Shown here in pieces: positions 1 to 64,000 of a stretch of 64,000 nucleotides of DNA. Origin of the DNA: Chitinivibrionales bacterium (lineage in GTDB: Bacteria > Fibrobacterota > Chitinivibrionia > Chitinivibrionales > WJKA01); assembly GCA_038247415.1 (NCBI GenBank), contig JBBRUX010000011.1, positions 28,199 to 92,198 of the forward strand, written 5' to 3'. The stretch's first letter is position 1, and the number at the start of each line of letters is the position of its first letter. The notes below the pieces were generated by a model, which saw nothing but the letters and a program-made list of their open reading frames with translations, made no database searches and had not been told where the DNA came from. A program made the position numbers and the translations under genes.

Positions 1-1485
1 TCGTTTGCGTCTCATTTTCCCAATACGAAAACATTCAAACTCGAAGAAAACTATCGCTCAACGCAGCCCATTCTCTCTATGGCAAATGCTGTTATAAGCC
101 AAAACTCCAAACGCGTTGAGAAAAATCTTTTTAGTCAACGTCAATCAAAATCGGCGGTAATTCTTAGTAGATTCCGTGACGACCGCCAGGAATCGGAACA
201 TATCGCAACAACCATTGCCGAGCAAATCAAGGCAGGAATATCTCCCGGAGATATTTGCGTATTGTTTCGCACCAATGCTCAATCTCGTCTTTTCGAAGAT
301 ACGCTCCGTAAACAGAAAATCCCCTACATTCTCGTAGGAGGCATGAGTTTTTACGACCGAAAAGAAATTAAAGACTGCATAGCATACCTGCGCCTTTTAA
401 GCAATCCTGCCGATGACATTAGCTTCGAACGCATCATGAACGTGCCGGCGCGGGGCTTGGGAGACAAAGCTCTTGAAACGCTTTTAGTATGTGCCACTGA
501 AAAACGTCAATCGCTTCTAGCATGCGTACTCAGTGGAGAACCAGAAAAAACTGGTGGCCGTTCGGCAAAGGGATTTGCGCAGCTCAAAGAACTCTTTACA
601 TCTCTTGTTGCATCATTTGAAAAAAATGTTTCTCCCAAGACACTGCTCGAGGAGCTTTTGACGTTATCTGGCTATACCGAAATGCTCGAAGGAGAAGATT
701 CCGAAGATGCCGAATCTCGCCTGGATAACCTTAACGAATTACTGAGAACCATCACCTTTTGGTGCAACGACAACCCCGACATTCCACTCGATACGTTTCT
801 CGAAGAAATATCCCTCGTTTCGGATATTGACACATGGGAGCAGAAGGATAGTGCGGTCAACCTAATGACCATGCACTGTGCCAAAGGACTCGAATTCAAA
901 ACTGTTTTTCTTGTTGGCATAGAAGACGGTATTCTTCCCTCGAAACTTAATTTCGAAGACGAAGACAAAATGGAAGAAGAACGACGGCTCTTGTATGTTG
1001 GAATCACGAGATCTATTGACACATTACGTATTTCTTATTGCGAGCAACGGTGGCGCTTTGGGACGGTAGTCCCCATGGATATGTCCCGATTTCTCATGAG
1101 TATCGATGCTGGCCTCTATCATCAGAACGATCATACCTCGCGTGCACAATTCTCCTTTTCGTTCATCGACGATGAAAAGAAACAGCCTGCAGCAAAAGGG
1201 GCGTATACACAAAATTACCAACGGGATACAACGTATCGATCCAGTAACCAAACCACAGCGAGATCAACTACGCCACCACCCCGGCCATCAAAAGACGATT
1301 TCGATGAATTTAACCAAGACATCGTCAGCTATCGCATGGGTCAATACGTTTCGCACAAGCTCTATGGCAAAGGCAAAATAGTAGCTATTTCTGGTATCGG
1401 CAAAGAAATGCGTCTTACCGTTTTATTTAACAACGGAGAGAGAAAAAAGCTTATCGCTGCATTCGCAAATTTGACGTGTCTTTGA
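1..1485 (+). CDS. pcrA: ATP-dependent DNA helicase PcrA/UvrD (5' truncated by window edge)
   Basis: Frame is open from base 1 (SFASHFPNTKTFKLEENYRST). It has SF1A motifs LFRTNAQSR, LMTMHCAKGLEF and EEERRLLYVGITR, and a C-terminal Tudor-like domain (GQYVSHKLYGKGKI). Confidence 0.95.
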   Translation, partial: SFASHFPNTKTFKLEENYRSTQPILSMANAVISQNSKRVEKNLFSQRQSKSAVILSRFRDDRQESEHIATTIAEQIKAGISPGDICVLFRTNAQSRLFEDTLRKQKIPYILVGGMSFYDRKEIKDCIAYLRLLSNPADDISFERIMNVPARGLGDKALETLLVCATEKRQSLLACVLSGEPEKTGGRSAKGFAQLKELFTSLVASFEKNVSPKTLLEELLTLSGYTEMLEGEDSEDAESRLDNLNELLRTITFWCNDNPDIPLDTFLEEISLVSDIDTWEQKDSAVNLMTMHCAKGLEFKTVFLVGIEDGILPSKLNFEDEDKMEEERRLLYVGITRSIDTLRISYCEQRWRFGTVVPMDMSRFLMSIDAGLYHQNDHTSRAQFSFSFIDDEKKQPAAKGAYTQNYQRDTTYRSSNQTTARSTTPPPRPSKDDFDEFNQDIVSYRMGQYVSHKLYGKGKIVAISGIGKEMRLTVLFNNGERKKLIAAFANLTCL

Positions 1486-1619
1486 GTATGTTGCTTACCA
1501 TTTCTAACCGGCAAGACTGTACGAGAGGGCATTAATCCGATTCCAAGCTACTCACCAGATCCTAGCCATTTCTCAACTGTACACATTCACTTTTTTATAG
1601 ATAAGCTCTACTACTATTC

Positions 1620-3488
1620 ATGTCCCAACTCAGTCTTCATAACTTAACGATAGCCTTTGGTGGACAGCCGCTCCTTGATGGCATTTCTCTTGACATCCAG
1701 AAATCACAAAGAATTTGCATTCTTGGACGCAATGGGGTTGGCAAATCAACCCTCATGAAAATCATCGCAGGGCACCAGAACGCCGATAGTGGTGACATAA
1801 TCAAAGGCAGTGCACTCTCTATTGCCTACCTACCGCAAGATGTACCCTCGGACATTTGTGGCTCGCTCTTTGAGGTTGTTGCCTCGGGAGCAGGTGAATC
1901 AGGGATAAATCTTGCGAAATGGCATAAGCTTTCTTTAGAGCCGCACGACGACAAAGATCTCGCAGCATTACAACATCAGCTCGACGAAAACAATGGCTGG
2001 CAGATAGAAACCATGGTCACCCGCGTACTGGATCAAGTTCAGCTTGATGCCAATGCCGATTTCGCATCTCTTTCGGGTGGAATGCGCAGACGAGCTCTGC
2101 TTGCACGAGCCCTAGTATGCAATCCCGAAATACTCCTTCTCGATGAACCAACGAACCATCTCGATATCGAATCTATTCGATGGCTCGAATCGTTTCTTCT
2201 CAATTCTCGGCTTACCGTTATTTTTGTTACCCATGATCGACGATTTCTTAAAAAACTTGCAACGCGTATTATCGAACTCGACCGGGGACACTTATACGAT
2301 TGGTCGTGCAACTACGAAACATTTCTTGTTCGTAAACAAGCTGTTCTCGATGCCGAAGAAAAAGATTGGAATCGCTTCGATAAAAAAATGGCTCAAGAAG
2401 AAGTCTGGATTCGCAAAGGTGTGCAAGCCCGACGCACCCGTAATGAAGGGCGCGTGCGAGCGCTTCTTCGCATGCGTAGCGAACGCGCAAAGCGCCGGGA
2501 AAAAAGTGGCGGTGTTGCCATGGCCATAAGCGCGGCAGAGCGTTCGGGTGATCGAGTTCTGGTTGCGAAGGATGTTACCTTTTCCTATGATGTGATCCCT
2601 ATTATTTCTCAATTGACTACAACCATTATTCGAGGCGATCGCATTGGCATTATTGGTCCAAATGGATGCGGAAAAACAACGCTGCTCAATCTTTTACTCG
2701 ATAAGCTTGCTCCAACATCGGGAACCATAGTACCTGGTGTCAACCTTAAAGTTGTTTACTTTGATCAACTGAGGTCCATGCTCGATCTGCAAAAAACCGT
2801 GTGGGAAAATGTTGCACCCGATGGCGCAGACACTGTTTTTATTAATGGGCAGCCTCGCCACATAATATCATACCTGCAAGATTTTCTCTTTACTTCCGAT
2901 CGTGCACGTTCGCCTGTTTCCCAACTCTCAGGCGGCGAACGCAATCGTATCATGTTGGCCAGATTATTTACTCAGCCCGCAAATGTTCTTGTCTTTGATG
3001 AACCCACCAATGACCTTGACGCAGAAACCCTTGAACTTCTCGAAGAACTGCTCATGGACTACCCAGGAACAATTTTGGTGGTAAGCCACGATAGAGAATT
3101 TCTAAATAATGTGGTAACTGCCACACTGGCATTCGAACCCAATGGTGTTGTAAAGGAATATATCGGCGGATTTGATGATTGGGAACGGCAATCGCTGCAA
3201 CAGCAAAAACCTACTTCCGAGAATTCAAAAAAGAAAGAGCAGATGCCTTCTCAAGCATCCCCACTAAAAAAGCTTTCTTTTAAAGAAAAGCAAGAGCTTG
3301 AAAAACTTCCTCATCAGATCGAGGATAAAGAGCGTATTCATGGAGAACTCGTTGTGGAACTTTCCATTCCTACCAACTTTCAAAAAGATGGCTTTGCAAA
3401 AGATAATGGCAAAAAAATTGTTTCGTTAGAAGCCGAATTAAAAAAAGATTATGCACGCTGGGAAGAACTCGAGAGCAAGAGTAAATAA
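1620..3488 (+). CDS. uup: ABC-F family ATPase, Uup-like
   Basis: Two ABC cassettes (GRNGVGKST / LSGG / LLLDEPTNHLD and GPNGCGKTT / LSGGE / DEPTNDLD), no TM segments, linker WIRKGVQARRTRNEGRVRAL, and a C-terminal KLSFKEKQELE...RWEELE coiled coil. Confidence 0.93.
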   Translation: MSQLSLHNLTIAFGGQPLLDGISLDIQKSQRICILGRNGVGKSTLMKIIAGHQNADSGDIIKGSALSIAYLPQDVPSDICGSLFEVVASGAGESGINLAKWHKLSLEPHDDKDLAALQHQLDENNGWQIETMVTRVLDQVQLDANADFASLSGGMRRRALLARALVCNPEILLLDEPTNHLDIESIRWLESFLLNSRLTVIFVTHDRRFLKKLATRIIELDRGHLYDWSCNYETFLVRKQAVLDAEEKDWNRFDKKMAQEEVWIRKGVQARRTRNEGRVRALLRMRSERAKRREKSGGVAMAISAAERSGDRVLVAKDVTFSYDVIPIISQLTTTIIRGDRIGIIGPNGCGKTTLLNLLLDKLAPTSGTIVPGVNLKVVYFDQLRSMLDLQKTVWENVAPDGADTVFINGQPRHIISYLQDFLFTSDRARSPVSQLSGGERNRIMLARLFTQPANVLVFDEPTNDLDAETLELLEELLMDYPGTILVVSHDREFLNNVVTATLAFEPNGVVKEYIGGFDDWERQSLQQQKPTSENSKKKEQMPSQASPLKKLSFKEKQELEKLPHQIEDKERIHGELVVELSIPTNFQKDGFAKDNGKKIVSLEAELKKDYARWEELESKSK

Positions 3489-3586
3489 GTTTGTAAACCC
3501 TTTCAAATACGTTGCAAGCAAATGGTATTTTGGTTGTAGTGCCAAATACCCGCATATCGACAAATAAAAAGTAGAAATTCTAATCT

Positions 3587-4585
3587 ATGGTTCACCAAGC
3601 CCTTAGCATACAATCAACTCGCGCTGCAACAACCCTCGAATGGGCAACTGCTGCCAAGGGCTGCGAGTATGCTACTTTTTTTCATACTCCAGAATGGGCT
3701 TTGGTTGTTGAATCCGCAGGCTGGAGAAACAGTACATCAGCGCCCCTCTACGTAGAATTTTCCGATACAACCTGGGCGGTTATCCCCCGCTGCATCCAAT
3801 ACCGTTTCGGCATTTTCCCTCTTGTCTACTCATCAGCAACAGCCAACTACGGTGGATGGATAAGCCCCTGTGCGCTCACCCTTGATCATGCAAAACTGCT
3901 CAGAGATACGCTCTGTTCCTCTCGTCATCTCATTTGGCGCTTAAATCCCTACGACTCACTTGCTATTGTGTGCGCACCGCCCCGTACCATGCCTGATTTC
4001 ACCTATACTTTTAATTTACAAAAAGGCGCAACCGATCTTTTTAAAAACGCTTCACACGGACACCGTCAAGCTGTCAAGAAAGCAATTCGACGTGGAGTTT
4101 CGATACGCGTCGGCGGGTTGCAGGCAGATTGGGATGCTCATTTTTTGGGATATCAGAGTCTTATTTCAAAGTGGAAAAAATCGGGACTCAACACACGGGT
4201 TCAATACAATCGGCAATTTTTTTCTGCCATAGCCAAACTGGATTCTTCGGTCGTTCGACTGTGGGTTGCAGAAGCAGAAGGAGAAATTATTGCAAGCTGG
4301 ATTTGCTTCTACTGGAACAAGCACATTGCACATTGGCACAGTGGCGGCTTCGAAAAGCACTTCAATAAATACCCAAATAACCTTCTCTTCGATACTATAA
4401 CACGTGATGCTTGCGAGCGAGGATTTACCTGGTTTGATATGAACCCAAGCGGTGGATTTAATGGAACAGCTCAATTCAAGCTTAACTTTGGCGCACTCGC
4501 AATGCCTGCACCTATCGTTGCTCAAAGGTCATACGCTCGGAAATGTGCTCATTTTGTAGTACATTTGATGCGCAAAAAAACCTAA
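3587..4585 (+). CDS. GNAT-family acyltransferase (FemAB/CelD-BcsL-like)
   Basis: Motifs ATFFHTPEW, RQAVKKAIRRGV, PNNLLF and FKLNFGA, typical of Acetyltransf_6/FemAB-like proteins. Confidence 0.75.
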   Translation: MVHQALSIQSTRAATTLEWATAAKGCEYATFFHTPEWALVVESAGWRNSTSAPLYVEFSDTTWAVIPRCIQYRFGIFPLVYSSATANYGGWISPCALTLDHAKLLRDTLCSSRHLIWRLNPYDSLAIVCAPPRTMPDFTYTFNLQKGATDLFKNASHGHRQAVKKAIRRGVSIRVGGLQADWDAHFLGYQSLISKWKKSGLNTRVQYNRQFFSAIAKLDSSVVRLWVAEAEGEIIASWICFYWNKHIAHWHSGGFEKHFNKYPNNLLFDTITRDACERGFTWFDMNPSGGFNGTAQFKLNFGALAMPAPIVAQRSYARKCAHFVVHLMRKKT

Positions 4586-4594
4586 CACCACTTT

Positions 4595-5314
4595 TCAGTG
4601 GTTCGTTTTTTTTGTGCCAACTGCACAATACGCCCACGTCCAGACAGAAGATTTTTTCTCTCCTTTACTGAGGAAAAAGGTACCGAACTCAATTCCTATA
4701 ATGATAGCGGGAATAATTGGAACCTTTTTTAAAATACCCTTATTAAAACCACTTATGTAATTAATGCACAGCGATCCCAGAGTTATCCAAAATCCTGATA
4801 AGGGTACAATTTCTTGAACATCAAACCCATTCGACTCGAATAAATAGTTTAGTCCGTGCTCGGTATATCGATAAAAATCGCGCGGTAAATCATGCAATTG
4901 CCAAAATAATGGCGCGGTTAAAATAAGAAGCCCATCCGGCGCCATAATACGATGCGCCTCCTGTAACGCACGAGCGGGGTCTTCTAAATGTTCTAGCACT
5001 GCCCCCATAAAAACAGTATTCACCGAATCACTTTTAAGAGCTGTATGATAAGCACTTCCGTAAACATCTGCAGCATCATCCGTATGAAAGGGACTGGGAT
5101 ATTCTAAACCAATATGCTTGTCAAAATAGCATGCTATCAAATCTCGATACGGTTTTCCCCCGCACCCGATGTCAACCAGTCTCGCCCTTTTACTTCTAAT
5201 GTAAGTGCTAAATACCACTTTAAATTTTTGAAGCGTAATATAATGCACAACCCACGTTGAATAATGCCACTTTCTCATGACGTACCAAAAACCAAATTTC
5301 ATACGAGCTCCCAC
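4595..5314 (-). CDS. Class I SAM-dependent methyltransferase (glycan-locus type)
   Basis: Motif I VDIGCGGKPY, plus VLEHLEDP and LHDLPRDFYRYT. Confidence 0.85.
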   Translation of the reverse strand: MGARMKFGFWYVMRKWHYSTWVVHYITLQKFKVVFSTYIRSKRARLVDIGCGGKPYRDLIACYFDKHIGLEYPSPFHTDDAADVYGSAYHTALKSDSVNTVFMGAVLEHLEDPARALQEAHRIMAPDGLLILTAPLFWQLHDLPRDFYRYTEHGLNYLFESNGFDVQEIVPLSGFWITLGSLCINYISGFNKGILKKVPIIPAIIIGIEFGTFFLSKGEKKSSVWTWAYCAVGTKKTNH

Positions 5315-5500
5315 TTTACTTTCGTTTTAAAATTTGATGCTAGCTTCGTGCCCCACGGGCCCTGAGGCACTCGAAGAGTCCGTGTTCAATTGTTTTATCA
5401 TTTTCTTCAAAACAATTGTCTGATCTCTGACGGTACTCTCATAAAAGTAAATTACTAAATGCATCCTCATATGAAAAGGCTTTTTCTTCCCAGTCTTAAA

Positions 5501-5538
5501 AATCCCCCCAAAGTTTGGGGGGACACAGGGGGGTTGGG
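5501..5538. repeat. Short G/C-tract palindromic element (REP-like)
   Basis: Perfect inverted repeat TCCCCCCAAA-G-TTTGGGGGGA (5503-5523), followed by CACAGGGGGGTTGGG. Confidence 0.55.
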
Positions 5539-5705
5539 CTTTCAAGGAAGGCATTTTCCAAATTGGATATAAAGGGCCACCTGGCTCTTTCCAACTCTTC
5601 ATCGTGTGCATGATTTATCCTTGTATCTTCCTACTTGACATCCATTAATTCGGAACAGCAAATTATCTTATTGCTTTAGTCTGAGAAGGCTCATGCAACT
5701 CAATT

Positions 5706-6539
5706 TCATCCCTTTCCTAATCGCTTCCCAGTAAGCTGCAGTGGCAAATTATTCTCACTCGTCACTCTGCTTCGTCCTAACTCTTTTTCTGTTTCTTTGC
5801 GGGCAACGCCAGCTACACGGCCACCGCGCTTAGCAACAACTCTATTTTTTACGAATGATTCGGGCTTTTCAATTTGCGAAATTTCGGTTGTTACTCGTTC
5901 ACCAAGCATAGTGAATATCAATTCGAGATCGGTCATATGATCACGCACGTTCTGAGTTTTCTTCGTTAAGCCTTTGACGTTTTTATATTCCGAAGGTGTT
6001 AATCCGAACGTTGCCTTTGAGATTTCTGCAGTGAGTATGGCGTAATCAATTTCACTCCGAATGCCACGTTCTTTCCATTCACCAGTCAAATTCTGGCGGA
6101 TGGCGACGCCACGCAGGCGTTTATCGATCCAGTCTTTGGGGTACCCCTTGAGCTCATACAACTCTTTCATTCGCTCCTGAGCGATTTCCGGATTTTCAAT
6201 TTCCTGGACACGCTCAAAACCAACCTGAGCAAGCCATCGTTTGAATGGTTCGGCTTGTGGCGAGGGAATTGATTGAATGATACGAAACATGGCTTTGGTG
6301 TCAGCGCAATCCGTGGCGTATTTTTTTCCATCCACTGCCTCTAATTTCAGTTGTACCCAAATTGGGGACGACTGAAGATCAATAAATTCGCGCTGTTTGA
6401 TTTTACCCCAATATTGACGAGGTGTAGGCGAATTGGTTAAGGCTTCAACGATGTCCACTACCGAAAAAAACCAATTTTCATCGTGCCATATATGCCTTAT
6501 TTTCTTACTTTCAAATACAACAATTTTATTTTCTTCCAT
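5706..6539 (-). CDS. Bro-N domain protein (phage antirepressor-like)
   Basis: Motifs WFFSVVDIVEALT, QLKLEAVDGKKYATD, RIIQSIPSPQAEPFKRWLA and RDHMTDLELIF. Confidence 0.85.
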   Translation of the reverse strand: MEENKIVVFESKKIRHIWHDENWFFSVVDIVEALTNSPTPRQYWGKIKQREFIDLQSSPIWVQLKLEAVDGKKYATDCADTKAMFRIIQSIPSPQAEPFKRWLAQVGFERVQEIENPEIAQERMKELYELKGYPKDWIDKRLRGVAIRQNLTGEWKERGIRSEIDYAILTAEISKATFGLTPSEYKNVKGLTKKTQNVRDHMTDLELIFTMLGERVTTEISQIEKPESFVKNRVVAKRGGRVAGVARKETEKELGRSRVTSENNLPLQLTGKRLGKG

Positions 6540-6583
6540 GTTTTACCTAGTTTAATTTAAAAATTTTAAAGAGGCCAAAACTA

Positions 6584-6964
6584 TTATGTTGGACAAAAAG
6601 CAACACACTCGATTTCGATGCGGGCATCAAGCGGAAGCTTTGCAACTTGCACCGTGGAACGTGCGGGAAGATGCGCACCAAACGCCTCTGCATACAGCTC
6701 ATTGACTTTTGCAAAATCTGCAAGATCTGCCAGAAAAATGGTGGTTTTTACCACAGACGACAGGGTGCACCCGGAGGCTAGCAAAACTGCCTCAAGGTTT
6801 TTAAGCACTTGCTGTGCTTGAGGGATAGTTTCGGGACCCACAAGTTTTCCTGTTGCAGGATCGATACCTAGTTGACCCGACGAATACACGTATGATCCGG
6901 CCTTAACAGCCTGAGAATATGGGCCAATTGCTTTGGGGGCATTTTCTGTGGCAATAAATTCCAT
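6584..6964 (-). CDS. ridA: RidA/YjgF family enamine/imine deaminase
   Basis: Motifs APKAIGPYSQAV, SGQLG, VKTTIFL and PARSTVQV..LP...IEIE. Confidence 0.93.
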   Translation of the reverse strand: MEFIATENAPKAIGPYSQAVKAGSYVYSSGQLGIDPATGKLVGPETIPQAQQVLKNLEAVLLASGCTLSSVVKTTIFLADLADFAKVNELYAEAFGAHLPARSTVQVAKLPLDARIEIECVAFCPT

Positions 6965-6985
6965 GAGTATTCCTTTGAATAAAAA

Positions 6986-7828
6986 TTAATGAGGAGAAAC
7001 CGAAAGAATAAACGAATCAATTAATTTACGAGATATAGTTCCTTGACGAGGAATTAAGGGGAAGTTCTCGGGTGAAAACCAATCGGCTTTGGTTATTTCA
7101 ATACCATCGGGATTAATTTCGCCAGATTGGTAATCTGCTGTAAACCCAACCATAATAGAATCGGGAAATGGCCAACTTTGACTCAGCGCATACTTTACAT
7201 TAGTTATATCTATGCCAACTTCCTCAAACACCTCCCGATGTACGCACTCTTCCAGCGATTCCCCCACTTCAACATATCCAGCAATAAGCGAATACATTCC
7301 ATTTTTAAATTTTTCGTTATGCGCCAAAAGAAGTTTATCGCCATCGCGAATTGCGACAATGATTGCTGGAGACAATCGGGGGAAACGAGGAATTTGACAT
7401 AAGGGACATATTTTAGCCCGTTCGTCATTATAGGGTAACATAGGCGCAGCGCACTGCCCACAATAAGAATGATCGCGATCCCATGAGAGAATTTGGCTTG
7501 CCCGACCGGCAATATTAAAATGAGCATCGGGAAGATATCCCAATAATTCACGCAGACCTACAAACTGCAAGGAAGATGAGACCGGTGCAGAATTCTCAAT
7601 TTCTACCGCATAGCAGGAAACACCCTTATACTCACCTATATAATGATGCTTACCCAGAGCCTCGTCATATTCTCCTAGATGCATCCGCAGAGGTATTGTG
7701 TATAACTCGGAGCCCACACCATGCGAGGCCATAGCCCCTTTACAAAAAACAAAGAACAGATCGTCGGGGGAATGTGGCTTAATGGGCTTGAGTCCGGCAC
7801 GAAAGCTTAAATCAGTGTTTATATCCAT
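6986..7828 (-). CDS. nudC: NAD(+) diphosphatase NudC
   Basis: Zn ribbon CGQC...CPLC, Nudix box GYVEVGESLEECVHREVFEEVG and SQSWPFPDS motif. Confidence 0.93.
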   Translation of the reverse strand: MDINTDLSFRAGLKPIKPHSPDDLFFVFCKGAMASHGVGSELYTIPLRMHLGEYDEALGKHHYIGEYKGVSCYAVEIENSAPVSSSLQFVGLRELLGYLPDAHFNIAGRASQILSWDRDHSYCGQCAAPMLPYNDERAKICPLCQIPRFPRLSPAIIVAIRDGDKLLLAHNEKFKNGMYSLIAGYVEVGESLEECVHREVFEEVGIDITNVKYALSQSWPFPDSIMVGFTADYQSGEINPDGIEITKADWFSPENFPLIPRQGTISRKLIDSFILSVSPH

Positions 7829-7960
7829 TTTAAGTGCTTTTCTAATTCACATGAGCATACATGGTCAAAATACTTTTTTGCTCCAGTGGTTGCTTTCATT
7901 AAAGTATTTTTTAAATGATTCTACTATTACTACGGCCATAAACCATAGATACCGCTCCAC

Positions 7961-8758
7961 GTGACAACTCAACCCGCACTCCATCGTCTTTCGCTTTTAT
8001 GCGGTGAAACTGGCATAACTGCATTTGAAAAAGCTCGTGTAATTGTTTTTGGATTGGGTGGGGTTGGCAGTTGGTGCGCAGAAGCCCTGGTGCGTTCGGG
8101 TATCGGACACATTACCCTTGTTGATTCTGATGTGGTGTGCGTAACCAATATTAACCGCCAATTGCAGGCAGAACCATCTACTGTTGGTCAATCAAAAACA
8201 GATGTGCTCGTAGCACGTTTAAAACGAATTAATCCACGAGCAGAAATTATCGGCATCAATGCAATTTTTTCCGAAGAAACAGCAGAACAATTTAAACTCG
8301 ATTCGTTTGATTATGTTATCGATGCGATTGATAGCCTTAAAAATAAGGTAGAACTTATTATACGGGCACATGCTGCCAACTCGATTGTTTTCACGGCTCT
8401 TGGTGCATCAAATCGTCTCGACTCATCGCGCATTAAAATTGCATCGCTCTGGAAATCGGACAAATGTCCTTTTGGTAAACTCGTACGAAAGAGATTGCGA
8501 CAACGCGGTTTTCGGGAAGAAGTCACCTGCATTTTTAGCGACGAAATTCGAGAACCATGCCTTTGCGACTCTGTCTGCGGAACCACAGCATGCATGTGCC
8601 CTCGAAGCACGAATACTACCGAAAAGGCGCATGAATGGTGCAGCTCGAAAAAGCAGATCAATGGCTCTGCAGTTCATGTAACCGGAATTTTTGGATTTAT
8701 GCTGGCTGGCCTTGTCATTTCTGATATTCACAGCCGTAGTGCACAAGCGTCGACTTAA
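7961..8758 (+). CDS. tcdA: tRNA threonylcarbamoyladenosine dehydratase (TcdA/CsdL, E1-like)
   Basis: Motifs GLGGVGSWCAEALVRSG, TNINRQ, YVIDAIDS and DKCPFGKLVRKRLR, with C-terminal NGSAVHVTGIFG. Confidence 0.85.
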   Translation: MTTQPALHRLSLLCGETGITAFEKARVIVFGLGGVGSWCAEALVRSGIGHITLVDSDVVCVTNINRQLQAEPSTVGQSKTDVLVARLKRINPRAEIIGINAIFSEETAEQFKLDSFDYVIDAIDSLKNKVELIIRAHAANSIVFTALGASNRLDSSRIKIASLWKSDKCPFGKLVRKRLRQRGFREEVTCIFSDEIREPCLCDSVCGTTACMCPRSTNTTEKAHEWCSSKKQINGSAVHVTGIFGFMLAGLVISDIHSRSAQAST

Positions 8759-8783
8759 TTCATACTATACAAAGCAGAATGCA

Positions 8784-9542
8784 ATGTACTTTACTGATGA
8801 TGAACAATTGCGCTATAGCCGACAGATAATTCTTCCGCAGATAGGGCTTGCAGGCCAAAAAAAACTCAAAGAATCATCGTTGCTCATTATTGGCGCCGGA
8901 GGCCTTGGCTCGCCGGTCGGACTGTATGGCGCAGCAGCTGGAATTGGCACTCTTGGAATTGCAGATTACGATTGTGTTGACATATCAAACCTCAATAGGC
9001 AGATACTTCATACTACCCACTCTGTTGGAACACCAAAATCCGATTCTGCTCGCGATACGCTCACAAAACTTAATCCCCATCTTGCTATCACAACATACTC
9101 CTCAAAAATTGACACATCAAATATCAATGCCATAGTCAGGAAATACGACTGCGTTATCGATGCAACCGATTCCTTTGAAGCTAAATTTCTCATTAATGAT
9201 ACCTGCATACAAGAGAGAATCCCGTTTGTTCATGCAGGGGTTATTGGGATGGCTGGACAAATCATGACCGTCCTACCAAAAGAAACGGCGTGTTATCGAT
9301 GCCTTTTTAAAGAACCTCCCCCATCTAACAGTGTAGGGTCATGCGCCAGCGAGGGGATCCTTGGTTCGATTGCAGGCGTCATCGGGGCACTGCAGGTTAC
9401 CGAGGCAATTAAAATTATATGCACTATTGGACAGCTTCTTACCAACAAATTGCTCACTTTTGATGGTGAAACGATGGAATTTCGTACCATTGCCGTGAGG
9501 GCAGATCCCACCTGCCGTGCTTGCTCATCACAAGTACCTTGA
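8784..9542 (+). CDS. MoeB/ThiF/HesA family adenylyltransferase (E1-like)
   Basis: RYSRQIIL, GAGGLGSP, SNLNRQILH, Zn ligands CYRC and CRAC, and SCASEGILG. Start moved to the ATG at 8784. Confidence 0.9.
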   Translation: MYFTDDEQLRYSRQIILPQIGLAGQKKLKESSLLIIGAGGLGSPVGLYGAAAGIGTLGIADYDCVDISNLNRQILHTTHSVGTPKSDSARDTLTKLNPHLAITTYSSKIDTSNINAIVRKYDCVIDATDSFEAKFLINDTCIQERIPFVHAGVIGMAGQIMTVLPKETACYRCLFKEPPPSNSVGSCASEGILGSIAGVIGALQVTEAIKIICTIGQLLTNKLLTFDGETMEFRTIAVRADPTCRACSSQVP

Positions 9543-9618
9543 CACTAGCCCGTCGCTACTCTATATTTTATACTGTATATATGTATCTTTTTAGCTCTGA
9601 ACCACGCAAGGAGTTACC

Positions 9619-10350
9619 ATGCCTCACGATAATCAAAGTCGCGCCGGATCTGATGTTCAACAAAGCCTCATTCACCTCATTTCCGCTGTTGTTGAAGATG
9701 AATTTAACGGTTTAAAGGGAGCACTAAAAGTTCTTGAATCATCAATCTTGGCAAAGATCGATGAAATCGATAAAAAGACCACAAAAAGTGCTGACGCCCT
9801 TAAAAAAGACCTTATGGGTCGAATCGAAGAGATCGCCTCTGCCGGACAAAAGATGCAATCAGAGCTTTCAACAGCCCAAAAAAGCCTCGATAACCGCATG
9901 AGCGCCTCACAAAAAGAATTCTCGGAAAAAACAGTAAAAGATCATCAGCAACTCGATGCTACCGTCGAAAAAATTCATCAAGATGTTATTAATGAAATGG
10001 CCTTTGCGCAAACTCGCATCGACCAGCAGCTTGCAAGCTTGCGCACATCACTACAAAACGATGGTGCTCAAATACAATTTCAAGCAAACGAAATCAAGCG
10101 CATTTCGACAGTCCTTGGTGGTTTCGCTCGGATTTTCTCCGATCCTGCGGCTCCGACCCCTACAGCCGCCCAACCAGCTGCTCCTGCGCCACAACCGGTT
10201 CCAGCCTCGGTAGCAAAGCCGATTATGATGCCAACTGACTCTGGTAAAAAAGAAGCAGCAAAACAAGCAAAGGTTCCCGAAAGCGATTTGCCTAGTTCTC
10301 ACGACCTTTCAAACCAGATCGATTCGATTTTTAATATCGAAGACAAATAA
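9619..10350 (+). CDS. Hypothetical coiled-coil protein with Pro/Ala-rich linker
   Basis: AAGGAG RBS, long helical heptad-like region, PAAPTPTAAQPAAPAPQP linker and a short acidic C-terminal helix. Confidence 0.7.
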   Translation: MPHDNQSRAGSDVQQSLIHLISAVVEDEFNGLKGALKVLESSILAKIDEIDKKTTKSADALKKDLMGRIEEIASAGQKMQSELSTAQKSLDNRMSASQKEFSEKTVKDHQQLDATVEKIHQDVINEMAFAQTRIDQQLASLRTSLQNDGAQIQFQANEIKRISTVLGGFARIFSDPAAPTPTAAQPAAPAPQPVPASVAKPIMMPTDSGKKEAAKQAKVPESDLPSSHDLSNQIDSIFNIEDK

Positions 10351-10361
10351 GATTCTGCCTC

Positions 10362-10401
10362 ATAATGCTAACACTCATAGTGTTAGCATTATTTGTTTAT
10401 T
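10362..10401 (+). terminator. Probable intrinsic terminator
   Basis: Perfect 14-bp stem ATAATGCTAACACT-cat-AGTGTTAGCATTAT followed by TTGTTTATT, 11 nt after the stop codon. Confidence 0.6.
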
Positions 10402-10565
10402 CTCTTACTGTGATGCCAATCACAAATAATCCTACGAATTCTCTTTTTTTATTGACACACACCACAATCATGTTTATTTATAAGAGTAGTATCTCGAATC
10501 AAGGTTCGCCAGAGTTTAAAGAATGCTCGTTTCTGCACATTATCTTTAACACATGAGGTTGTAGT

Positions 10566-11681
10566 ATGTCCCCTATCAAGACCCTTTTCACTGCATTATT
10601 GCTTTGTGCAACGGTATCTGCCGACAAAATCGCAATCTTCCCAACACAACAAACCAACGCCGACCAGAGCTTTGCCGATGCATTTTGTCAGCTTTTGGCT
10701 AGCAAATACGAAAACATTTCGGGCCAAACCGTCATCCCACCGCAAAAATCAGGGAAGGTATTTGATTCTTTGGGTGACTATTCCAAAGCCGCAACAGCCC
10801 TTGGTGCCGACGAATACATCGAAATTAAAGCTATCGGCCTCTATATTAGCCGCAAAGAAATTATTGGCTACGATTCATCGCGACGCAATGTTCAGATCGT
10901 TATTAGCTCAGATGGCTCTAAAGACAAAGACGAAAAAGATCAGGACATACTCGACAATTCAAAAACTATTGTCACTACCACACGCTATTCCAAAGACGGA
11001 ACCAAAGTTTATCGATCCGAGCTAACGCTCTTAACATATGGCGATATAGAAGAATCTACCGAACGATTTGTGCTCTCTCTTTACAAGAAGCTGCCTATCG
11101 ATCAGGTTCGCGGCATGACAAATGTTACCCGGCGTGAAAGAATGGGCAATAACCAGTTGTTTTCTCAAAAAATTAAAGGTTTTAAATTTGGTGTGATCAT
11201 GCCAACCGTGCTCGGCAAAAAAACTCCCGTCAGCTCCATGCTCACCATTGGATTTCATTACAAGCTCGATTCGGAAAAATGGATGATAGACCTTGGGGCT
11301 GGCGGACGAATCCCAGGCTCTATGCACAACGATTCACTCTTAAGTTACGGGGGTTTTAATGCCGAGCTCGGAATGAATTACTATCTTGTTTCAGATATCT
11401 ATGGCATTTACTTTGGTGGCGGAATAAATCCCTTTATAAACTTCTTTGAATTTAATAACCACCTATTGGGCGTGGCCCCGTATATTCTTCTCGGCTTTAT
11501 CATGCCCCGAAACTCAGCCATGAAGTTTTATGCAGAAATTAAAATTGCTCAACAGGTAATCCCCTTTAGTACAACAGTGTTTGACACATCAACTGGTACA
11601 TACCCAACGTATAATTATGCGAAGCCAGGCCCACGGGTATACCCAACCGAACTAGGAATTTCTTTTGGAATTGGGTGGTAA
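10566..11681 (+). CDS. Exported protein: CsgG/FlgO-like N-domain plus C-terminal outer-membrane beta-barrel
   Basis: Signal peptide (ATVSA|D), AATALGADEYI motif, alternating amphipathic strands and terminal aromatic residue (GISFGIGW). Confidence 0.6.
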   Translation: MSPIKTLFTALLLCATVSADKIAIFPTQQTNADQSFADAFCQLLASKYENISGQTVIPPQKSGKVFDSLGDYSKAATALGADEYIEIKAIGLYISRKEIIGYDSSRRNVQIVISSDGSKDKDEKDQDILDNSKTIVTTTRYSKDGTKVYRSELTLLTYGDIEESTERFVLSLYKKLPIDQVRGMTNVTRRERMGNNQLFSQKIKGFKFGVIMPTVLGKKTPVSSMLTIGFHYKLDSEKWMIDLGAGGRIPGSMHNDSLLSYGGFNAELGMNYYLVSDIYGIYFGGGINPFINFFEFNNHLLGVAPYILLGFIMPRNSAMKFYAEIKIAQQVIPFSTTVFDTSTGTYPTYNYAKPGPRVYPTELGISFGIGW

Positions 11682-11931
11682 GCGTCTAACTTGTCAATAA
11701 AAAAGATTAACATATGCAATTTTATTGATCATTCTTTAGGTTCATTGACAGTCCCAAAGTAGGCACAAACTCTAAAGCCCAAGGTAGACGGGCGTAAAAC
11801 GATTCTTGTGCCTTAAAAAAAAAATTACTTTTTTTTGCATTTTTTCTTGCGTGACTAAAGTGCAATAATCTTTATTAATACTACTTACTTTTTACGTGTC
11901 TTTTTTATTTTTACCAACTCAAGGAGGCTTT

Positions 11932-12252
11932 ATGGCACTCACCCAGTCACAGATCATCGAGAAACTTGCTGGACTCGATGAAGCTTTTACCAAGAAGCAG
12001 GTTAAGCTTCTTCTCGAAGGTCTTGCTGATCTGGCTTATAAAGAAGCTAAGAATGGTTTTACCATTCCTGGCCTTGGCAAGCTCGTTCTCGTCAAGAGAG
12101 CAGCACGCATGGGACGTAATCCTGCAACTGGCGAAACAATCAAGATTCCTGCTAAAACAGTTCTTAAGTTCCGCGTTGCGAAAGCAGCAAAGGATGCAGT
12201 TGTTGGAACTCCAGTAGCAAAGAAACCAGCAGTTAAGGCAAAGAAAAAGTAA
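11932..12252 (+). CDS. hup: HU family histone-like DNA-binding protein
   Basis: IPGLGKL...RAARMGRNPATGETIKIPAK..KF signature, AAGGAGG RBS and a Lys/Ala-rich tail. Confidence 0.93.
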   Translation: MALTQSQIIEKLAGLDEAFTKKQVKLLLEGLADLAYKEAKNGFTIPGLGKLVLVKRAARMGRNPATGETIKIPAKTVLKFRVAKAAKDAVVGTPVAKKPAVKAKKK

Positions 12253-12272
12253 TTTTTCTTTCTTAGTCTTAT

Positions 12273-12307
12273 AAAAAAAGGCGGTGCACGTGTGCATCGC
12301 CTTTTTT
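12273..12307. terminator. Bidirectional intrinsic terminator between hup and glnS
   Basis: AAAAAAAGGCGGTGCAC-gt-GTGCATCGCCTTTTTT, with A/T tracts on both sides, between convergent genes. Confidence 0.8.
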
Positions 12308-12356
12308 ATGCGTACAACGCATTAATCCGCTTGCTACTGCGGTACCACTGCAAAAC

Positions 12357-14057
12357 TTACATCGCACTACGCTGTTCTATACGAGCCCACGAGTCTTTAA
12401 GCGTTACAGTACGATTAAAAATTGGAGCGCCTTCTTTAGACTCTAAAGGATCGGCAAAGAAATAGCCAACACGTTCAAATTGAAACGATTCACCACCTCG
12501 AGCAAATGCCACACGTGGCTCAGCTTTGCACGTATTTGTAACACTAAGCGACGATGGATTAAGAACCGATAGATAATCTGTTGCGTCGGGATTTTCCTGC
12601 GTAAACAGCCTATCATACATGCGTATCGGCACGGAAATGGCATGTTGCGCCGAAACCCAATGAATAGTAGCCTTAGGTGATCGACCATCGGGAGCCTGCC
12701 CGCCTTTGGTTTGCGGGTCGTACGTTGCGTGAATCTCTAAAACAGCACCCGTTGCTGGATCGGTAACAACGGATGTTGCTGTAATAAAATACCCATACCG
12801 CAGCCGAACCTCTTTGCCAATAGAAAGTCGGTAATATTTCTTTGGTGGATCGAGGCGAAAATCATCATGCTCAATATAAAGCTCACGCGAAAAAGGAATC
12901 TGCCGAGTTCCATCTGCTGGATTCTCTGGATTATTGACCGCGGTAAGCTCTTCGACAACACCTTGCGGATAGTTGTCGATAATAACTTTTACCGGGTTAA
13001 GCACCACTTGCACCCTTTTTGCACGCTTATTTAAATCTTCCCGTATGCAATGTTCTAGCAAGGCAACATCAACCACAGAATCGCGCTTAGCAACCCCAAT
13101 GCGTTCTGCAAAATCAGCAATCGCGGCAGATGTATACCCTCTGCGTCGAAGCCCTGCAATGGTCGGCAAGCGAGGATCATCCCAGCCATCGACATGCTTT
13201 TTTTGCACAAGTTCTAAAAGTTTACGCTTGCTCATAACGGTATACGACAAATTAAGCCGGGCAAATTCTATCTGACGTGGATGATGAATTGGTAACTGAT
13301 CGAGAAACCAATCGTACAAGGGTCGATGATCTTCGTATTCGAGCGAACAGAGCGAGTGCGTCACGCCTTCGATAGAATCTTCGAGTCCATGAGCCCAGTC
13401 GTACATAGGATATACGTTCCAACGGGTTCCCTGTCGATGATGCGGCTGTTTAATAATGCGATACATAACCGGATCACGCATATTGATATTTGGCGACCCC
13501 ATATCGATCTTAGCTCGCAACGTGCGGGTTCCTTCTGCAAATTCTCCTGCTTGCATCCGTTCAAAAAGATCCAGATTTTCGTCAACTGTTCTGCTGCGAT
13601 AGGGACTATCTTTTCCCTTTTCGGTAAGTGTACCGCGATACGCCCTAATTTCATCTGCCGACAAATCGCACACATACGCCTTCGAAGCCTTGACAAGCTC
13701 GAGTGTCCAGGAATAGATACGATCGAAATAATCGGAAGCATAAAAAAGGTTGTTTTTAAAATCACAGCCAAGCCATTTTACATCCTCGATAATTGCCTTG
13801 ACATATTCGTCTTCCTCTTTACTCGGATTAGTATCATCAAACCGAAGATTGAACTGTCCACCAAATTCACATGCCATGCCATAATCGATATGCAGTGCTT
13901 TTGCATGCCCGATATGCAGGTGGCCATTTGGCTCGGGAGGGAACCGCGTAATAACCTTAGTGCATTTCCCCTCTTTAAGATCGGCCACTATTGCTTCATG
14001 AATAAAATTTGACGAAGCACCCGACGCAATCGAACCATTTTCTGGAAGTAACGACAT
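12357..14057 (-). CDS. glnS: Glutamine--tRNA ligase
   Basis: [40 protein letters not shown] and FQFERVGYF. Confidence 0.97.
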
Positions 14058-14139
14058 GACTATTCCTTATATAACTATGTATAAACGCCCATTCTAAATG
14101 GGCAGATCCACCTTATTATCGGTAACAAACTCTTTCGAG

Positions 14140-15630
14140 TCAAGACTCTGTGCGTGTTGCAACGGCATTCTGGATAAAAGCAATCGCTGTTTGCAGACGC
14201 GAACAGACCTGCTCTTTTCCCAACACTTCCAAAAGCTCAAAGAGCCCAGGACCAAAACTCACGCCACTTACTGCAAGTCGTGTTGGATGAATTAATACCC
14301 CAAAAGCAATGCCCAACGAATCTCCATAATTTTTATAGAGAGCCTCTAAAGCAGCATGCTCAAACGATTCTGCCTTTGAAAGTAGCTCACAAAGATCGGC
14401 AAGTATTTTAATGGCATCAGGAACAAAATATTTTCTGACCGCTTTTTCTTCGTACTGTACAGGCGCAATAAAAAAGTATGTTGCAGACTCCACCATGTCC
14501 ACAATTTTCTTGGAGCGCTCTTTAAGAAGATCAATAACCTTGACAAGAGTGGTGTCAGAAACCGGGGTAGCGTTAGGTACCCAACCCTTTTGCTTCCAAA
14601 AAGGAACAACCAATTCTGCCAGCGATATGCTTGTTCGCTCCCGCATATAAAGGCCGTTCATCCATTCGAGTTTTTTCTCGTCGAATACAGATGCCTTAGG
14701 TGATACTTGACCCAAAGAAAAAACTGATATCAGCTCTTCCTGTGAAAGTTTTTCTCGTTCATCTCCGTCCCCAAGCGACCACCCTAAAAGCGCAAGAAAA
14801 TTAAAAAGCGCCTCGGGAAGATACCCTTGATTTTTATAATCCAGAACCGATGCCGCGCCTTTTCGTTTAGAGAGCTTTCCGCCATCGGCAGATAAAATCA
14901 CGGGCATATGCGCAAAAATAGGAGGTGTCCAACCAAAAGCTTCATATAGCAAAACATGCCGTGGCGTTGAGGCAATCCACTCATCACCCCGCAAAACATG
15001 AGAAATTTCCATTGCATGATCGTCAACGACGTTGGCAAGATGATACGTCGGAAAACCATCTGTTTTCATGAGAACCAGATCATCCAGCACAGCACTTTTA
15101 TATTCGATAGCACCCCGTATGAGGTCGTTAAAAGCCACAACCCTATCCTGCGGGATTTTTAGCCGAATGATATGGGGTGTGTTTTCTGCAAGCAAACGCG
15201 CACTTTCTTGTGCAGGCAGATTTCTGCACTGTTTGTCGTAGCCTGGATCGAGTTTGTTTTTTTCTTGGTAATTCCGGAGTTCCTCAAGACGTTGCGGTGT
15301 ACAAAAACATCGATATGCATGGCCAGATTCTAAAAGCTGCTGTGCATGTTTTCGGTAGAGGTCAACTCGCTCCGATTGAACATACGACCCATAGGCGCCA
15401 CCAACATCGGGACCTTCGTCCCACGTAATGCCAAGCCATTGAAGACTTTCGTAGATTTCTTTGCAGGCATCTTCTTGGTAGCGACTTCGATCGGTATCCT
15501 CTATGCGAAGAATAAAAGTTCCACCCATGCGTTTGGCAAAGAGGTAATTAAAAAGTGCAGTGCGCGCACCACCAACATGAAGATATCCTGTTGGGGACGG
15601 GGCAAATCGAACTCGAATCGAAGACCTCAT
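14140..15630 (-). CDS. gltX: Glutamate--tRNA ligase
   Basis: RVRFAPSPTGYLHVGGARTAL, RIEDTD, KLSKR and LFNFLALLGW. Confidence 0.97.
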   Translation of the reverse strand: MRSSIRVRFAPSPTGYLHVGGARTALFNYLFAKRMGGTFILRIEDTDRSRYQEDACKEIYESLQWLGITWDEGPDVGGAYGSYVQSERVDLYRKHAQQLLESGHAYRCFCTPQRLEELRNYQEKNKLDPGYDKQCRNLPAQESARLLAENTPHIIRLKIPQDRVVAFNDLIRGAIEYKSAVLDDLVLMKTDGFPTYHLANVVDDHAMEISHVLRGDEWIASTPRHVLLYEAFGWTPPIFAHMPVILSADGGKLSKRKGAASVLDYKNQGYLPEALFNFLALLGWSLGDGDEREKLSQEELISVFSLGQVSPKASVFDEKKLEWMNGLYMRERTSISLAELVVPFWKQKGWVPNATPVSDTTLVKVIDLLKERSKKIVDMVESATYFFIAPVQYEEKAVRKYFVPDAIKILADLCELLSKAESFEHAALEALYKNYGDSLGIAFGVLIHPTRLAVSGVSFGPGLFELLEVLGKEQVCSRLQTAIAFIQNAVATRTES

Positions 15631-15873
15631 GCGTGCTCCCTTTGAAAATTAAATAATTTTTAAAAATACGTTATGCAGCACCAAAGCTCCTAGCGAGAAA
15701 CTCAGGCGCCCCTTGCTCAGCGTAATAAATCATTTAACTTGTTCATAATGAACATGATGTAACAATGAGCGATCCCGTATAAAAATAACAAACATATTGC
15801 CAAAAATGTGCGCAAAACGTATGATCAATAATAAGCATTCGCCAAAAACTGCTCTATCAACAGGACATATGAT

Positions 15874-18800
15874 ATGCGTATTCGAATAGTTTGCTGTGTA
15901 TTCGTTTTTCTAACGGCACAACTCTTTGCTGCACAAACACCACCCACCCCGGGGACATCATCAACGTATAGCAAACGAATACTTTTCTGCAGGCCTGCCG
16001 ATGTCTCTGCAAAGCAAGGTCAGGGGCTTTTTTTTGGAGCACTTTCCACAGAATATTTACAATTCAGACTCTCCGCGATTAGTTCTTGCACTGTTATCCC
16101 CACACAGAGCGTTATTGCCGCCTATGCGCCTTATGCAAACATTGCTGCCGAAATATCCGACGAAGAGTATTCCCGCATAGCCACCTCCCTTAAAGCAGAT
16201 TATATTATTGCTCAAAAATGCGAAGTAAGTAATGCCGATAAAAATGTTTCATTTTATCTCGAAATAAGCCAAGTGGGCCATGCAGGATCCACAAAATCAA
16301 TAGAACGGTCCTTTCTGCTTGCCGATGCAGGACAAAACCTCGACTCGTGCATGTTAAGCCTCACAACCATTTTAGGCACTCCCATTCTACCCCAGCTCGA
16401 ACGTTTTTTCAAGATGCCTGTTTTATCGCAAGACCCAAAAAACCTGCGAACACTGGGTGAAATCATACTTGCCGATCAGTATATTCACGACACGCGCAAT
16501 GGCGACATTAGTACTCAATATGCTGCTCTTGTAGCCTTAGACGTACGCATGGATTTGGGATATTATCTTGGCGCAGCAGCCTATATGCACGAAAAAAAAT
16601 ATCGTAAAGCAGCCGATTATTATAAACACCTTTACGATATCATTCCAGAATACTTTCCTATTTATTTCAAACTAGTAAACGCCTTGCGCTTAGGACGAGA
16701 TTTTACAGAAGCGGCTGAATTTGGGAAAACAGGTCTTGGCCGCAATCCGCGATCGGTAGAACTGCTTGCAGAACTTGCCGCGACCTACGAAGCAATGGGA
16801 AGAAATGTCAATGCAGAAGATGCTTTTCGACAAATGCTCACCATCGATTCCCACAACCTTCAAGCGCTGCTCTTTTTTGCCCATACCCAAAATAGTCGGA
16901 ATAAGCCAGAAGAAGCCATTGCCTATGCCGATGCGGTGTTAAACATTGACAGTACTCAGAGCATCGCGTGGACAGAAAAAGGCAACGCTCTTTTTACTCA
17001 AAGTAAACTTGCGCAAGCTATCCCTTGCTTAGAAAAAGCTATAGCGCTCGACAACAACGCTCCACAACCTCGGCTATTGCTGGGCGATATCTTCGTAACC
17101 ACAAAAGAATATGCAAAAGCTGCAACACAATTTAATGCTGCTGCACTTGCATCTCCTAATGATGTAGACATCCAGCTTAAAGCTGCGAACGCAAATAGCC
17201 TTGCAGGTGAAATTCCCAAAGCAGTTCTCGCCCTTAAAGCAGTGGAAGGCCGATTCGCCACAAACATGGTGCTCAAAAAAGAATTAGGACTTTTAGAACT
17301 TGCCAAAGGCGACACCACTGCCGCACAAGCACACCTTGAAACTGCTCTCGCGGATCAAAAATCCGACTTTCGTCTCCTCATGGCATTAGGAAATATTTAC
17401 ACTGCTAAAAAATCCTACGATAATGCTCTGCGCATGTACAATCAAAGCATGCCCCTTATTACCGATAAAAATGCCTGCCGGATTGCCTTGGCAAATCTTG
17501 CTCTTATCCAAAAAGATGTCCCGCGCGCCCAGTCGCAGCTCAATGAAATTGCTCACAATGCTCCCGATTATCTAAAAGTAAACGAATTCAAAGGCGAGTG
17601 TGCACTACTCGGAGGTAATAAGAGTGCTGCTTTGCCCCTTTTTCTACGTGAGCGAGAAGTGCATGGAACCAATCGAGGCCTTGCACAAAACATAACCTGG
17701 CTCTACTTCGATGCAAAAAACTGGAAGCAAACAGACATCGAAGCGCGCGCGCTCCTCAAAATCGATCCTACAAATGCCGAAGCCCTCTTTCGCTTTGGAA
17801 CAGCACTTATGCAGCTTGGTAACGCACCTGAGGGATCTTCGGCCATTGCCAAAGCACGACAAACTGCAAAGCCATCTGCCGCCCTTGCCTTTGAAATTGG
17901 TCGTGGACATGCTTTCGTCGAACAATTTGACAACGCAATAAGCTGCTATCGGGAATGCCTAGCGGCACTTCCCCAGCGCGAAGATGTTTGGCTTGAACTC
18001 TCCGATATGCTCATTGCCACAAAGCAAGATTCCGCAGCTGCAGAAGCATATCTCCACCTCTTTACTTTTAACCCATCGCTTTACAAAGATAAACTTGCCG
18101 ATGCAGGACACATTTTTAATCGGCTTGGAAATAAAACCTCGGCTCGCTCTGCCTACATCCTTTTTCTTGATACTAAATTTAAAAATCCTCAGGTTAATGT
18201 CAACCTGGCAAGCATTGAATTTGGGCTTAAAAATTATGCCAGGGTCGTGGAACTGCTGCAACCACTTTCTGATGCGGAACTTTCTGAAGAGGCTCAAATT
18301 ATTGCTTTTGCACAATCGTATATTTCACTTGGAAAATTTGCGAACGCAAAAGCACCCATTGCACGAATCCTCAAACGAAATCCTCGCCATATAAAGGCAC
18401 TTGAGCTCTCTGCTCTGTGCAGCGAAAAAACTAACGACTTAACTACTGCAATAACGGTTAATGAACAACTTGTTGATATTGCACCGCCAGAAGTATCGGT
18501 AAACTGCGCCTTTCATGCAGGTGAATTATACGAGAAGTTAGGACGCCGTGACGAAGCAATTGCACGGTATACAAAAAACATCGATAAATTCCCAAGCGAT
18601 GTGCGTAGTTTTGATCGATTGGCAATTATCTATTGTGCAGCCTTCGACTGGACAAAGGCTCAACCTATTTTGCAAAGAGCTCTTGCATTGCCACAAGTCC
18701 CACCGCGCTTATTTAATCTTCTTGCGCAATGCTATACTTCCCGCAGTCAGACAGACAGTTCTATTATCTGGTATCAAAAATATGTAACCTTAGCGCCAAC

Positions 18801-20679
18801 CGATTCTATTGCCTGGGAACGTCTGGGAAAAGCATTCTTTGTAAGTAAAGATTATAAAAAATGCATTGCTCCGCTCAAAATGGCGGTCAAGTTCATGCCA
18901 GCGCATGCAGAAAGCCATATAATGCTTGGAACCGCGTTGCTTGAAAACAACCAATATGCAGATGCCAGCGTATCTCTTCTTGCTGCAAGCGCATTAAAGC
19001 CTACCGATACCGAGATTCTAAGCCTTCTTGCTTCTTGTTATCGGAACCTCAAAGATAAAAATAGCCTCATAACAACGCTTTTGCTGTGGGCTAAACTCGA
19101 TGTACAGTCGTATGATATTCGCATTGAGCTTGCCGGCCTGCTCTTGGGTGCGGGTCGTTATGCAGAATCGGTTCCCATACTACAAGGCGCCGCTGCGATT
19201 AATCCCGAAAGCCCTATTGTTTACAAAATGCTTGCAACTGCATCAGAATTTGTTGCCGACACCAAGGCACGAGGGACCTATCTTGCAAAAGCACTCGAAT
19301 ATTCCCCCCGCGACCCAGATCTTCTGTATCAGCTTGGACGATTTTACCAAAGCGGCAATGAAGTAACAAAGGCAGCAGCATCCTATAAATTGGCAATCGA
19401 CCTAAGCCCTACCCAGAGTGCTGCACGCTATGAATATGGCATGATTCTCTTTGCGCAACAGAAAATGCCCGAATCGCTCGAGTACCTAGAAGCAGCAATG
19501 AGCCTAGAGCCCGACAATGCTCGCTATTGTGCACAGTATGCTCGCGTTGCAATTGGCTTTGGCAATGCTCAAAAGGCACTTGCTGCTGCCACAAAAGCAT
19601 TAGAAAAAAGCCCCAAGGATTTCGTTGTATTGTCAAGTACTGCCATGGTATTTACCGCTGCGGGTCAAACGGTAAAAGCCAAGCAGATATTGCGTAGCGC
19701 GCTCGAGGCAAATGAAAAATGTATCGACTGTTATACAGCCCTTGGCGAGGTTAATACCATCGAAGCTAATTACAAACAGGCAGTAAAAATGCTTATGCGG
19801 GCATGGGAATTAGCGGGATACAACGAGGACATCGTATTTCGACTTGGCTGTGCACTCAGTCACGACAGCAAATTTATCGAAGCGATCGATTTCTTCAAAA
19901 TGGTTCTTTCGAAAAATCCAGCCAGCGATGTCACTCTCTATCAGCTTATTTATATTTATTGTCATAACGGGAATATTGCACTGGCCCAAACCGTGCTCGA
20001 CGCGTTTGAGCGCGATCAGAAAAAATCCTACTGGACTCAGGCAGCTCGTGGCGAAGTTTTCCTTGCCCAAGGAAATCTTGATGGTGCATTTCTTTCTCTT
20101 AATGTGGCAATTCGCCTTTCACCCGATGATCCCCACATTCTCGATGCGCTGGGAAGAACATCTTTGGCAAGTAGGCAATACGATCAAGCAATTGTAAATT
20201 TTGGAAAAGCAATGGCATCCGACCCCAACAATCCCAATTTACTTATTGGACTAGCAAAAGCTTATGAAGGGCAAGGCAACGTGGATGCTGCCCTGGATCT
20301 TGTTGCACCCCTTTTATCACGATTCACCGAAAATACCGAAGCATTTTATACGGCAGCTTGCCTTAAAGCGAAACAAGGTAAACATGCAGAAGCGCTTGCT
20401 TTGGCCAAACAAGGTATTGGCTACACTCCCCTTTCCTCAAACCTTCACATAATTCTTGGCAATGAGCTCGCAGCCACAGGATTATTCCACGATGCAATCG
20501 AAGCCTATGCACAAAGCCTTAAACTCAGTAACAATACTGCTATCGATACCTATCGACTCATTGGTGATGTATATAGAGTAAAATTATCTAACCCGTCTAA
20601 GGCCAAAGAATACTATCAAAAGTATCTCAAGTCTGGCGGGACAAATGGCGAAGTAAAATTATTACTTAAAAGATTATAA
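15874..20679 (+). CDS. Giant exported TPR-repeat protein (1601 aa) with N-terminal TolB-N/CsgG-like domain
   Basis: Signal peptide (QLFA|A) and dozens of roughly 34-aa repeats with the LG..Y...G...A....A...P pattern. Confidence 0.85.
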   Translation: MRIRIVCCVFVFLTAQLFAAQTPPTPGTSSTYSKRILFCRPADVSAKQGQGLFFGALSTEYLQFRLSAISSCTVIPTQSVIAAYAPYANIAAEISDEEYSRIATSLKADYIIAQKCEVSNADKNVSFYLEISQVGHAGSTKSIERSFLLADAGQNLDSCMLSLTTILGTPILPQLERFFKMPVLSQDPKNLRTLGEIILADQYIHDTRNGDISTQYAALVALDVRMDLGYYLGAAAYMHEKKYRKAADYYKHLYDIIPEYFPIYFKLVNALRLGRDFTEAAEFGKTGLGRNPRSVELLAELAATYEAMGRNVNAEDAFRQMLTIDSHNLQALLFFAHTQNSRNKPEEAIAYADAVLNIDSTQSIAWTEKGNALFTQSKLAQAIPCLEKAIALDNNAPQPRLLLGDIFVTTKEYAKAATQFNAAALASPNDVDIQLKAANANSLAGEIPKAVLALKAVEGRFATNMVLKKELGLLELAKGDTTAAQAHLETALADQKSDFRLLMALGNIYTAKKSYDNALRMYNQSMPLITDKNACRIALANLALIQKDVPRAQSQLNEIAHNAPDYLKVNEFKGECALLGGNKSAALPLFLREREVHGTNRGLAQNITWLYFDAKNWKQTDIEARALLKIDPTNAEALFRFGTALMQLGNAPEGSSAIAKARQTAKPSAALAFEIGRGHAFVEQFDNAISCYRECLAALPQREDVWLELSDMLIATKQDSAAAEAYLHLFTFNPSLYKDKLADAGHIFNRLGNKTSARSAYILFLDTKFKNPQVNVNLASIEFGLKNYARVVELLQPLSDAELSEEAQIIAFAQSYISLGKFANAKAPIARILKRNPRHIKALELSALCSEKTNDLTTAITVNEQLVDIAPPEVSVNCAFHAGELYEKLGRRDEAIARYTKNIDKFPSDVRSFDRLAIIYCAAFDWTKAQPILQRALALPQVPPRLFNLLAQCYTSRSQTDSSIIWYQKYVTLAPTDSIAWERLGKAFFVSKDYKKCIAPLKMAVKFMPAHAESHIMLGTALLENNQYADASVSLLAASALKPTDTEILSLLASCYRNLKDKNSLITTLLLWAKLDVQSYDIRIELAGLLLGAGRYAESVPILQGAAAINPESPIVYKMLATASEFVADTKARGTYLAKALEYSPRDPDLLYQLGRFYQSGNEVTKAAASYKLAIDLSPTQSAARYEYGMILFAQQKMPESLEYLEAAMSLEPDNARYCAQYARVAIGFGNAQKALAAATKALEKSPKDFVVLSSTAMVFTAAGQTVKAKQILRSALEANEKCIDCYTALGEVNTIEANYKQAVKMLMRAWELAGYNEDIVFRLGCALSHDSKFIEAIDFFKMVLSKNPASDVTLYQLIYIYCHNGNIALAQTVLDAFERDQKKSYWTQAARGEVFLAQGNLDGAFLSLNVAIRLSPDDPHILDALGRTSLASRQYDQAIVNFGKAMASDPNNPNLLIGLAKAYEGQGNVDAALDLVAPLLSRFTENTEAFYTAACLKAKQGKHAEALALAKQGIGYTPLSSNLHIILGNELAATGLFHDAIEAYAQSLKLSNNTAIDTYRLIGDVYRVKLSNPSKAKEYYQKYLKSGGTNGEVKLLLKRL

Positions 20680-20693
20680 TGGAGGAGGAAAGC

Positions 20694-21284
20694 ATGTCTC
20701 GAACTACCGGGCGTAAACCAGTCAGCAATTTCTTTATCAAAAAATCGCTTCAAATCGGATTAATATCCGAAATAATAGGAGCAGTCACATTTGCTTCTAT
20801 TGTAAGCGTTGGCACCATTTTAAGTGTCTACTATTTTCAGCACAGCAGCGTAAGCCTGTATCGCCTCAGCGATCTTGGTAACCTTACCAAAGAAAACATT
20901 TTTGGGCTGCTCCTGCCAAGCCTCCTTATAAGCATAATAGTCAATATTATGTTTGGTTTAATCATTGGGTTATATGCTTCGCGCGCTTTTGCGGTGCCCG
21001 TTTACAAACTCGAACAATGGGCAACGCTTTTAAGAGCCGGCAAGCTGCATACATTATTAAGTTTTCGCGAAAAAAAGAAAATGGCCTCCACCGTAACTCT
21101 TTTTAATAATCTGGCAGTAGATCTTCGCGGAGAACTTTTACAAGTCAAGAAAGCTCTGGAAAGTGGTAAGGAAGCAGACCTTTCTGCAGCCTTGGCGATT
21201 ATGAACAGATTCGATTTTGGGCATGAGTATGCAATTTCAGAAAAATCCATAACCGAAGATGCAGAAACGATTACATCCCAATAA
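20694..21284 (+). CDS. Two-TM membrane protein with HAMP-like cytoplasmic segment
   Basis: GGAGGAG RBS before ATG 20694, two hydrophobic helices, and SRAFAVPVYKLEQ...LFNNL resembling a HAMP domain. Confidence 0.6.
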   Translation: MSRTTGRKPVSNFFIKKSLQIGLISEIIGAVTFASIVSVGTILSVYYFQHSSVSLYRLSDLGNLTKENIFGLLLPSLLISIIVNIMFGLIIGLYASRAFAVPVYKLEQWATLLRAGKLHTLLSFREKKKMASTVTLFNNLAVDLRGELLQVKKALESGKEADLSAALAIMNRFDFGHEYAISEKSITEDAETITSQ

Positions 21285-21371
21285 ATCTGTGACAGCATGT
21301 ATTTTCTGGTTCTTGCGGCACATAGCATTTTTTAACGTATGCCAACGTATGGCTCTTTTCTGGAGATTTTC

Positions 21372-22352
21372 ATGATTGTATCGCGTTCCTCGAGGTGGCT
21401 TGCTCTCCTGACACTTGTTTTCTTCGCATTAAGCAGTGCATCTGCAGCACCCAACAAAAAAAACGCCGAAGAGACTCTTTTTGGAACAGCCACAATCGAT
21501 TCGCTTCTGGCCGTCATGACTCAATTTCTTCCAGAATCGGTCGTTATTGTAAAGGCAACAGTATTTCCACTTTCGGTTACTGGCATCTCGCAAACTAACG
21601 CGTTAGGGTCTTGGGTTAGCGAATATATTGCCTACTCGCTTCAAAGCAATCCGCGATTTGTTTTGGCAGATCAGAAACAATACCGATCAACGCTACGCAA
21701 GCTCGACATCTCGCTTAAAGATGTTCTCGATGATTCTGCATCTCTTTACATTGGGCGTTCCATGGGTGTCGATTACGCAATTTTGGGCTCTATAACGGGC
21801 ACCGGCAACGAAAACAGGTGTGCAATCGAACTTCGCATCATTAATGTTAAAACGGGTGTTATACTAACCGGGGCATCTTCAGGGAGTATTACAAACCACT
21901 ATGATCAGCTTGCCAGTTCGATGCAAACACGACGCATTAAAACCGAAATCGCCCCAACAATGGTACGATCGCTTGTTCCAGGATTTGCTCAATTGTATCG
22001 CAAACGCCCCATTGCAGGGATAATTACCATTACCACCTTTCTGGGATCAGCCGCTTTTATGGCAAGCCAAATTCCAGCGTATTCCAAAGCAAACAAAGAA
22101 TTTCTTGACTATCAAAACTTTAGTCTCGAGAAAGACCAAGAGCTGTATAAAGTAACTGGGGATTCTCTGAAAGAAATTGCATCAGCCAAACTTTCGCCCG
22201 TTATTATTGGAGCATCAATGCTTGGAATCGCCTATTTAGCCAACGTAACCGATGTTTTGGTAGCCAGTGTTATTGCACGCAAAAATTTCACCCTGTACTT
22301 TTCATGTGCGTATCCCCTGCATCCAACACTCACGTTACGCTACAATTTTTAA
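21372..22352 (+). CDS. Exported FlgO/CsgG-like domain protein
   Basis: Signal peptide (SSASA|A), IGRSMGVDYAILGSI...IELRIINVKTGVI, and C-terminal RSLVPGFAQLY plus hydrophobic helices. Confidence 0.65.
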   Translation: MIVSRSSRWLALLTLVFFALSSASAAPNKKNAEETLFGTATIDSLLAVMTQFLPESVVIVKATVFPLSVTGISQTNALGSWVSEYIAYSLQSNPRFVLADQKQYRSTLRKLDISLKDVLDDSASLYIGRSMGVDYAILGSITGTGNENRCAIELRIINVKTGVILTGASSGSITNHYDQLASSMQTRRIKTEIAPTMVRSLVPGFAQLYRKRPIAGIITITTFLGSAAFMASQIPAYSKANKEFLDYQNFSLEKDQELYKVTGDSLKEIASAKLSPVIIGASMLGIAYLANVTDVLVASVIARKNFTLYFSCAYPLHPTLTLRYNF

Positions 22353-22378
22353 CAGCCAGAAATACTCCCCAAGTCAGA

Positions 22379-22412
22379 CCCGCGCAAATACCGTGCGGGA
22401 TCTATTTTATTA
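22379..22412 (+). terminator. Possible intrinsic terminator upstream of tatA
   Basis: CCCGCGC-aaatacc-GTGCGGG hairpin followed by ATCTATTTTATT. Confidence 0.4.
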
Positions 22413-22466
22413 TATATAGTATTATATACGAAGATCGTTTTTTACCAATCAACAAAGGTGGATGGT

Positions 22467-22673
22467 ATGGGCAACATCGGCTTCAATGAATTACTCATTA
22501 TCCTTGTCATCGTATTTCTTCTCTTTGGTGCTAAAAAGATTCCCGAACTTGCAGCAGGGCTTGGAAAAGGCCTCAAGGAATTTAAAAAGGCGCAATCGGA
22601 GCCCGTTACCCCACCCGAGGTTACCGATAAGAAAACAGCAACTCCTACGGATACAACAGAGAAAAAAGCGTGA
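22467..22673 (+). CDS. tatA: Twin-arginine translocase TatA
   Basis: [41 protein letters not shown], adjacent to tatC. Confidence 0.93.
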
Positions 22674-23395
22674 CCCGTCCTTCGGCAGAAATGCCCATTC
22701 TCGACCACCTCGAAGAATTACGGTGGAGGATTATTAAGGCGCTGGGCGCTGTTATTGTTTTTGCTATCCCCAGCGGTATCTACTGGCGAAAAATTTTCGA
22801 CCTTGCGCTCGTATACCCAATGAGCATTGCCAATCCACGACCACGCCTTATTTTTACCACTCCCGGCGAAGCCGTTGTCATCAGTATGAAAATCGCCATT
22901 GTTGGCGGTATTATTGGCGCCCTGCCGGTTCTTTTTTATCAACTTTGGAAATTTGTTGCCCCAGGGCTTTACAAACACGAAAAGAAAATAATACTGCCTA
23001 CCGTACTTGCCTCTACATTTTGTTTTCTCCTGGGCGTTTCATTTGCATACCTGGTGCTTCCCTATTTTGTAAAATTTCTCGCCGAATATGGTGCAGGCGT
23101 GCTCGATCCTTTTTTTAAGGCATCCGATTACATTAATTTTATTATGACCATGGTACTCTCTTTTGGAGCAATTTTCGAATTGCCGGTTGTTGCATTTGCG
23201 CTTGCAAAGCTTGGGATTATTACACCCCAATTTCTTATTAAAAATATCAGATATGCGATCGTGCTCATTTTTGTGGTGGCAGCAATTCTTACCCCTCCCG
23301 ACATTATTTCACAATGCGTTATGGCTGCGCCCCTCATCATTTTATATGGCATGAGTATCCTTACTGCCCACTGGGGACAAAGGAAAAAAACATGA
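22670..23395 (+). CDS. tatC: Twin-arginine translocase TatC
   Basis: [36 protein letters not shown] and AAILTPPD. Confidence 0.96.
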
Positions 23396-24192
23396 TGAAT
23401 GGTATTGGCTTTGGTGAAATTCTCCTGATCGCCCTTTTGGTACTTCTCTTTTTTGGCTCGAAGGAACTACCCGATTTCATACGTAAAGCAGCACAGTTTA
23501 TGGGTAAAATAAAGCAAGCAACCGATCGCGTCCGCTCGGAAATAGATTCCATCGCAACGCCGATCACCTCAATGACACCCCTGCCCGATGCCGGCGCACA
23601 GCGAAGAAACGATGTGCGCATCGAATACCGCGCACATCGAAAAGAGGTACCAGAGGCCTCAAGAAAATCTGCAGCAACGTCAATTACCCAGCACATCACT
23701 CAATTGCCGTCGTATGCCCAATGCACTGCTCTGATGGTGTATGTAAGCGCTCATTCCGAAGTTGACACGAGTGAACTCATTGCACAATGCTTTATCGATA
23801 GCAAACGAGTTATTGTGCCCTATTGCAAAGAGCATACAAATACCATGGGAATTGCAGAGATCAAGAACGTCCAAACCGACCTCGAACTGGGTTCATGTGG
23901 CATACGGGAACCAATCAAAACGCTCCGGGATAATTTTCTTCGCAGCGATCTTACCCTTATCATATGCCCGGGAATTGCATTCGACCGATTTGGCGGACGC
24001 CTTGGCAATGGGAAAGGCTACTACGATTCATTCTTGCGCGAACTTAAAGGAAGATGCCACATGGTAGGCATTGGTTATTCCTGTCAAATACTCGACAACT
24101 CTTTACCATTCTCTTATCATGATATTCCCATGGATCAAGTCATAACCGAAAACGGACCACTCATTACCCAAGCACTCCAGCAGCAGGGATAA
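23392..24192 (+). CDS. Fusion protein: TatB/TatA-family N-terminus plus 5-formyltetrahydrofolate cyclo-ligase
   Basis: ATGA overlap with the tatC stop. N-terminus [30 protein letters not shown] is Tat-like; C-terminus has SEVDT, PGIAFDRFGGRLGNGKGYYD and HDIPMD (YgfA/MTHFS motifs). Confidence 0.85.
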   Translation: MMNGIGFGEILLIALLVLLFFGSKELPDFIRKAAQFMGKIKQATDRVRSEIDSIATPITSMTPLPDAGAQRRNDVRIEYRAHRKEVPEASRKSAATSITQHITQLPSYAQCTALMVYVSAHSEVDTSELIAQCFIDSKRVIVPYCKEHTNTMGIAEIKNVQTDLELGSCGIREPIKTLRDNFLRSDLTLIICPGIAFDRFGGRLGNGKGYYDSFLRELKGRCHMVGIGYSCQILDNSLPFSYHDIPMDQVITENGPLITQALQQQG

Positions 24193-24201
24193 ATTCGAGC
24201 A

Positions 24202-25119
24202 ATGGTACTCGTCCTTCTCTATTGCGCATGCGGCCTTGGGTTAGGTTTACTAACGATTCTTTTCGGTCGCTTCTATCTCGACATTCAAGCCGAATCTTCC
24301 CAGTCAAACCACTCCGGTAACGCACTGGGATGGTTTATACATCCTGTATTTTTACAATTTCGCTACACCTATCCGGCAGCATATGGGGTTCTTCGCATCG
24401 CCTTTTGGACATGGAAATTACCCTTCAAAGATTCTCAAGACCCGCTTCCACCACAAGAGGCTCGTCCTCATAAACCAAAACCTTCTCCCAAAAGCCAAAA
24501 GAGCACCGTGGCCGCTGCGAGAATAACACACGAGATTTCGCCCCGATCTCCTCTACAAAGCACGCAACAAACGATAGAAACACCGCATTCTACCTACGAA
24601 AAAACTTCATATAAAACCTCCACTCAGCAAACGCCGCGCCCTAAAAGAGCACATAGAATAGCACGTTTTTTTTCATTTCTCCGGTCGATTCCAACCAGAC
24701 TGCGGGCAAACCCATGGGTATATCTTATTAGTCAACGAGCCTATCTCGCAAAAATCGGTAGATGGCTGATACGGATTCTTAAGGCAGCATATTATTTTGT
24801 AAGTATTAAAGAATTATCGGTTCGCATTGCGGCATCCTTCGAAAATCCGGCAGACACGGCAAAACTCTATGGTTATTGTGAGGCACTGCGGGCAGCCGTT
24901 ACTACACAAAAAAAACGAGCGTTTTCATGTGTTTTCGTCCCATGTTTTGCAAACGAACCAGTGTCCATTTTTGCAACGGTAAAGGTTCAAACATCGGTGT
25001 GGCAAATGCTGGGCCCTGTATTTATTGGTGTTGCTACATTTCCATATCTTCATACATTTTGGATACTCAGAGCAATGAAAAAACGCACAAAGCATTCCAC
25101 TAAGGATTTGAGAGTATGA
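24202..25119 (+). CDS. Membrane-anchored hypothetical protein (DUF2953-like)
   Basis: N-terminal TM segment, low-complexity linker and FENPADTAKLYG motif. Confidence 0.55.
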   Translation: MVLVLLYCACGLGLGLLTILFGRFYLDIQAESSQSNHSGNALGWFIHPVFLQFRYTYPAAYGVLRIAFWTWKLPFKDSQDPLPPQEARPHKPKPSPKSQKSTVAAARITHEISPRSPLQSTQQTIETPHSTYEKTSYKTSTQQTPRPKRAHRIARFFSFLRSIPTRLRANPWVYLISQRAYLAKIGRWLIRILKAAYYFVSIKELSVRIAASFENPADTAKLYGYCEALRAAVTTQKKRAFSCVFVPCFANEPVSIFATVKVQTSVWQMLGPVFIGVATFPYLHTFWILRAMKKRTKHSTKDLRV

Positions 25120-25907
25120 CGGCACTTGAAACTCTCGATTCAATCGCCGAACTTTTTGGGCGTGCAACTCGTGAAGCAGTCATGGAAGTTGGTGCTATTT
25201 CGATTTTTTTCTGGAAAGTCCTCCGAGTATGCCCAACCCTCATTTTTAAGAAGTTTCATCTCCTTACCGAACAAATGCTCCGTATTGGCGTTGGCTCCAT
25301 TCCGCTCATAGCTTTCATCTCGGTGTTTATTGGGGCGATCACTGTATGGCAAATCAAATACTTTTTTGCCGACATGATTCCCTATTCTATGCTGGGAACC
25401 CTTGTGGGAAAAGCTGTTTTCACCGATCTTGGACCTGTTCTTACAGGACTTGTGATAACCGGCCGAATTGGCGCGATGCTTGCCGCAGAGCTAGGCACCA
25501 TGAAGGTAACAGAACAAGTTGCCGCTATGGAAATCCTCTCGCTCGATCCCTTTTTATATCTTTTAGCACCTAGGATTCTTTCTGGATTTATCATGATGCC
25601 AATGCTCGGCATTATATCATCATTTCTTGCCATCGAAAGCGCTCAATTACTGGCTGCAATGGCGCTCGATGTATCATTTGATACATTTTATAATGGTGTT
25701 CGACTTTTGTTCAGAGTACAAGACGTAATAATCATGCTCACTAAAACATTTGTTTTTGGTGGCGTCGTTGCGCTCTCGGGGTGCTACTTTGGTTACCTTA
25801 CCCATGGGGGTGCAGTTGAAGTTGGACAAGCCACCAATCGCGCTGTTGTCCGTTCGTCAATTTTAATACTGATGATGAATCTTGTGGTTGCAGCGTTGTT
25901 GCTCTAA
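25116..25907 (+). CDS. mlaE: MlaE-family ABC transporter permease
   Basis: GVGSIPL, LGPVLTGLVITGRIGAMLAAELGTMKVTEQVAA and GGAVEVGQATNRAVV. Confidence 0.9.
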   Translation: MTALETLDSIAELFGRATREAVMEVGAISIFFWKVLRVCPTLIFKKFHLLTEQMLRIGVGSIPLIAFISVFIGAITVWQIKYFFADMIPYSMLGTLVGKAVFTDLGPVLTGLVITGRIGAMLAAELGTMKVTEQVAAMEILSLDPFLYLLAPRILSGFIMMPMLGIISSFLAIESAQLLAAMALDVSFDTFYNGVRLLFRVQDVIIMLTKTFVFGGVVALSGCYFGYLTHGGAVEVGQATNRAVVRSSILILMMNLVVAALLL

Positions 25908-25927
25908 CCTTTATTAATGGATACTCC

Positions 25928-28090
25928 ATGAAAAAGAAAACTGCTCCTAGACTTGTAAACGTTCCGCTGTTTTCCCTTGTGGGAAATTTAATTATTTCGC
26001 TCTGCATATTCGCCTACGCCGAAAACATAGTGTTCCCAAGTGATGCCGGAATCATTGACGTCACGAAAGCCCCGTATAATGCAAATAGCCATGGTGCTGT
26101 CAATGCAACCACTCCCATACAGCAAGCCCTTAATGCGTACCCAAATGGTGGAGTCATTATCTATTTGCCCAATGGGACGTATCTTGTCAATGATACGCTT
26201 AAATGGCCCAATGGTAATAGCGGAGCCGATTATAAAAATGTCATTATGCAAGGACAAAGCCGCCTTGGCACCGTTATTCGGCTTGCCAATGCAGAACCAG
26301 GGTATACAAATGCATCTGTCAATAAACCAGTACTCTGGACTGGCCCCCGTCCGGCACAGCGCTTCCGTATCGCAATTCGCAATCTTACCGTTAATACCGG
26401 CACGGGAAATCCCGGCGCTGTTGGCATAGAATTCAACGCTAATAATCAGGGTTGCTTGCGCGACGTTGCCATAACAAGTGGGGACGGACAGGGTCTTATT
26501 GGCCTGGATATGGGTTTCACCTCAGAAATAGGCCCATTGCTGGTTAAAAATCTTACCGTAGATGGATTTGACCTTGGGATACGATCCCGGTATCAAATGA
26601 ATAGTCAGATTCTTGAACATATTACTCTTCGTAATCAAAAAAAGTATGGCTATTACAATTGGGGACAAACCGTTGCTATTCGCGACCTCAATTTTACCGG
26701 AAATGTACCGGCCGTTTTTAATGATGGCGATTCAAGTTTCATGAATATTATTGGGGCTAAGCTTACCGGCACTGGTGCGGCATCTTCGCTTTCTGCCATT
26801 ATTAATAGTGGCACGCTGTATGCCCGTGATTGCTCAACAGCGGTATATGGCACGGCTATCAACAACCTAGCGGGAAACATATCAAAAGTCAATGGCCCCG
26901 TAGTGTACGAATTCGTCAGCCATGCAATAAAGAGCCTTTTTTCGTCGCCACAAACATCATTGCATCTTCCCATTGCCGAAACACCCGAAGTTCCTTGGGA
27001 CGAAAATCTTTCGCAATGGACTCGCGTAGCCCCCGACCTCTCCGATGCAACCAAGGCTTTACAAGACGCTATTGACCGAGGTAACACAACCGTATACCTT
27101 CCCCGTGGCAAATTTGTAGTAAGCGACACCATTTCTATTCGGGGTAATGTAAGACGAATAATTGGTTGCGAAGGATCAATCGAAATCACTCCAGCATTTG
27201 GCGCTACAAATAGCCCGGTATTCATGTTTCGCAATGGTAACGCGCCTGTCGTGGTACTCGAACGATTCAGTATGGGAGGGATTTCAGGTAGCCCTACGGT
27301 ATATGGCTTCAAACACGTATCAAATAGAACTCTCGTGCTCAAGGATATTTCTGGCTGGGGGTACAAAGGTGAAGGGCCAGGTGATGTGTATATCGAGGAT
27401 ATTACCATTAACCAGCTACACAATGTCACCTTTAAAAATCAAAAAACCTGGATTCGTCAACTTAATGTTGAAAACAATGGGGTCAAAACAATCTTTGACA
27501 ATACAACTGGATGGATTCTCGGGCTTAAAACAGAACGACCCGGAACCGTGATTTCTGCCAAAAATGGCAGCTCTGTTGAGCTCTATGGGGGGTTCACCTA
27601 CGGCACCATGACGCCCGAATTAATACTCCCTTGGTTTAATATCGAGAACTCTTCATTTTCTGCATCCGCATGTGAAATTAATCTAGATACCATTACGGGG
27701 AATTACCACTGGTATGCACCTCCAGAATCATTGCTCGTGCGCGAAGTTCGAGGGAATCTGTCAGATACCCTATATCGAGCTGACGCTGCACGGCATATGA
27801 TCGAAGCGTCCAAGTTGCCATTATATGTAGGCTATTCTTCTGCAGCAGCCAAATCGCCTGTGGCATATGCCTCGCGTAAAGCAAGCGTACCAGTTAAGTC
27901 GATAAACATGGGCATTAATTCTTCAAAAAGATCTCTGCCTGCAGATGCAAAAAGCCTACAAATCTACGATTTACAGGGCCGATTGGTGTGGCAGTACGAT
28001 AAAAACCGATCGGTTCCTCTCGAAGAAATTGGCATGCCAAAATCGGTTACCAAACGAAAAGGCATCATGTTTACGATTATTTCGAAGTAA
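25928..28090 (+). CDS. Secreted beta-helix polysaccharide-active enzyme (GH55/pectate_lyase_3-like) with basic T9SS-like C-terminal domain
   Basis: Two copies of the DATxAIQxA...YLPxGxY/F cap (IDVTKAPYNA...PIQQAL...YLPNGTYLV and DATKALQDAID...VYLPRGKF), and C-terminal LQIYDLQGRLV...KGIMF. Confidence 0.75.
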   Translation: MKKKTAPRLVNVPLFSLVGNLIISLCIFAYAENIVFPSDAGIIDVTKAPYNANSHGAVNATTPIQQALNAYPNGGVIIYLPNGTYLVNDTLKWPNGNSGADYKNVIMQGQSRLGTVIRLANAEPGYTNASVNKPVLWTGPRPAQRFRIAIRNLTVNTGTGNPGAVGIEFNANNQGCLRDVAITSGDGQGLIGLDMGFTSEIGPLLVKNLTVDGFDLGIRSRYQMNSQILEHITLRNQKKYGYYNWGQTVAIRDLNFTGNVPAVFNDGDSSFMNIIGAKLTGTGAASSLSAIINSGTLYARDCSTAVYGTAINNLAGNISKVNGPVVYEFVSHAIKSLFSSPQTSLHLPIAETPEVPWDENLSQWTRVAPDLSDATKALQDAIDRGNTTVYLPRGKFVVSDTISIRGNVRRIIGCEGSIEITPAFGATNSPVFMFRNGNAPVVVLERFSMGGISGSPTVYGFKHVSNRTLVLKDISGWGYKGEGPGDVYIEDITINQLHNVTFKNQKTWIRQLNVENNGVKTIFDNTTGWILGLKTERPGTVISAKNGSSVELYGGFTYGTMTPELILPWFNIENSSFSASACEINLDTITGNYHWYAPPESLLVREVRGNLSDTLYRADAARHMIEASKLPLYVGYSSAAAKSPVAYASRKASVPVKSINMGINSSKRSLPADAKSLQIYDLQGRLVWQYDKNRSVPLEEIGMPKSVTKRKGIMFTIISK

Positions 28091-28126
28091 CAACCCCTTT
28101 CTTGGGCCCTAACGCTTTCAACCCAT

Positions 28127-28160
28127 AATGCACCATACTAACCTTTGGTGCATTTTTTTT
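28127..28160 (+). terminator. Intrinsic terminator
   Basis: AATGCACCA-N10-TGGTGCATT stem followed by a T-run. Confidence 0.65.
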
Positions 28161-28260
28161 ATCTGCTGCACCTGTGTACTCTTTACATGTGCAATTATAT
28201 CGAGAGAAATTTGATTCTGATCACATCATCGATTAATTTTTCTAAGTGGCCATGTTACAA

Positions 28261-28277
28261 TCGGCATTATGCTTGCC
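28261..28277 (+). promoter_or_regulatory. Possible sigma54 (-24/-12) promoter
   Basis: TCGGCATTATGCTTGCC fits GG-N10-GC with TTGC, about 90 nt upstream of the ATG at 28369. Confidence 0.3.
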
Positions 28278-28368
28278 TGGCAGGCATTACTATTGTATAC
28301 TAATCAATATTAATGATATCGTTTCTACGACCGCTTACACACGTACCATTACTGCAAAAGGATTCCTC

Positions 28369-29700
28369 ATGCAACTCAGGCATTTGTTCTTTAGCTTCAT
28401 TTCAATGGCTCTACTTTCAACCCTTGCATTCTCTCAGTCACTCTCATCGGTACCCGCTCAAAAGCTAGCGCAACCAGGAAAGCCTACCATTGCACTCATG
28501 ACAATAAAAAACACCTCAGGTGTTGATGCCGGCGAGGCAGAAATTATTAGCGACAGGCTTCGAGGGGAACTTTTCAATACCGGAATGGTTGAGGTAATGG
28601 AACGAGAGCAAATGCAGGAAATTCTTAAAGAACAAGGATTCCAGGCATCTGGCGTATGCACCGACGAAGAATGCCTTGTTAAAATGGGGCATATCCTTGG
28701 AGTGCAAAAATTGGTTACCGGATCTATCGGCAAACTTGGCTCAAAGTTCCTCATAAATATTCGCAGTGTCGATGTTCAAACAGCTCGAATCGACCGCGTT
28801 GTCAAACGCGACATCTCAGGAAGCATCGATGAAGTAGTCGATCATTTGCCATCAATTGCCGAGGAACTTACTAAAACTGCGCAACCTCAAAAGGCTACAA
28901 GCATCGCAGCCGTAGAGACTCGCAAGAATGAAGAAACAGCACAAGAAAAAGAAGAATCAGAAGCAGAAAGTAAGCCTGAGGTGGTAGTGGTTGTAAACGA
29001 AAAAAAGAAAGAAAAGGGAGATAATAGCGGTGATAGGAATAAAAACCGAAGTGGCATACGGCTGCATGCTGCACTCTCCGGTCCAACAATCAAGATTTCT
29101 GAGCACTGGGATACTACTGCCTCTGGGTATTATAACCAACCCCCTTTTAGCTATGATACCATCACATTTACCAAAACAAATCTTCTGCTTACCAGCGAAA
29201 TTGGGATAGATTTTCTAATCCGTCTTGGACAACTCTTCACTCTGGATATCGGGATTAATTATATTGGACAGCAAAGCAGCTTTACAAGGGTCAACGTTTT
29301 TGACACTGCCAAAACATGGAAAATAGCCAGCGATGTTTACGCATTACGGTTTGGGCCAACTTTTGTCAAGCGAATCCATGCAATTAAAATTAATGCAGGA
29401 TTAATTATTGACGTTGGCTTATCATTAGCGCAATGGGACTATTCTGAATCGCTCTACGGTTATTCTCTTTTTACACCAATAACCTATGACTTTGTGGGCG
29501 GACAATTTGGCTTTGGCGGAAAAATTGGTGCGGAATACCTTATTGGTAAGCATTTTGGGATTGGAGCAGATTTGAAATTCGAACGAAGCGCTGCATCCCT
29601 TATTGTTTCCAGTTCTACACCTAATTATGATTATCCCAACGAATTAACGTTCCAGTATCCTTCTGTTTGGTTCGACTTTTCCGCCACTTTTTATTTCTAG
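28369..29700 (+). CDS. Exported CsgG/HfaB-like domain plus outer-membrane beta-barrel protein
   Basis: Signal peptide; VMEREQMQEILKEQGFQ..G.C....C...MGHILGVQKLVTGSIG; acidic linker; amphipathic strands ending in SATFYF. Confidence 0.75.
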   Translation: MQLRHLFFSFISMALLSTLAFSQSLSSVPAQKLAQPGKPTIALMTIKNTSGVDAGEAEIISDRLRGELFNTGMVEVMEREQMQEILKEQGFQASGVCTDEECLVKMGHILGVQKLVTGSIGKLGSKFLINIRSVDVQTARIDRVVKRDISGSIDEVVDHLPSIAEELTKTAQPQKATSIAAVETRKNEETAQEKEESEAESKPEVVVVVNEKKKEKGDNSGDRNKNRSGIRLHAALSGPTIKISEHWDTTASGYYNQPPFSYDTITFTKTNLLLTSEIGIDFLIRLGQLFTLDIGINYIGQQSSFTRVNVFDTAKTWKIASDVYALRFGPTFVKRIHAIKINAGLIIDVGLSLAQWDYSESLYGYSLFTPITYDFVGGQFGFGGKIGAEYLIGKHFGIGADLKFERSAASLIVSSSTPNYDYPNELTFQYPSVWFDFSATFYF

Positions 29701-29794
29701 TATACTCTAAGTTTCTCTTTTTATTAAAAAAGCTCTCCACGAACCCTGGCGGGCTTTTATTTTTTTGTCATATTCATACGGTCGGAGAAAAAAC

Positions 29795-32700
29795 ATGCGC
29801 TTAATTTCACGCTTTCTAGTATTAGTAGTGCTTACAACTGCTCCGGCATTTGCTGCCAATCATCCCGAAATTAAATGGCAATCGGTACCCACAAAGCACT
29901 TTCTCATAAACTACTATCCTGCAACAGAGCCTGCGGTTTATCCTGTTGCAAAGATTGCCGAAGAAGCATATGACAACCTTTCGAGTATTTATGGATTCAA
30001 CTTTCGCGAGCGTATCAATATCAATCTTATCGATTATGATGACATTTCAAATGGCTATGCAGATCCCATTTCAAATACTATAAGCATTCTTGTTCCTGAT
30101 ATCGAGTTTGACTTTCGCGGAAATACTCTTTGGCTTAGAAATGTTGTCGCGCACGAGCTTACTCACATTCTTTCTCTCTCACAGTATGGAGCACAATGGT
30201 ACGATTGGCAATTTGGCGCTTCCTACGAAGGCTCCCAATCTGATGCTGCAATCGCGATGCCGCTTCCGCTCATGCAACAATACCCTTCCTGGTTTTCTGA
30301 GGGCCTTGCGCAAATTGGCGCAGAGCAGATGCATTCGGATAGGTTTGATTCTCGACGAGAAATGCTCTTGCGCTGTGGCATACTAGAAAACAAAGAACTT
30401 TCTCTCGATGCCATGGCCACCTTCAACCACACGCCACTGGGCAACGAAAATGTTTACAATCAGGGATTTGGTTTCACTCGCTTTTTGCGCGACCGATATG
30501 GCATATCTGTATTGGCAAAAATAACAAACCTGCATCGTTCGCCTGCATTTGGCGTACAAACGATGAGATCGGCTTTTGAGCAGGTGACACACCATAGCCT
30601 TGACGCCGAGTATTCGGCATGGATTTCTTCTTCCAAAGAAGCCTTTTTAAAAGCAATCCCACAAGAGCCAACTCCCGAGACATCCCTTTTTAGCCAGGGC
30701 ATTTTTAACCTTAAGCCACGTGTTTCTTCCGATGCAAAGCTCTTAGGGTTTTTATCGAGTGCTGGTGGAGACGATGGCCAAACCGATCTTTTAATCATGC
30801 GTTTAAGCGATAAAAAGATTACACACCATATTCCTTATGCAACTGCTGCATGGTGTTTCTCCTCCGATAGCAAAACTATTTACTTTGTAAAATTACGCGA
30901 TCCCAACAGTCAAGGATCCTATCTTAACGATCTTTGTGCGTATTCGCTCTCATCGAACACGATACGCCGCATTACCCACAATGCCCGTATCTACGACTGC
31001 ATTGCTACCAATAACCCCGATACGCTCATTACAATCCGTTTTTTAAAGGGCGCTTATTCGCTTGCACAAACAGCAATCTCTACAGGTACCACGGTGGTTC
31101 TTATACAAGGTACTGTGGGCTCGCCCTTCAAGGGACTGGCTTTTGATGCAGTAAACAACGCAATCATAACCTCAAAAATCGAGCACGGCAATGCAGATAT
31201 TTGCCGAATCTCTCTTTCCACCAAAGAATCAACCGTACTTGTAGCATCCCCCTTTTCCGAAGAATCGCCAGCTCTAGGGTCCGATGGCAGGCTCTATTTC
31301 TCGGCCGATTACAACGGCATCTTCAACATCTATTCAACCGACTTGACAGGTGCAGACCTTCGATGCCACTCTGCAGTAGTTGGCGGGCTTTTTAATCCAC
31401 AACGGCACGCAGACAAAATTTTTTGCTCATCGTATCGTGCACGTGGCTTGAGCATTATATCAATAGACACCCTTGGTGCTGCATTTACTATCCCAGCTTC
31501 AGATACAGTTCGAGTCCTTGATCTCCCAGCCCCGTCGGGTCCGGTCTCAATCCGATCCACCCCGTATAAAGCACGTCAGCTAAAACCTGTTTGGGAAGGA
31601 CAAACGTTCTATAGTCTCTACGATTATTCAAATAAGATAGGCAGATCTTTTAACAATGGTTTAACGAGCTTCTTTGACAGCATAGGAGGGGAACTCTATC
31701 TCCGTGCATCAACAATGTCTTCCGATGCCCTGGGCAAATCATCGCAGCAGGTTTCATTTGGTTGTTTCCTCACTAATAAGGCCCTCAGCTATTATCGATA
31801 CAATGGCTTCTCGGGAGCCTTGCAATCAATTCGCCAAGAAGCTCCTTTAAGTAAAGAAATAAAAATATCCCAATCTCCTCAAGAAAGATTAAGAAGCGCT
31901 CTAAAGCATGATTTATCCCAATTTACAAAAACGCACAATACTCCTCTGGCAGCTACAACACCCAATTTTACGATTCCTCTCAATGCGCCAAAGATCGATT
32001 CTAATCCCGAAAATAGACAAGAAAACATGCAATCACCCCCTCTGGTGGCATTTGCAAACTTTTATGGTGTAAACACCTTCGCGGCCCCAACATTCTCACT
32101 CAATGCAACCCTTGTGCTACCTGCCTTTATCCCCCTTTTTCTCAGCCTCAATCCTAGTATCGATCTGGAGCTTGGTCGTGCAACAAACCTTATGCTTTCT
32201 CCGTCTATCGATCTATTCCTGGCCCGATACATACAGACGTCCTTCCCCTTTCAGGTAAACTGGTTGAACATAGGCCATACAACCACGGATATTTCGTATA
32301 CGTTAGCTGATGTCACAGCCCTATCTGGTGTCGCAGAAACAGGGTCAACATCATATTTTAATGACACCCTCGCCCAAGATTACAATCTCGCTTCGTCTCG
32401 GATTGGTCTTCTAGCTCTCCACGGATTCAGGCTCCCTTATTCTTCCTCGTTTGTTCTTAGAGGATCTGGAAATGTCAACTGGTTTTCTCGCCCCGTTTCC
32501 GACAATTTCAATTATGTTCTCGACAACGCCCTCACCTGGTGGAAAGTGAGTGAATCAAATACATTCAATTTTCCACTTGCACGAGCTATTAACAAAGGCG
32601 AAAAATTCTATGCCGATGCGGTGTATGGCCAAGTGGGCTATGGTTTAGAACTGTATGGCGATGGACACTATCCCCTAAACTTACATGCAAACGACTTCAC

Positions 32701-32866
32701 CAGATACAACCCTGATGCACTTCATGGGTTTGTGGAACATGTCGTTACTGCTGGGGTGACTTTCGGTTTTACAAATTCCTACGCATTTAATCAACAAGCC
32801 CAGGTTCTCTTTTCGTACTCGATTCTCCGGCAAAAAGGATATCTTTCAGCCTCAATCGGTTTTTAA
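29795..32866 (+). CDS. Zn-metallopeptidase + TolB/PD40-like propeller + C-terminal beta-barrel-like protein
   Basis: Signal peptide (PAFA|A), VVAHELTHI (HExxH) with WFSEGLA, propeller repeats (SPALGSDGRLYFSADYNGIFNIY), and terminal F (LSASIGF). Confidence 0.75.
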   Translation: MRLISRFLVLVVLTTAPAFAANHPEIKWQSVPTKHFLINYYPATEPAVYPVAKIAEEAYDNLSSIYGFNFRERININLIDYDDISNGYADPISNTISILVPDIEFDFRGNTLWLRNVVAHELTHILSLSQYGAQWYDWQFGASYEGSQSDAAIAMPLPLMQQYPSWFSEGLAQIGAEQMHSDRFDSRREMLLRCGILENKELSLDAMATFNHTPLGNENVYNQGFGFTRFLRDRYGISVLAKITNLHRSPAFGVQTMRSAFEQVTHHSLDAEYSAWISSSKEAFLKAIPQEPTPETSLFSQGIFNLKPRVSSDAKLLGFLSSAGGDDGQTDLLIMRLSDKKITHHIPYATAAWCFSSDSKTIYFVKLRDPNSQGSYLNDLCAYSLSSNTIRRITHNARIYDCIATNNPDTLITIRFLKGAYSLAQTAISTGTTVVLIQGTVGSPFKGLAFDAVNNAIITSKIEHGNADICRISLSTKESTVLVASPFSEESPALGSDGRLYFSADYNGIFNIYSTDLTGADLRCHSAVVGGLFNPQRHADKIFCSSYRARGLSIISIDTLGAAFTIPASDTVRVLDLPAPSGPVSIRSTPYKARQLKPVWEGQTFYSLYDYSNKIGRSFNNGLTSFFDSIGGELYLRASTMSSDALGKSSQQVSFGCFLTNKALSYYRYNGFSGALQSIRQEAPLSKEIKISQSPQERLRSALKHDLSQFTKTHNTPLAATTPNFTIPLNAPKIDSNPENRQENMQSPPLVAFANFYGVNTFAAPTFSLNATLVLPAFIPLFLSLNPSIDLELGRATNLMLSPSIDLFLARYIQTSFPFQVNWLNIGHTTTDISYTLADVTALSGVAETGSTSYFNDTLAQDYNLASSRIGLLALHGFRLPYSSSFVLRGSGNVNWFSRPVSDNFNYVLDNALTWWKVSESNTFNFPLARAINKGEKFYADAVYGQVGYGLELYGDGHYPLNLHANDFTRYNPDALHGFVEHVVTAGVTFGFTNSYAFNQQAQVLFSYSILRQKGYLSASIGF

Positions 32867-32875
32867 GGAAACACA

Positions 32876-33367
32876 ATGAAAAAACATTCTCCCTGTATTG
32901 GTGTTATTGGTGGCAACGAAGCATCAGAAGAAGTTATAGCCCTGGCATACGAGATCGGTAAACATGTCGCCCTCTCTGGCCTCATGCTCGTCACTGGTGG
33001 CCGTGGCGGCGTTATGGAAGCCGCAAGCAAAGGGGCTTCAGAGAATAATGGTATAGTTCTAGGAATCATTCCAACCGATTCCAAATCAGATGCTAATCCT
33101 TATGTAGATATTGTTATTCCCACGGGCATGGGCATCGGTAGAAATGTTCTTGTTGTTAAGACAGCCGATGTATGCATTGCATTCCCTGGCTCGTATGGCA
33201 CGCTCTCGGAAATTGGCCTTGCTCTTAATTTAGGTAAAACCGTGGTGGCGTTGCCAGGGGTGTGGAGTCTTAAAAAAGCGGGAATTGTAGATAGTAATTT
33301 ATTTAAGGAAGCGTTCACTGCCCAGCAAGCAATTGGCATAGCACTCAGTGCGCTGCAAGAAGTTTAG
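32876..33367 (+). CDS. LOG-like protein, TIGR00725 family
   Basis: IGVIGG, TGGRGGVMEAASKGA, TGMGIGRN and PGSYGTLSEI. Confidence 0.9.
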   Translation: MKKHSPCIGVIGGNEASEEVIALAYEIGKHVALSGLMLVTGGRGGVMEAASKGASENNGIVLGIIPTDSKSDANPYVDIVIPTGMGIGRNVLVVKTADVCIAFPGSYGTLSEIGLALNLGKTVVALPGVWSLKKAGIVDSNLFKEAFTAQQAIGIALSALQEV

Positions 33368-33407
33368 TCCTTCATAATTATGAGAACAATAAGTATTGCG
33401 CTTCATC

Positions 33408-34208
33408 CTAAGGATTCCACTCAACGTCGGTTTCTTCACCAAAAAGCCTTTTGGTGATAGTTCCAATGCTTACCGAAATGGCAATTTCTCGCAACGGAAT
33501 TTTATCGCTAAACCGGCTTGAAGGCGTAACCGAAACTTCTAAAGAAATATAGGGTTTACCATTTGGCTTAGCAGTAGCGCTTTGGGGAAAAAAATCAATC
33601 GAAAGCCAACCACTCAGATTATTACTATTCGAATACCCTTTTCCTGCAACCCCTCCGGTATCGTAATTTTGACCCGAAATTAAATATAGTCGTGGTCCAA
33701 AACCAATGTATCCAAAATGCTTAATATGGAATTGTGGCCCAAGCGCCGCAGCAATATCGATTCCGCCATATTGCGCATTGTATTTATTTGCCGACATAAA
33801 ATAATTTCCCGAGGCATGCGCCCCAATTGACATTACATCATTAAAATAAAATGGCGTTGCGATCGTTGCGTTCACACCACCGCTTAATCCGTATTTGCCA
33901 TGAAATGCTGCAAGCGTATCCCCAACTCCTAAAGTATCTCCGCCAACCTCAACCTGCGTAGCGCCGGCCTCAACACCAAGCGTTAAAAGCGAAGATGGCG
34001 CAACCGCAAATCGTAAATGTATGCGGTTAAGCAGCATAGGGACCGAATCTTTACCAATAGATACACCAGCTATCCCATACGATGCACCAACCACTCCTCG
34101 CGCTTGAGGAATTGGCGTGGCAGGATTTGAAAGAGTAAATGAAGAAACACCCTTTGATCCACCAATAATTCCAACTATCAATGCTGTAATAGTAAGTAGT
34201 CTCATCAT
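33408..34208 (-). CDS. Putative outer-membrane beta-barrel protein
   Basis: Signal peptide, Gly/aromatic amphipathic strands, and ATGA overlap with the upstream Ig-domain gene. Confidence 0.55.
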   Translation of the reverse strand: MMRLLTITALIVGIIGGSKGVSSFTLSNPATPIPQARGVVGASYGIAGVSIGKDSVPMLLNRIHLRFAVAPSSLLTLGVEAGATQVEVGGDTLGVGDTLAAFHGKYGLSGGVNATIATPFYFNDVMSIGAHASGNYFMSANKYNAQYGGIDIAAALGPQFHIKHFGYIGFGPRLYLISGQNYDTGGVAGKGYSNSNNLSGWLSIDFFPQSATAKPNGKPYISLEVSVTPSSRFSDKIPLREIAISVSIGTITKRLFGEETDVEWNP

Positions 34209-37200
34209 GGCCGAGGCGTCCAGTATTTAAAGTCTTCATCCAAAATTGGTAATATGAAATTTTCGGGACTTAAAGCAACACAACCCTGAGCTTCTGCCGT
34301 CAGCATAACGCGGACACGCAGAGCATCGGATTGACCATAAGTAATAATATTTTCTGCAACACCACCTACTGTTTGTATAGTTCGGGTAATGGTAGCTGCG
34401 GTTGCAGGATCGGGCACACCATTGTTATTCCAGTCCATATCATGAAACCCGCCTTTTTGGCCATCATGCACAAAAATGGAATCATAGCCAGGAGCAGCCT
34501 TAAACTGAGCTTCTGTTACACCTCCCAAAAGCGGTTCGATTGTGTCGTATCTGCCATTCCTGTTAAGATCAGCATACGTAAACCGTGCCACAGGCGATCC
34601 TAACGAATCGTAGCTTATCCAATAATAGCCTGGTTCAGGAAGAGTATCTCTCCGGCCATTCCAATTAATATCTTCAAATCCTGGGCCAGGGTTAAACTTT
34701 CCATCGCCATCTACATCTTCTCCCCTATTAGGCCAACCATCGCGATTATTATCTTCTCCAGGGTCAAGGTGATAGTTATCATTCAAATCTTCGAAAGTCA
34801 GCTCTTCTGGAATAGTGTCTATATTATAGTAATAATCCCATCCACTATAAGAATTGTTTGAATATTGATTATGAAGAAGATTTGTTCCTATTTTGTATAT
34901 AATATAGGCAGTCATTTTCATACCGAACGTAACCTCCGTCCCATCTGCCACAGGGTTCCCATTAATATCAGAAACAATAGCAGCAACCTTCATGCTATAC
35001 GTTCCATTATTATTATTAACGAGCTTACCAATGTTTCGACGAATAGTGATGTACTTGGGAGGCCCCGCAATAGTGAACTTTGCAGTATCAGACTTTATTG
35101 CGCCATACTCACCAGCTACAACCCATACTTCCCTAAAATTACTTGGGATTGTACCCGATTTGAGATATGTTACCGCAGAACCATCGTACCCAGTTATGGC
35201 AGTTGGTGGATCGAGAAATTCGCCACCACCAGGTCCATTTGCGAGGTTAAAACTGATTGTTGCATCCTTGACACGGTTGCCCGTAGAATCGTAGGCAATT
35301 GCCGTTATTTTAGATCTATCGCCATTGGTTGAAATTACTTCTGGTGTTCCCGTAAGCACGATACGGTGTATCCTGCTCGCCTTGAAATACACACTAATTG
35401 ACGTAGATGTAATTTCGGTTGTTGATTTAGCTTTAACTGCAATGCTTGCAGTATTTGCAAAATCTGGATTTTTTAAATAAAATGATGCGTTTCCAGAACC
35501 ATCGGTAGTAAGCGTTTCTGCAAAGACTGTTTCGGTTGATTTTGCAATAGTTCCCAGTGTAACACTTATTTCAAGGAGTGCTCCACTAATAGGAGTTGTT
35601 TGATCGCCCTTCAAATAAGAAATGGAAATTCGCGTACTGTCATGCCCATTGGCAAGATAGGAATGGGGGGAACCAGCAGCCGATACGGTATCGATCTTTA
35701 AAATATTGGTTGAATAATAGATGGAAACAGTTGCCGAGGCCCCGGCTGCTTTAAAACTTATAGTATCGATGCCGACCCCTGTGCCTGCAACTTTAAAATG
35801 CGATTCTCCCCGATTATTCGTAGCCGAATCAACAGGAATTATAGTTGTTTGAGGCTGCTGCCGGTATACATTGACAATTTCACCTACAATAGGGTTCCTA
35901 TTTGCATCAATGAGAGTAACCGTTACAGTGCTCGTATCTTTACCGCTCGAACTGATACTGACAGGAGCTGCAGCTGCAGACAAAGCAACCCCGGCAAATT
36001 CAACTTGAGCAGTGATCTTGCGGGTTGGATCGCGATCGAGCGTTGCAGTAACCGTAGAAATAAAATTTCTTCTGTCACTGGTTAGAGCCGCAATTGCCTT
36101 GCCATCTTCGTTAGTGATTGCCGATGCGACAACCATACCGGCATCGGAAATAAAATTGATCTTATCGCCAACGAGAGGATTATTAACTTCGTTTTTGATT
36201 TGCACTGTAATTTTTGATTGACTAGTACCATCGGCAAGAATCACTGATGGGAGCGCGTTAATTGTCATAACGCGAGTTGCAACGCATTTGATTTGTAATT
36301 CGGCATTTGCACTATTACCCGAAGACTCAAAACCCGTCGCCTCCAGACGAATGGTACCATCGTAGGCGAGCGCTGGAATCTTGAAATCAGCAACTCCATT
36401 GGCATTGGTGAGTGCGGTAACCGTATCGGCCTGTTCGGATCCGCTACTAGACAAAGAATGCTTGATTAAACGAATGACTTTTGAAGCCAAAAGTGCCCCG
36501 TTATTCTGACTAAATGTGGCGTGCACCCAGGTAGTGTCGCGGCGAGCTTGCAAGAGAGCCGCTTCGGCAACAAGCTTAAGACTAAGATTAGTAACATTAA
36601 TTTTAAATCCAGTTCGCGCGCCGGCTGCAATAATGACAACCGAATCTGAACCTGTTGCACTCCCTGTAATAGTAGCACGTGCATTACCATCAAATCCTGT
36701 TACAGTATCTACGCTGCCTTGCTCAAATGATAAATTTGAGGTTATCCCTTTACCAAATAAAAAATAGATGGGCGTATTGGCAACCGGAACACCAGAACCA
36801 TTCAAAACGGTGGCCGTCAAACGAGATTTTGCTCCGGTAGCAAGGTTTGAGGAATCTGCCCGAACAACAATAGATACGCCAAGAAATGCAACGCGTGTCT
36901 CAGCATTTTTTGATCGATCCGACAGGAGAACCGCTGTAACAAAGGCAGTGTCGTTAATTGGTGTGCTGGTAAGCTTTGCGCGTGCTAAGCCATCTGGCCC
37001 AACCTTAGATTGCCCAGGGAGGCTAGCTGATGGAGGATCGATACCGGCTATCACACCAGCAGTCGTTATAAACTGAACCGGCTCACCTGCGGGAACAGGG
37101 TTATGCTGTTCATTAAGAACGCGTACATTAATGTATGTAAAATCAGAACCATCAGCCTTAATGGAAGGACTCTCTGGCCATATTGCAATGAGCTTTTGGA

Positions 37201-37657
37201 TCTTGTCTGTAGTGTTTGTTACATCGAGTCTGAGTGTTTGAAGGGAACCATAGCACGATGCCGTAACCAAAACATTTTGATGCTCGGTTGAATCTGTAAA
37301 GTATACAAGAGCCCGTCCGTTGGTATCGGTAATAACTGAATCACGCACAATTTTTCCCTGAGATGAACTTATCCGAACCAATGCACGGGACAATGGCTTG
37401 CTCGAATCGCTAATCGTAGAATCTCGCAGTACCAGAATACGAATCGCCAGGGTATCACCAATTCGTACATAGGCGCTATCGCTCGAGAGAACCAGCGATG
37501 GATTTACCACAGGAGGGACTATGGGAATGATAGTACCAGGCTTCACGCCTCCAGGATTAACTAAGGAACCAAGATCATCCTTTATGGTACATGCGCACCA
37601 GAGAGTTACAGCAGAGCACAACACCACACGTGCAAATGTACGAATTCGTTGGTTCAC
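34205..37657 (-). CDS. Large lipoprotein with tandem bacterial Ig-like (Big_1/invasin) domains and Ca-binding-type repeats
   Basis: Lipobox LWCAC, repeated I.ADG...I.V.V......P...V.F....G.....T...G.A units, and C-terminal D-x-[ND]-x-[ND]-G repeats. Confidence 0.8.
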   Translation of the reverse strand: MNQRIRTFARVVLCSAVTLWCACTIKDDLGSLVNPGGVKPGTIIPIVPPVVNPSLVLSSDSAYVRIGDTLAIRILVLRDSTISDSSKPLSRALVRISSSQGKIVRDSVITDTNGRALVYFTDSTEHQNVLVTASCYGSLQTLRLDVTNTTDKIQKLIAIWPESPSIKADGSDFTYINVRVLNEQHNPVPAGEPVQFITTAGVIAGIDPPSASLPGQSKVGPDGLARAKLTSTPINDTAFVTAVLLSDRSKNAETRVAFLGVSIVVRADSSNLATGAKSRLTATVLNGSGVPVANTPIYFLFGKGITSNLSFEQGSVDTVTGFDGNARATITGSATGSDSVVIIAAGARTGFKINVTNLSLKLVAEAALLQARRDTTWVHATFSQNNGALLASKVIRLIKHSLSSSGSEQADTVTALTNANGVADFKIPALAYDGTIRLEATGFESSGNSANAELQIKCVATRVMTINALPSVILADGTSQSKITVQIKNEVNNPLVGDKINFISDAGMVVASAITNEDGKAIAALTSDRRNFISTVTATLDRDPTRKITAQVEFAGVALSAAAAPVSISSSGKDTSTVTVTLIDANRNPIVGEIVNVYRQQPQTTIIPVDSATNNRGESHFKVAGTGVGIDTISFKAAGASATVSIYYSTNILKIDTVSAAGSPHSYLANGHDSTRISISYLKGDQTTPISGALLEISVTLGTIAKSTETVFAETLTTDGSGNASFYLKNPDFANTASIAVKAKSTTEITSTSISVYFKASRIHRIVLTGTPEVISTNGDRSKITAIAYDSTGNRVKDATISFNLANGPGGGEFLDPPTAITGYDGSAVTYLKSGTIPSNFREVWVVAGEYGAIKSDTAKFTIAGPPKYITIRRNIGKLVNNNNGTYSMKVAAIVSDINGNPVADGTEVTFGMKMTAYIIYKIGTNLLHNQYSNNSYSGWDYYYNIDTIPEELTFEDLNDNYHLDPGEDNNRDGWPNRGEDVDGDGKFNPGPGFEDINWNGRRDTLPEPGYYWISYDSLGSPVARFTYADLNRNGRYDTIEPLLGGVTEAQFKAAPGYDSIFVHDGQKGGFHDMDWNNNGVPDPATAATITRTIQTVGGVAENIITYGQSDALRVRVMLTAEAQGCVALSPENFILPILDEDFKYWTPRP

Positions 37658-37765
37658 AGAAAAGCCTCCTTGGCCTACAAATTATGCTACATCAGGGCAA
37701 AACACACCTCGCATCGACTATATTAAGTATACTCTTTGAACAAGCTCGTATCAAGCATATATGCC

Positions 37766-39094
37766 ATGAAAAACCTCGTTATCGCTTCTGTTGAAAAAAA
37801 ATCCGCCGGATCCATAGCTGGATTTCATCCCCGTGATACCGTATTGGAAGTAGATGGCAATACCATTATCGATGAAATTGATTTTAGTTTTTATACCGCA
37901 ATCGAGACGTGCACCGTTTCGATAGAGCGTAATGGTAAACCTCATACTATTGTCCTTCACAGAAATTATTCTCAACCATTGGGTATAACATTTGTAGAAC
38001 CACCGCTCAAACGGTGCGGAAACAAGTGCATATTCTGCTTTATCGACCAAATGCCAAAAGGTCTTCGCAAATCGCTCTACATCAAAGACGAAGATGTCAT
38101 GCACTCTTTTGTTAATGGCAATTATGTAACATTGTCAACTATTCGCGCAGCAGAACTCGAAAGAATCATAGAGCGCGGACTTTCTCCCTTGTATTTATCG
38201 GTACATGCAACCGACCCCGCTATCCGAAAAAAACTATTAGGAAATAGCCGTGCACCAGATATTCTGCCTCAATTAAAAAAACTCTCAAAGGGCGGCATTT
38301 GCTTTCATACACAAATTGTGGTGTGCCCTACATTCAATGATGGCGAAATACTTATGCAAACAATCAAGGATCTTTTTACCTTTAAAAGATCCTTGCTCTC
38401 TGTTGCTATTGTGCCCGTTGGGTTAACACGGCACCGCCGAATAGAGCTTACTCCCTTTACACAAGCAACTGCAAAAAACGTTGTTGATACTATTTCTAAA
38501 CTATCGGATACTTTTTTAAAACGCGATGGGATTCGCAGGCTCTTTATCGCCGACGAACTTTTTATCAAAGCAGCCATAAAGATACCATCCCATACATATT
38601 ATCAAGATTTTCCTCAGATCGAAAATGGCATCGGCCTCGTACGCACCATTCTTGACGAATGGAAAGATCTGCGCCCAGCGCTCGTAAAGAACCCCTTAAA
38701 AAAATCGGCTCCAAAAAACATCGTCATCGCAACATCGGTTTCGGCCGTTGCTTTTATTCGCACCATTTTTTCGGAACTTCGTGCAGGCATTCCCAGTATT
38801 ACCGCTACTATTATTGCAGTTCCCAACACATTCTTTGGCGAAAGCGTTACCGTTGCAGGATTATTATCGGGCAAAGACACCATTCGAGCGTTGCGTCCTT
38901 TTGCTAAGGGTGCTGCACATGTCATCATTCCTGCAGTCATGCTCAATCGCCTTAACCACACACTCGATGGGTATTCACCGCAACGCATGAGTGCCGTGCT
39001 TGGAGCCCCAGTTACACCATGCGCCGATATGCATGATGTGTGCGCACTTTTTTATAAACAATCTTCTGTCAGGAATAACGACCGTGAACCATAA
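37766..39094 (+). CDS. PDZ + radical-SAM-like Fe-S protein (DUF512 / TIGR03279 family)
   Basis: N-terminal PDZ-like segment, CGNKCIFCFIDQMPKGLRKSLY.KD.D, QIENGIG and VTVAGLLSG. Confidence 0.9.
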   Translation: MKNLVIASVEKKSAGSIAGFHPRDTVLEVDGNTIIDEIDFSFYTAIETCTVSIERNGKPHTIVLHRNYSQPLGITFVEPPLKRCGNKCIFCFIDQMPKGLRKSLYIKDEDVMHSFVNGNYVTLSTIRAAELERIIERGLSPLYLSVHATDPAIRKKLLGNSRAPDILPQLKKLSKGGICFHTQIVVCPTFNDGEILMQTIKDLFTFKRSLLSVAIVPVGLTRHRRIELTPFTQATAKNVVDTISKLSDTFLKRDGIRRLFIADELFIKAAIKIPSHTYYQDFPQIENGIGLVRTILDEWKDLRPALVKNPLKKSAPKNIVIATSVSAVAFIRTIFSELRAGIPSITATIIAVPNTFFGESVTVAGLLSGKDTIRALRPFAKGAAHVIIPAVMLNRLNHTLDGYSPQRMSAVLGAPVTPCADMHDVCALFYKQSSVRNNDREP

Positions 39095-39974
39095 CTCAGC
39101 AAAATCGTATGCTTATAATAAAAACAAGGCGCCTGTTAAACGCGACAGGCCTTCTTCGCCCCGAACCAAGACACCCATCGCAGCAGCGCAAACACCAATC
39201 CGATCGGATGCTCCCCTACGGCTTAACCGATATCTTGCGCAATGCGGACTTGGAGCTCGGCGTGCATGCGATGAAATTATTGCAACAGGGCACATTTTTA
39301 TAAACGATGTTGCGGTTATAAAATTAGGCACAATCGTCGATCCCGCGCGCGATACGGTGACATACCGCGGCAAACAGATTAAACAGATCCGATCGCTGGA
39401 ATATTATGCTTATTATAAGCCAAAAGATGTAATCGTTACCAAAGATGACCCAGAATCCCGTACCACAATTTTTGAAGCCCTTAAAGCATCGGGACATCCG
39501 ATAGACCACCTTAATTACGTAGGGCGTCTCGATCGCAATTCCGAAGGACTTTTGCTGCTCACTAACGACGGCAGCCTTATTCACACGCTCACGCATCCCC
39601 GATTTCATATCAAGAAAGTTTACCGCATCCGGACTGGCGTCCCGCTTACGGCTGCTCATGCACGACAAATGGTAGAAGAAGGCGTTGCCTCGGAAGATCA
39701 AATTCTTCATGCTGGTGATATACGGCCAGATCCCGTTAAAGGCGAGAATGGCTTGGAATATTGGTATGAAATTGATTTATACGAAGGCAAAAACAGGCAA
39801 ATTCGCCGTATGTTCGAAACATTAGGCTACGAAGTTGTACGCCTCAAACGTACCCAATTCGGCAATGTAAAGCTTGGTGATCTGCATCGAGGAGCACTGC
39901 GTCCATTAACAGAAAAAGAGCGGGAAGCCCTCTTGCATTATGGACATCCAACAGCCACAAAGCAAGGCACATAA
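39084..39974 (+). CDS. rluB: rRNA pseudouridine synthase (RsuA/RluB family)
   Basis: S4 domain RLNRYLAQCGLGARR, catalytic VGRLDRNSEGLLLLTNDG and EGKNRQIRRM. Start codon (GTG 39084) uncertain. Confidence 0.85.
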   Translation: MNHNSAKSYAYNKNKAPVKRDRPSSPRTKTPIAAAQTPIRSDAPLRLNRYLAQCGLGARRACDEIIATGHIFINDVAVIKLGTIVDPARDTVTYRGKQIKQIRSLEYYAYYKPKDVIVTKDDPESRTTIFEALKASGHPIDHLNYVGRLDRNSEGLLLLTNDGSLIHTLTHPRFHIKKVYRIRTGVPLTAAHARQMVEEGVASEDQILHAGDIRPDPVKGENGLEYWYEIDLYEGKNRQIRRMFETLGYEVVRLKRTQFGNVKLGDLHRGALRPLTEKEREALLHYGHPTATKQGT

Positions 39975-40035
39975 TACCTTGCTACCCCGGCTCTGTGCAT
40001 GCGGCGCACAGTATAAATCCTGTGTGCCGTAATAC

Positions 40036-41442
40036 TTATTTTGTTGTTGTATCGATTTGTGAAATTGAACTTGTTGGAACCCCTGTAGATGTGGTCATAT
40101 CGACGGCAGGGATACCGTCAAGATCTTTTTGAATAATGTGAGGGGTTACAAAAATGATAAGATCTTTTTTAGCAACGCGAGTTTCTTTACGTTTAAATAA
40201 GAAACCAATGAGAGGGATGTCTTTAAGAAAGGGTATCCCCGATTCGATTTCTTGAGTTTCGTTAGATGTCAATCCTGCAATAACAACCGTTTCCCCATCA
40301 TTTACAACAACATTAGTAGAAGCATCCTGAGTTGCAATCGACTTGTCTGCATTGGCAGATTCCTTTTTAGCCTTGATATCGAGCGTGATACGTTTTCCAT
40401 CGGTTACATGAGGAATGACAATAAGCTCTGTTCCGGCATTCATGTACTTAACCAGGGTATTCCCAGCAACATCTTGATACATAAGAGGAATCTGTCCCCC
40501 CATAAAAATACGAGCTTCTTTATTATCCACGGTTGTAATGGATGGCTGAGCAATCACATCGGCTTTACTATTTTCGAATAAATAATTAAGTGCAATCGAA
40601 AACTTAGAAGGCGAAACAATGCCATACGTTAGTTTATCCAAAACATTGCTCACGATATTTTGACCAGATATCGCCATAGGTGCGTTATCGCCCGCATCAG
40701 ACAAATGTTTTGCGGCAATATCAACACCATTAATGGAATTAAACAATCCCCATTGAATACCCAAATTCTGGAGGTCGCCAGAACTGACTTCTACGATTTT
40801 GGCTGCGATGGCAATTTGCTCGGTTTCTACATCGAGCTTATGGATCATTTCGCGAATGGAGGCAAGGGTTCTCTCTGTCTCCAAAACAACCACTGCGTTA
40901 TTATGCTTAACCGAAGTTATTTTTCCTCGAGTAGAAATGAGCGGTTCGATAGTTTTTAGGGCTTCTTCTGCCGGGATATTGCTTAATTGAATTATCTCTC
41001 TGCGTAAAGGGCTATTTTCTTCGATTGCCTGGTTGACAATTTTCTCGGATTCAAATTCGGCACGGGTCTCTATATATAAATAGGCTCCTTGTGGAACAAT
41101 TACCAGCTCTTTAAGTTTGCAAATAATATCAAGAACCTGCCGCCAGCTCTTGTTCGTAACAGTCAAAGATACTTTTCCCACAATTTTATCAGATGCAACA
41201 ATATCCACACCACCAACGGTCGCCAATTCTAAAAACACCGCGGTGACAGGAGCATTGGTCCAGGTCCACTTATCATACGCCATAGTGCCATGACGCGTGA
41301 CCTGCTCGTTGCGGAGAGCATTTTGCTGTGTACCATCTCCAAAGTCTCCTTCTGATGCAGCATAACCATGCATGCATACAATCATAAGAAGCACCATACA
41401 AGCAATGTGGAGTGCGGTTGGCTTATGCGAAAATGCTATCAT
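40036..41442 (-). CDS. pilQ: Type IV pilus secretin PilQ (short form)
   Basis: N0/N3 domains, QIAIAAKIVEV, AQPSITTVDNKEARI and GIPFLKDIPLIGFLFK..LIIFVTPHII; lies at the end of pilMNOP. Confidence 0.9.
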   Translation of the reverse strand: MIAFSHKPTALHIACMVLLMIVCMHGYAASEGDFGDGTQQNALRNEQVTRHGTMAYDKWTWTNAPVTAVFLELATVGGVDIVASDKIVGKVSLTVTNKSWRQVLDIICKLKELVIVPQGAYLYIETRAEFESEKIVNQAIEENSPLRREIIQLSNIPAEEALKTIEPLISTRGKITSVKHNNAVVVLETERTLASIREMIHKLDVETEQIAIAAKIVEVSSGDLQNLGIQWGLFNSINGVDIAAKHLSDAGDNAPMAISGQNIVSNVLDKLTYGIVSPSKFSIALNYLFENSKADVIAQPSITTVDNKEARIFMGGQIPLMYQDVAGNTLVKYMNAGTELIVIPHVTDGKRITLDIKAKKESANADKSIATQDASTNVVVNDGETVVIAGLTSNETQEIESGIPFLKDIPLIGFLFKRKETRVAKKDLIIFVTPHIIQKDLDGIPAVDMTTSTGVPTSSISQIDTTTK

Positions 41443-41493
41443 ATAAACACCCTTACCAAAAAGCGGTTGACCCGAATACAACAAACGTTCTGT

Positions 41494-43452
41494 TTATTCA
41501 GCATGTGCTGCTGAACGTTTCGTATCCAGGTTTCTAACAATGGTATGGGAAATACCATACTCATTCAGTAGAAAAAGAACTGCAGTTTTTTCGATTTTCA
41601 AAACTTTTCCATCACGAATCTGATCGCCTTCTCGCAATGCATAGGCTTTGCCACTATGAATTTTATCTTCGAGCAATGCTACCCTATCTTTTTTGTCAAA
41701 CAAAATACCCACTAAATTCATATTGTCTACATTGCCAAGTTCATCGAATTCATCTGTTGCAGTGGAAAGAGGAACAAAGGGATCCCGACCATATGTTTTA
41801 TAACGAACAGAATCGGGTTGCACATGCCGTTTATTTACAACCGGTACAGGTACTACCTTTGCTGCAACCACCTCCAGTGCTGGTTTTGATTCAATTGGTG
41901 CAGGAATCTTTGGCGGAGCATTGTTAATTATAGTTTGAGTATACGCAGCTTGCGCTTTTTGCTGTCGCTCCACATTTTCTTGACGTATTACAATTATAGT
42001 CTGCCATTGTTTTTGAGTAACAATACTGCTTTCTGGAACAAATGACGATTTTATCCAGCCGGTGGTATCTGGTAACCGCACCAGCGTAAAGCCACTTTTG
42101 CTCTCTACAAGAGTTACTTTGGTTCCTATTCCAAGCGGGCGAATAATAGTCGCCTTATCGGTTGATGCAGGGCGACTCCTTAGATAAATGCTATCTTTAA
42201 TGACAATACCGGTTTTATACACAACAGGCTTTGGTGCAACAACGGGCGGTGGCAAAGGTTTTTGAGCCACCGGTGGCGCAGGCATAGTTTGAGCAACCGC
42301 TGCTTCATTTCTCACAGCAGCACCTTTACGAACTTCAAAAGTTTTATCGGATGTTAACTGGGTGGCTTCATCGGCAGTTACTTTTTTGCCAATTTGAGGC
42401 AACGGCGAAGGAAGTGACGGCAACACAGCAAAGGTGTATGCCAGTGTGGAGCCGTTTGTAGCACTCCATAATGAAACCCCCGGCGCTTCACTTGATTCAA
42501 GCGTCAGGAAACATTGCTTTCCGGAAATGGTGATAAGCGGTGCACTTGAATTCTTTAAATTCACCCGGGCGATAAGCCATTTTTTGCCATTTTTGGTAGT
42601 ATCCGAAAGCTGTATCGATTGAAAAAAAGATTGCTTATCGAGGACATATTTTGCTTTTGGCAAAGAATTTTTAGCCATCGAAAAAGCAAGTGTCACCATT
42701 TTTTTATCGTAACGGGATGCCATACTGGGCACACCATCAAATTCGAGAAAAAGTGTTTGAACCGAAGGTCGAGCAATAGCCTTAATTTCTTTTAAAGCAA
42801 TCATCCGCTCTGCCGGAGCAGGTGCAGGGGCTACCGGTACGGGGCCTGGTGGGGAAATCTTTGCTGGCGCAGGTGCAAAAGGTGTGCTTACAACTTTTTG
42901 AACAGTGACGTGCTTTGCAGGTTCTTTTTTTTCAGGCTCCACAGCAACAGACGGCAGTACCGGTGCTGGGGTTGCCAGAGCAAGTTGACGAGGCGAAGCG
43001 AGGGATGCTTGCCATACAAAAGGAGCAGATGGTTGTTGGCTGAGCAGCAAGAGCCATTGATTTTCTTTTTGTCGAGATTCAATGGCTGGATTAAGCCGTT
43101 GCGCTGTCATGATTACAATATCAGTTCCAAGAGTACCCTTAGAAGCTTCAACCGAAATGGACTGGAACAATCCTTTTTGAGGAAATGTGCTATACACTCC
43201 ACGGGGAAAAGTACTGCTCGCGTTGGGACATCGAAGCGTAATAAGGGTTCCTGTACCACTATTTTTAACCGACACTACAGCTAATTGAAAAGGACTATTG
43301 CCAAGCACAGCCATGGCAACACCACGAGGTCCGTACTGAACTTTAATATCGGAAATGCTTGCTATACCACCCAGTGCATGAAAGGGCATTATTAAGATAG
43401 CGCAGATCATAAAAAAACTTCTCATTAATACCCTTTGTATGGCCATACGCAC
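41494..43452 (-). CDS. Extended PilP-like protein with AMIN-like and SH3 domains
   Basis: Located between pilO and pilQ; C-terminal YGRDPFVPL...LVGIL...ALLED...LREGD...GKVLKI (PilP-like); SH3b-like IYLRSRP...GTKV...GWI. Confidence 0.7.
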   Translation of the reverse strand: MRMAIQRVLMRSFFMICAILIMPFHALGGIASISDIKVQYGPRGVAMAVLGNSPFQLAVVSVKNSGTGTLITLRCPNASSTFPRGVYSTFPQKGLFQSISVEASKGTLGTDIVIMTAQRLNPAIESRQKENQWLLLLSQQPSAPFVWQASLASPRQLALATPAPVLPSVAVEPEKKEPAKHVTVQKVVSTPFAPAPAKISPPGPVPVAPAPAPAERMIALKEIKAIARPSVQTLFLEFDGVPSMASRYDKKMVTLAFSMAKNSLPKAKYVLDKQSFFQSIQLSDTTKNGKKWLIARVNLKNSSAPLITISGKQCFLTLESSEAPGVSLWSATNGSTLAYTFAVLPSLPSPLPQIGKKVTADEATQLTSDKTFEVRKGAAVRNEAAVAQTMPAPPVAQKPLPPPVVAPKPVVYKTGIVIKDSIYLRSRPASTDKATIIRPLGIGTKVTLVESKSGFTLVRLPDTTGWIKSSFVPESSIVTQKQWQTIIVIRQENVERQQKAQAAYTQTIINNAPPKIPAPIESKPALEVVAAKVVPVPVVNKRHVQPDSVRYKTYGRDPFVPLSTATDEFDELGNVDNMNLVGILFDKKDRVALLEDKIHSGKAYALREGDQIRDGKVLKIEKTAVLFLLNEYGISHTIVRNLDTKRSAAHAE

Positions 43453-44049
43453 TTACTTTCTCGAGGAGAATGTCGTTAATCGAAACGTAGCATTCACCGT
43501 ATAACTCTCTTCTTCGGACGAGCTCTCATCCGAGCTTTTTTTAGATGCATTCGGATTGCGAATTAAATTTACATCGGATAAATTGATCATGAGTGGCAAA
43601 TTTGCAAGAGCTGCAAAATACGAGGCCACCTGATGATATCCCCCAGAAATAGCAACCGAATAATTATTCTCGATATAATATTCTTTAACGGAATCGGGCA
43701 TCGGGCTTAATTTGCGCGGCGCAATATCCGATTCGCGCGAAAGTCTTGCCATTTCACGAATGAGCCTGGGGATTTCCTTTTGATCGGGAAATATTGACTT
43801 AAGAGAATCTAGCTCGATACGCGCCAAGGTAGTATCTTTGCGCAAATTTTCTACCTGGGGCTTCATAGCAAGAATGCTATTCAACTCATTTTGTTTTTGA
43901 AGTTGCGTCTCTTTGAGCGTGCCTAATTGTTCCGATGCACCCATATACCAGAAATAAAACCAACCGGCAACAACAAGAACTCCAATAGCTATTACAATAG
44001 CAAGGTTGCGTGTATCCGGATTTTTAAGATCTATTTTTGGAGTTGCCAT
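43453..44049 (-). CDS. pilO: Type IV pilus assembly protein PilO
   Basis: TM plus coiled coil, FPDQKEIPRLI and GGYHQVASYF...LP. Confidence 0.9.
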   Translation of the reverse strand: MATPKIDLKNPDTRNLAIVIAIGVLVVAGWFYFWYMGASEQLGTLKETQLQKQNELNSILAMKPQVENLRKDTTLARIELDSLKSIFPDQKEIPRLIREMARLSRESDIAPRKLSPMPDSVKEYYIENNYSVAISGGYHQVASYFAALANLPLMINLSDVNLIRNPNASKKSSDESSSEEESYTVNATFRLTTFSSRK

Positions 44050-44055
44050 AAATAT

Positions 44056-44703
44056 TTACCTCCCTGATTTCTTCAGGGGTGTCTTTACTGGTGCGACATA
44101 ACTAGTGTCGGGGAGCGAGCCTAGCTGCGCATCCTGGTTAATAGTGCAATCGAGCAAGTACTCAAAGGTTTTATTGCCCTTATCGCGTTGTTCGATAAAT
44201 TGGAGATCGACACTTTTAAGATATTCGGCTCCCGATAAGCGCGACATAAAATTTGCAATGTCATTGAACGAAAATGTTTGGCCTTGAACATGTAATACAT
44301 CTGAGGTATCGGTGTTTTTTTCGATAATACTTGATATCCAGGTAGCTGAGGGTAATTCTTTTGTAAATGTTTCTAAAAGTCGAACCCACTTTTCTTTATT
44401 CACGGATATACGTTGCAGCGCCCGAATTTTTAATCGAATAATTTCTCGACTCGATTTAAGCTGGAGAATTTCAACTTTAATATGACGATTCTTCTCGATT
44501 TTTTGTGTCAGTGTTTCGATTTCGGAATTCGATTGAGCAATGTCCATGGTTGTCGTAATTGAAAAATAAGCAACCCCAATCCACACGGTAATGATCGTGA
44601 GGAGTGAATAAAACAGTGGCCTGGAAATATGTAGTGCAGATTTACGGAATCGATACTCGGCAGGTAATAGATTTACCTCAATGCGCTCAATACGATCTGC
44701 CAT
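44056..44703 (-). CDS. pilN: Type IV pilus assembly protein PilN
   Basis: N-terminal IEVNLLP motif, TM, coiled coil and LPSATWISSI. Confidence 0.9.
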   Translation of the reverse strand: MADRIERIEVNLLPAEYRFRKSALHISRPLFYSLLTIITVWIGVAYFSITTTMDIAQSNSEIETLTQKIEKNRHIKVEILQLKSSREIIRLKIRALQRISVNKEKWVRLLETFTKELPSATWISSIIEKNTDTSDVLHVQGQTFSFNDIANFMSRLSGAEYLKSVDLQFIEQRDKGNKTFEYLLDCTINQDAQLGSLPDTSYVAPVKTPLKKSGR

Positions 44704-45770
44704 TAGTTACCCACCTTTCGCAATCCTAAACCAATTGCAACAGAAAGCATGGGAGAAATGGTATCGGGATTAACACGACCAAAAAGTTCTGGGTCATATT
44801 CGAGATGCGCTAAAGGATTAGCTATGCGTACAGAAGTTTCGTGACGATTTTCGAGAAATCCAGCAATACCCTGAATATGCGCGCCACCGCCAGACAGAAT
44901 AATTTTATCGATAACATCGTGTTTCTCTGAGTTACGGAAATACGAGAATGCCAGATCGATGCCCGAAGAGAGTTCTTCGATTGCGTAATCGATTGATTGC
45001 TTTACAAGACCCGCATTGAGAGTTGGATCTTCTTCTCCTCGCAAAAGCGCAAAAGCTACCTCGGGGGCCAAACCAAGATTACGCACCAGTGTCTTGACAA
45101 AGAAATCGCCTGCTGTGGCAACATCGCGGGTTGAGTGATACACACCATTTTTTATAAAGGTAACATTGGTAAGATTATGTCCAATATTTAAAAGCATAAC
45201 CACGCCCTGCTCAGCCCGACCGCTCATTTCTAGAGCATAACTATTGGTAAGAGCGAATGCGTCCACATCAACCATAACAGGTTTTAATCCAGCCTCATAC
45301 AAAAGATCGATATAGGTTTGCATTGTTTGATTTTTAGCAGCAACCAATAAAACTTCTACCTCGCTTGTTGACTGATTGCGACTAAGGATTTTATAATCGA
45401 GCGTGATGTCATCAACATCGAAAGGGCTGCGCTGACTTGCTTCCCATAAGATAAATTCTTCGGTATTTTCCGATGGGTCGATCTTAAACATAACCTTATC
45501 GGTAATAATACCATTGCCCGACATTGAAATAACAACGTCGACGATGCCTGGATCACATTGATTAATAAGCGTCGTTATGGCATCGATAAAAGCCGAACGA
45601 TTGCGGATTTCGCCACCCTCGATAGTGCCGGGTGGAAGTTCTTTGATACCTGTAGCCTGAAGCGTAAAGCCATCTTTTTTGTGAAGTATTTTAGCAATTT
45701 TAATGGCATGACTACCAATATCGAGACCAACGGTGGTAGTTTCGCCAGTAAGTTTTTGGAGCCATTTCAT
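44703..45770 (-). CDS. pilM: Type IV pilus assembly protein PilM
   Basis: VGLDIGSHAIKI, VDVDAFAL, IILSGGGA and VAIGLGLR (actin-like fold). Confidence 0.93.
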   Translation of the reverse strand: MKWLQKLTGETTTVGLDIGSHAIKIAKILHKKDGFTLQATGIKELPPGTIEGGEIRNRSAFIDAITTLINQCDPGIVDVVISMSGNGIITDKVMFKIDPSENTEEFILWEASQRSPFDVDDITLDYKILSRNQSTSEVEVLLVAAKNQTMQTYIDLLYEAGLKPVMVDVDAFALTNSYALEMSGRAEQGVVMLLNIGHNLTNVTFIKNGVYHSTRDVATAGDFFVKTLVRNLGLAPEVAFALLRGEEDPTLNAGLVKQSIDYAIEELSSGIDLAFSYFRNSEKHDVIDKIILSGGGAHIQGIAGFLENRHETSVRIANPLAHLEYDPELFGRVNPDTISPMLSVAIGLGLRKVGN

Positions 45771-46005
45771 AGTAATGAGCGCCTTGATATTAGATCAGCT
45801 AGCTGTTGAGCTCTAAGACTACTATTTAAGTGATGCATATAACTAAATACATTATCTTGGGTTACACGAATAGATAGTAGTATAATAATAGCGCCTGCTC
45901 CAATGCGTTGTCAATTAAAAAAAGCATAATCTGCAGCAATTACTTGTAAGCATACCATATTATGAGGTTTCTGGCAAGCAACTACATTATATTGTAATCG
46001 CATTT

Positions 46006-46410
46006 TTATTCTATTGATAGCCTAGCCCACACCGTATCGTTTCCAACGGTTGTGCGGCATACTGTGCACGACCGAGTAATGCTTGATTTGCCAAATTGTC
46101 CTTGAGCACTAATTTGAACATACAATGAATCGGGTGTATGCGTTGTGCGGGATTCAACCTGATACCATCCACCATCCAGAGCTGTTTTAGGAACGGAAAC
46201 AGAAGTTTTGGAGACCCCAAAAGACTCGAGGCCCTGTTGTAAACCAAACTCTGCGAGCTCGGTGGCTTTGCGATACGATTTATCTGATTGGCCTTTTTGA
46301 TACTGAAGGAAAAACGCTATTGAGGCCATTACAATACCAAGTGTCAGGAGAATAAGTATTACTCGAAACACGACACCACCTTTTTTGGCCTCTGTTCCGA
46401 AAACTACCAT
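46006..46410 (-). CDS. PilX/GspK-like minor pilin candidate
   Basis: KKG followed by a hydrophobic helix and A.ELAEFGL (PilX N-terminal pattern), upstream of pilM. Confidence 0.5.
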   Translation of the reverse strand: MVVFGTEAKKGGVVFRVILILLTLGIVMASIAFFLQYQKGQSDKSYRKATELAEFGLQQGLESFGVSKTSVSVPKTALDGGWYQVESRTTHTPDSLYVQISAQGQFGKSSITRSCTVCRTTVGNDTVWARLSIE

Positions 46411-46459
46411 TGAGATCCCCTTAGACAATTGACAAAAAGCAAACAGTCCTCCTGCCCCA

Positions 46460-46918
46460 TCATTTATGATACGGATGATTTTTTAATATACTACATGCGC
46501 GATAAAGCTGTTCAATGAGCAGCAAAAGTGCCATGGGATGGGTAAAAGTCAGGGGCGAAAGACTTATCGTATCCTTGCACATCGAAACGATTCCAGGTGA
46601 AAGTCCATAAGCAGACCCAATTAAAAAACAAGGCATTTTACCCTGGACTAAAAACCCTGAGACAAAATTCGCAAATTCAATGCTTGTCCTAAGGGTTCCT
46701 TTTTCACAAAGAGCTATTGGATAGGCTTGTTTAGGCATCGCTACCCGCAGAGCGGCTTCCTCGATAAACCTACCTGGCAAAAAAGCGTCCTCCGAATGTT
46801 TTACGCATTTTATGGTAGCAATAAGCTGAGGGCGCATCATTTTTTGATACCGAACGATACTTTCGGTGAGAAGCTGATTTTGCCTGCCAGGAATTAGGAT
46901 ACAACATTCTGATGACAT
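46460..46918 (-). CDS. rlmH: 23S rRNA m3-pseudouridine1915 methyltransferase RlmH
   Basis: FLIGSAYGL, SLSPLTFTH and EQLYRA..I....PYHK C-terminus. Start codon uncertain (46918 or 46960). Confidence 0.9.
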   Translation of the reverse strand: MSSECCILIPGRQNQLLTESIVRYQKMMRPQLIATIKCVKHSEDAFLPGRFIEEAALRVAMPKQAYPIALCEKGTLRTSIEFANFVSGFLVQGKMPCFLIGSAYGLSPGIVSMCKDTISLSPLTFTHPMALLLLIEQLYRACSILKNHPYHK

Positions 46919-47050
46919 ACGATTACATCTTTTCAAATCAACTTTGATTATTGAATACATGAAATAGTAAATATACCTCTTCGGAAATTGCGCTTTGAGA
47001 ATAGTAACTCCAGCCGCCTAAAACAACAATTTTGTACCGTTGTACTATAC

Positions 47051-47148
47051 CCGATACGCCTTTGTGCCGTTTTTACGAGGACAACCTCGAGACTCGGTCA
47101 CAACGACCTTATGTGGGGCTCGATTTAAGCCCACAGGAACGCTATCGG
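47051..47148. other. Multi-hairpin element (candidate structured RNA or enhancer array)
   Basis: Closing stem CCGATA/TATCGG encloses CGAGG-acaa-CCTCG, GGTC-acaac-GACC and TGTGG(G)GCT-N7-AGCCCACA. Confidence 0.4.
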
Positions 47149-47163
47149 CTACAATTTTTATTT

Positions 47164-47180
47164 CTGGTATGACCTTTGCG
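47164..47180 (+). promoter_or_regulatory. Sigma54 (-24/-12) promoter of amt
   Basis: CTGGTATGACCTTTGCG closely matches TGGCACG-N4-TTGC, about 55 nt upstream of an ammonium transporter. Confidence 0.7.
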
Positions 47181-47233
47181 TTTAATGAGAATGTCACACA
47201 GCTGTTATTAATCTTTATGCAAAAGGGGGATTC

Positions 47234-48469
47234 GTGCAAGCGAATTATGACCAGTTTGTTTATGCGTCAACAGTTCTTTTTCTGTTGTTAGGTGCTATTA
47301 TGATTTTTGCCATGCATGCCGGTTTCGCTTTTTTAGAAGTTGGCACAGTTCGCCAAAAAAACCAGGTGAATGCATTAGTAAAAATCATGTGCGATTGGGC
47401 AATGTCGACCGTTGTATATTTTGCAATCGGATTTCCTATTGCGTATGGAATTAATTTTTGGATGGATGCAGGATCTTTGGCAAACCTGATGAATGGAAAA
47501 GTGGTTGTAGGAACACATGGGTTTGACCTCGTTCGCTGTTTTTTCCTGACAACCTTTGCAGCATGCATTCCCGCAATTATATCGGGCGGGATTGCAGAAC
47601 GAGCACGATTTTGGCCGCAGCTGCTAGCAGGTGGTTTTTTTGCCGGTATCTGTTATCCGATTTTCGAATCCTTTGCATGGGGGCGCAACTCCGGATTACA
47701 AAATTGGCTCGTATCGGTATGCGGGTCAAAATTTCATGATTATGCTGGATCCGTAGTAGTTCACTCGCTGGGCGGATGGATGGCACTTCCGGCCGTTATC
47801 ATACTCGGCCAACGGATTGGTCGTTGGACACATGGACGCAGTGTGGGGATTCCTGTTTCAAACATTCCCTTTCTTGCGCTGGGTAGCTGGATACTTGCAA
47901 TAGGGTGGTTTGGATTTAATGTCATGAGTGCTCAAGATTTAAATGCAATCGTAGGACTCGTAGCTGTCAATTCGCTCTTTGCTATGGTGGGAGGCATTCT
48001 TGCCGCACTTGTTTTTTCTAAAAACGACCCAGGATTTATCCATAATGGGGCACTTGCAGGACTTATTGCAATATGCTCGGGATCGGATGTTGTTCATCCA
48101 TTGGGAGCATTTGCCATTGGGGGTATTGCATCGGTCATTTTTATTGCTGGCTTTAAATGGGAAACAGAAAAACTTCGTATCGATGATGTACTGGGAGTTT
48201 GGCCTTTGCACGGTTTAGCAGGAAGCTTTGGAGGCATTGCAACAGGGATTTTTGGACAAAAGTTTCTTGGCGGATGCGGAGGAGTTTCATTCGTGTCACA
48301 AACATTGGGAACTGTGGCCGCCATACTATTTGCGCTCGTTTGTTCTTTAATTACCTATAGTATACTTCGCACTACAACAGGATTTCGATTAAGCGAAGAA
48401 CAAGAAATTAAAGGAGCAGACCTTTCAATTCATTCGACAGGGGCTTACCCTGAAAATGATTTCAGATGA
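47234..48469 (+). CDS. amt: Ammonium transporter (Amt family)
   Basis: MHAGFAFLEVG, AIISGGIAER, DYAGSVVVH, GWFGFN and DDVLGVWPLH (twin-His); GTG start after AAGGGGG. Confidence 0.95.
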   Translation: MQANYDQFVYASTVLFLLLGAIMIFAMHAGFAFLEVGTVRQKNQVNALVKIMCDWAMSTVVYFAIGFPIAYGINFWMDAGSLANLMNGKVVVGTHGFDLVRCFFLTTFAACIPAIISGGIAERARFWPQLLAGGFFAGICYPIFESFAWGRNSGLQNWLVSVCGSKFHDYAGSVVVHSLGGWMALPAVIILGQRIGRWTHGRSVGIPVSNIPFLALGSWILAIGWFGFNVMSAQDLNAIVGLVAVNSLFAMVGGILAALVFSKNDPGFIHNGALAGLIAICSGSDVVHPLGAFAIGGIASVIFIAGFKWETEKLRIDDVLGVWPLHGLAGSFGGIATGIFGQKFLGGCGGVSFVSQTLGTVAAILFALVCSLITYSILRTTTGFRLSEEQEIKGADLSIHSTGAYPENDFR

Positions 48470-48502
48470 GATGGGAACGCAGGTTTGAGACTATTTTAAC
48501 AA

Positions 48503-48519
48503 TTGGCATATGCGACGCA
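48503..48519 (+). promoter_or_regulatory. Possible second sigma54-type promoter upstream of the PII gene
   Basis: TTGGCATATGCGACGCA fits GG-N10-GC; good -24 element, degenerate -12 element. Confidence 0.35.
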
Positions 48520-48565
48520 TGCACGATAAAGACAAGTTACTTATCATTATTTTAAGGAGGTGTTT

Positions 48566-48913
48566 ATGAAATACATCGTTGCGATTATTCAGCCCACACG
48601 ATTGGAAGCTGTCAAAGAAGCTTTGAGTCGTGCGGATGTCGTAGGTCTTACCGTTTCTGATGTACAGGGTATGGGCCGGCAAAAAGGGCATACCGAAGTA
48701 TACCGCGGACACGAATATCAGATTAATTTTATTCGTAAAGTAAAGCTTGAAATTGCTGTTAACGACGAATTTGTCGAACCAACAATTCAGGCAATCACCA
48801 ATGCAGCCCGCACTGGCGCGGAAGGCAAAATTGGCGATGGTAAAATCTTTGTTCTCGAACTCGAAGATGCAATGCGCATTCGTACAAAAGAACGAGGAAA
48901 AGAAGCGCTTTAA
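48566..48913 (+). CDS. glnK: PII nitrogen regulatory protein (GlnK/GlnB)
   Basis: GMGRQKGHTEVYRGHEY (T-loop Tyr51), GKIGDGKIFV, RIRT and a perfect AAGGAGGT RBS. Confidence 0.95.
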   Translation: MKYIVAIIQPTRLEAVKEALSRADVVGLTVSDVQGMGRQKGHTEVYRGHEYQINFIRKVKLEIAVNDEFVEPTIQAITNAARTGAEGKIGDGKIFVLELEDAMRIRTKERGKEAL

Positions 48914-48939
48914 TCCAAGGGTGACCACTTTGCCCTTAT

Positions 48940-48978
48940 GCCTGTTTCCAAAAAAGGAAACAGGCCTTTTCTTATTTT
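48940..48978 (+). terminator. Intrinsic terminator between the PII gene and glnD
   Basis: GCCTGTTTCC-aaaaaa-GGAAACAGGC, a perfect 10-bp stem followed by CTTTTCTTATTTT. Confidence 0.65.
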
Positions 48979-48990
48979 AATTTCAGCACC

Positions 48991-51474
48991 ATGCAAACAC
49001 CATCCGATTATAAAAACATTCTTCAGAAAAAAGCAGCCGAAATCTTTGGTGCGCCAGAATTCTCTACAAGCGGGCTCGAATGTACCCACATCTACACCCA
49101 AGCGGTTGACGAAGCAATCTGTTCTATTTTTGAGCTGCAAGCATCACGTAACAATGCACACGAACGAATCTCGCTTGTTGCCCTTGGCGGTTATGGAAGA
49201 AAAGAATTATGCCCACACTCAGATATCGACCTTCTTGTCTTGCACTCAAGTTCCACTCCCCCTGCCTGTATTGCACCTTTTGTACGTTTTATGTGGGATA
49301 CCGGGCTCAACCTGGGATGCGTTGTTCGATCCCTTTCCGAGTGTAAAGCAATTCTTGGTCAAGATATTGCAACCGATACCGCATTTATCGAAGGTCGTCA
49401 TTTAAGTGGAGATAAAAAACTAACCGACCACCTTTTACTAAAAATTGTTACTGCTCACATACGGCGAACTGCCAAAACATTCTCAGGCTTTATGCATACG
49501 TGCTTATTCCGAAGCCTCCATTCTGAATCCATGAGCATGTTTCGTATTGAGCCCGACCTCAAAAATGGCGTTGCCACGCTTCGTGATTGTCAACGAATGA
49601 TGTGGGCCGAATTTCCGGGGCACGAACATCAATCAATGCAACAATGTTTACAACGTGCCCTGGGCAGCGATACTGCTGCACACGATTTTTACGAAGGATA
49701 CGATTTCCTTACTAAAATGCGCATCGCATTACATTGGGCATGTGGCCATAAGCAAGACATTCTCGAATCGTCACTGCAATCCGATGTTGCCAAGATCCTT
49801 GGCTTTGGAGAAACTGGGGCGGGTAAACTTATGGAACGCTTTTATCGCGTTGTGCGAGCTGTGCGGTTTTCGCTTTTGCTCTACCTAGAAATAAACCCCG
49901 TAAAAAAACAAATGTGGGATAGTGTTCAAAGGCGTATTGGATCGGTGCATGTGGCAGAAGGCTTTGCTATTTCGTCGGGCATTCTTTTTCAAACGACACC
50001 CTCATTTCGGCAGTACGCTCCCAGCACCATTATCATGCTTTTTGTACGAGCACTCAACCAAAAGGCTGCACTTTCGGTTTCTCTCATGCACTCGATAGAA
50101 AAATGCAATGAAACACTTTCCATCGATGACTACAGAATCCCGGCAGTAACAAAAAGCTTTCTTGCCATTATGCGACACGAAAACCGCATTGGCCCAATTC
50201 TTGGGCAACTTCACGAGAGTCGCACACTGGGGAGAATTATCCCGCAATTCGATACTCTTTTTTGTAAAGTTGAATACGATTCATATCACGAACTAACCGT
50301 AGACGAGCATACAATCCAGGCGGTAAGCGCGATCGATGATCTGAAAAATGAAACCGAAACAGTCATGCGTTTGTGCTACGAACAGTATGGTAAACAACAT
50401 ATTCCGGTATTACGATTAGCGCTTCTGTTTCATGACATTGGAAAAGCCATGCAAGGAGATCATTCGCTGCATGGTGTTATTATTGCAAACGAAATGTGCG
50501 ACGTGATTGGACTGCCACAACAAGAGACCAATTTAGTTTGCTTTTTGGTTTTTAACCACCTCAAATTATCTGACCTTTCTCTTATGGGAGATCCTTCCGA
50601 GGCAACCATGAAGGAAATGGGCTGTATGATAGCAACGCCACAAACACTTGCACTACTCTATCTTCTTACCGTAACCGACATTCGAAAAGTTGGCAGGGCT
50701 ACCTGGACAGGGTGGAAATCGTTTGTATTTGAGCAACAGTTCGGGCGCCTTTCCGAAGCAATTAAGACTCTAGACTCGCCCGCAACGCATGAATCTGAAC
50801 CCTTGATGTCAGTGTTCTCGATGGCATCAGACGAATCGGTTTTTGCAGAATTATCTGCCCAAACTACAAGCGATGCGATTTCAATACGATCGGAGTCTTT
50901 TGCAGGATTTGATCGGCTTATTATATGCGGACCAGATCGCATAGGATTTCTTGCAGATATTATCGGATGTTTAAGCTCAGAAGGATATAATATTCTTTCG
51001 GCGCACATTCTCTCTAAAAACAATCAGGCACTTGATGTTTTCACCGTGGAGCCACCAAAGCTGCCTGCCATTACTGTATCTAAACGAATTGACAACTTGT
51101 ATAAAAAATGGGATTTGCTTAAGCGAGGATTAGCAACTGCAAAAACACTGGTAGAAAACCGCCTCGCTACCTACCCTATCCGAAACTTTCGAACCCACAA
51201 AAAGCCCCGCGCCCCGGTAATAACATTTGTCAATAATGATAATCAGGCGTACACAACGCTTCGCATCGATGCAGAGGATTCTGTGGGGCTTGTGTATAAA
51301 ATTGCTTCTACGTTATCGGAATGCAGTGTTAATATCATTGGGGCGCATTTGTTTACAAGGGTCGACAAAGCCTCCGATATTTTTCATATTACCAGCAGTT
51401 CACTCTCCCCAATCTACACCAAAGAAACACTTGCCCAAATCAGAAGTGCCTTAGAAACCCATTTGGAATTATAG
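48991..51474 (+). CDS. glnD: PII uridylyltransferase/uridylyl-removing enzyme GlnD
   Basis: ALGGYGRKELCPHSDIDLL, EPDLKNGVATLRD, YHELTVDEHT, LFHDIGK (HD domain) and two ACT domains (DRIGFLADI, DSVGLVYKI). Confidence 0.9.
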   Translation: MQTPSDYKNILQKKAAEIFGAPEFSTSGLECTHIYTQAVDEAICSIFELQASRNNAHERISLVALGGYGRKELCPHSDIDLLVLHSSSTPPACIAPFVRFMWDTGLNLGCVVRSLSECKAILGQDIATDTAFIEGRHLSGDKKLTDHLLLKIVTAHIRRTAKTFSGFMHTCLFRSLHSESMSMFRIEPDLKNGVATLRDCQRMMWAEFPGHEHQSMQQCLQRALGSDTAAHDFYEGYDFLTKMRIALHWACGHKQDILESSLQSDVAKILGFGETGAGKLMERFYRVVRAVRFSLLLYLEINPVKKQMWDSVQRRIGSVHVAEGFAISSGILFQTTPSFRQYAPSTIIMLFVRALNQKAALSVSLMHSIEKCNETLSIDDYRIPAVTKSFLAIMRHENRIGPILGQLHESRTLGRIIPQFDTLFCKVEYDSYHELTVDEHTIQAVSAIDDLKNETETVMRLCYEQYGKQHIPVLRLALLFHDIGKAMQGDHSLHGVIIANEMCDVIGLPQQETNLVCFLVFNHLKLSDLSLMGDPSEATMKEMGCMIATPQTLALLYLLTVTDIRKVGRATWTGWKSFVFEQQFGRLSEAIKTLDSPATHESEPLMSVFSMASDESVFAELSAQTTSDAISIRSESFAGFDRLIICGPDRIGFLADIIGCLSSEGYNILSAHILSKNNQALDVFTVEPPKLPAITVSKRIDNLYKKWDLLKRGLATAKTLVENRLATYPIRNFRTHKKPRAPVITFVNNDNQAYTTLRIDAEDSVGLVYKIASTLSECSVNIIGAHLFTRVDKASDIFHITSSSLSPIYTKETLAQIRSALETHLEL

Positions 51475-51491
51475 CAAGCGGTTGTAGTACT

Positions 51492-54296
51492 TTATAATCG
51501 CCGTTTTGAAAGATCCTTAATGAGCCGATCGGTTCGGGTGTAAAGCCACGATTGCGGAGGAATCTTGTCGAGGAGTTCATAGAGGTATTCCCGTGCAAGT
51601 TTATGGTTGCCCAGTGAAATTGCTTTATAGGCCAAATACCATAAATAGTTCGGATTATCTAGTGCAAGCGCTTTATATCTCTCAATAAAATGCTTATCGG
51701 TAATATCGCCCCGATACAATTGGCCAATTATCCGTGGCAATGGAAATGGATGTGGGCCATCGACTATTGTAGCGAGGAGTTCGTTACGATCATCGTTACA
51801 AAAACCCAAAGCCGCTAATTCGATGATATGCAATTGAGCCAAGTACCGCTCTGGCAGATTTCCTGGACAATCACGAGCCATGGTACGATAAATGGTTAAC
51901 GCATCGGAAACACTCTGGTCGTATTCGTAAATAGTCGCAAGAATAAGCCACGATTGCCAGACAGCCTCGCTGCGTTCGCTCAGAGCAACGGCTCGGTTAA
52001 GCGCATCGATGGCAAGGGATTTTTCCTGCAAACTCAGATAGACCTGTGCAATTTCCTTGCGCGCTAAAGCAACAACATATGCATTGGTCGTATTGATGCT
52101 ATCCACCTGACGAAGCATAAGCACCGCTCGCTCGTTGCCATCTGACTTCGCAAAACTGCGCGCTACATCAATAAAAAGCTTGCCGGTCTTTTTGGCATAC
52201 GCTGGGTAGTGCGCATTCAGATACAGTAAATTTTCGTGGGCAGAGTCTAGTTCCCCGCGCGAGAAAATCGCCGCTGTTCGATTAAATTGAAAATCGAATG
52301 CTGCCCGGTTCTGGATACTTGCTGGAGCACATATACTTAAACGGGCAAACGCGTCGCGCGAGGCATTGACAATATTGGAATCTGCCGACAACACACCTTT
52401 AAAGAAATAGCCTATCGCAACGGTATTAAATCGATTTTGGCTCGAAATTGGAATAGAGGATAAAATTGCATTCGCCTCCGATAACCGGTTACGCCTGAGT
52501 TGACAATCTGCCATACGCAAACGTATTATCGTGACAAAGTCGGTATTTGGGAGATCGACAAGCAGCGCTTTATATTCTTCGAATGCTGTTTCAAAATCAC
52601 CATGCTCATAAAATCGATCGGCAACAAGGGTTGGACTAGGCACTTGCGGAATTGCAAGTCTGAATACCTTAAGATTATCAAATCGCGCTGCACTTCCATT
52701 CCCAAAAAATCCAATATTCTGGTGATCCTTGCCCAAAGGGGCCATAAGGTCTGCTATGGTTGCAACGAGAATATTGTTTATAAAAAAAGTTAGTTGATGA
52801 TCCCTTTTTTCGATTACAACATGGTATTGCAATGCACTAGGAATGTCGGTATCCTTGATATCAGTATACAAGAAAGTCCCATGAGGATATTCTATTCCGC
52901 AGGCGGGAGTACCATTCTGATTGATATAAAACCGATACCCGTTTTCTGCAGAAGTCCCCCCAATAAAAAAACCTGCCCCATAAAAGTTTTTTTCCGAAAC
53001 ACTGATATCAAATTCTACCCGTATATCGCGCGTAAAGGGACGATCGAGTTTTAAACTACTCATGGGTGAGCCAGAATAGTACAGCGCGTGAGAATCTACT
53101 TTCCAGATATTTTTAGTTTTCCCGTTTGCCTTTACAATTTCATAGTCGGGCGGTAGCGAATCGCTTTCGAAACGTTCTTCGTAAACGAGTCTCCAGCTTG
53201 GCAATTCTTTCTGATTTTGCAAATATACCGAAACACCAAAAAGTGAGGAAAACAATGCAACCAGCAAACCAATCACGACCCATGACCAATGCTTGCGTAC
53301 CAAAAAAAAACAGCGCCCAAAAAAAGACGGAGGACGTGCCACGACAGGATCGCCTCGCTGATACCGCCTGATATCATCTTTAAATTCATCCATGGTTTGA
53401 TAGCGCTTTTCCCTATCGGGATGCATCGCTTTAAGCGTAATAGCTTCGATTTCAACAGGCAACCACGGCACAATTTTGCGGGGCCTGATAGGATCAGATT
53501 CCAAAACATTTATGGTTGTTTGATGAATAGATCGGGGATCGAGATAAGGATTTTTAAATGTTACCATTTCGTAGAGCATTATCCCAAGCGAACAGATATC
53601 CGAGCGAGAATCGTTGCCTTCCCCTAAAAGCCTCTCCGGAGCCATATACGCGGGCGAACCCATAATTTCCCCGGGTTGGGTAATGCCAACACCATCGGTG
53701 CTTTCGAGAGCTTTTGCCAAACCAAAATCTATAAGAACCGGGGTTAGACGGTCTTTCATGATGACATTGTTGAGCTTAAGATCGCGGTGCAAAATTTTTT
53801 GGCCATGTGCATACGAGAGAGCATCGGCAAGCCGGGCAACAATCTCGAGAACATCGATAAGTTTTGGTTTTTCGGCGTGAAGATAGTAATAGAGATTTTT
53901 TCCAGCAATGTAATCCATTGCCAAAAAGTAAATATTATCTTCCATGCCAACTTCATGAATATTGACAATATTCGGGTGTGTCAAGTGCGCCACCGAATGA
54001 GCTTCGGCAAGAAACCTATCGACAAACGACCTATTGATCGTAATATTTGCTGGCAAAACTTTTAAGGCTACATCCCGATCAAGATCGAGCTGACATGCTT
54101 TATACACCACAGCCATGCCACCACGGTCGATTTCGGAGAGAATTTTGTATTTACCAATGATAGAATTAATCTGAAGAAATGTGCGCTCAATTTGAGGCAT
54201 AATATTTTCGACTTGAATCGAAATGCGCGAATGAGAATTAGACTCCTCGACAGGAGCAGTTTTAGCCTGATCATCCTCGGGGGGCGGGGTGTTCAT
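51492..54296 (-). CDS. Membrane-bound Hanks-type Ser/Thr kinase with extracytoplasmic beta-sandwich and TPR domains
   Basis: GGMAVVYKA, VALK, HRDLKLNN, DFG and GSPAYMAPE; one TM segment (WSWVVIGLLVALFSSLFGVSVYL). Confidence 0.92.
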   Translation of the reverse strand: MNTPPPEDDQAKTAPVEESNSHSRISIQVENIMPQIERTFLQINSIIGKYKILSEIDRGGMAVVYKACQLDLDRDVALKVLPANITINRSFVDRFLAEAHSVAHLTHPNIVNIHEVGMEDNIYFLAMDYIAGKNLYYYLHAEKPKLIDVLEIVARLADALSYAHGQKILHRDLKLNNVIMKDRLTPVLIDFGLAKALESTDGVGITQPGEIMGSPAYMAPERLLGEGNDSRSDICSLGIMLYEMVTFKNPYLDPRSIHQTTINVLESDPIRPRKIVPWLPVEIEAITLKAMHPDREKRYQTMDEFKDDIRRYQRGDPVVARPPSFFGRCFFLVRKHWSWVVIGLLVALFSSLFGVSVYLQNQKELPSWRLVYEERFESDSLPPDYEIVKANGKTKNIWKVDSHALYYSGSPMSSLKLDRPFTRDIRVEFDISVSEKNFYGAGFFIGGTSAENGYRFYINQNGTPACGIEYPHGTFLYTDIKDTDIPSALQYHVVIEKRDHQLTFFINNILVATIADLMAPLGKDHQNIGFFGNGSAARFDNLKVFRLAIPQVPSPTLVADRFYEHGDFETAFEEYKALLVDLPNTDFVTIIRLRMADCQLRRNRLSEANAILSSIPISSQNRFNTVAIGYFFKGVLSADSNIVNASRDAFARLSICAPASIQNRAAFDFQFNRTAAIFSRGELDSAHENLLYLNAHYPAYAKKTGKLFIDVARSFAKSDGNERAVLMLRQVDSINTTNAYVVALARKEIAQVYLSLQEKSLAIDALNRAVALSERSEAVWQSWLILATIYEYDQSVSDALTIYRTMARDCPGNLPERYLAQLHIIELAALGFCNDDRNELLATIVDGPHPFPLPRIIGQLYRGDITDKHFIERYKALALDNPNYLWYLAYKAISLGNHKLAREYLYELLDKIPPQSWLYTRTDRLIKDLSKRRL

Positions 54297-54409
54297 AGTG
54301 TACCTCGTGTAGCAGTCTTATACGCCGCGCTGCAACGTAAGTAGAGCTCCGAAACCGCTCGTTCCAGCTCAATCATAGCGTCAAGAATTGCAGTATTTGA
54401 AGTTTCCAT
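54293..54409 (-). CDS. Unlisted 38-aa ORF (ferritin/rubrerythrin-like first helix), possibly a remnant or leader peptide
   Basis: Translates to METSNTAILDAMIELERAVSELYLRCSAAYKTATRGTL*; its TGA overlaps the kinase ATG (ATGA). Confidence 0.4.
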   Translation of the reverse strand: METSNTAILDAMIELERAVSELYLRCSAAYKTATRGTL

Positions 54410-54469
54410 ACTAGTACTAGTATACACTCCGTAAACGGTTATGTGCAATCCTTATAAATAATATTTGAG

Positions 54470-55435
54470 CTATCTCAAGCGCATGAGCTTGAGAAATTCT
54501 TCGCCTAAAGGAGCAGTAATTGTGTGTTTTTTGTGGCTTATGGGATGCGTAAAAGTAATACGGTACGCATGAAGATAGAGACGTTTTAAATGCGCACTAC
54601 CCGTAAAGAGTTTCGTGTCCCGCGCCAGATCGCCGTAGCGGACGTCCCCAACGATTGGGGATGCGATAGACTGCAGATGGACACGAATCTGATGGGTTCT
54701 TCCGGTATGTATAAATACCTCTAGCAACGAAAAATGATTATTCGATTCGATAACCGAATACTCGCTTTCTGCTTCATCACCACTAGCCGAAACTTTTACT
54801 TTTGTTCCATTGTTTCGTTCGTGGGTTCGCGACAAAGCATCTCGTATGACCGCGCTTTGCTCTGATGGCATACCATGGCAGAGAGCTCGATACTCCTTGA
54901 TGACCGTTCTGTTGCGGAGGTCTTCGTTGAGAATCCGCAAAACCGGTTTTGTCTTTGCAATAAGTACAACTCCCGATGTATCGCGATCGATCCGATGAAC
55001 AAGTGCAGGATCCAGTTCCCGAGCAGATTTTTGCGAAGCCACATATGACTTGGCGCAATCGATAAGCGTAGCATGATCGGTATGCCCTGATCCCCCATGA
55101 ACAACAATGCCAGCGGGCTTATTGCACACAATCAGATGTGGATCTTCGAACAGAATAATAAAATTATTTTTGAAGAATCGGGTTTTACACACATCGAGAA
55201 CCGCATCTTCTCCGGCACTATTTTTTTGCGCAAGTTCAGATTCGGAAACTGCAATAACAAGAGTATCACCATCACATAAGCGATACTGCTCCTTAACACG
55301 TCGACCGTTTATGGTTACGCCACCTGTGCGCACTAATTTATAAATACCCGATAAAGGAAGAAGAGGAAGGCGTTTGCGAAGTATACGGTCCAGTCTTACA
55401 CCGGCGTTGTTATCGTCGATTTGAATAGTTATCAT
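54470..55435 (-). CDS. RluA-family pseudouridine synthase (RluC/D type, S4 domain)
   Basis: RLDRIL, NKPAGIVVH, HRIDRDTSG, TGRTHQIRVH and LYLHA. Confidence 0.92.
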   Translation of the reverse strand: MITIQIDDNNAGVRLDRILRKRLPLLPLSGIYKLVRTGGVTINGRRVKEQYRLCDGDTLVIAVSESELAQKNSAGEDAVLDVCKTRFFKNNFIILFEDPHLIVCNKPAGIVVHGGSGHTDHATLIDCAKSYVASQKSARELDPALVHRIDRDTSGVVLIAKTKPVLRILNEDLRNRTVIKEYRALCHGMPSEQSAVIRDALSRTHERNNGTKVKVSASGDEAESEYSVIESNNHFSLLEVFIHTGRTHQIRVHLQSIASPIVGDVRYGDLARDTKLFTGSAHLKRLYLHAYRITFTHPISHKKHTITAPLGEEFLKLMRLR

Positions 55436-55818
55436 ACCGGTTTTTTTACCCTTGCTATAAAGCCCCAATACAAGCTGCACCCAATCAGTGCACCACAGGA
55501 ATCCGCTGCCCAATCGAGGATATCAGCAGAGCGCAATGGAATGAAAAGCTGATGAATTTCATCGAGAGCACCAAAGAGTATCGTGCATAGTAACCCATAT
55601 GCGAAAGGGTGCTGTGACATTTTGGGAATATGAAGCCACAAGCGTACCCAAAATGCCCCTAAAATTGCATACTCTAAACAATGAGCTCCTTTATCCCAAT
55701 TGACAATTTCGATGGTTGGAATGCTTGTGCCAGGCATCGAGCTAGCCGTAAGCATTACAAGTGCCCACCCACACAGCGGTACCCAATAACGCCATACTTG
55801 AGGGCGAGCTTGTGGCAT
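55432..55818 (-). CDS. VanZ-family membrane protein
   Basis: DKGAHCLEYAIL and DEIHQLFIPLRSA...DWAAD. Confidence 0.85.
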   Translation of the reverse strand: MPQARPQVWRYWVPLCGWALVMLTASSMPGTSIPTIEIVNWDKGAHCLEYAILGAFWVRLWLHIPKMSQHPFAYGLLCTILFGALDEIHQLFIPLRSADILDWAADSCGALIGCSLYWGFIARVKKPV

Positions 55819-55819
55819 A

Positions 55820-56767
55820 TCAATAGCGATCGTAAAGACCGCTTATGGAGCGGCCCTGATTAGTATAGACAATTGCCTTGGCAAAAAGTTCCGCAACAGA
55901 AATCACCTTAAGCTTTGGCATGTGCTTGCTTTCTGGGATAAAAATCGAATCGGTTACCACAAGCCGCGTAAGGGGAGAGTTACGAATTCGTTCCACAGCC
56001 AATCCACTGAGAACCGCATGAACGCAGCACGCTTGGATTTCCAATACGCCTAAATCGGAAAGTGCGCGAGCTGCCTCGGCGATAGATCCACCCGATGCAA
56101 TTTCATCATCAAAAAGAATTACCCGTTTGCCGCGCACATCTCCAATAACATTATGTATAACAGGGCGTTCGGAATCATCGACACGACGTTTGTCCATAAC
56201 TGCCAGAGGTAGCCCAAGCGTAGCAGCATAATATTTTGCATGCTTAGCAGAACCCGAATCCGGAGCAACAACAACGCAATTGTCAAGGCCTTCTTTACGA
56301 TAGTGTTCGCAGAGAATTTTTCCTGCAAGGAGATGGTCTGTTGGGATATGAAAAAAGCCCTGGATTTGAGGAGCATGGAGGTTCATGGTCATGACACGAT
56401 CGGCACCAGCAGTTTCTAAAAGATCTGCCAACAGACGCGCCGTAATAGAAATACGAGGTTCATCTTTTTTATCGGAGCGAACATAGGGGAAATAGGGACT
56501 TACAACGGTAATGCGATCGGCACTCGCATGCTTGATTGCATCAATCATGATAAGCAGCTCCATGATTCCTTCATTGACGGGAGTACATGAAGGCTGAATA
56601 ACGAAAACGTCTTTACCACGTACACTCTCAAGTATTTTAACTTTTATGTTTTCGTTGCTAAACTTTACAATTTCACAACGTCCAAGCTCCACACCAGCAT
56701 ACTCACAAATACTCTTTGCAAGAGGAATATTTGCATTTCCCGAAAAAATTTTAAGCGTATCAATCAT
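55820..56767 (-). CDS. prs: Ribose-phosphate pyrophosphokinase
   Basis: KIFSGNAN, PYFPYVRSDKK, LHAPQIQGFF, VAPDSG and DDEIASGGS. Confidence 0.95.
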   Translation of the reverse strand: MIDTLKIFSGNANIPLAKSICEYAGVELGRCEIVKFSNENIKVKILESVRGKDVFVIQPSCTPVNEGIMELLIMIDAIKHASADRITVVSPYFPYVRSDKKDEPRISITARLLADLLETAGADRVMTMNLHAPQIQGFFHIPTDHLLAGKILCEHYRKEGLDNCVVVAPDSGSAKHAKYYAATLGLPLAVMDKRRVDDSERPVIHNVIGDVRGKRVILFDDEIASGGSIAEAARALSDLGVLEIQACCVHAVLSGLAVERIRNSPLTRLVVTDSIFIPESKHMPKLKVISVAELFAKAIVYTNQGRSISGLYDRY

Positions 56768-56831
56768 AGAAGCTCCCTTACATACCTGCTTTATACGTGG
56801 CGTATCCAATAATTTCTAATACTGCAACAAG

Positions 56832-57275
56832 TTACGAAACTGTTTTTTTGCGTTCATCCCATAAAAAAACGAGATCCATCAAGGAATCATCGATAATGCG
56901 CGGCTGAAGAATATCCTTAGGCTCAAAATAAAACTCCCCTTCAACTAAATCGAGCATAGGATAAATCGCCTCGCGCCCATTTTGGTTTCGGTAGAATGCA
57001 TCTGCCACTTTGCCGTCTACAAAGGTTAAATACCCTTTTCGCCTATGGCAAAAAACATGAAGCACCCCCTGCCTTCGACCAAGTTCCAAAAATTGGATTG
57101 CATCAAGCAGGTTTGTCTGAGATAAATTTCCCGAGAAAACGAAGGTGGTCTGACGATGGGGCCCACCTTCAATCTGGCGCTTGGTTTTGCCATGCAGAGA
57201 CGAAAGGATCAAACCAAAACCAAGTCCTACAAAGCCACCAATAATAAGGAAAAGAATATTCGACGATATGGCCAC
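56832..57275 (-). CDS. DUF4388 (PatA-N-like) domain protein with N-terminal TM
   Basis: FSGNLSQTNLLDAIQFLELGRRQGVL...G..F.DG.V..A...G.EA....L....GEF.F. Confidence 0.75.
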   Translation of the reverse strand: MAISSNILFLIIGGFVGLGFGLILSSLHGKTKRQIEGGPHRQTTFVFSGNLSQTNLLDAIQFLELGRRQGVLHVFCHRRKGYLTFVDGKVADAFYRNQNGREAIYPMLDLVEGEFYFEPKDILQPRIIDDSLMDLVFLWDERKKTVS

Positions 57276-57462
57276 ATAAGCTCCAAAGTTACAAAGATTT
57301 TAAATAGATTTTTAAAAATACATGATTTTCAGACTACAAACCCATATCCTGAAAAAATCAACCTTTTTCTGTTCGATGAACTCCCCTTGGCAGAGAATTT
57401 CTTTTATGATACTATCCATAATAAGGGAATCTCTGGCCATATCACTCTACCCGCGCATAACT

Positions 57463-59109
57463 ATGTCAGCAAAACTAAAAAGTTCTCACCATTGTATTCT
57501 AGCAATAATAATGCTCTGGTTATCATCGTTTGCTGCAGAGGGGCAACGTGTAACAGTTCTCCCCTTCTCTCCCAAAGGATCTGATCATGCATGGAATGGC
57601 ATAGGATCCGGCATTTCGGAGCTTATCTCTGCCGCGTTAACAGGATGTGCCATCCCCCTTTTGCGCCGTGAGAAAATCGGTGAGTTCATATCCCAGAGCA
57701 CCGGGGACACCTCACTTCTCTTCGATAAAGAAAAAGTCTTTTCGGCAGGGCTTTCCTTTGATGTTGCTACCATAATCAAAGGGGAGTATACCCTTAATCG
57801 TCAATCTTGTACTATTACTGCCAAAATAATTGACACGCGCAATGGTCTCATTGTGCAAACGATATCGCGAGAAATCAATGTCTCAGGGGATGCTATAGGG
57901 GCTCAGGCAGATACTATTGCACGAGCGTATTGTGCGTACGCAAGTATTTCCTGCAAAGGAAACCCCACACCTCAAAAACAGGGTACCTCAACAATAAGTG
58001 CCTTGCAGGAATTTGGCATGGGGCTAGATTTTCACATGGGGTATTATGGAACACTCGATCAAAAAAAGGCTGCCTTTCATTACTCACGATCGCTGCTTAT
58101 CGATTCATCATTTAGTTTGCCACGATACTATCAATCTCTTCTAGAGCCCGGAATAATCCAATCAAATCGGGAATATGTCCAGAGCCAGCAAAAAAGCACA
58201 CTGCCCCCCAAGGACTCGATCCAACACAATGCAATACCTTCATCCCCAGAACCTCTCGCAGAAAAACTATCCACTACCCCAGCACAAACCCGCGACTCGA
58301 CAGCCTTTGGAAAGCCAAAAGCACCCTTTGCAAACCTTGATTTTTCTGCTACCTATACCCTGATTGAAAATATTGCCGGCTACGAAGTTCACAAAGGGTA
58401 TTATGATAATGGTGCGATACGACAGATTTGCTTGTATAAAAATGGCATGCTCAATAACATGTCTAAACTCTATTATCCGCATGGCAAAGTTCTTGCCGAA
58501 ATAAAATATGTAAACAATGTCCCCAGTGGAACATGTCGCAAATTTTTTGAATCGGGCACGCCTCAAGAAAACGTTACTATGTTTGACGGACAGAGAGAAG
58601 GGACCACCACCACGTTTTACCCAAACGGCAACCCCAAGGAGACTGTTGAATACACTAAGGGCATTCAGCAAGGAAGCTGTAAACGATATTACGAAAAAGG
58701 TCCTTTGGCTGCAAATTTTAAGTATAAAAATGATATGGTAGATGGCGACTATCGGGAATTTTATGAGAATGGCACATTTAAGCGATGGGTTCACTATGTA
58801 AACGGGATTCCGCGCGGCAAAGAACTTATGTATCATCCAAATGGCAAAATATCACAAGAAATTCGCCACGCTCGCTTTTTTAACACTGCCCAAATCAAAG
58901 GATATTATCCTACAGCAGAGGTAAGCTTTACTGGTAAGCAAGCAAACGGACGAAACAACGGACTCTTTCGCTATTATGGACAAGATCATACGCTGCAGCG
59001 CACCGAGATGTTTACTGACGGTATGTCTAAAAGCGATTCAGATCAATCGAAACAAGCAAAAACCAAAGGCTCAGAAGCAGCACTACCCGATTCATCTTCA
59101 CAAAAATAG
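57463..59109 (+). CDS. Exported TolB-N/CsgG-like + TPR + MORN-variant (YwqK-like) repeat protein
   Basis: Hydrophobic leader, VTVLPF...GISELISAAL, and repeated (Y/F)(Y)xNG.....Y.NG...G units. Start codon uncertain. Confidence 0.75.
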   Translation: MSAKLKSSHHCILAIIMLWLSSFAAEGQRVTVLPFSPKGSDHAWNGIGSGISELISAALTGCAIPLLRREKIGEFISQSTGDTSLLFDKEKVFSAGLSFDVATIIKGEYTLNRQSCTITAKIIDTRNGLIVQTISREINVSGDAIGAQADTIARAYCAYASISCKGNPTPQKQGTSTISALQEFGMGLDFHMGYYGTLDQKKAAFHYSRSLLIDSSFSLPRYYQSLLEPGIIQSNREYVQSQQKSTLPPKDSIQHNAIPSSPEPLAEKLSTTPAQTRDSTAFGKPKAPFANLDFSATYTLIENIAGYEVHKGYYDNGAIRQICLYKNGMLNNMSKLYYPHGKVLAEIKYVNNVPSGTCRKFFESGTPQENVTMFDGQREGTTTTFYPNGNPKETVEYTKGIQQGSCKRYYEKGPLAANFKYKNDMVDGDYREFYENGTFKRWVHYVNGIPRGKELMYHPNGKISQEIRHARFFNTAQIKGYYPTAEVSFTGKQANGRNNGLFRYYGQDHTLQRTEMFTDGMSKSDSDQSKQAKTKGSEAALPDSSSQK

Positions 59110-59339
59110 TCTCATTCCATCCTTTCCTCAATCGTCTGTGTATTCATGGTAAGACTTTACAGCTTCAAGCCGTTTTGCGTATGCCCTTGGCGGGGGAATT
59201 AAAATCAAAGATATTACCATCGATGTAATTGTCAACAAGGCTGATGACAATAAAGCCGATTATACTTCTCTTGCATGATCGTCAAAGGATACTTTGACAA
59301 AACTTATGCAAGGAACAAAGAAATTTCCGCTTTCAAGCA

Positions 59340-59482
59340 TTATCTGTTCGATTGGGCATGAGTTTTGATGTACAGGTCTCCACCCGTTTTTGAATTCAAA
59401 AATGAAACTACTGTTTTTTCAAGCTTATCCTTGAGCTCCGCTTTTAGCTCTGTTGTGTTGCTTCAAACATCTTTTCACTCAT
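59340..59482 (-). pseudogene. Frameshifted, truncated AlbA_2/Schlafen-like domain fragment
   Basis: GGGGAG RBS, then MSEKMFE, a frameshift, and (S)NTTELKAELKDKLEKTVVSFLNSKTGGDLYI, which matches the E...E.K.......K.V.AF.N..GG..YIG pattern, then a stop. Confidence 0.6.
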
Positions 59483-59654
59483 TTATCTCCCCCACTACGC
59501 GCTTCACCTTTACACAGTCAAGGCTTGTCGTCCGATAAATGCAAACCCTTTACCAAGTTCCAGAAGGAACGATGACTTTTTTGCTTTTCGTTCGTGTTCC
59601 CTGCAAAATAATTCTTGACCTCATTATCCCAAGCTCTCGCTACCGCAACGCCAC

Positions 59655-61613
59655 CTATCCAAACGAAGGTAACTCAACCGCAAGTTCTGCCTGGGCATCA
59701 ACGACATCTCGGTTAATTTTGAGCATTGCATTATGCATGAGATCAGCAATAAATGGATCTGGCACTTTTTCCCGCAACGTACGCAGTAATTGAACAACCA
59801 TGCGCATAGAACGGATGAGATCCCCTTCTGGCACGCCAAAGCGTTCGAGCTCCCGCAATGAACAGCCATTTACCCATGCAAATACCGGTGCGGCAAGAGA
59901 AAGGTTCATTTCGGAAATAGGCGATGCAATCCCAAATTTTGTTTCCAGTTTAGCAAGCCGCGTAATTATTTTTTCTGCGGCAAAGCGCAATCGGACAGAA
60001 CCTTCATCTTGATCTTTTGCTTTTCGTCGGCTATCGTTTGTTATAAGCCCAACCAAAATTACCGGGATTTGTTCCATGGTGCATTCCTCAAACGACCGCG
60101 AATAATAAAGCTCTGCGCACTGGATTTCATACCCATTCACGGCAGCCGCAAGCGTACCTTTTTCTGTGAGAGCGGTTCCGTCTAAGAAGCCTGTTGACTG
60201 AAGAAATGCAATGCGTTTACGAATTTGTTCTTCTTCAAAGGCATACGATTTTGTATAGGTAAATTCTCCCTGCTTAAAGTTACGAAATGAACGTCTAAAA
60301 AGGGCGATGGAGTCTTCACCACATCGGCTATACAAATTAAGAATTGTGCTATACGAAGCAGAAAAGCGGCTTTGGATTTTTTCATTCTTCCCCGAAAGAA
60401 TCCGCTCTATTTCAGAAGGATCTGCTGCTTCGGGAACCACTTGAGCGTATACATACCCAACATCATCCATACCCCGTCGACCCGCTCGACCAGCCATTTG
60501 ATTATACTCACGAGTCATAAGAAAATTGAATTGGACGCCATCAAACTTTTCCAATTCATCAAAGACCACAGCCGATGCCGGCATGTTGACACCAAGCGCA
60601 AAAGTCTCGGTACAAAAAAGAACCTTAATAAGTCCCTCAGAAAAAAGCCGTTCTACAATTTCTTTAGCTGCAGGAAGTATCCCAGCATGGTGATATGCAC
60701 ATCCCGATTCCCAGAGCTGACGCATAAAGCCAAGCCGTTCGTAACCGGATAGCTTATAATGCACCACAAATTCATCAACCATCCGCTTAACTTTGCTATG
60801 TTCTGCATCCGTAAGAAAATCATCCTGCGCATGATTTTCGGCATTGCGTTCGCATGCCCGTCGATTAAAACAGAAATACAAAACGGGCATCTGATTATGC
60901 TTGCGAACATAGGAGATAATTTTATAGGATGATGGTTTACAGCGTAAAAACTTCTTTCGCTCGGATGGTTTTTTCCGATACATCGTTTTTATCTGCTTGA
61001 TAGTCATGAACCCAAATTTTGAACTAAAGAGATATTGCTCGAGTGGAATAGTCCGCTCGGTTTCTTCAATCACCGATATGGGCGCATTGCGAACCTTGCC
61101 CATCCACGAAGCAAGTTCCTTAATATTGGGGACGGTTGCGGATAAACACATAAAGCGGATGGCCGGGGGGGCAAGAATTATAGACTCTTCCCATACAGTT
61201 CCGCGTTCGGGATCGTCGAGGTAATGGATCTCATCAAAAACCACATAGTATACATTTTGTAAACGTGGAGATTCTTCGAGAATGAGATTCCGAAAAATCT
61301 CGGTCGTCATGATCAGAAGCCGTGCATCGGGATTGATAGTAACATCACCGGTATGGATTCCCACCATCTCCTCGCCAAATCGCCGTTTAAAATCGCGATA
61401 CTTCTGATTTGAGAGCGCTTTTATGGGGGCGGTGTAGATCACCCGCATATTTTTTGCAATGGATACATCCACAGCATACTCAGCAACGAGCGTTTTTCCG
61501 CAGCCGGTTGGAGCTGCTACAACCAAAGACTCCCCGCGATCAATTGCTTTAATAGCCTCGGCCTGAAATCGATCGAGTGTTAAACCCTGATATTCCATTA
61601 TGCGCATTGCCAA
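59655..61613 (-). CDS. Ski2-like DEAD/DEAH-box helicase (HelY-like)
   Basis: APTGCGKT, YTAPIKALSNQKY, DEIH, LSATVPN, TETFALGVNMPA, QMAGRAGRRG and a C-terminal DSHCT-like EGDLIR. Confidence 0.92.
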   Translation of the reverse strand: MAMRIMEYQGLTLDRFQAEAIKAIDRGESLVVAAPTGCGKTLVAEYAVDVSIAKNMRVIYTAPIKALSNQKYRDFKRRFGEEMVGIHTGDVTINPDARLLIMTTEIFRNLILEESPRLQNVYYVVFDEIHYLDDPERGTVWEESIILAPPAIRFMCLSATVPNIKELASWMGKVRNAPISVIEETERTIPLEQYLFSSKFGFMTIKQIKTMYRKKPSERKKFLRCKPSSYKIISYVRKHNQMPVLYFCFNRRACERNAENHAQDDFLTDAEHSKVKRMVDEFVVHYKLSGYERLGFMRQLWESGCAYHHAGILPAAKEIVERLFSEGLIKVLFCTETFALGVNMPASAVVFDELEKFDGVQFNFLMTREYNQMAGRAGRRGMDDVGYVYAQVVPEAADPSEIERILSGKNEKIQSRFSASYSTILNLYSRCGEDSIALFRRSFRNFKQGEFTYTKSYAFEEEQIRKRIAFLQSTGFLDGTALTEKGTLAAAVNGYEIQCAELYYSRSFEECTMEQIPVILVGLITNDSRRKAKDQDEGSVRLRFAAEKIITRLAKLETKFGIASPISEMNLSLAAPVFAWVNGCSLRELERFGVPEGDLIRSMRMVVQLLRTLREKVPDPFIADLMHNAMLKINRDVVDAQAELAVELPSFG

Positions 61614-61706
61614 TCTATGCAGTATTTTGTTACCATCAGAAAGAAGTCACGTTCGGCTTCTCTTTTTCATTATTACCTTATCCCAATACTTTGTAAAATA
61701 CTCTTT

Positions 61707-63536
61707 ATGCAACCACACAAAAATAAGTTTTCGCTCTTTGAGCTCCTCGACGGCTCTGTGTTTACTTGTGGGATCATTCTTGGTTTTCTGAGGCACTTTC
61801 CACCCTTTCTTTACCATATTCTGGGACAAAATCAGATTTTCCTTTTAGCCATTGCCTCGGGGTGCATAGGAGTGGTCTACATTCTGCTTCTGCTCTTAAA
61901 AAAAGAGAAGCTGAATCCGCTCATGCTTTTTTATCGCGCATGGCCTGTTTTCTTTGGCATGGTATGGCTCAAAGATCTCTTGGCACCATCGCTTTTTGGA
62001 TCTCTTATCTGGCTTTGTTTCACGATCACTGCATTTGCGCTTCATGCGGCGTCATTGTGTGCTTCGTCGGCATTACTGACATCCCTACGGCAAAAACGAG
62101 TGCTTGCCCCAAGAATCATTCTGCGCGCTCTTATTGGCATTGCAATAGCGTATGCCTTAATAATGGCACTACTTCCCTATTTTAAATATATGCGATTTTA
62201 TACTTACTGGATGGATTTTGGTTACATGATTCACCCAATTTACAATATCGCATGCGGACGGTTATTCGAATACACCCAACTTGACGGGATACGAGGAAAT
62301 AGCCTGGGGGATCATTTTTCCCTGATATTTTTATTCATTGCGCCCTTCTATAAACTACTCCCCTCAGCATACACGCTTTTTGCGCTCGAAGCACTCATGT
62401 GTTCTCTCGGAGGAGTTTTTATCTACCTCATTGCACGATCACAGGGGATGCGCCAGCTTGATTCAATTGCGCTTTTTTGCGCATTTCTTGCTTTTGCACC
62501 ACTTCAATATGGCATTTTGAGCGAATTTCATGCAGAGGTATTATCAGTTGCATTTATCGCAGGCATGCTCTGGGCACTAACGCGCAATAAATATCTGTGG
62601 CTCTGGATCTTTTTTATTCTCGCTATTCTTTGTAAAGAGCACATGGGCCTTGTGTGCGCTCCATTACTCATTGCCTTTGCATTTAAGCGAAAGAACTGGG
62701 CAGTAAGCTGCAGTGCGATGGCCCTTTTGGGCATCCTCTATACCGTTATTGTCCAAACGCGTAGTATCCCATATTTCAATCATGGCCAGGAAACTTTGGC
62801 TGTTGCACAATTGTATCCTGGTGGGGAAAACGGTATCGGCGGGGTTATTCATCATGCACTCGCGTATCCGCAAGAGTTTTTTAGTAGAATTATTTCTTCA
62901 CACAATGCAGAGCAACTGGTGTTTCTTTTTCTCCCACTATGTCTAATACCGCTAGCCACACCATTTGCGCTCTCGCTTGTCCTTATGCTTTTTAAGGAGC
63001 TCTACGGTTCTTTTGCAATTCATAACCACCATCAAGCTTATATGGCGCCTATCATTTTTTGGTGTGCGATTCTTGTATGGGGGAAAATGTCGGGGGAAGC
63101 TAAAAAAATTATTCCCCTTGCAATACTTATCGGATGTCTTCTTATGGGCGCCATCATGGGAGATTCGCCATTGTCAATAAGATTTTACATGTGGTGGCCT
63201 TTGCGTTATGCTCCAACAAAACATGCTGCAATCCTTAACAAGGCTGTTCATGCAATCCCCAAAAACGTTTCGGTATCCGCAGATTCCCACATTGCAGTTC
63301 ACCTCTGCGACCGACGCAACATTGCTATTTTCCCAACCCCATTGCCCAAAGACACAGCCGACTACATCGTGGTGGATGTGCACTATTATGAGCGAGGATT
63401 CGAAATTCAAAAAATCACGTGGAAGAATCAAACCAGGGATGATGTTCTTATTAAGTTTTTTGAGCTTCGGCAATCGGGAAGATTTGAGAAGTTTTTTGAG
63501 GAAGATGGGGTTTTTATACTTAAAAAGAAAAAATGA
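61707..63536 (+). CDS. Polytopic membrane protein, DUF2079-like (putative GT-C glycosyltransferase)
   Basis: Many TM helices; MDFGY, LGDHFSLI, EFHAE, LCKE and VSA......HL..R motifs. Confidence 0.7.
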   Translation: MQPHKNKFSLFELLDGSVFTCGIILGFLRHFPPFLYHILGQNQIFLLAIASGCIGVVYILLLLLKKEKLNPLMLFYRAWPVFFGMVWLKDLLAPSLFGSLIWLCFTITAFALHAASLCASSALLTSLRQKRVLAPRIILRALIGIAIAYALIMALLPYFKYMRFYTYWMDFGYMIHPIYNIACGRLFEYTQLDGIRGNSLGDHFSLIFLFIAPFYKLLPSAYTLFALEALMCSLGGVFIYLIARSQGMRQLDSIALFCAFLAFAPLQYGILSEFHAEVLSVAFIAGMLWALTRNKYLWLWIFFILAILCKEHMGLVCAPLLIAFAFKRKNWAVSCSAMALLGILYTVIVQTRSIPYFNHGQETLAVAQLYPGGENGIGGVIHHALAYPQEFFSRIISSHNAEQLVFLFLPLCLIPLATPFALSLVLMLFKELYGSFAIHNHHQAYMAPIIFWCAILVWGKMSGEAKKIIPLAILIGCLLMGAIMGDSPLSIRFYMWWPLRYAPTKHAAILNKAVHAIPKNVSVSADSHIAVHLCDRRNIAIFPTPLPKDTADYIVVDVHYYERGFEIQKITWKNQTRDDVLIKFFELRQSGRFEKFFEEDGVFILKKKK

Positions 63537-63665
63537 CGTACGTCATTGACAAAAGCATCGCCGCCACTGGATCAGGCTTCATATAAAACCTTCCCTTCAC
63601 GGAATGCCTCACCAACGTTGTATCTCAAGTCAAAAAGGCTTTCTCCCGCAATTTTTGACGCAAAC

Positions 63666-63700
63666 AAGCCAGAGCAGAAATGCTTCTGGCTTTTTTATTT
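63666..63700 (+). terminator. Intrinsic terminator
   Basis: AAGCCAGA-GCA-gaaa-TGC-T-TCTGGCTT followed by TTTTATTT. Confidence 0.65.
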
Positions 63701-63807
63701 GACTCAAATGTGATGCGCATCACAGACATTCTCTTTTACATAACATATTTTGATAGTTAAAATTTAGCTTGCATTTTTCTTTAATACTTGTATACCGGAG
63801 GCAGTCT

Positions 63808-64000
63808 ATGAATTTCTTTTCCCGCATCAAAATCCTTGATGTTCTGATGATGTCTGTTCTCGCGTTCATTATCACCTGCGCACCGACAGTGCTTCCGCCG
63901 TTAGATACTCCAATAGAAATTTTGGGACCAGCAAATTCCGATACAGCCAAATTCCACGTTGGTGACACAGTGCTCCTAACACTTACCCATCCCGCATCAA
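63808..64000 (+). CDS. Probable lipoprotein (3' truncated by window edge)
   Basis: GGAGG RBS; MNFFSRIKILDVLMMSVLAFIITC|APT lipobox-like leader; frame open to the end of the window. Confidence 0.55.
   Translation, partial: MNFFSRIKILDVLMMSVLAFIITCAPTVLPPLDTPIEILGPANSDTAKFHVGDTVLLTLTHPAS

Follow-up and report, generated by a model that had tools for sequence, protein, structure and literature searches.

The question raised by this locus is whether a sediment bacterium of the order Chitinivibrionales really makes its TatB subunit and its 5-formyltetrahydrofolate cyclo-ligase (MTHFS, or YgfA) as one membrane protein and, if so, what the joining of the two means. TatB is as a rule a minimal anchor whose tail is disordered and dispensable, and MTHFS carries out the ATP-dependent recycling of 5-formyl-THF to 5,10-methenyl-THF. 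Within the window (the whole 64,000-nucleotide stretch of DNA that was analyzed), the initial annotation had claimed a single uninterrupted ORF of 266 aa, ATGA-coupled to tatC, and both the ORF and its domain matches bear this out. The features needed for the argument are these:

22379..22399, + strand: terminator-like hairpin, then a T-rich tail, behind the upstream gene (consensus scan only)
22467..22673, + strand: tatA, 68 aa, with a TatA-type motif (TIGR01411 tatAE, 69.2 bits, cut-off 53.9)
22670..23395, + strand: tatC, 241 aa (PF00902, 228.5 bits; TIGR00945, 202.7 bits)
23392..24192, + strand: tatB::mthfs fusion gene, an uninterrupted 266-aa frame plus stop
23392..23556, + strand: TatB-like module, aa 1-55 (PF02416 match, AF2 secondary structure)
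23557..23589, + strand: linker, aa 56-66 (TPITSMTPLPD), a block of lower model confidence (pLDDT ~65)
23590..24177, + strand: MTHFS (5-formyl-THF cyclo-ligase) domain, aa 67-262 (PF01812, TIGR02727, Foldseek, pLDDT >94)
23998..24027, + strand: signature loop R203-L-G205-N-G207-K-G-Y-Y-D212, present as RLGNGKGYYD
24202..25119, + strand: orf305, a 305-aa membrane protein, starting 9 nt past the fusion stop
25116..25907, + strand: mlaE-type permease gene (PF02405, 208.8 bits), overlapping orf305

The hairpin ahead of tatA is likely the 5′ boundary of the tat operon. The tatA and tatC genes overlap in a GTGA, the fusion starts at an ATG (23392) that shares the ATGA of 23392-23395 with the stop codon of tatC, and an AAGGA lies upstream of that ATG at 23380-23384. 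There is a single copy of tatC in the genome. Downstream, orf305 gave only a sub-threshold DUF2953 match in a Pfam search; its tblastn matches adjoin MTHFS in 31 loci, fused and free forms alike, and the mlaE-type gene is syntenic with MTHFS in 22 loci of relatives. Rfam gave no match of any kind in the window, hence no 6S RNA gene near this ygfA homologue.

The reality of the frame can be judged from assembled contigs. An indel check around the linker (23520-23620) had been proposed, and contigs from four runs, covering two studies in total, show none: those of runs X1, X2 and X3 span the linker and the tatC/fusion junction without a single difference or gap (this DNA possibly comes from X1 and X2, and X3 belongs to the same study), and the contig of X4, from another study, is identical over 23305-23585. 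Thus, the frame is not an indel artefact, and sequencing or assembly error is ruled out by these indel-free contigs, by a frame found uninterrupted in over 100 genomes and by the fused relatives in the database. The frame might nonetheless yield two proteins, through processing or through a second start at the Met of the linker, and there is in fact a sole Met in the linker (M61, ATG 23572), with a strong hairpin 38 nt downstream of its ATG. However, the sequence leading into that codon, ...gccgatcacctca, is devoid of any purine-rich stretch, as expected from the earlier remark that no clear RBS precedes it, and only 21 of 57 aligned fused proteins (23-62% identical to this one) have a Met anywhere between reference residues 51 and 76, at positions that do not align, which rules out conserved internal initiation. 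Taken together, two proteins from one frame, or a tatB and a ygfA merged by assembly, is a reading that we regard as extremely improbable.

What, then, are the two halves? The order in the protein is a TatA/B-family module, an 11-residue linker and a full MTHFS domain (67-262), and the AF2 model has a mean pLDDT of 91. The N-terminus (GIGFGEILLIALLVLLFFGSKELP) matches Pfam TatA_B_E (PF02416) over aa 5-50 with 24.8 bits against a cut-off of 21, or 27.4 bits in the genome scan. In the model, a TM helix (7-20), a break (21-25) and an amphipathic helix (26-55) give the topology of the TatA/B/E family, and the MTHFS fold follows. The hinge of this copy reads FGSKELP, and its FG resembles TatA. The best Tat model for this segment is TIGR01410, tatB, at 41.2 bits, which is below the equivalog cut-off of 56.5; tatAE reaches only 26. 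Among the 57 fused proteins the tatB model matches 51 and the tatAE model 36 (E<=0.001), E9 is kept in 56 and K24 in 52, and a phmmer match of the N-terminus is the solved “TatB homolog” 9e02_F. The genome, 96% complete, has 2 TatA_B_E matches, tatA and the fusion gene, so that a second TatA/B paralogue stands beside tatC along with a separate canonical TatA. From these sequence comparisons we infer that the N-terminus is the TatB orthologue. A complex prediction for TatC and fusion residues 1-66 returned a score of 0.00, “no answer”, and is used neither for nor against. Two TAT-signal matches above cut-off in this genome indicate that the Tat pathway is in use in this organism.

The C-terminal half belongs to the MTHFS family. 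PF01812 (5-FTHF_cyc-lig) matches residues 74-253 with 136 bits against a cut-off of 27, covering profile positions 3-186 of 186, and TIGR02727 (MTHFS_bact) gives 149.3 bits against an equivalog cut-off of 84.9. Foldseek places the model on the MTHFS of B. anthracis (2jcb_A/B, E 2e-19, TM-score 0.89-0.92, rmsd 2.0 Å) and on human 3hy6 (TM-score 0.86), the TM-scores being normalized by target length. The family loop GxRxGxGxGYYD, which we take to bind ATP, is present as GGRLGNGKGYYD and aligns to GNRLGRGKGYYD of human MTHFS 3hxt; its core, R-x-G-x-G-x-x-x-x-D (R203, G205, G207 and D212), is invariant in 57/57 fused proteins, as are E123, P193, Q232 and D244. Judged by these invariant residues, the fused enzyme is probably active. 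The same genome contains one MTHFS match, the fusion; thus a look for a separate tatB or ygfA, which had been recommended, finds that the fusion is the only TatB-like gene and the only MTHFS of this genome.

The fusion had been viewed in the initial annotation as an oddity of a single genome, and here the outcome is different: it is a phylum-wide trait, kept across most of Fibrobacterota. A search for the architecture, likewise suggested at the outset, found PF01812 and PF02416 together in 114 of 120 database relatives among the matches listed; among the matches listed for another, more divergent group, 114 of 120 cover at least 92% of a fused 276-aa query. In a scan of 296 genomes of the phylum, 103 of 150 genome matches among the matches listed are full-length in one open frame (a hand count, and 102 without the unpublished genome G253). 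Overall, 18 of the 21 family-level groups were found to have the fusion, with identities falling to 23%, and the gene order in the fused groups is almost always tatA-tatC-tatB::mthfs. All 50 loci from L004 through L053 have the fused ORF, and tatC is directly upstream in 48; in the other two, L009 and L027, only tatA lies directly upstream. An in-frame TAG occurs in the fusion of genome G248 and another in the tatC of G281. A narrower-alignment search for related loci returned 46 full-length matches, all in records named as Fibrobacterota-type MAGs (one of them titled merely “uncultured bacterium”), and two N-terminus-only matches, a Flavobacterium and a Micavibrio MAG; that search used two clade-specific patterns and bears on Fibrobacterota-like sequences, not on absence outside the phylum. 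Similarly, the ESM Atlas has one cluster with both Pfam families, for which the commonest phylum is Fibrobacterota, and this says nothing on absence elsewhere. No description of a TatB-MTHFS fusion was found in the literature searched, in line with the earlier opinion that it is undescribed. Moreover, the source names are uninformative about the export half: among the matches listed, full-length proteins are named only “5-formyltetrahydrofolate cyclo-ligase”, and in the divergent group 17 of 120 proteins among the matches listed have a TatA_B_E Pfam tag. With MTHFS-only names and such scarce tags, the fused genomes would be scored as lacking TatB.

In some relatives the halves are apart. In four genera with a free MTHFS, a stand-alone TatB of 52-65 aa lies right after tatC (8 of 11 loci); it has the same sequence pattern as the module and ends where the linker would start. 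At one tatC locus in genus g14 (L076) no tatB was detectable downstream. Genus g42 has tatA-tatC only, so that TatB is dispensable within the clade. Five Tat-less genomes (G042, G015, G293, G189 and G278, 92-100% complete) have no TatC and no TatA_B_E match (0/5), and all 5 keep MTHFS without the N-terminal module. In genus g40, MTHFS is fused to RNase D, and in this respect the enzyme behaves as a promiscuous passenger. Foreign replacement as the source of the free MTHFS genes was mostly rejected, since in the tree of MTHFS domains each nests with fused genes from its own family-level group. This tree (82 rows; a quick search with SH-aLRT as the only support, and with the placement of f6 ambiguous) requires at least 8 changes of state. 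Free MTHFS genes of group f5 retain the downstream neighbours orf305 and mlaE.

The family-level group f14 is a case of its own. There the MTHFS domain attached to TatB has lost G205, G207 and D212 (motif FSEAYMRMSHRKDFYAN) and still scores 57 bits with PF01812. This degenerate domain, which the source names “hypothetical protein”, is open in three genomes, and two of the homologues are 60% identical, with linkers at 42%. Two of the genomes, G237 and G238 (GTDB set), also carry a canonical free MTHFS; these two are nearly identical at the locus, the free-MTHFS observation covers them, and the third homologue is P0123, so that the evidence amounts to one genus-level group and three sequences. 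By its lost residues, the f14 domain is probably inactive as an enzyme, and it may do something for TatB itself.

Among known systems, the closest counterpart for the N-terminal half is the TatB of the TatABC type, as in E. coli. It likewise has a short TM helix with an acidic E9, a hinge and an amphipathic helix, and, as there, the fusion is encoded beside tatC with a distinct TatA paralogue present. The differences are in gene order (tatA-tatB-tatC there, tatA-tatC-tatB here), in a score below the TatB equivalog cut-off and in the C-terminal part, where the usual TatB has a hydrophilic dispensable tail and this protein has a folded 20-kDa enzyme in its place; stand-alone TatB orthologues in Fibrobacterota are only 52-65 aa. 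The Bacillus-type TatAC layout is that of genus g42, whereas the present genome keeps the second, TatB-like paralogue, which bears the enzyme. The enzyme half has the same full-length domain, fold and GxRxGxGxGYYD loop as bacterial MTHFS/YgfA (2jcb, 1ydm, 1sou) and human 3hxt, but the known proteins are soluble and ~180-210 aa, and in the fusion the domain makes up the C-terminal portion of a membrane protein. In the RNase D::MTHFS of g40 the enzyme is likewise a C-terminal passenger on an unrelated protein; it has another partner, however, and only the TatB fusion is spread through the phylum and tied to the export machine.

The reading that we consider probable is that of a bifunctional protein that combines TatB with an active MTHFS tethered to the membrane, the product of an ancient fusion that has since been reversed on several occasions. 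The first ~55 residues, a short TM helix and an amphipathic helix (the smallest unit with which TatA/B proteins function) encoded by the third gene of a tatA-tatC-tatB operon, would be the TatB of the organism and would join TatC in the receptor for twin-arginine signal peptides. A short linker would hold a complete, catalytically competent MTHFS at the cytoplasmic face, where it would recycle 5-formyl-THF to 5,10-methenyl-THF as the only copy in the cell. The fusion would have arisen early in Fibrobacterota, when a neighbouring enzyme replaced the dispensable hydrophilic tail of TatB; most lineages would have inherited it, and it would have been undone or lost several times. The architecture and its conservation, the synteny, the single copies and the intact active-site motif are shown by the data above; that each half is active while fused is what we infer. 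Since the fusion is genuine and in frame and has no conserved start inside it, the enzyme is placed at the cytoplasmic membrane face, attached to a subunit of the Tat operon, and the tethering foreseen by the initial annotation thus gains support. Its further suggestion of a link between folate metabolism and export fares less well: the halves occur apart, as short TatB in four genera, as free MTHFS in 5/5 Tat-less genomes and as the RNase D fusion, and with both halves also working apart in relatives, Tat-folate coupling is not supported; the pattern suits two independent functions in a tolerated fusion. According to a 2026 review (PMC13186574), little beyond the anchor and the amphipathic helix is required of TatA and TatB, a few further residues being enough, and their C-terminal domain can be dispensed with. 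We see tolerated co-expression, with the enzyme as a passenger on a housekeeping subunit of low abundance, as the likeliest reason for the fusion, in preference to a mechanistic coupling of Tat and folate. Since relatives possess a short TatB on its own and a free MTHFS, neither half needs the other, and for that reason the long retention of the fusion is not accounted for by the bifunctional reading.

An alternative that we hold to be unlikely gives the MTHFS-fold domain a task of its own in the Tat receptor of this phylum, beyond that of a passenger, and makes enzyme activity secondary. The domain, ~10-25 residues from the amphipathic helix, would replace the substrate-contacting cytoplasmic region of TatB; it could serve for docking or proofreading, or regulate export in response to nucleotides or folates. 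Two papers (PMC2993744, PMC9436932) report that the cytoplasmic part of TatB binds folded precursors and exerts chaperone-like quality control, which favours such a role. So do the preservation of the fusion in most family-level groups despite identities as low as those given above, and the short, similar spacing from the end of the amphipathic helix to the first MTHFS helix (21-39 residues in 55 of 57 proteins). It would also account for the dead copy on TatB in a lineage that owns a free MTHFS, and the f14 form does leave room for a Tat-specific role, within the narrow sample described above. On the other hand, four genera manage with a 52-65-aa TatB and no extra domain, g42 has tatA-tatC alone, the active-site residues are invariant in 57/57, as ordinary enzyme function predicts, and g40 has put the same domain on RNase D.

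A further alternative, which we find very unlikely, is that the N-terminus was borrowed from a TatA/B gene purely as an anchor, with no role in Tat, the upstream TatA being bifunctional as in TatAC. The tatB score below its cut-off would fit, as would the existence of TatAC-only systems, both in the same phylum (g42) and, according to the review PMC13186574, in Bacillus. But loss of the module coincides with loss of Tat (5/5 Tat-less genomes), the orthologous stand-alone copies still follow tatC directly where the enzyme has moved away, and E9 and K24 are kept in nearly all of the fused proteins. Moreover, free forms of MTHFS carry no anchor, and thus the enzyme has no evident need for a membrane.

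For the biology of the Tat system, the fusion means that Fibrobacterota have a folded 20-kDa enzyme ~10-25 residues from the amphipathic helix, where TatB reportedly contacts folded substrates. This is a natural test of how much bulk is tolerated at the cytoplasmic face of the TatBC receptor, and it supplies a built-in globular tag that could aid structural work on TatBC, with split, Tat-less and dead-enzyme forms as natural controls in one phylum. It is also an annotation problem, with the TatB half hidden behind MTHFS-only protein names. If the fusion is merely tolerated, it would be a rare genomic change, clean and datable, that can serve as a marker of Fibrobacterota lineages.

An initial annotation claimed that a TatB-like subunit is fused in frame to a 5-formyltetrahydrofolate cyclo-ligase (MTHFS), and this stands: 23392-24192 (+) is 266 codons with no interruption of the frame, and both Pfam domains exceed their cut-offs. 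The ATG shares an ATGA overlap with the TGA of tatC and has AAGGA 7 nt upstream. The features of the locus are as follows.

22467-22673: tatA, canonical, directly upstream of tatC (tatAE, 69.2 bits)
22670-23395: tatC, directly upstream of the fusion (228.5 bits)
Fusion residues 5-50: TatA_B_E (Pfam, 24.8 bits; cut-off 21)
Fusion residues 74-253: 5-FTHF_cyc-lig (Pfam, 136 bits; cut-off 27)
Fusion protein: MTHFS_bact (NCBIfam, 149.3 bits; cut-off 84.9)

Four-nucleotide overlaps connect tatA, tatC and the fusion, a terminator-like hairpin (22379-22399) lies 5′ of tatA, and only 9 nt separate the fusion stop from the next gene start; together these point to a single predicted operon, tatA-tatC-tatB::mthfs-orf305-mlaE, in which orf305 is a 305-aa membrane-protein gene and mlaE a permease gene. 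Upstream of the tat region, 15874-20679 (+) encodes a 1601-aa protein with many TPR-like repeats and an N-terminal signal-like segment. Where the MTHFS domain begins, the coding region holds a perfect 10-bp inverted repeat (window 23610-23639, CGATGTGCGC...GCGCACATCG; RNA fold of -19.1 kcal/mol, z = -3.9 against shuffles), which may be chance or strain-specific, since relatives do not conserve the peptide that it encodes.

That the fusion is an artefact is ruled out by contigs from two studies and by conservation in relatives. Three runs of one study, of which two may have supplied the window DNA, gave contigs that match the junction and linker with zero differences and zero gaps, and 23305-23585 is identical in short contigs of one run from a different study; no indel appears in the contigs of either study. 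Conservation is the more decisive argument. In a search of 5.8 billion proteins, 114 of 120 relatives among the matches listed, the window's own protein included, combine the two Pfam domains, with identities of 39-62%. When a remote fused relative served as query (roughly 28% identity to the protein of the window), 114 of 120 among the matches listed spanned 92% or more of its length, and only 17 of those 120 bear a TatA_B_E tag. The sources in these searches go by the names Chitinivibrionales, Chitinispirillaceae, Fibrobacteres, Fibrobacteria, Fibrobacterota or “Fibrobacter sp.” MAGs.

Across 296 species-level genomes of the window's phylum, which these names and the ESM Atlas cluster identify as Fibrobacterota, 289 gave a protein match. 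By hand count, 103 of the 150 matches listed are full-length (covering at least residues 7-217 in a single open frame; 102 if G253, a genome marked as unpublished that no other result depends on, is set aside), and they span 15 of 21 family-level groups. Reading ORFs by eye added three fused groups, f12, f13 (genera g41 and g43) and f14, missed by the single-protein search because their N-termini are too divergent (for example MIFDSLGIGE..., MNAEIGFSEF... and MDLGIGFSEF...; in each case a P/K hinge and an amphipathic helix come next); in f2 a contig end cuts the gene just past the TatB module. All 50 loci inspected (L004-L053) hold a fused ORF, with tatC directly upstream except in genus g20 (L009 and L027, from G046 and G045), where tatA directly precedes the fusion and tatC is on another contig; there the operon is rearranged and the fusion retained. 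An in-frame TAG occurs once each in an otherwise full-length G281 tatC (C1:4861820-4862446) and G248 fusion (C50:24674-25426), and could be Tat-system decay, sequencing error or read-through.

As for the N-terminal module, its sequence and setting argue for a predicted TatB, more than a membrane anchor. A search for a separate tatB in the window genome found none: tatA and the fusion are its only TatA/B-family genes. The module scores 41.2 bits against NCBIfam tatB (below the cut-off of 56.5) and 26 against tatAE; 51 of 57 fused proteins match the tatB model and 36 match tatAE, and phmmer matches the fusion to a solved “TatB homolog”, 9e02_F. The phylum's TatA pattern (LFGAKK.PELA.GLG.G..EFKKA) and its fusion N-terminus pattern (FFGSKELP.F.R......K.R.Y.D.V..E.D) set the two paralogues apart phylum-wide. 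Moreover, in genera g14, g22, g25 and g40, where MTHFS is free, a 52-65-aa gene with fusion-type sequence lies directly 3′ of tatC (65 aa in g40) and ends exactly at the would-be linker start. It was present at 8 of the 11 tatC loci examined there, and not seen at L075 (cut by a contig end), L076 or L080 (second tatC copy). TatC is missing from 61 of the 296 genomes; in five of these tested further (G042, G015, G293, G189 and G278; 92-100% complete), none has a TatA_B_E match and all keep MTHFS without the N-terminal module, so that in these five loss of Tat goes with loss of the TatB module. A non-exhaustive check found no TatB-anchored MTHFS in a genome without tatC.

The enzyme half is the window genome's sole MTHFS; the separate ygfA that was sought is not there. 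Among 57 aligned fused proteins (23-62% identity to that of the window), E123, P193, R203, G205, G207, D212, Q232 and D244 are invariant, conservation reaches 90% or more at R76, K138, P143, E173, P174, G194, F197, D198 and G201, and the loop GGRLGNGKGYYD aligns to human MTHFS GNRLGRGKGYYD; by these residues the domain looks active. An AlphaFold2 model built from the 57 homologues (mean pLDDT 91) has a transmembrane helix (7-20), an amphipathic helix (26-55), a lower-confidence linker (56-66) and a compact domain (67-262) that superposes on MTHFS structure 2jcb (TM-score 0.89-0.92, rmsd 2.0 Å) and on human MTHFS 3hy6 (0.86; both target-length normalised). A second, internal start is disfavoured: a Met between reference residues 51 and 76 occurs in 21 of the 57, none aligned, and the annotation was right to see no clear ribosome-binding site at the linker ATG (23572), which no purine-rich stretch precedes.

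The MTHFS-domain tree, from a quick IQ-TREE search on 82 rows with four outgroup proteins and SH-aLRT as the only support measure, roughly tracks the family-level groups, nests free forms among fused ones and requires at least 8 changes between the two states. orf305 lies 3′ of MTHFS in 31 loci and mlaE in 22, for fused and free MTHFS alike, and free genes of the window's order share both neighbours with fused ones; it was therefore the tat genes, with the 5′ part of the fusion gene, that were lost in g12 and g19 and relocated in g14 and g22. Read most simply, these sequences point to early fusion, then several separations. Many fused proteins of the order have a variable tail ending ...AG, ...SG or ...QG (alignment A1), which may place the ribosome-binding site of the downstream gene within the last codons.

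The annotation further proposed that the fusion links folate metabolism to export, and here the evidence runs both ways: TatB and MTHFS are split in relatives, against wide retention and the f14 case. The relevant loci in relatives are these.

L083:2151-2936 and L094:2151-2966 (-): f14 degenerate TatB-MTHFS, gene after tatC (likewise proteins P0122 and P0123)
L098:85-1839 (+): RNase D-type 3′-5′ exonuclease with C-terminal MTHFS, 584 aa (G089, genus g40)

A Tat-specific role for the MTHFS fold would fit the very wide retention in the phylum and a linker that is short throughout the 57 fused proteins. It would also fit f14, where the TatB module is followed by a domain of the MTHFS family (57 bits). 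The loop of this domain, FSEAYMRMSHRKDFYAN, is degenerate, with G205, G207 and D212 lost, and both f14 genomes in the set encode a separate canonical MTHFS (GNRIGHGKGYYD) elsewhere (L063, L071). A third f14-type homologue, 64% identical overall, has the same degenerate loop; identity between these two homologues is 89% over the TatB part, 42% over the linker and 60% over the MTHFS-like domain, and no stops interrupt the frame. These three sequences suggest that the f14 domain is kept for something other than catalysis, at least in that lineage. (Immediately 3′ of the f14 tat genes comes a probable Tat-exported oxidoreductase, a protein of 595 aa that bears both the twin-arginine signal SRRSFLK and a CxxC motif.) But the four genera with a bare TatB have one predicted to work, the tat genes of genus g42 are just tatA-tatC, 22 of the loci examined encode MTHFS as a free protein of soluble type, and in g40 it is the C-terminal domain of an RNase D homologue (DNA_pol_A_exo1, HRDC and 5-FTHF_cyc-lig); other g40 genomes appear to share this fusion, as their MTHFS matches lie in open frames of 584-619 aa. 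The split forms and the RNase D fusion thus cast MTHFS as a passenger, and a Tat-specific role for its fold is the less likely reading, though a live one. The TatB tail is itself described as dispensable in a review (PMC13186574, citing Lee et al. 2002).

We found no description of a TatB-MTHFS fusion in the literature, with limited coverage of subscription journals, in line with the annotation. Among the matches listed, full-length fusions are named only “5-formyltetrahydrofolate cyclo-ligase”, one degenerate f14 form (“hypothetical protein”) excepted. The architecture already sits in precomputed Pfam tags and an automatically named ESM Atlas cluster, and is therefore undescribed, rather than unseen. 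The tatB::mthfs fusion is real, old and phylum-wide, and its product is probably a bifunctional protein, a TatB with a tethered, active MTHFS.
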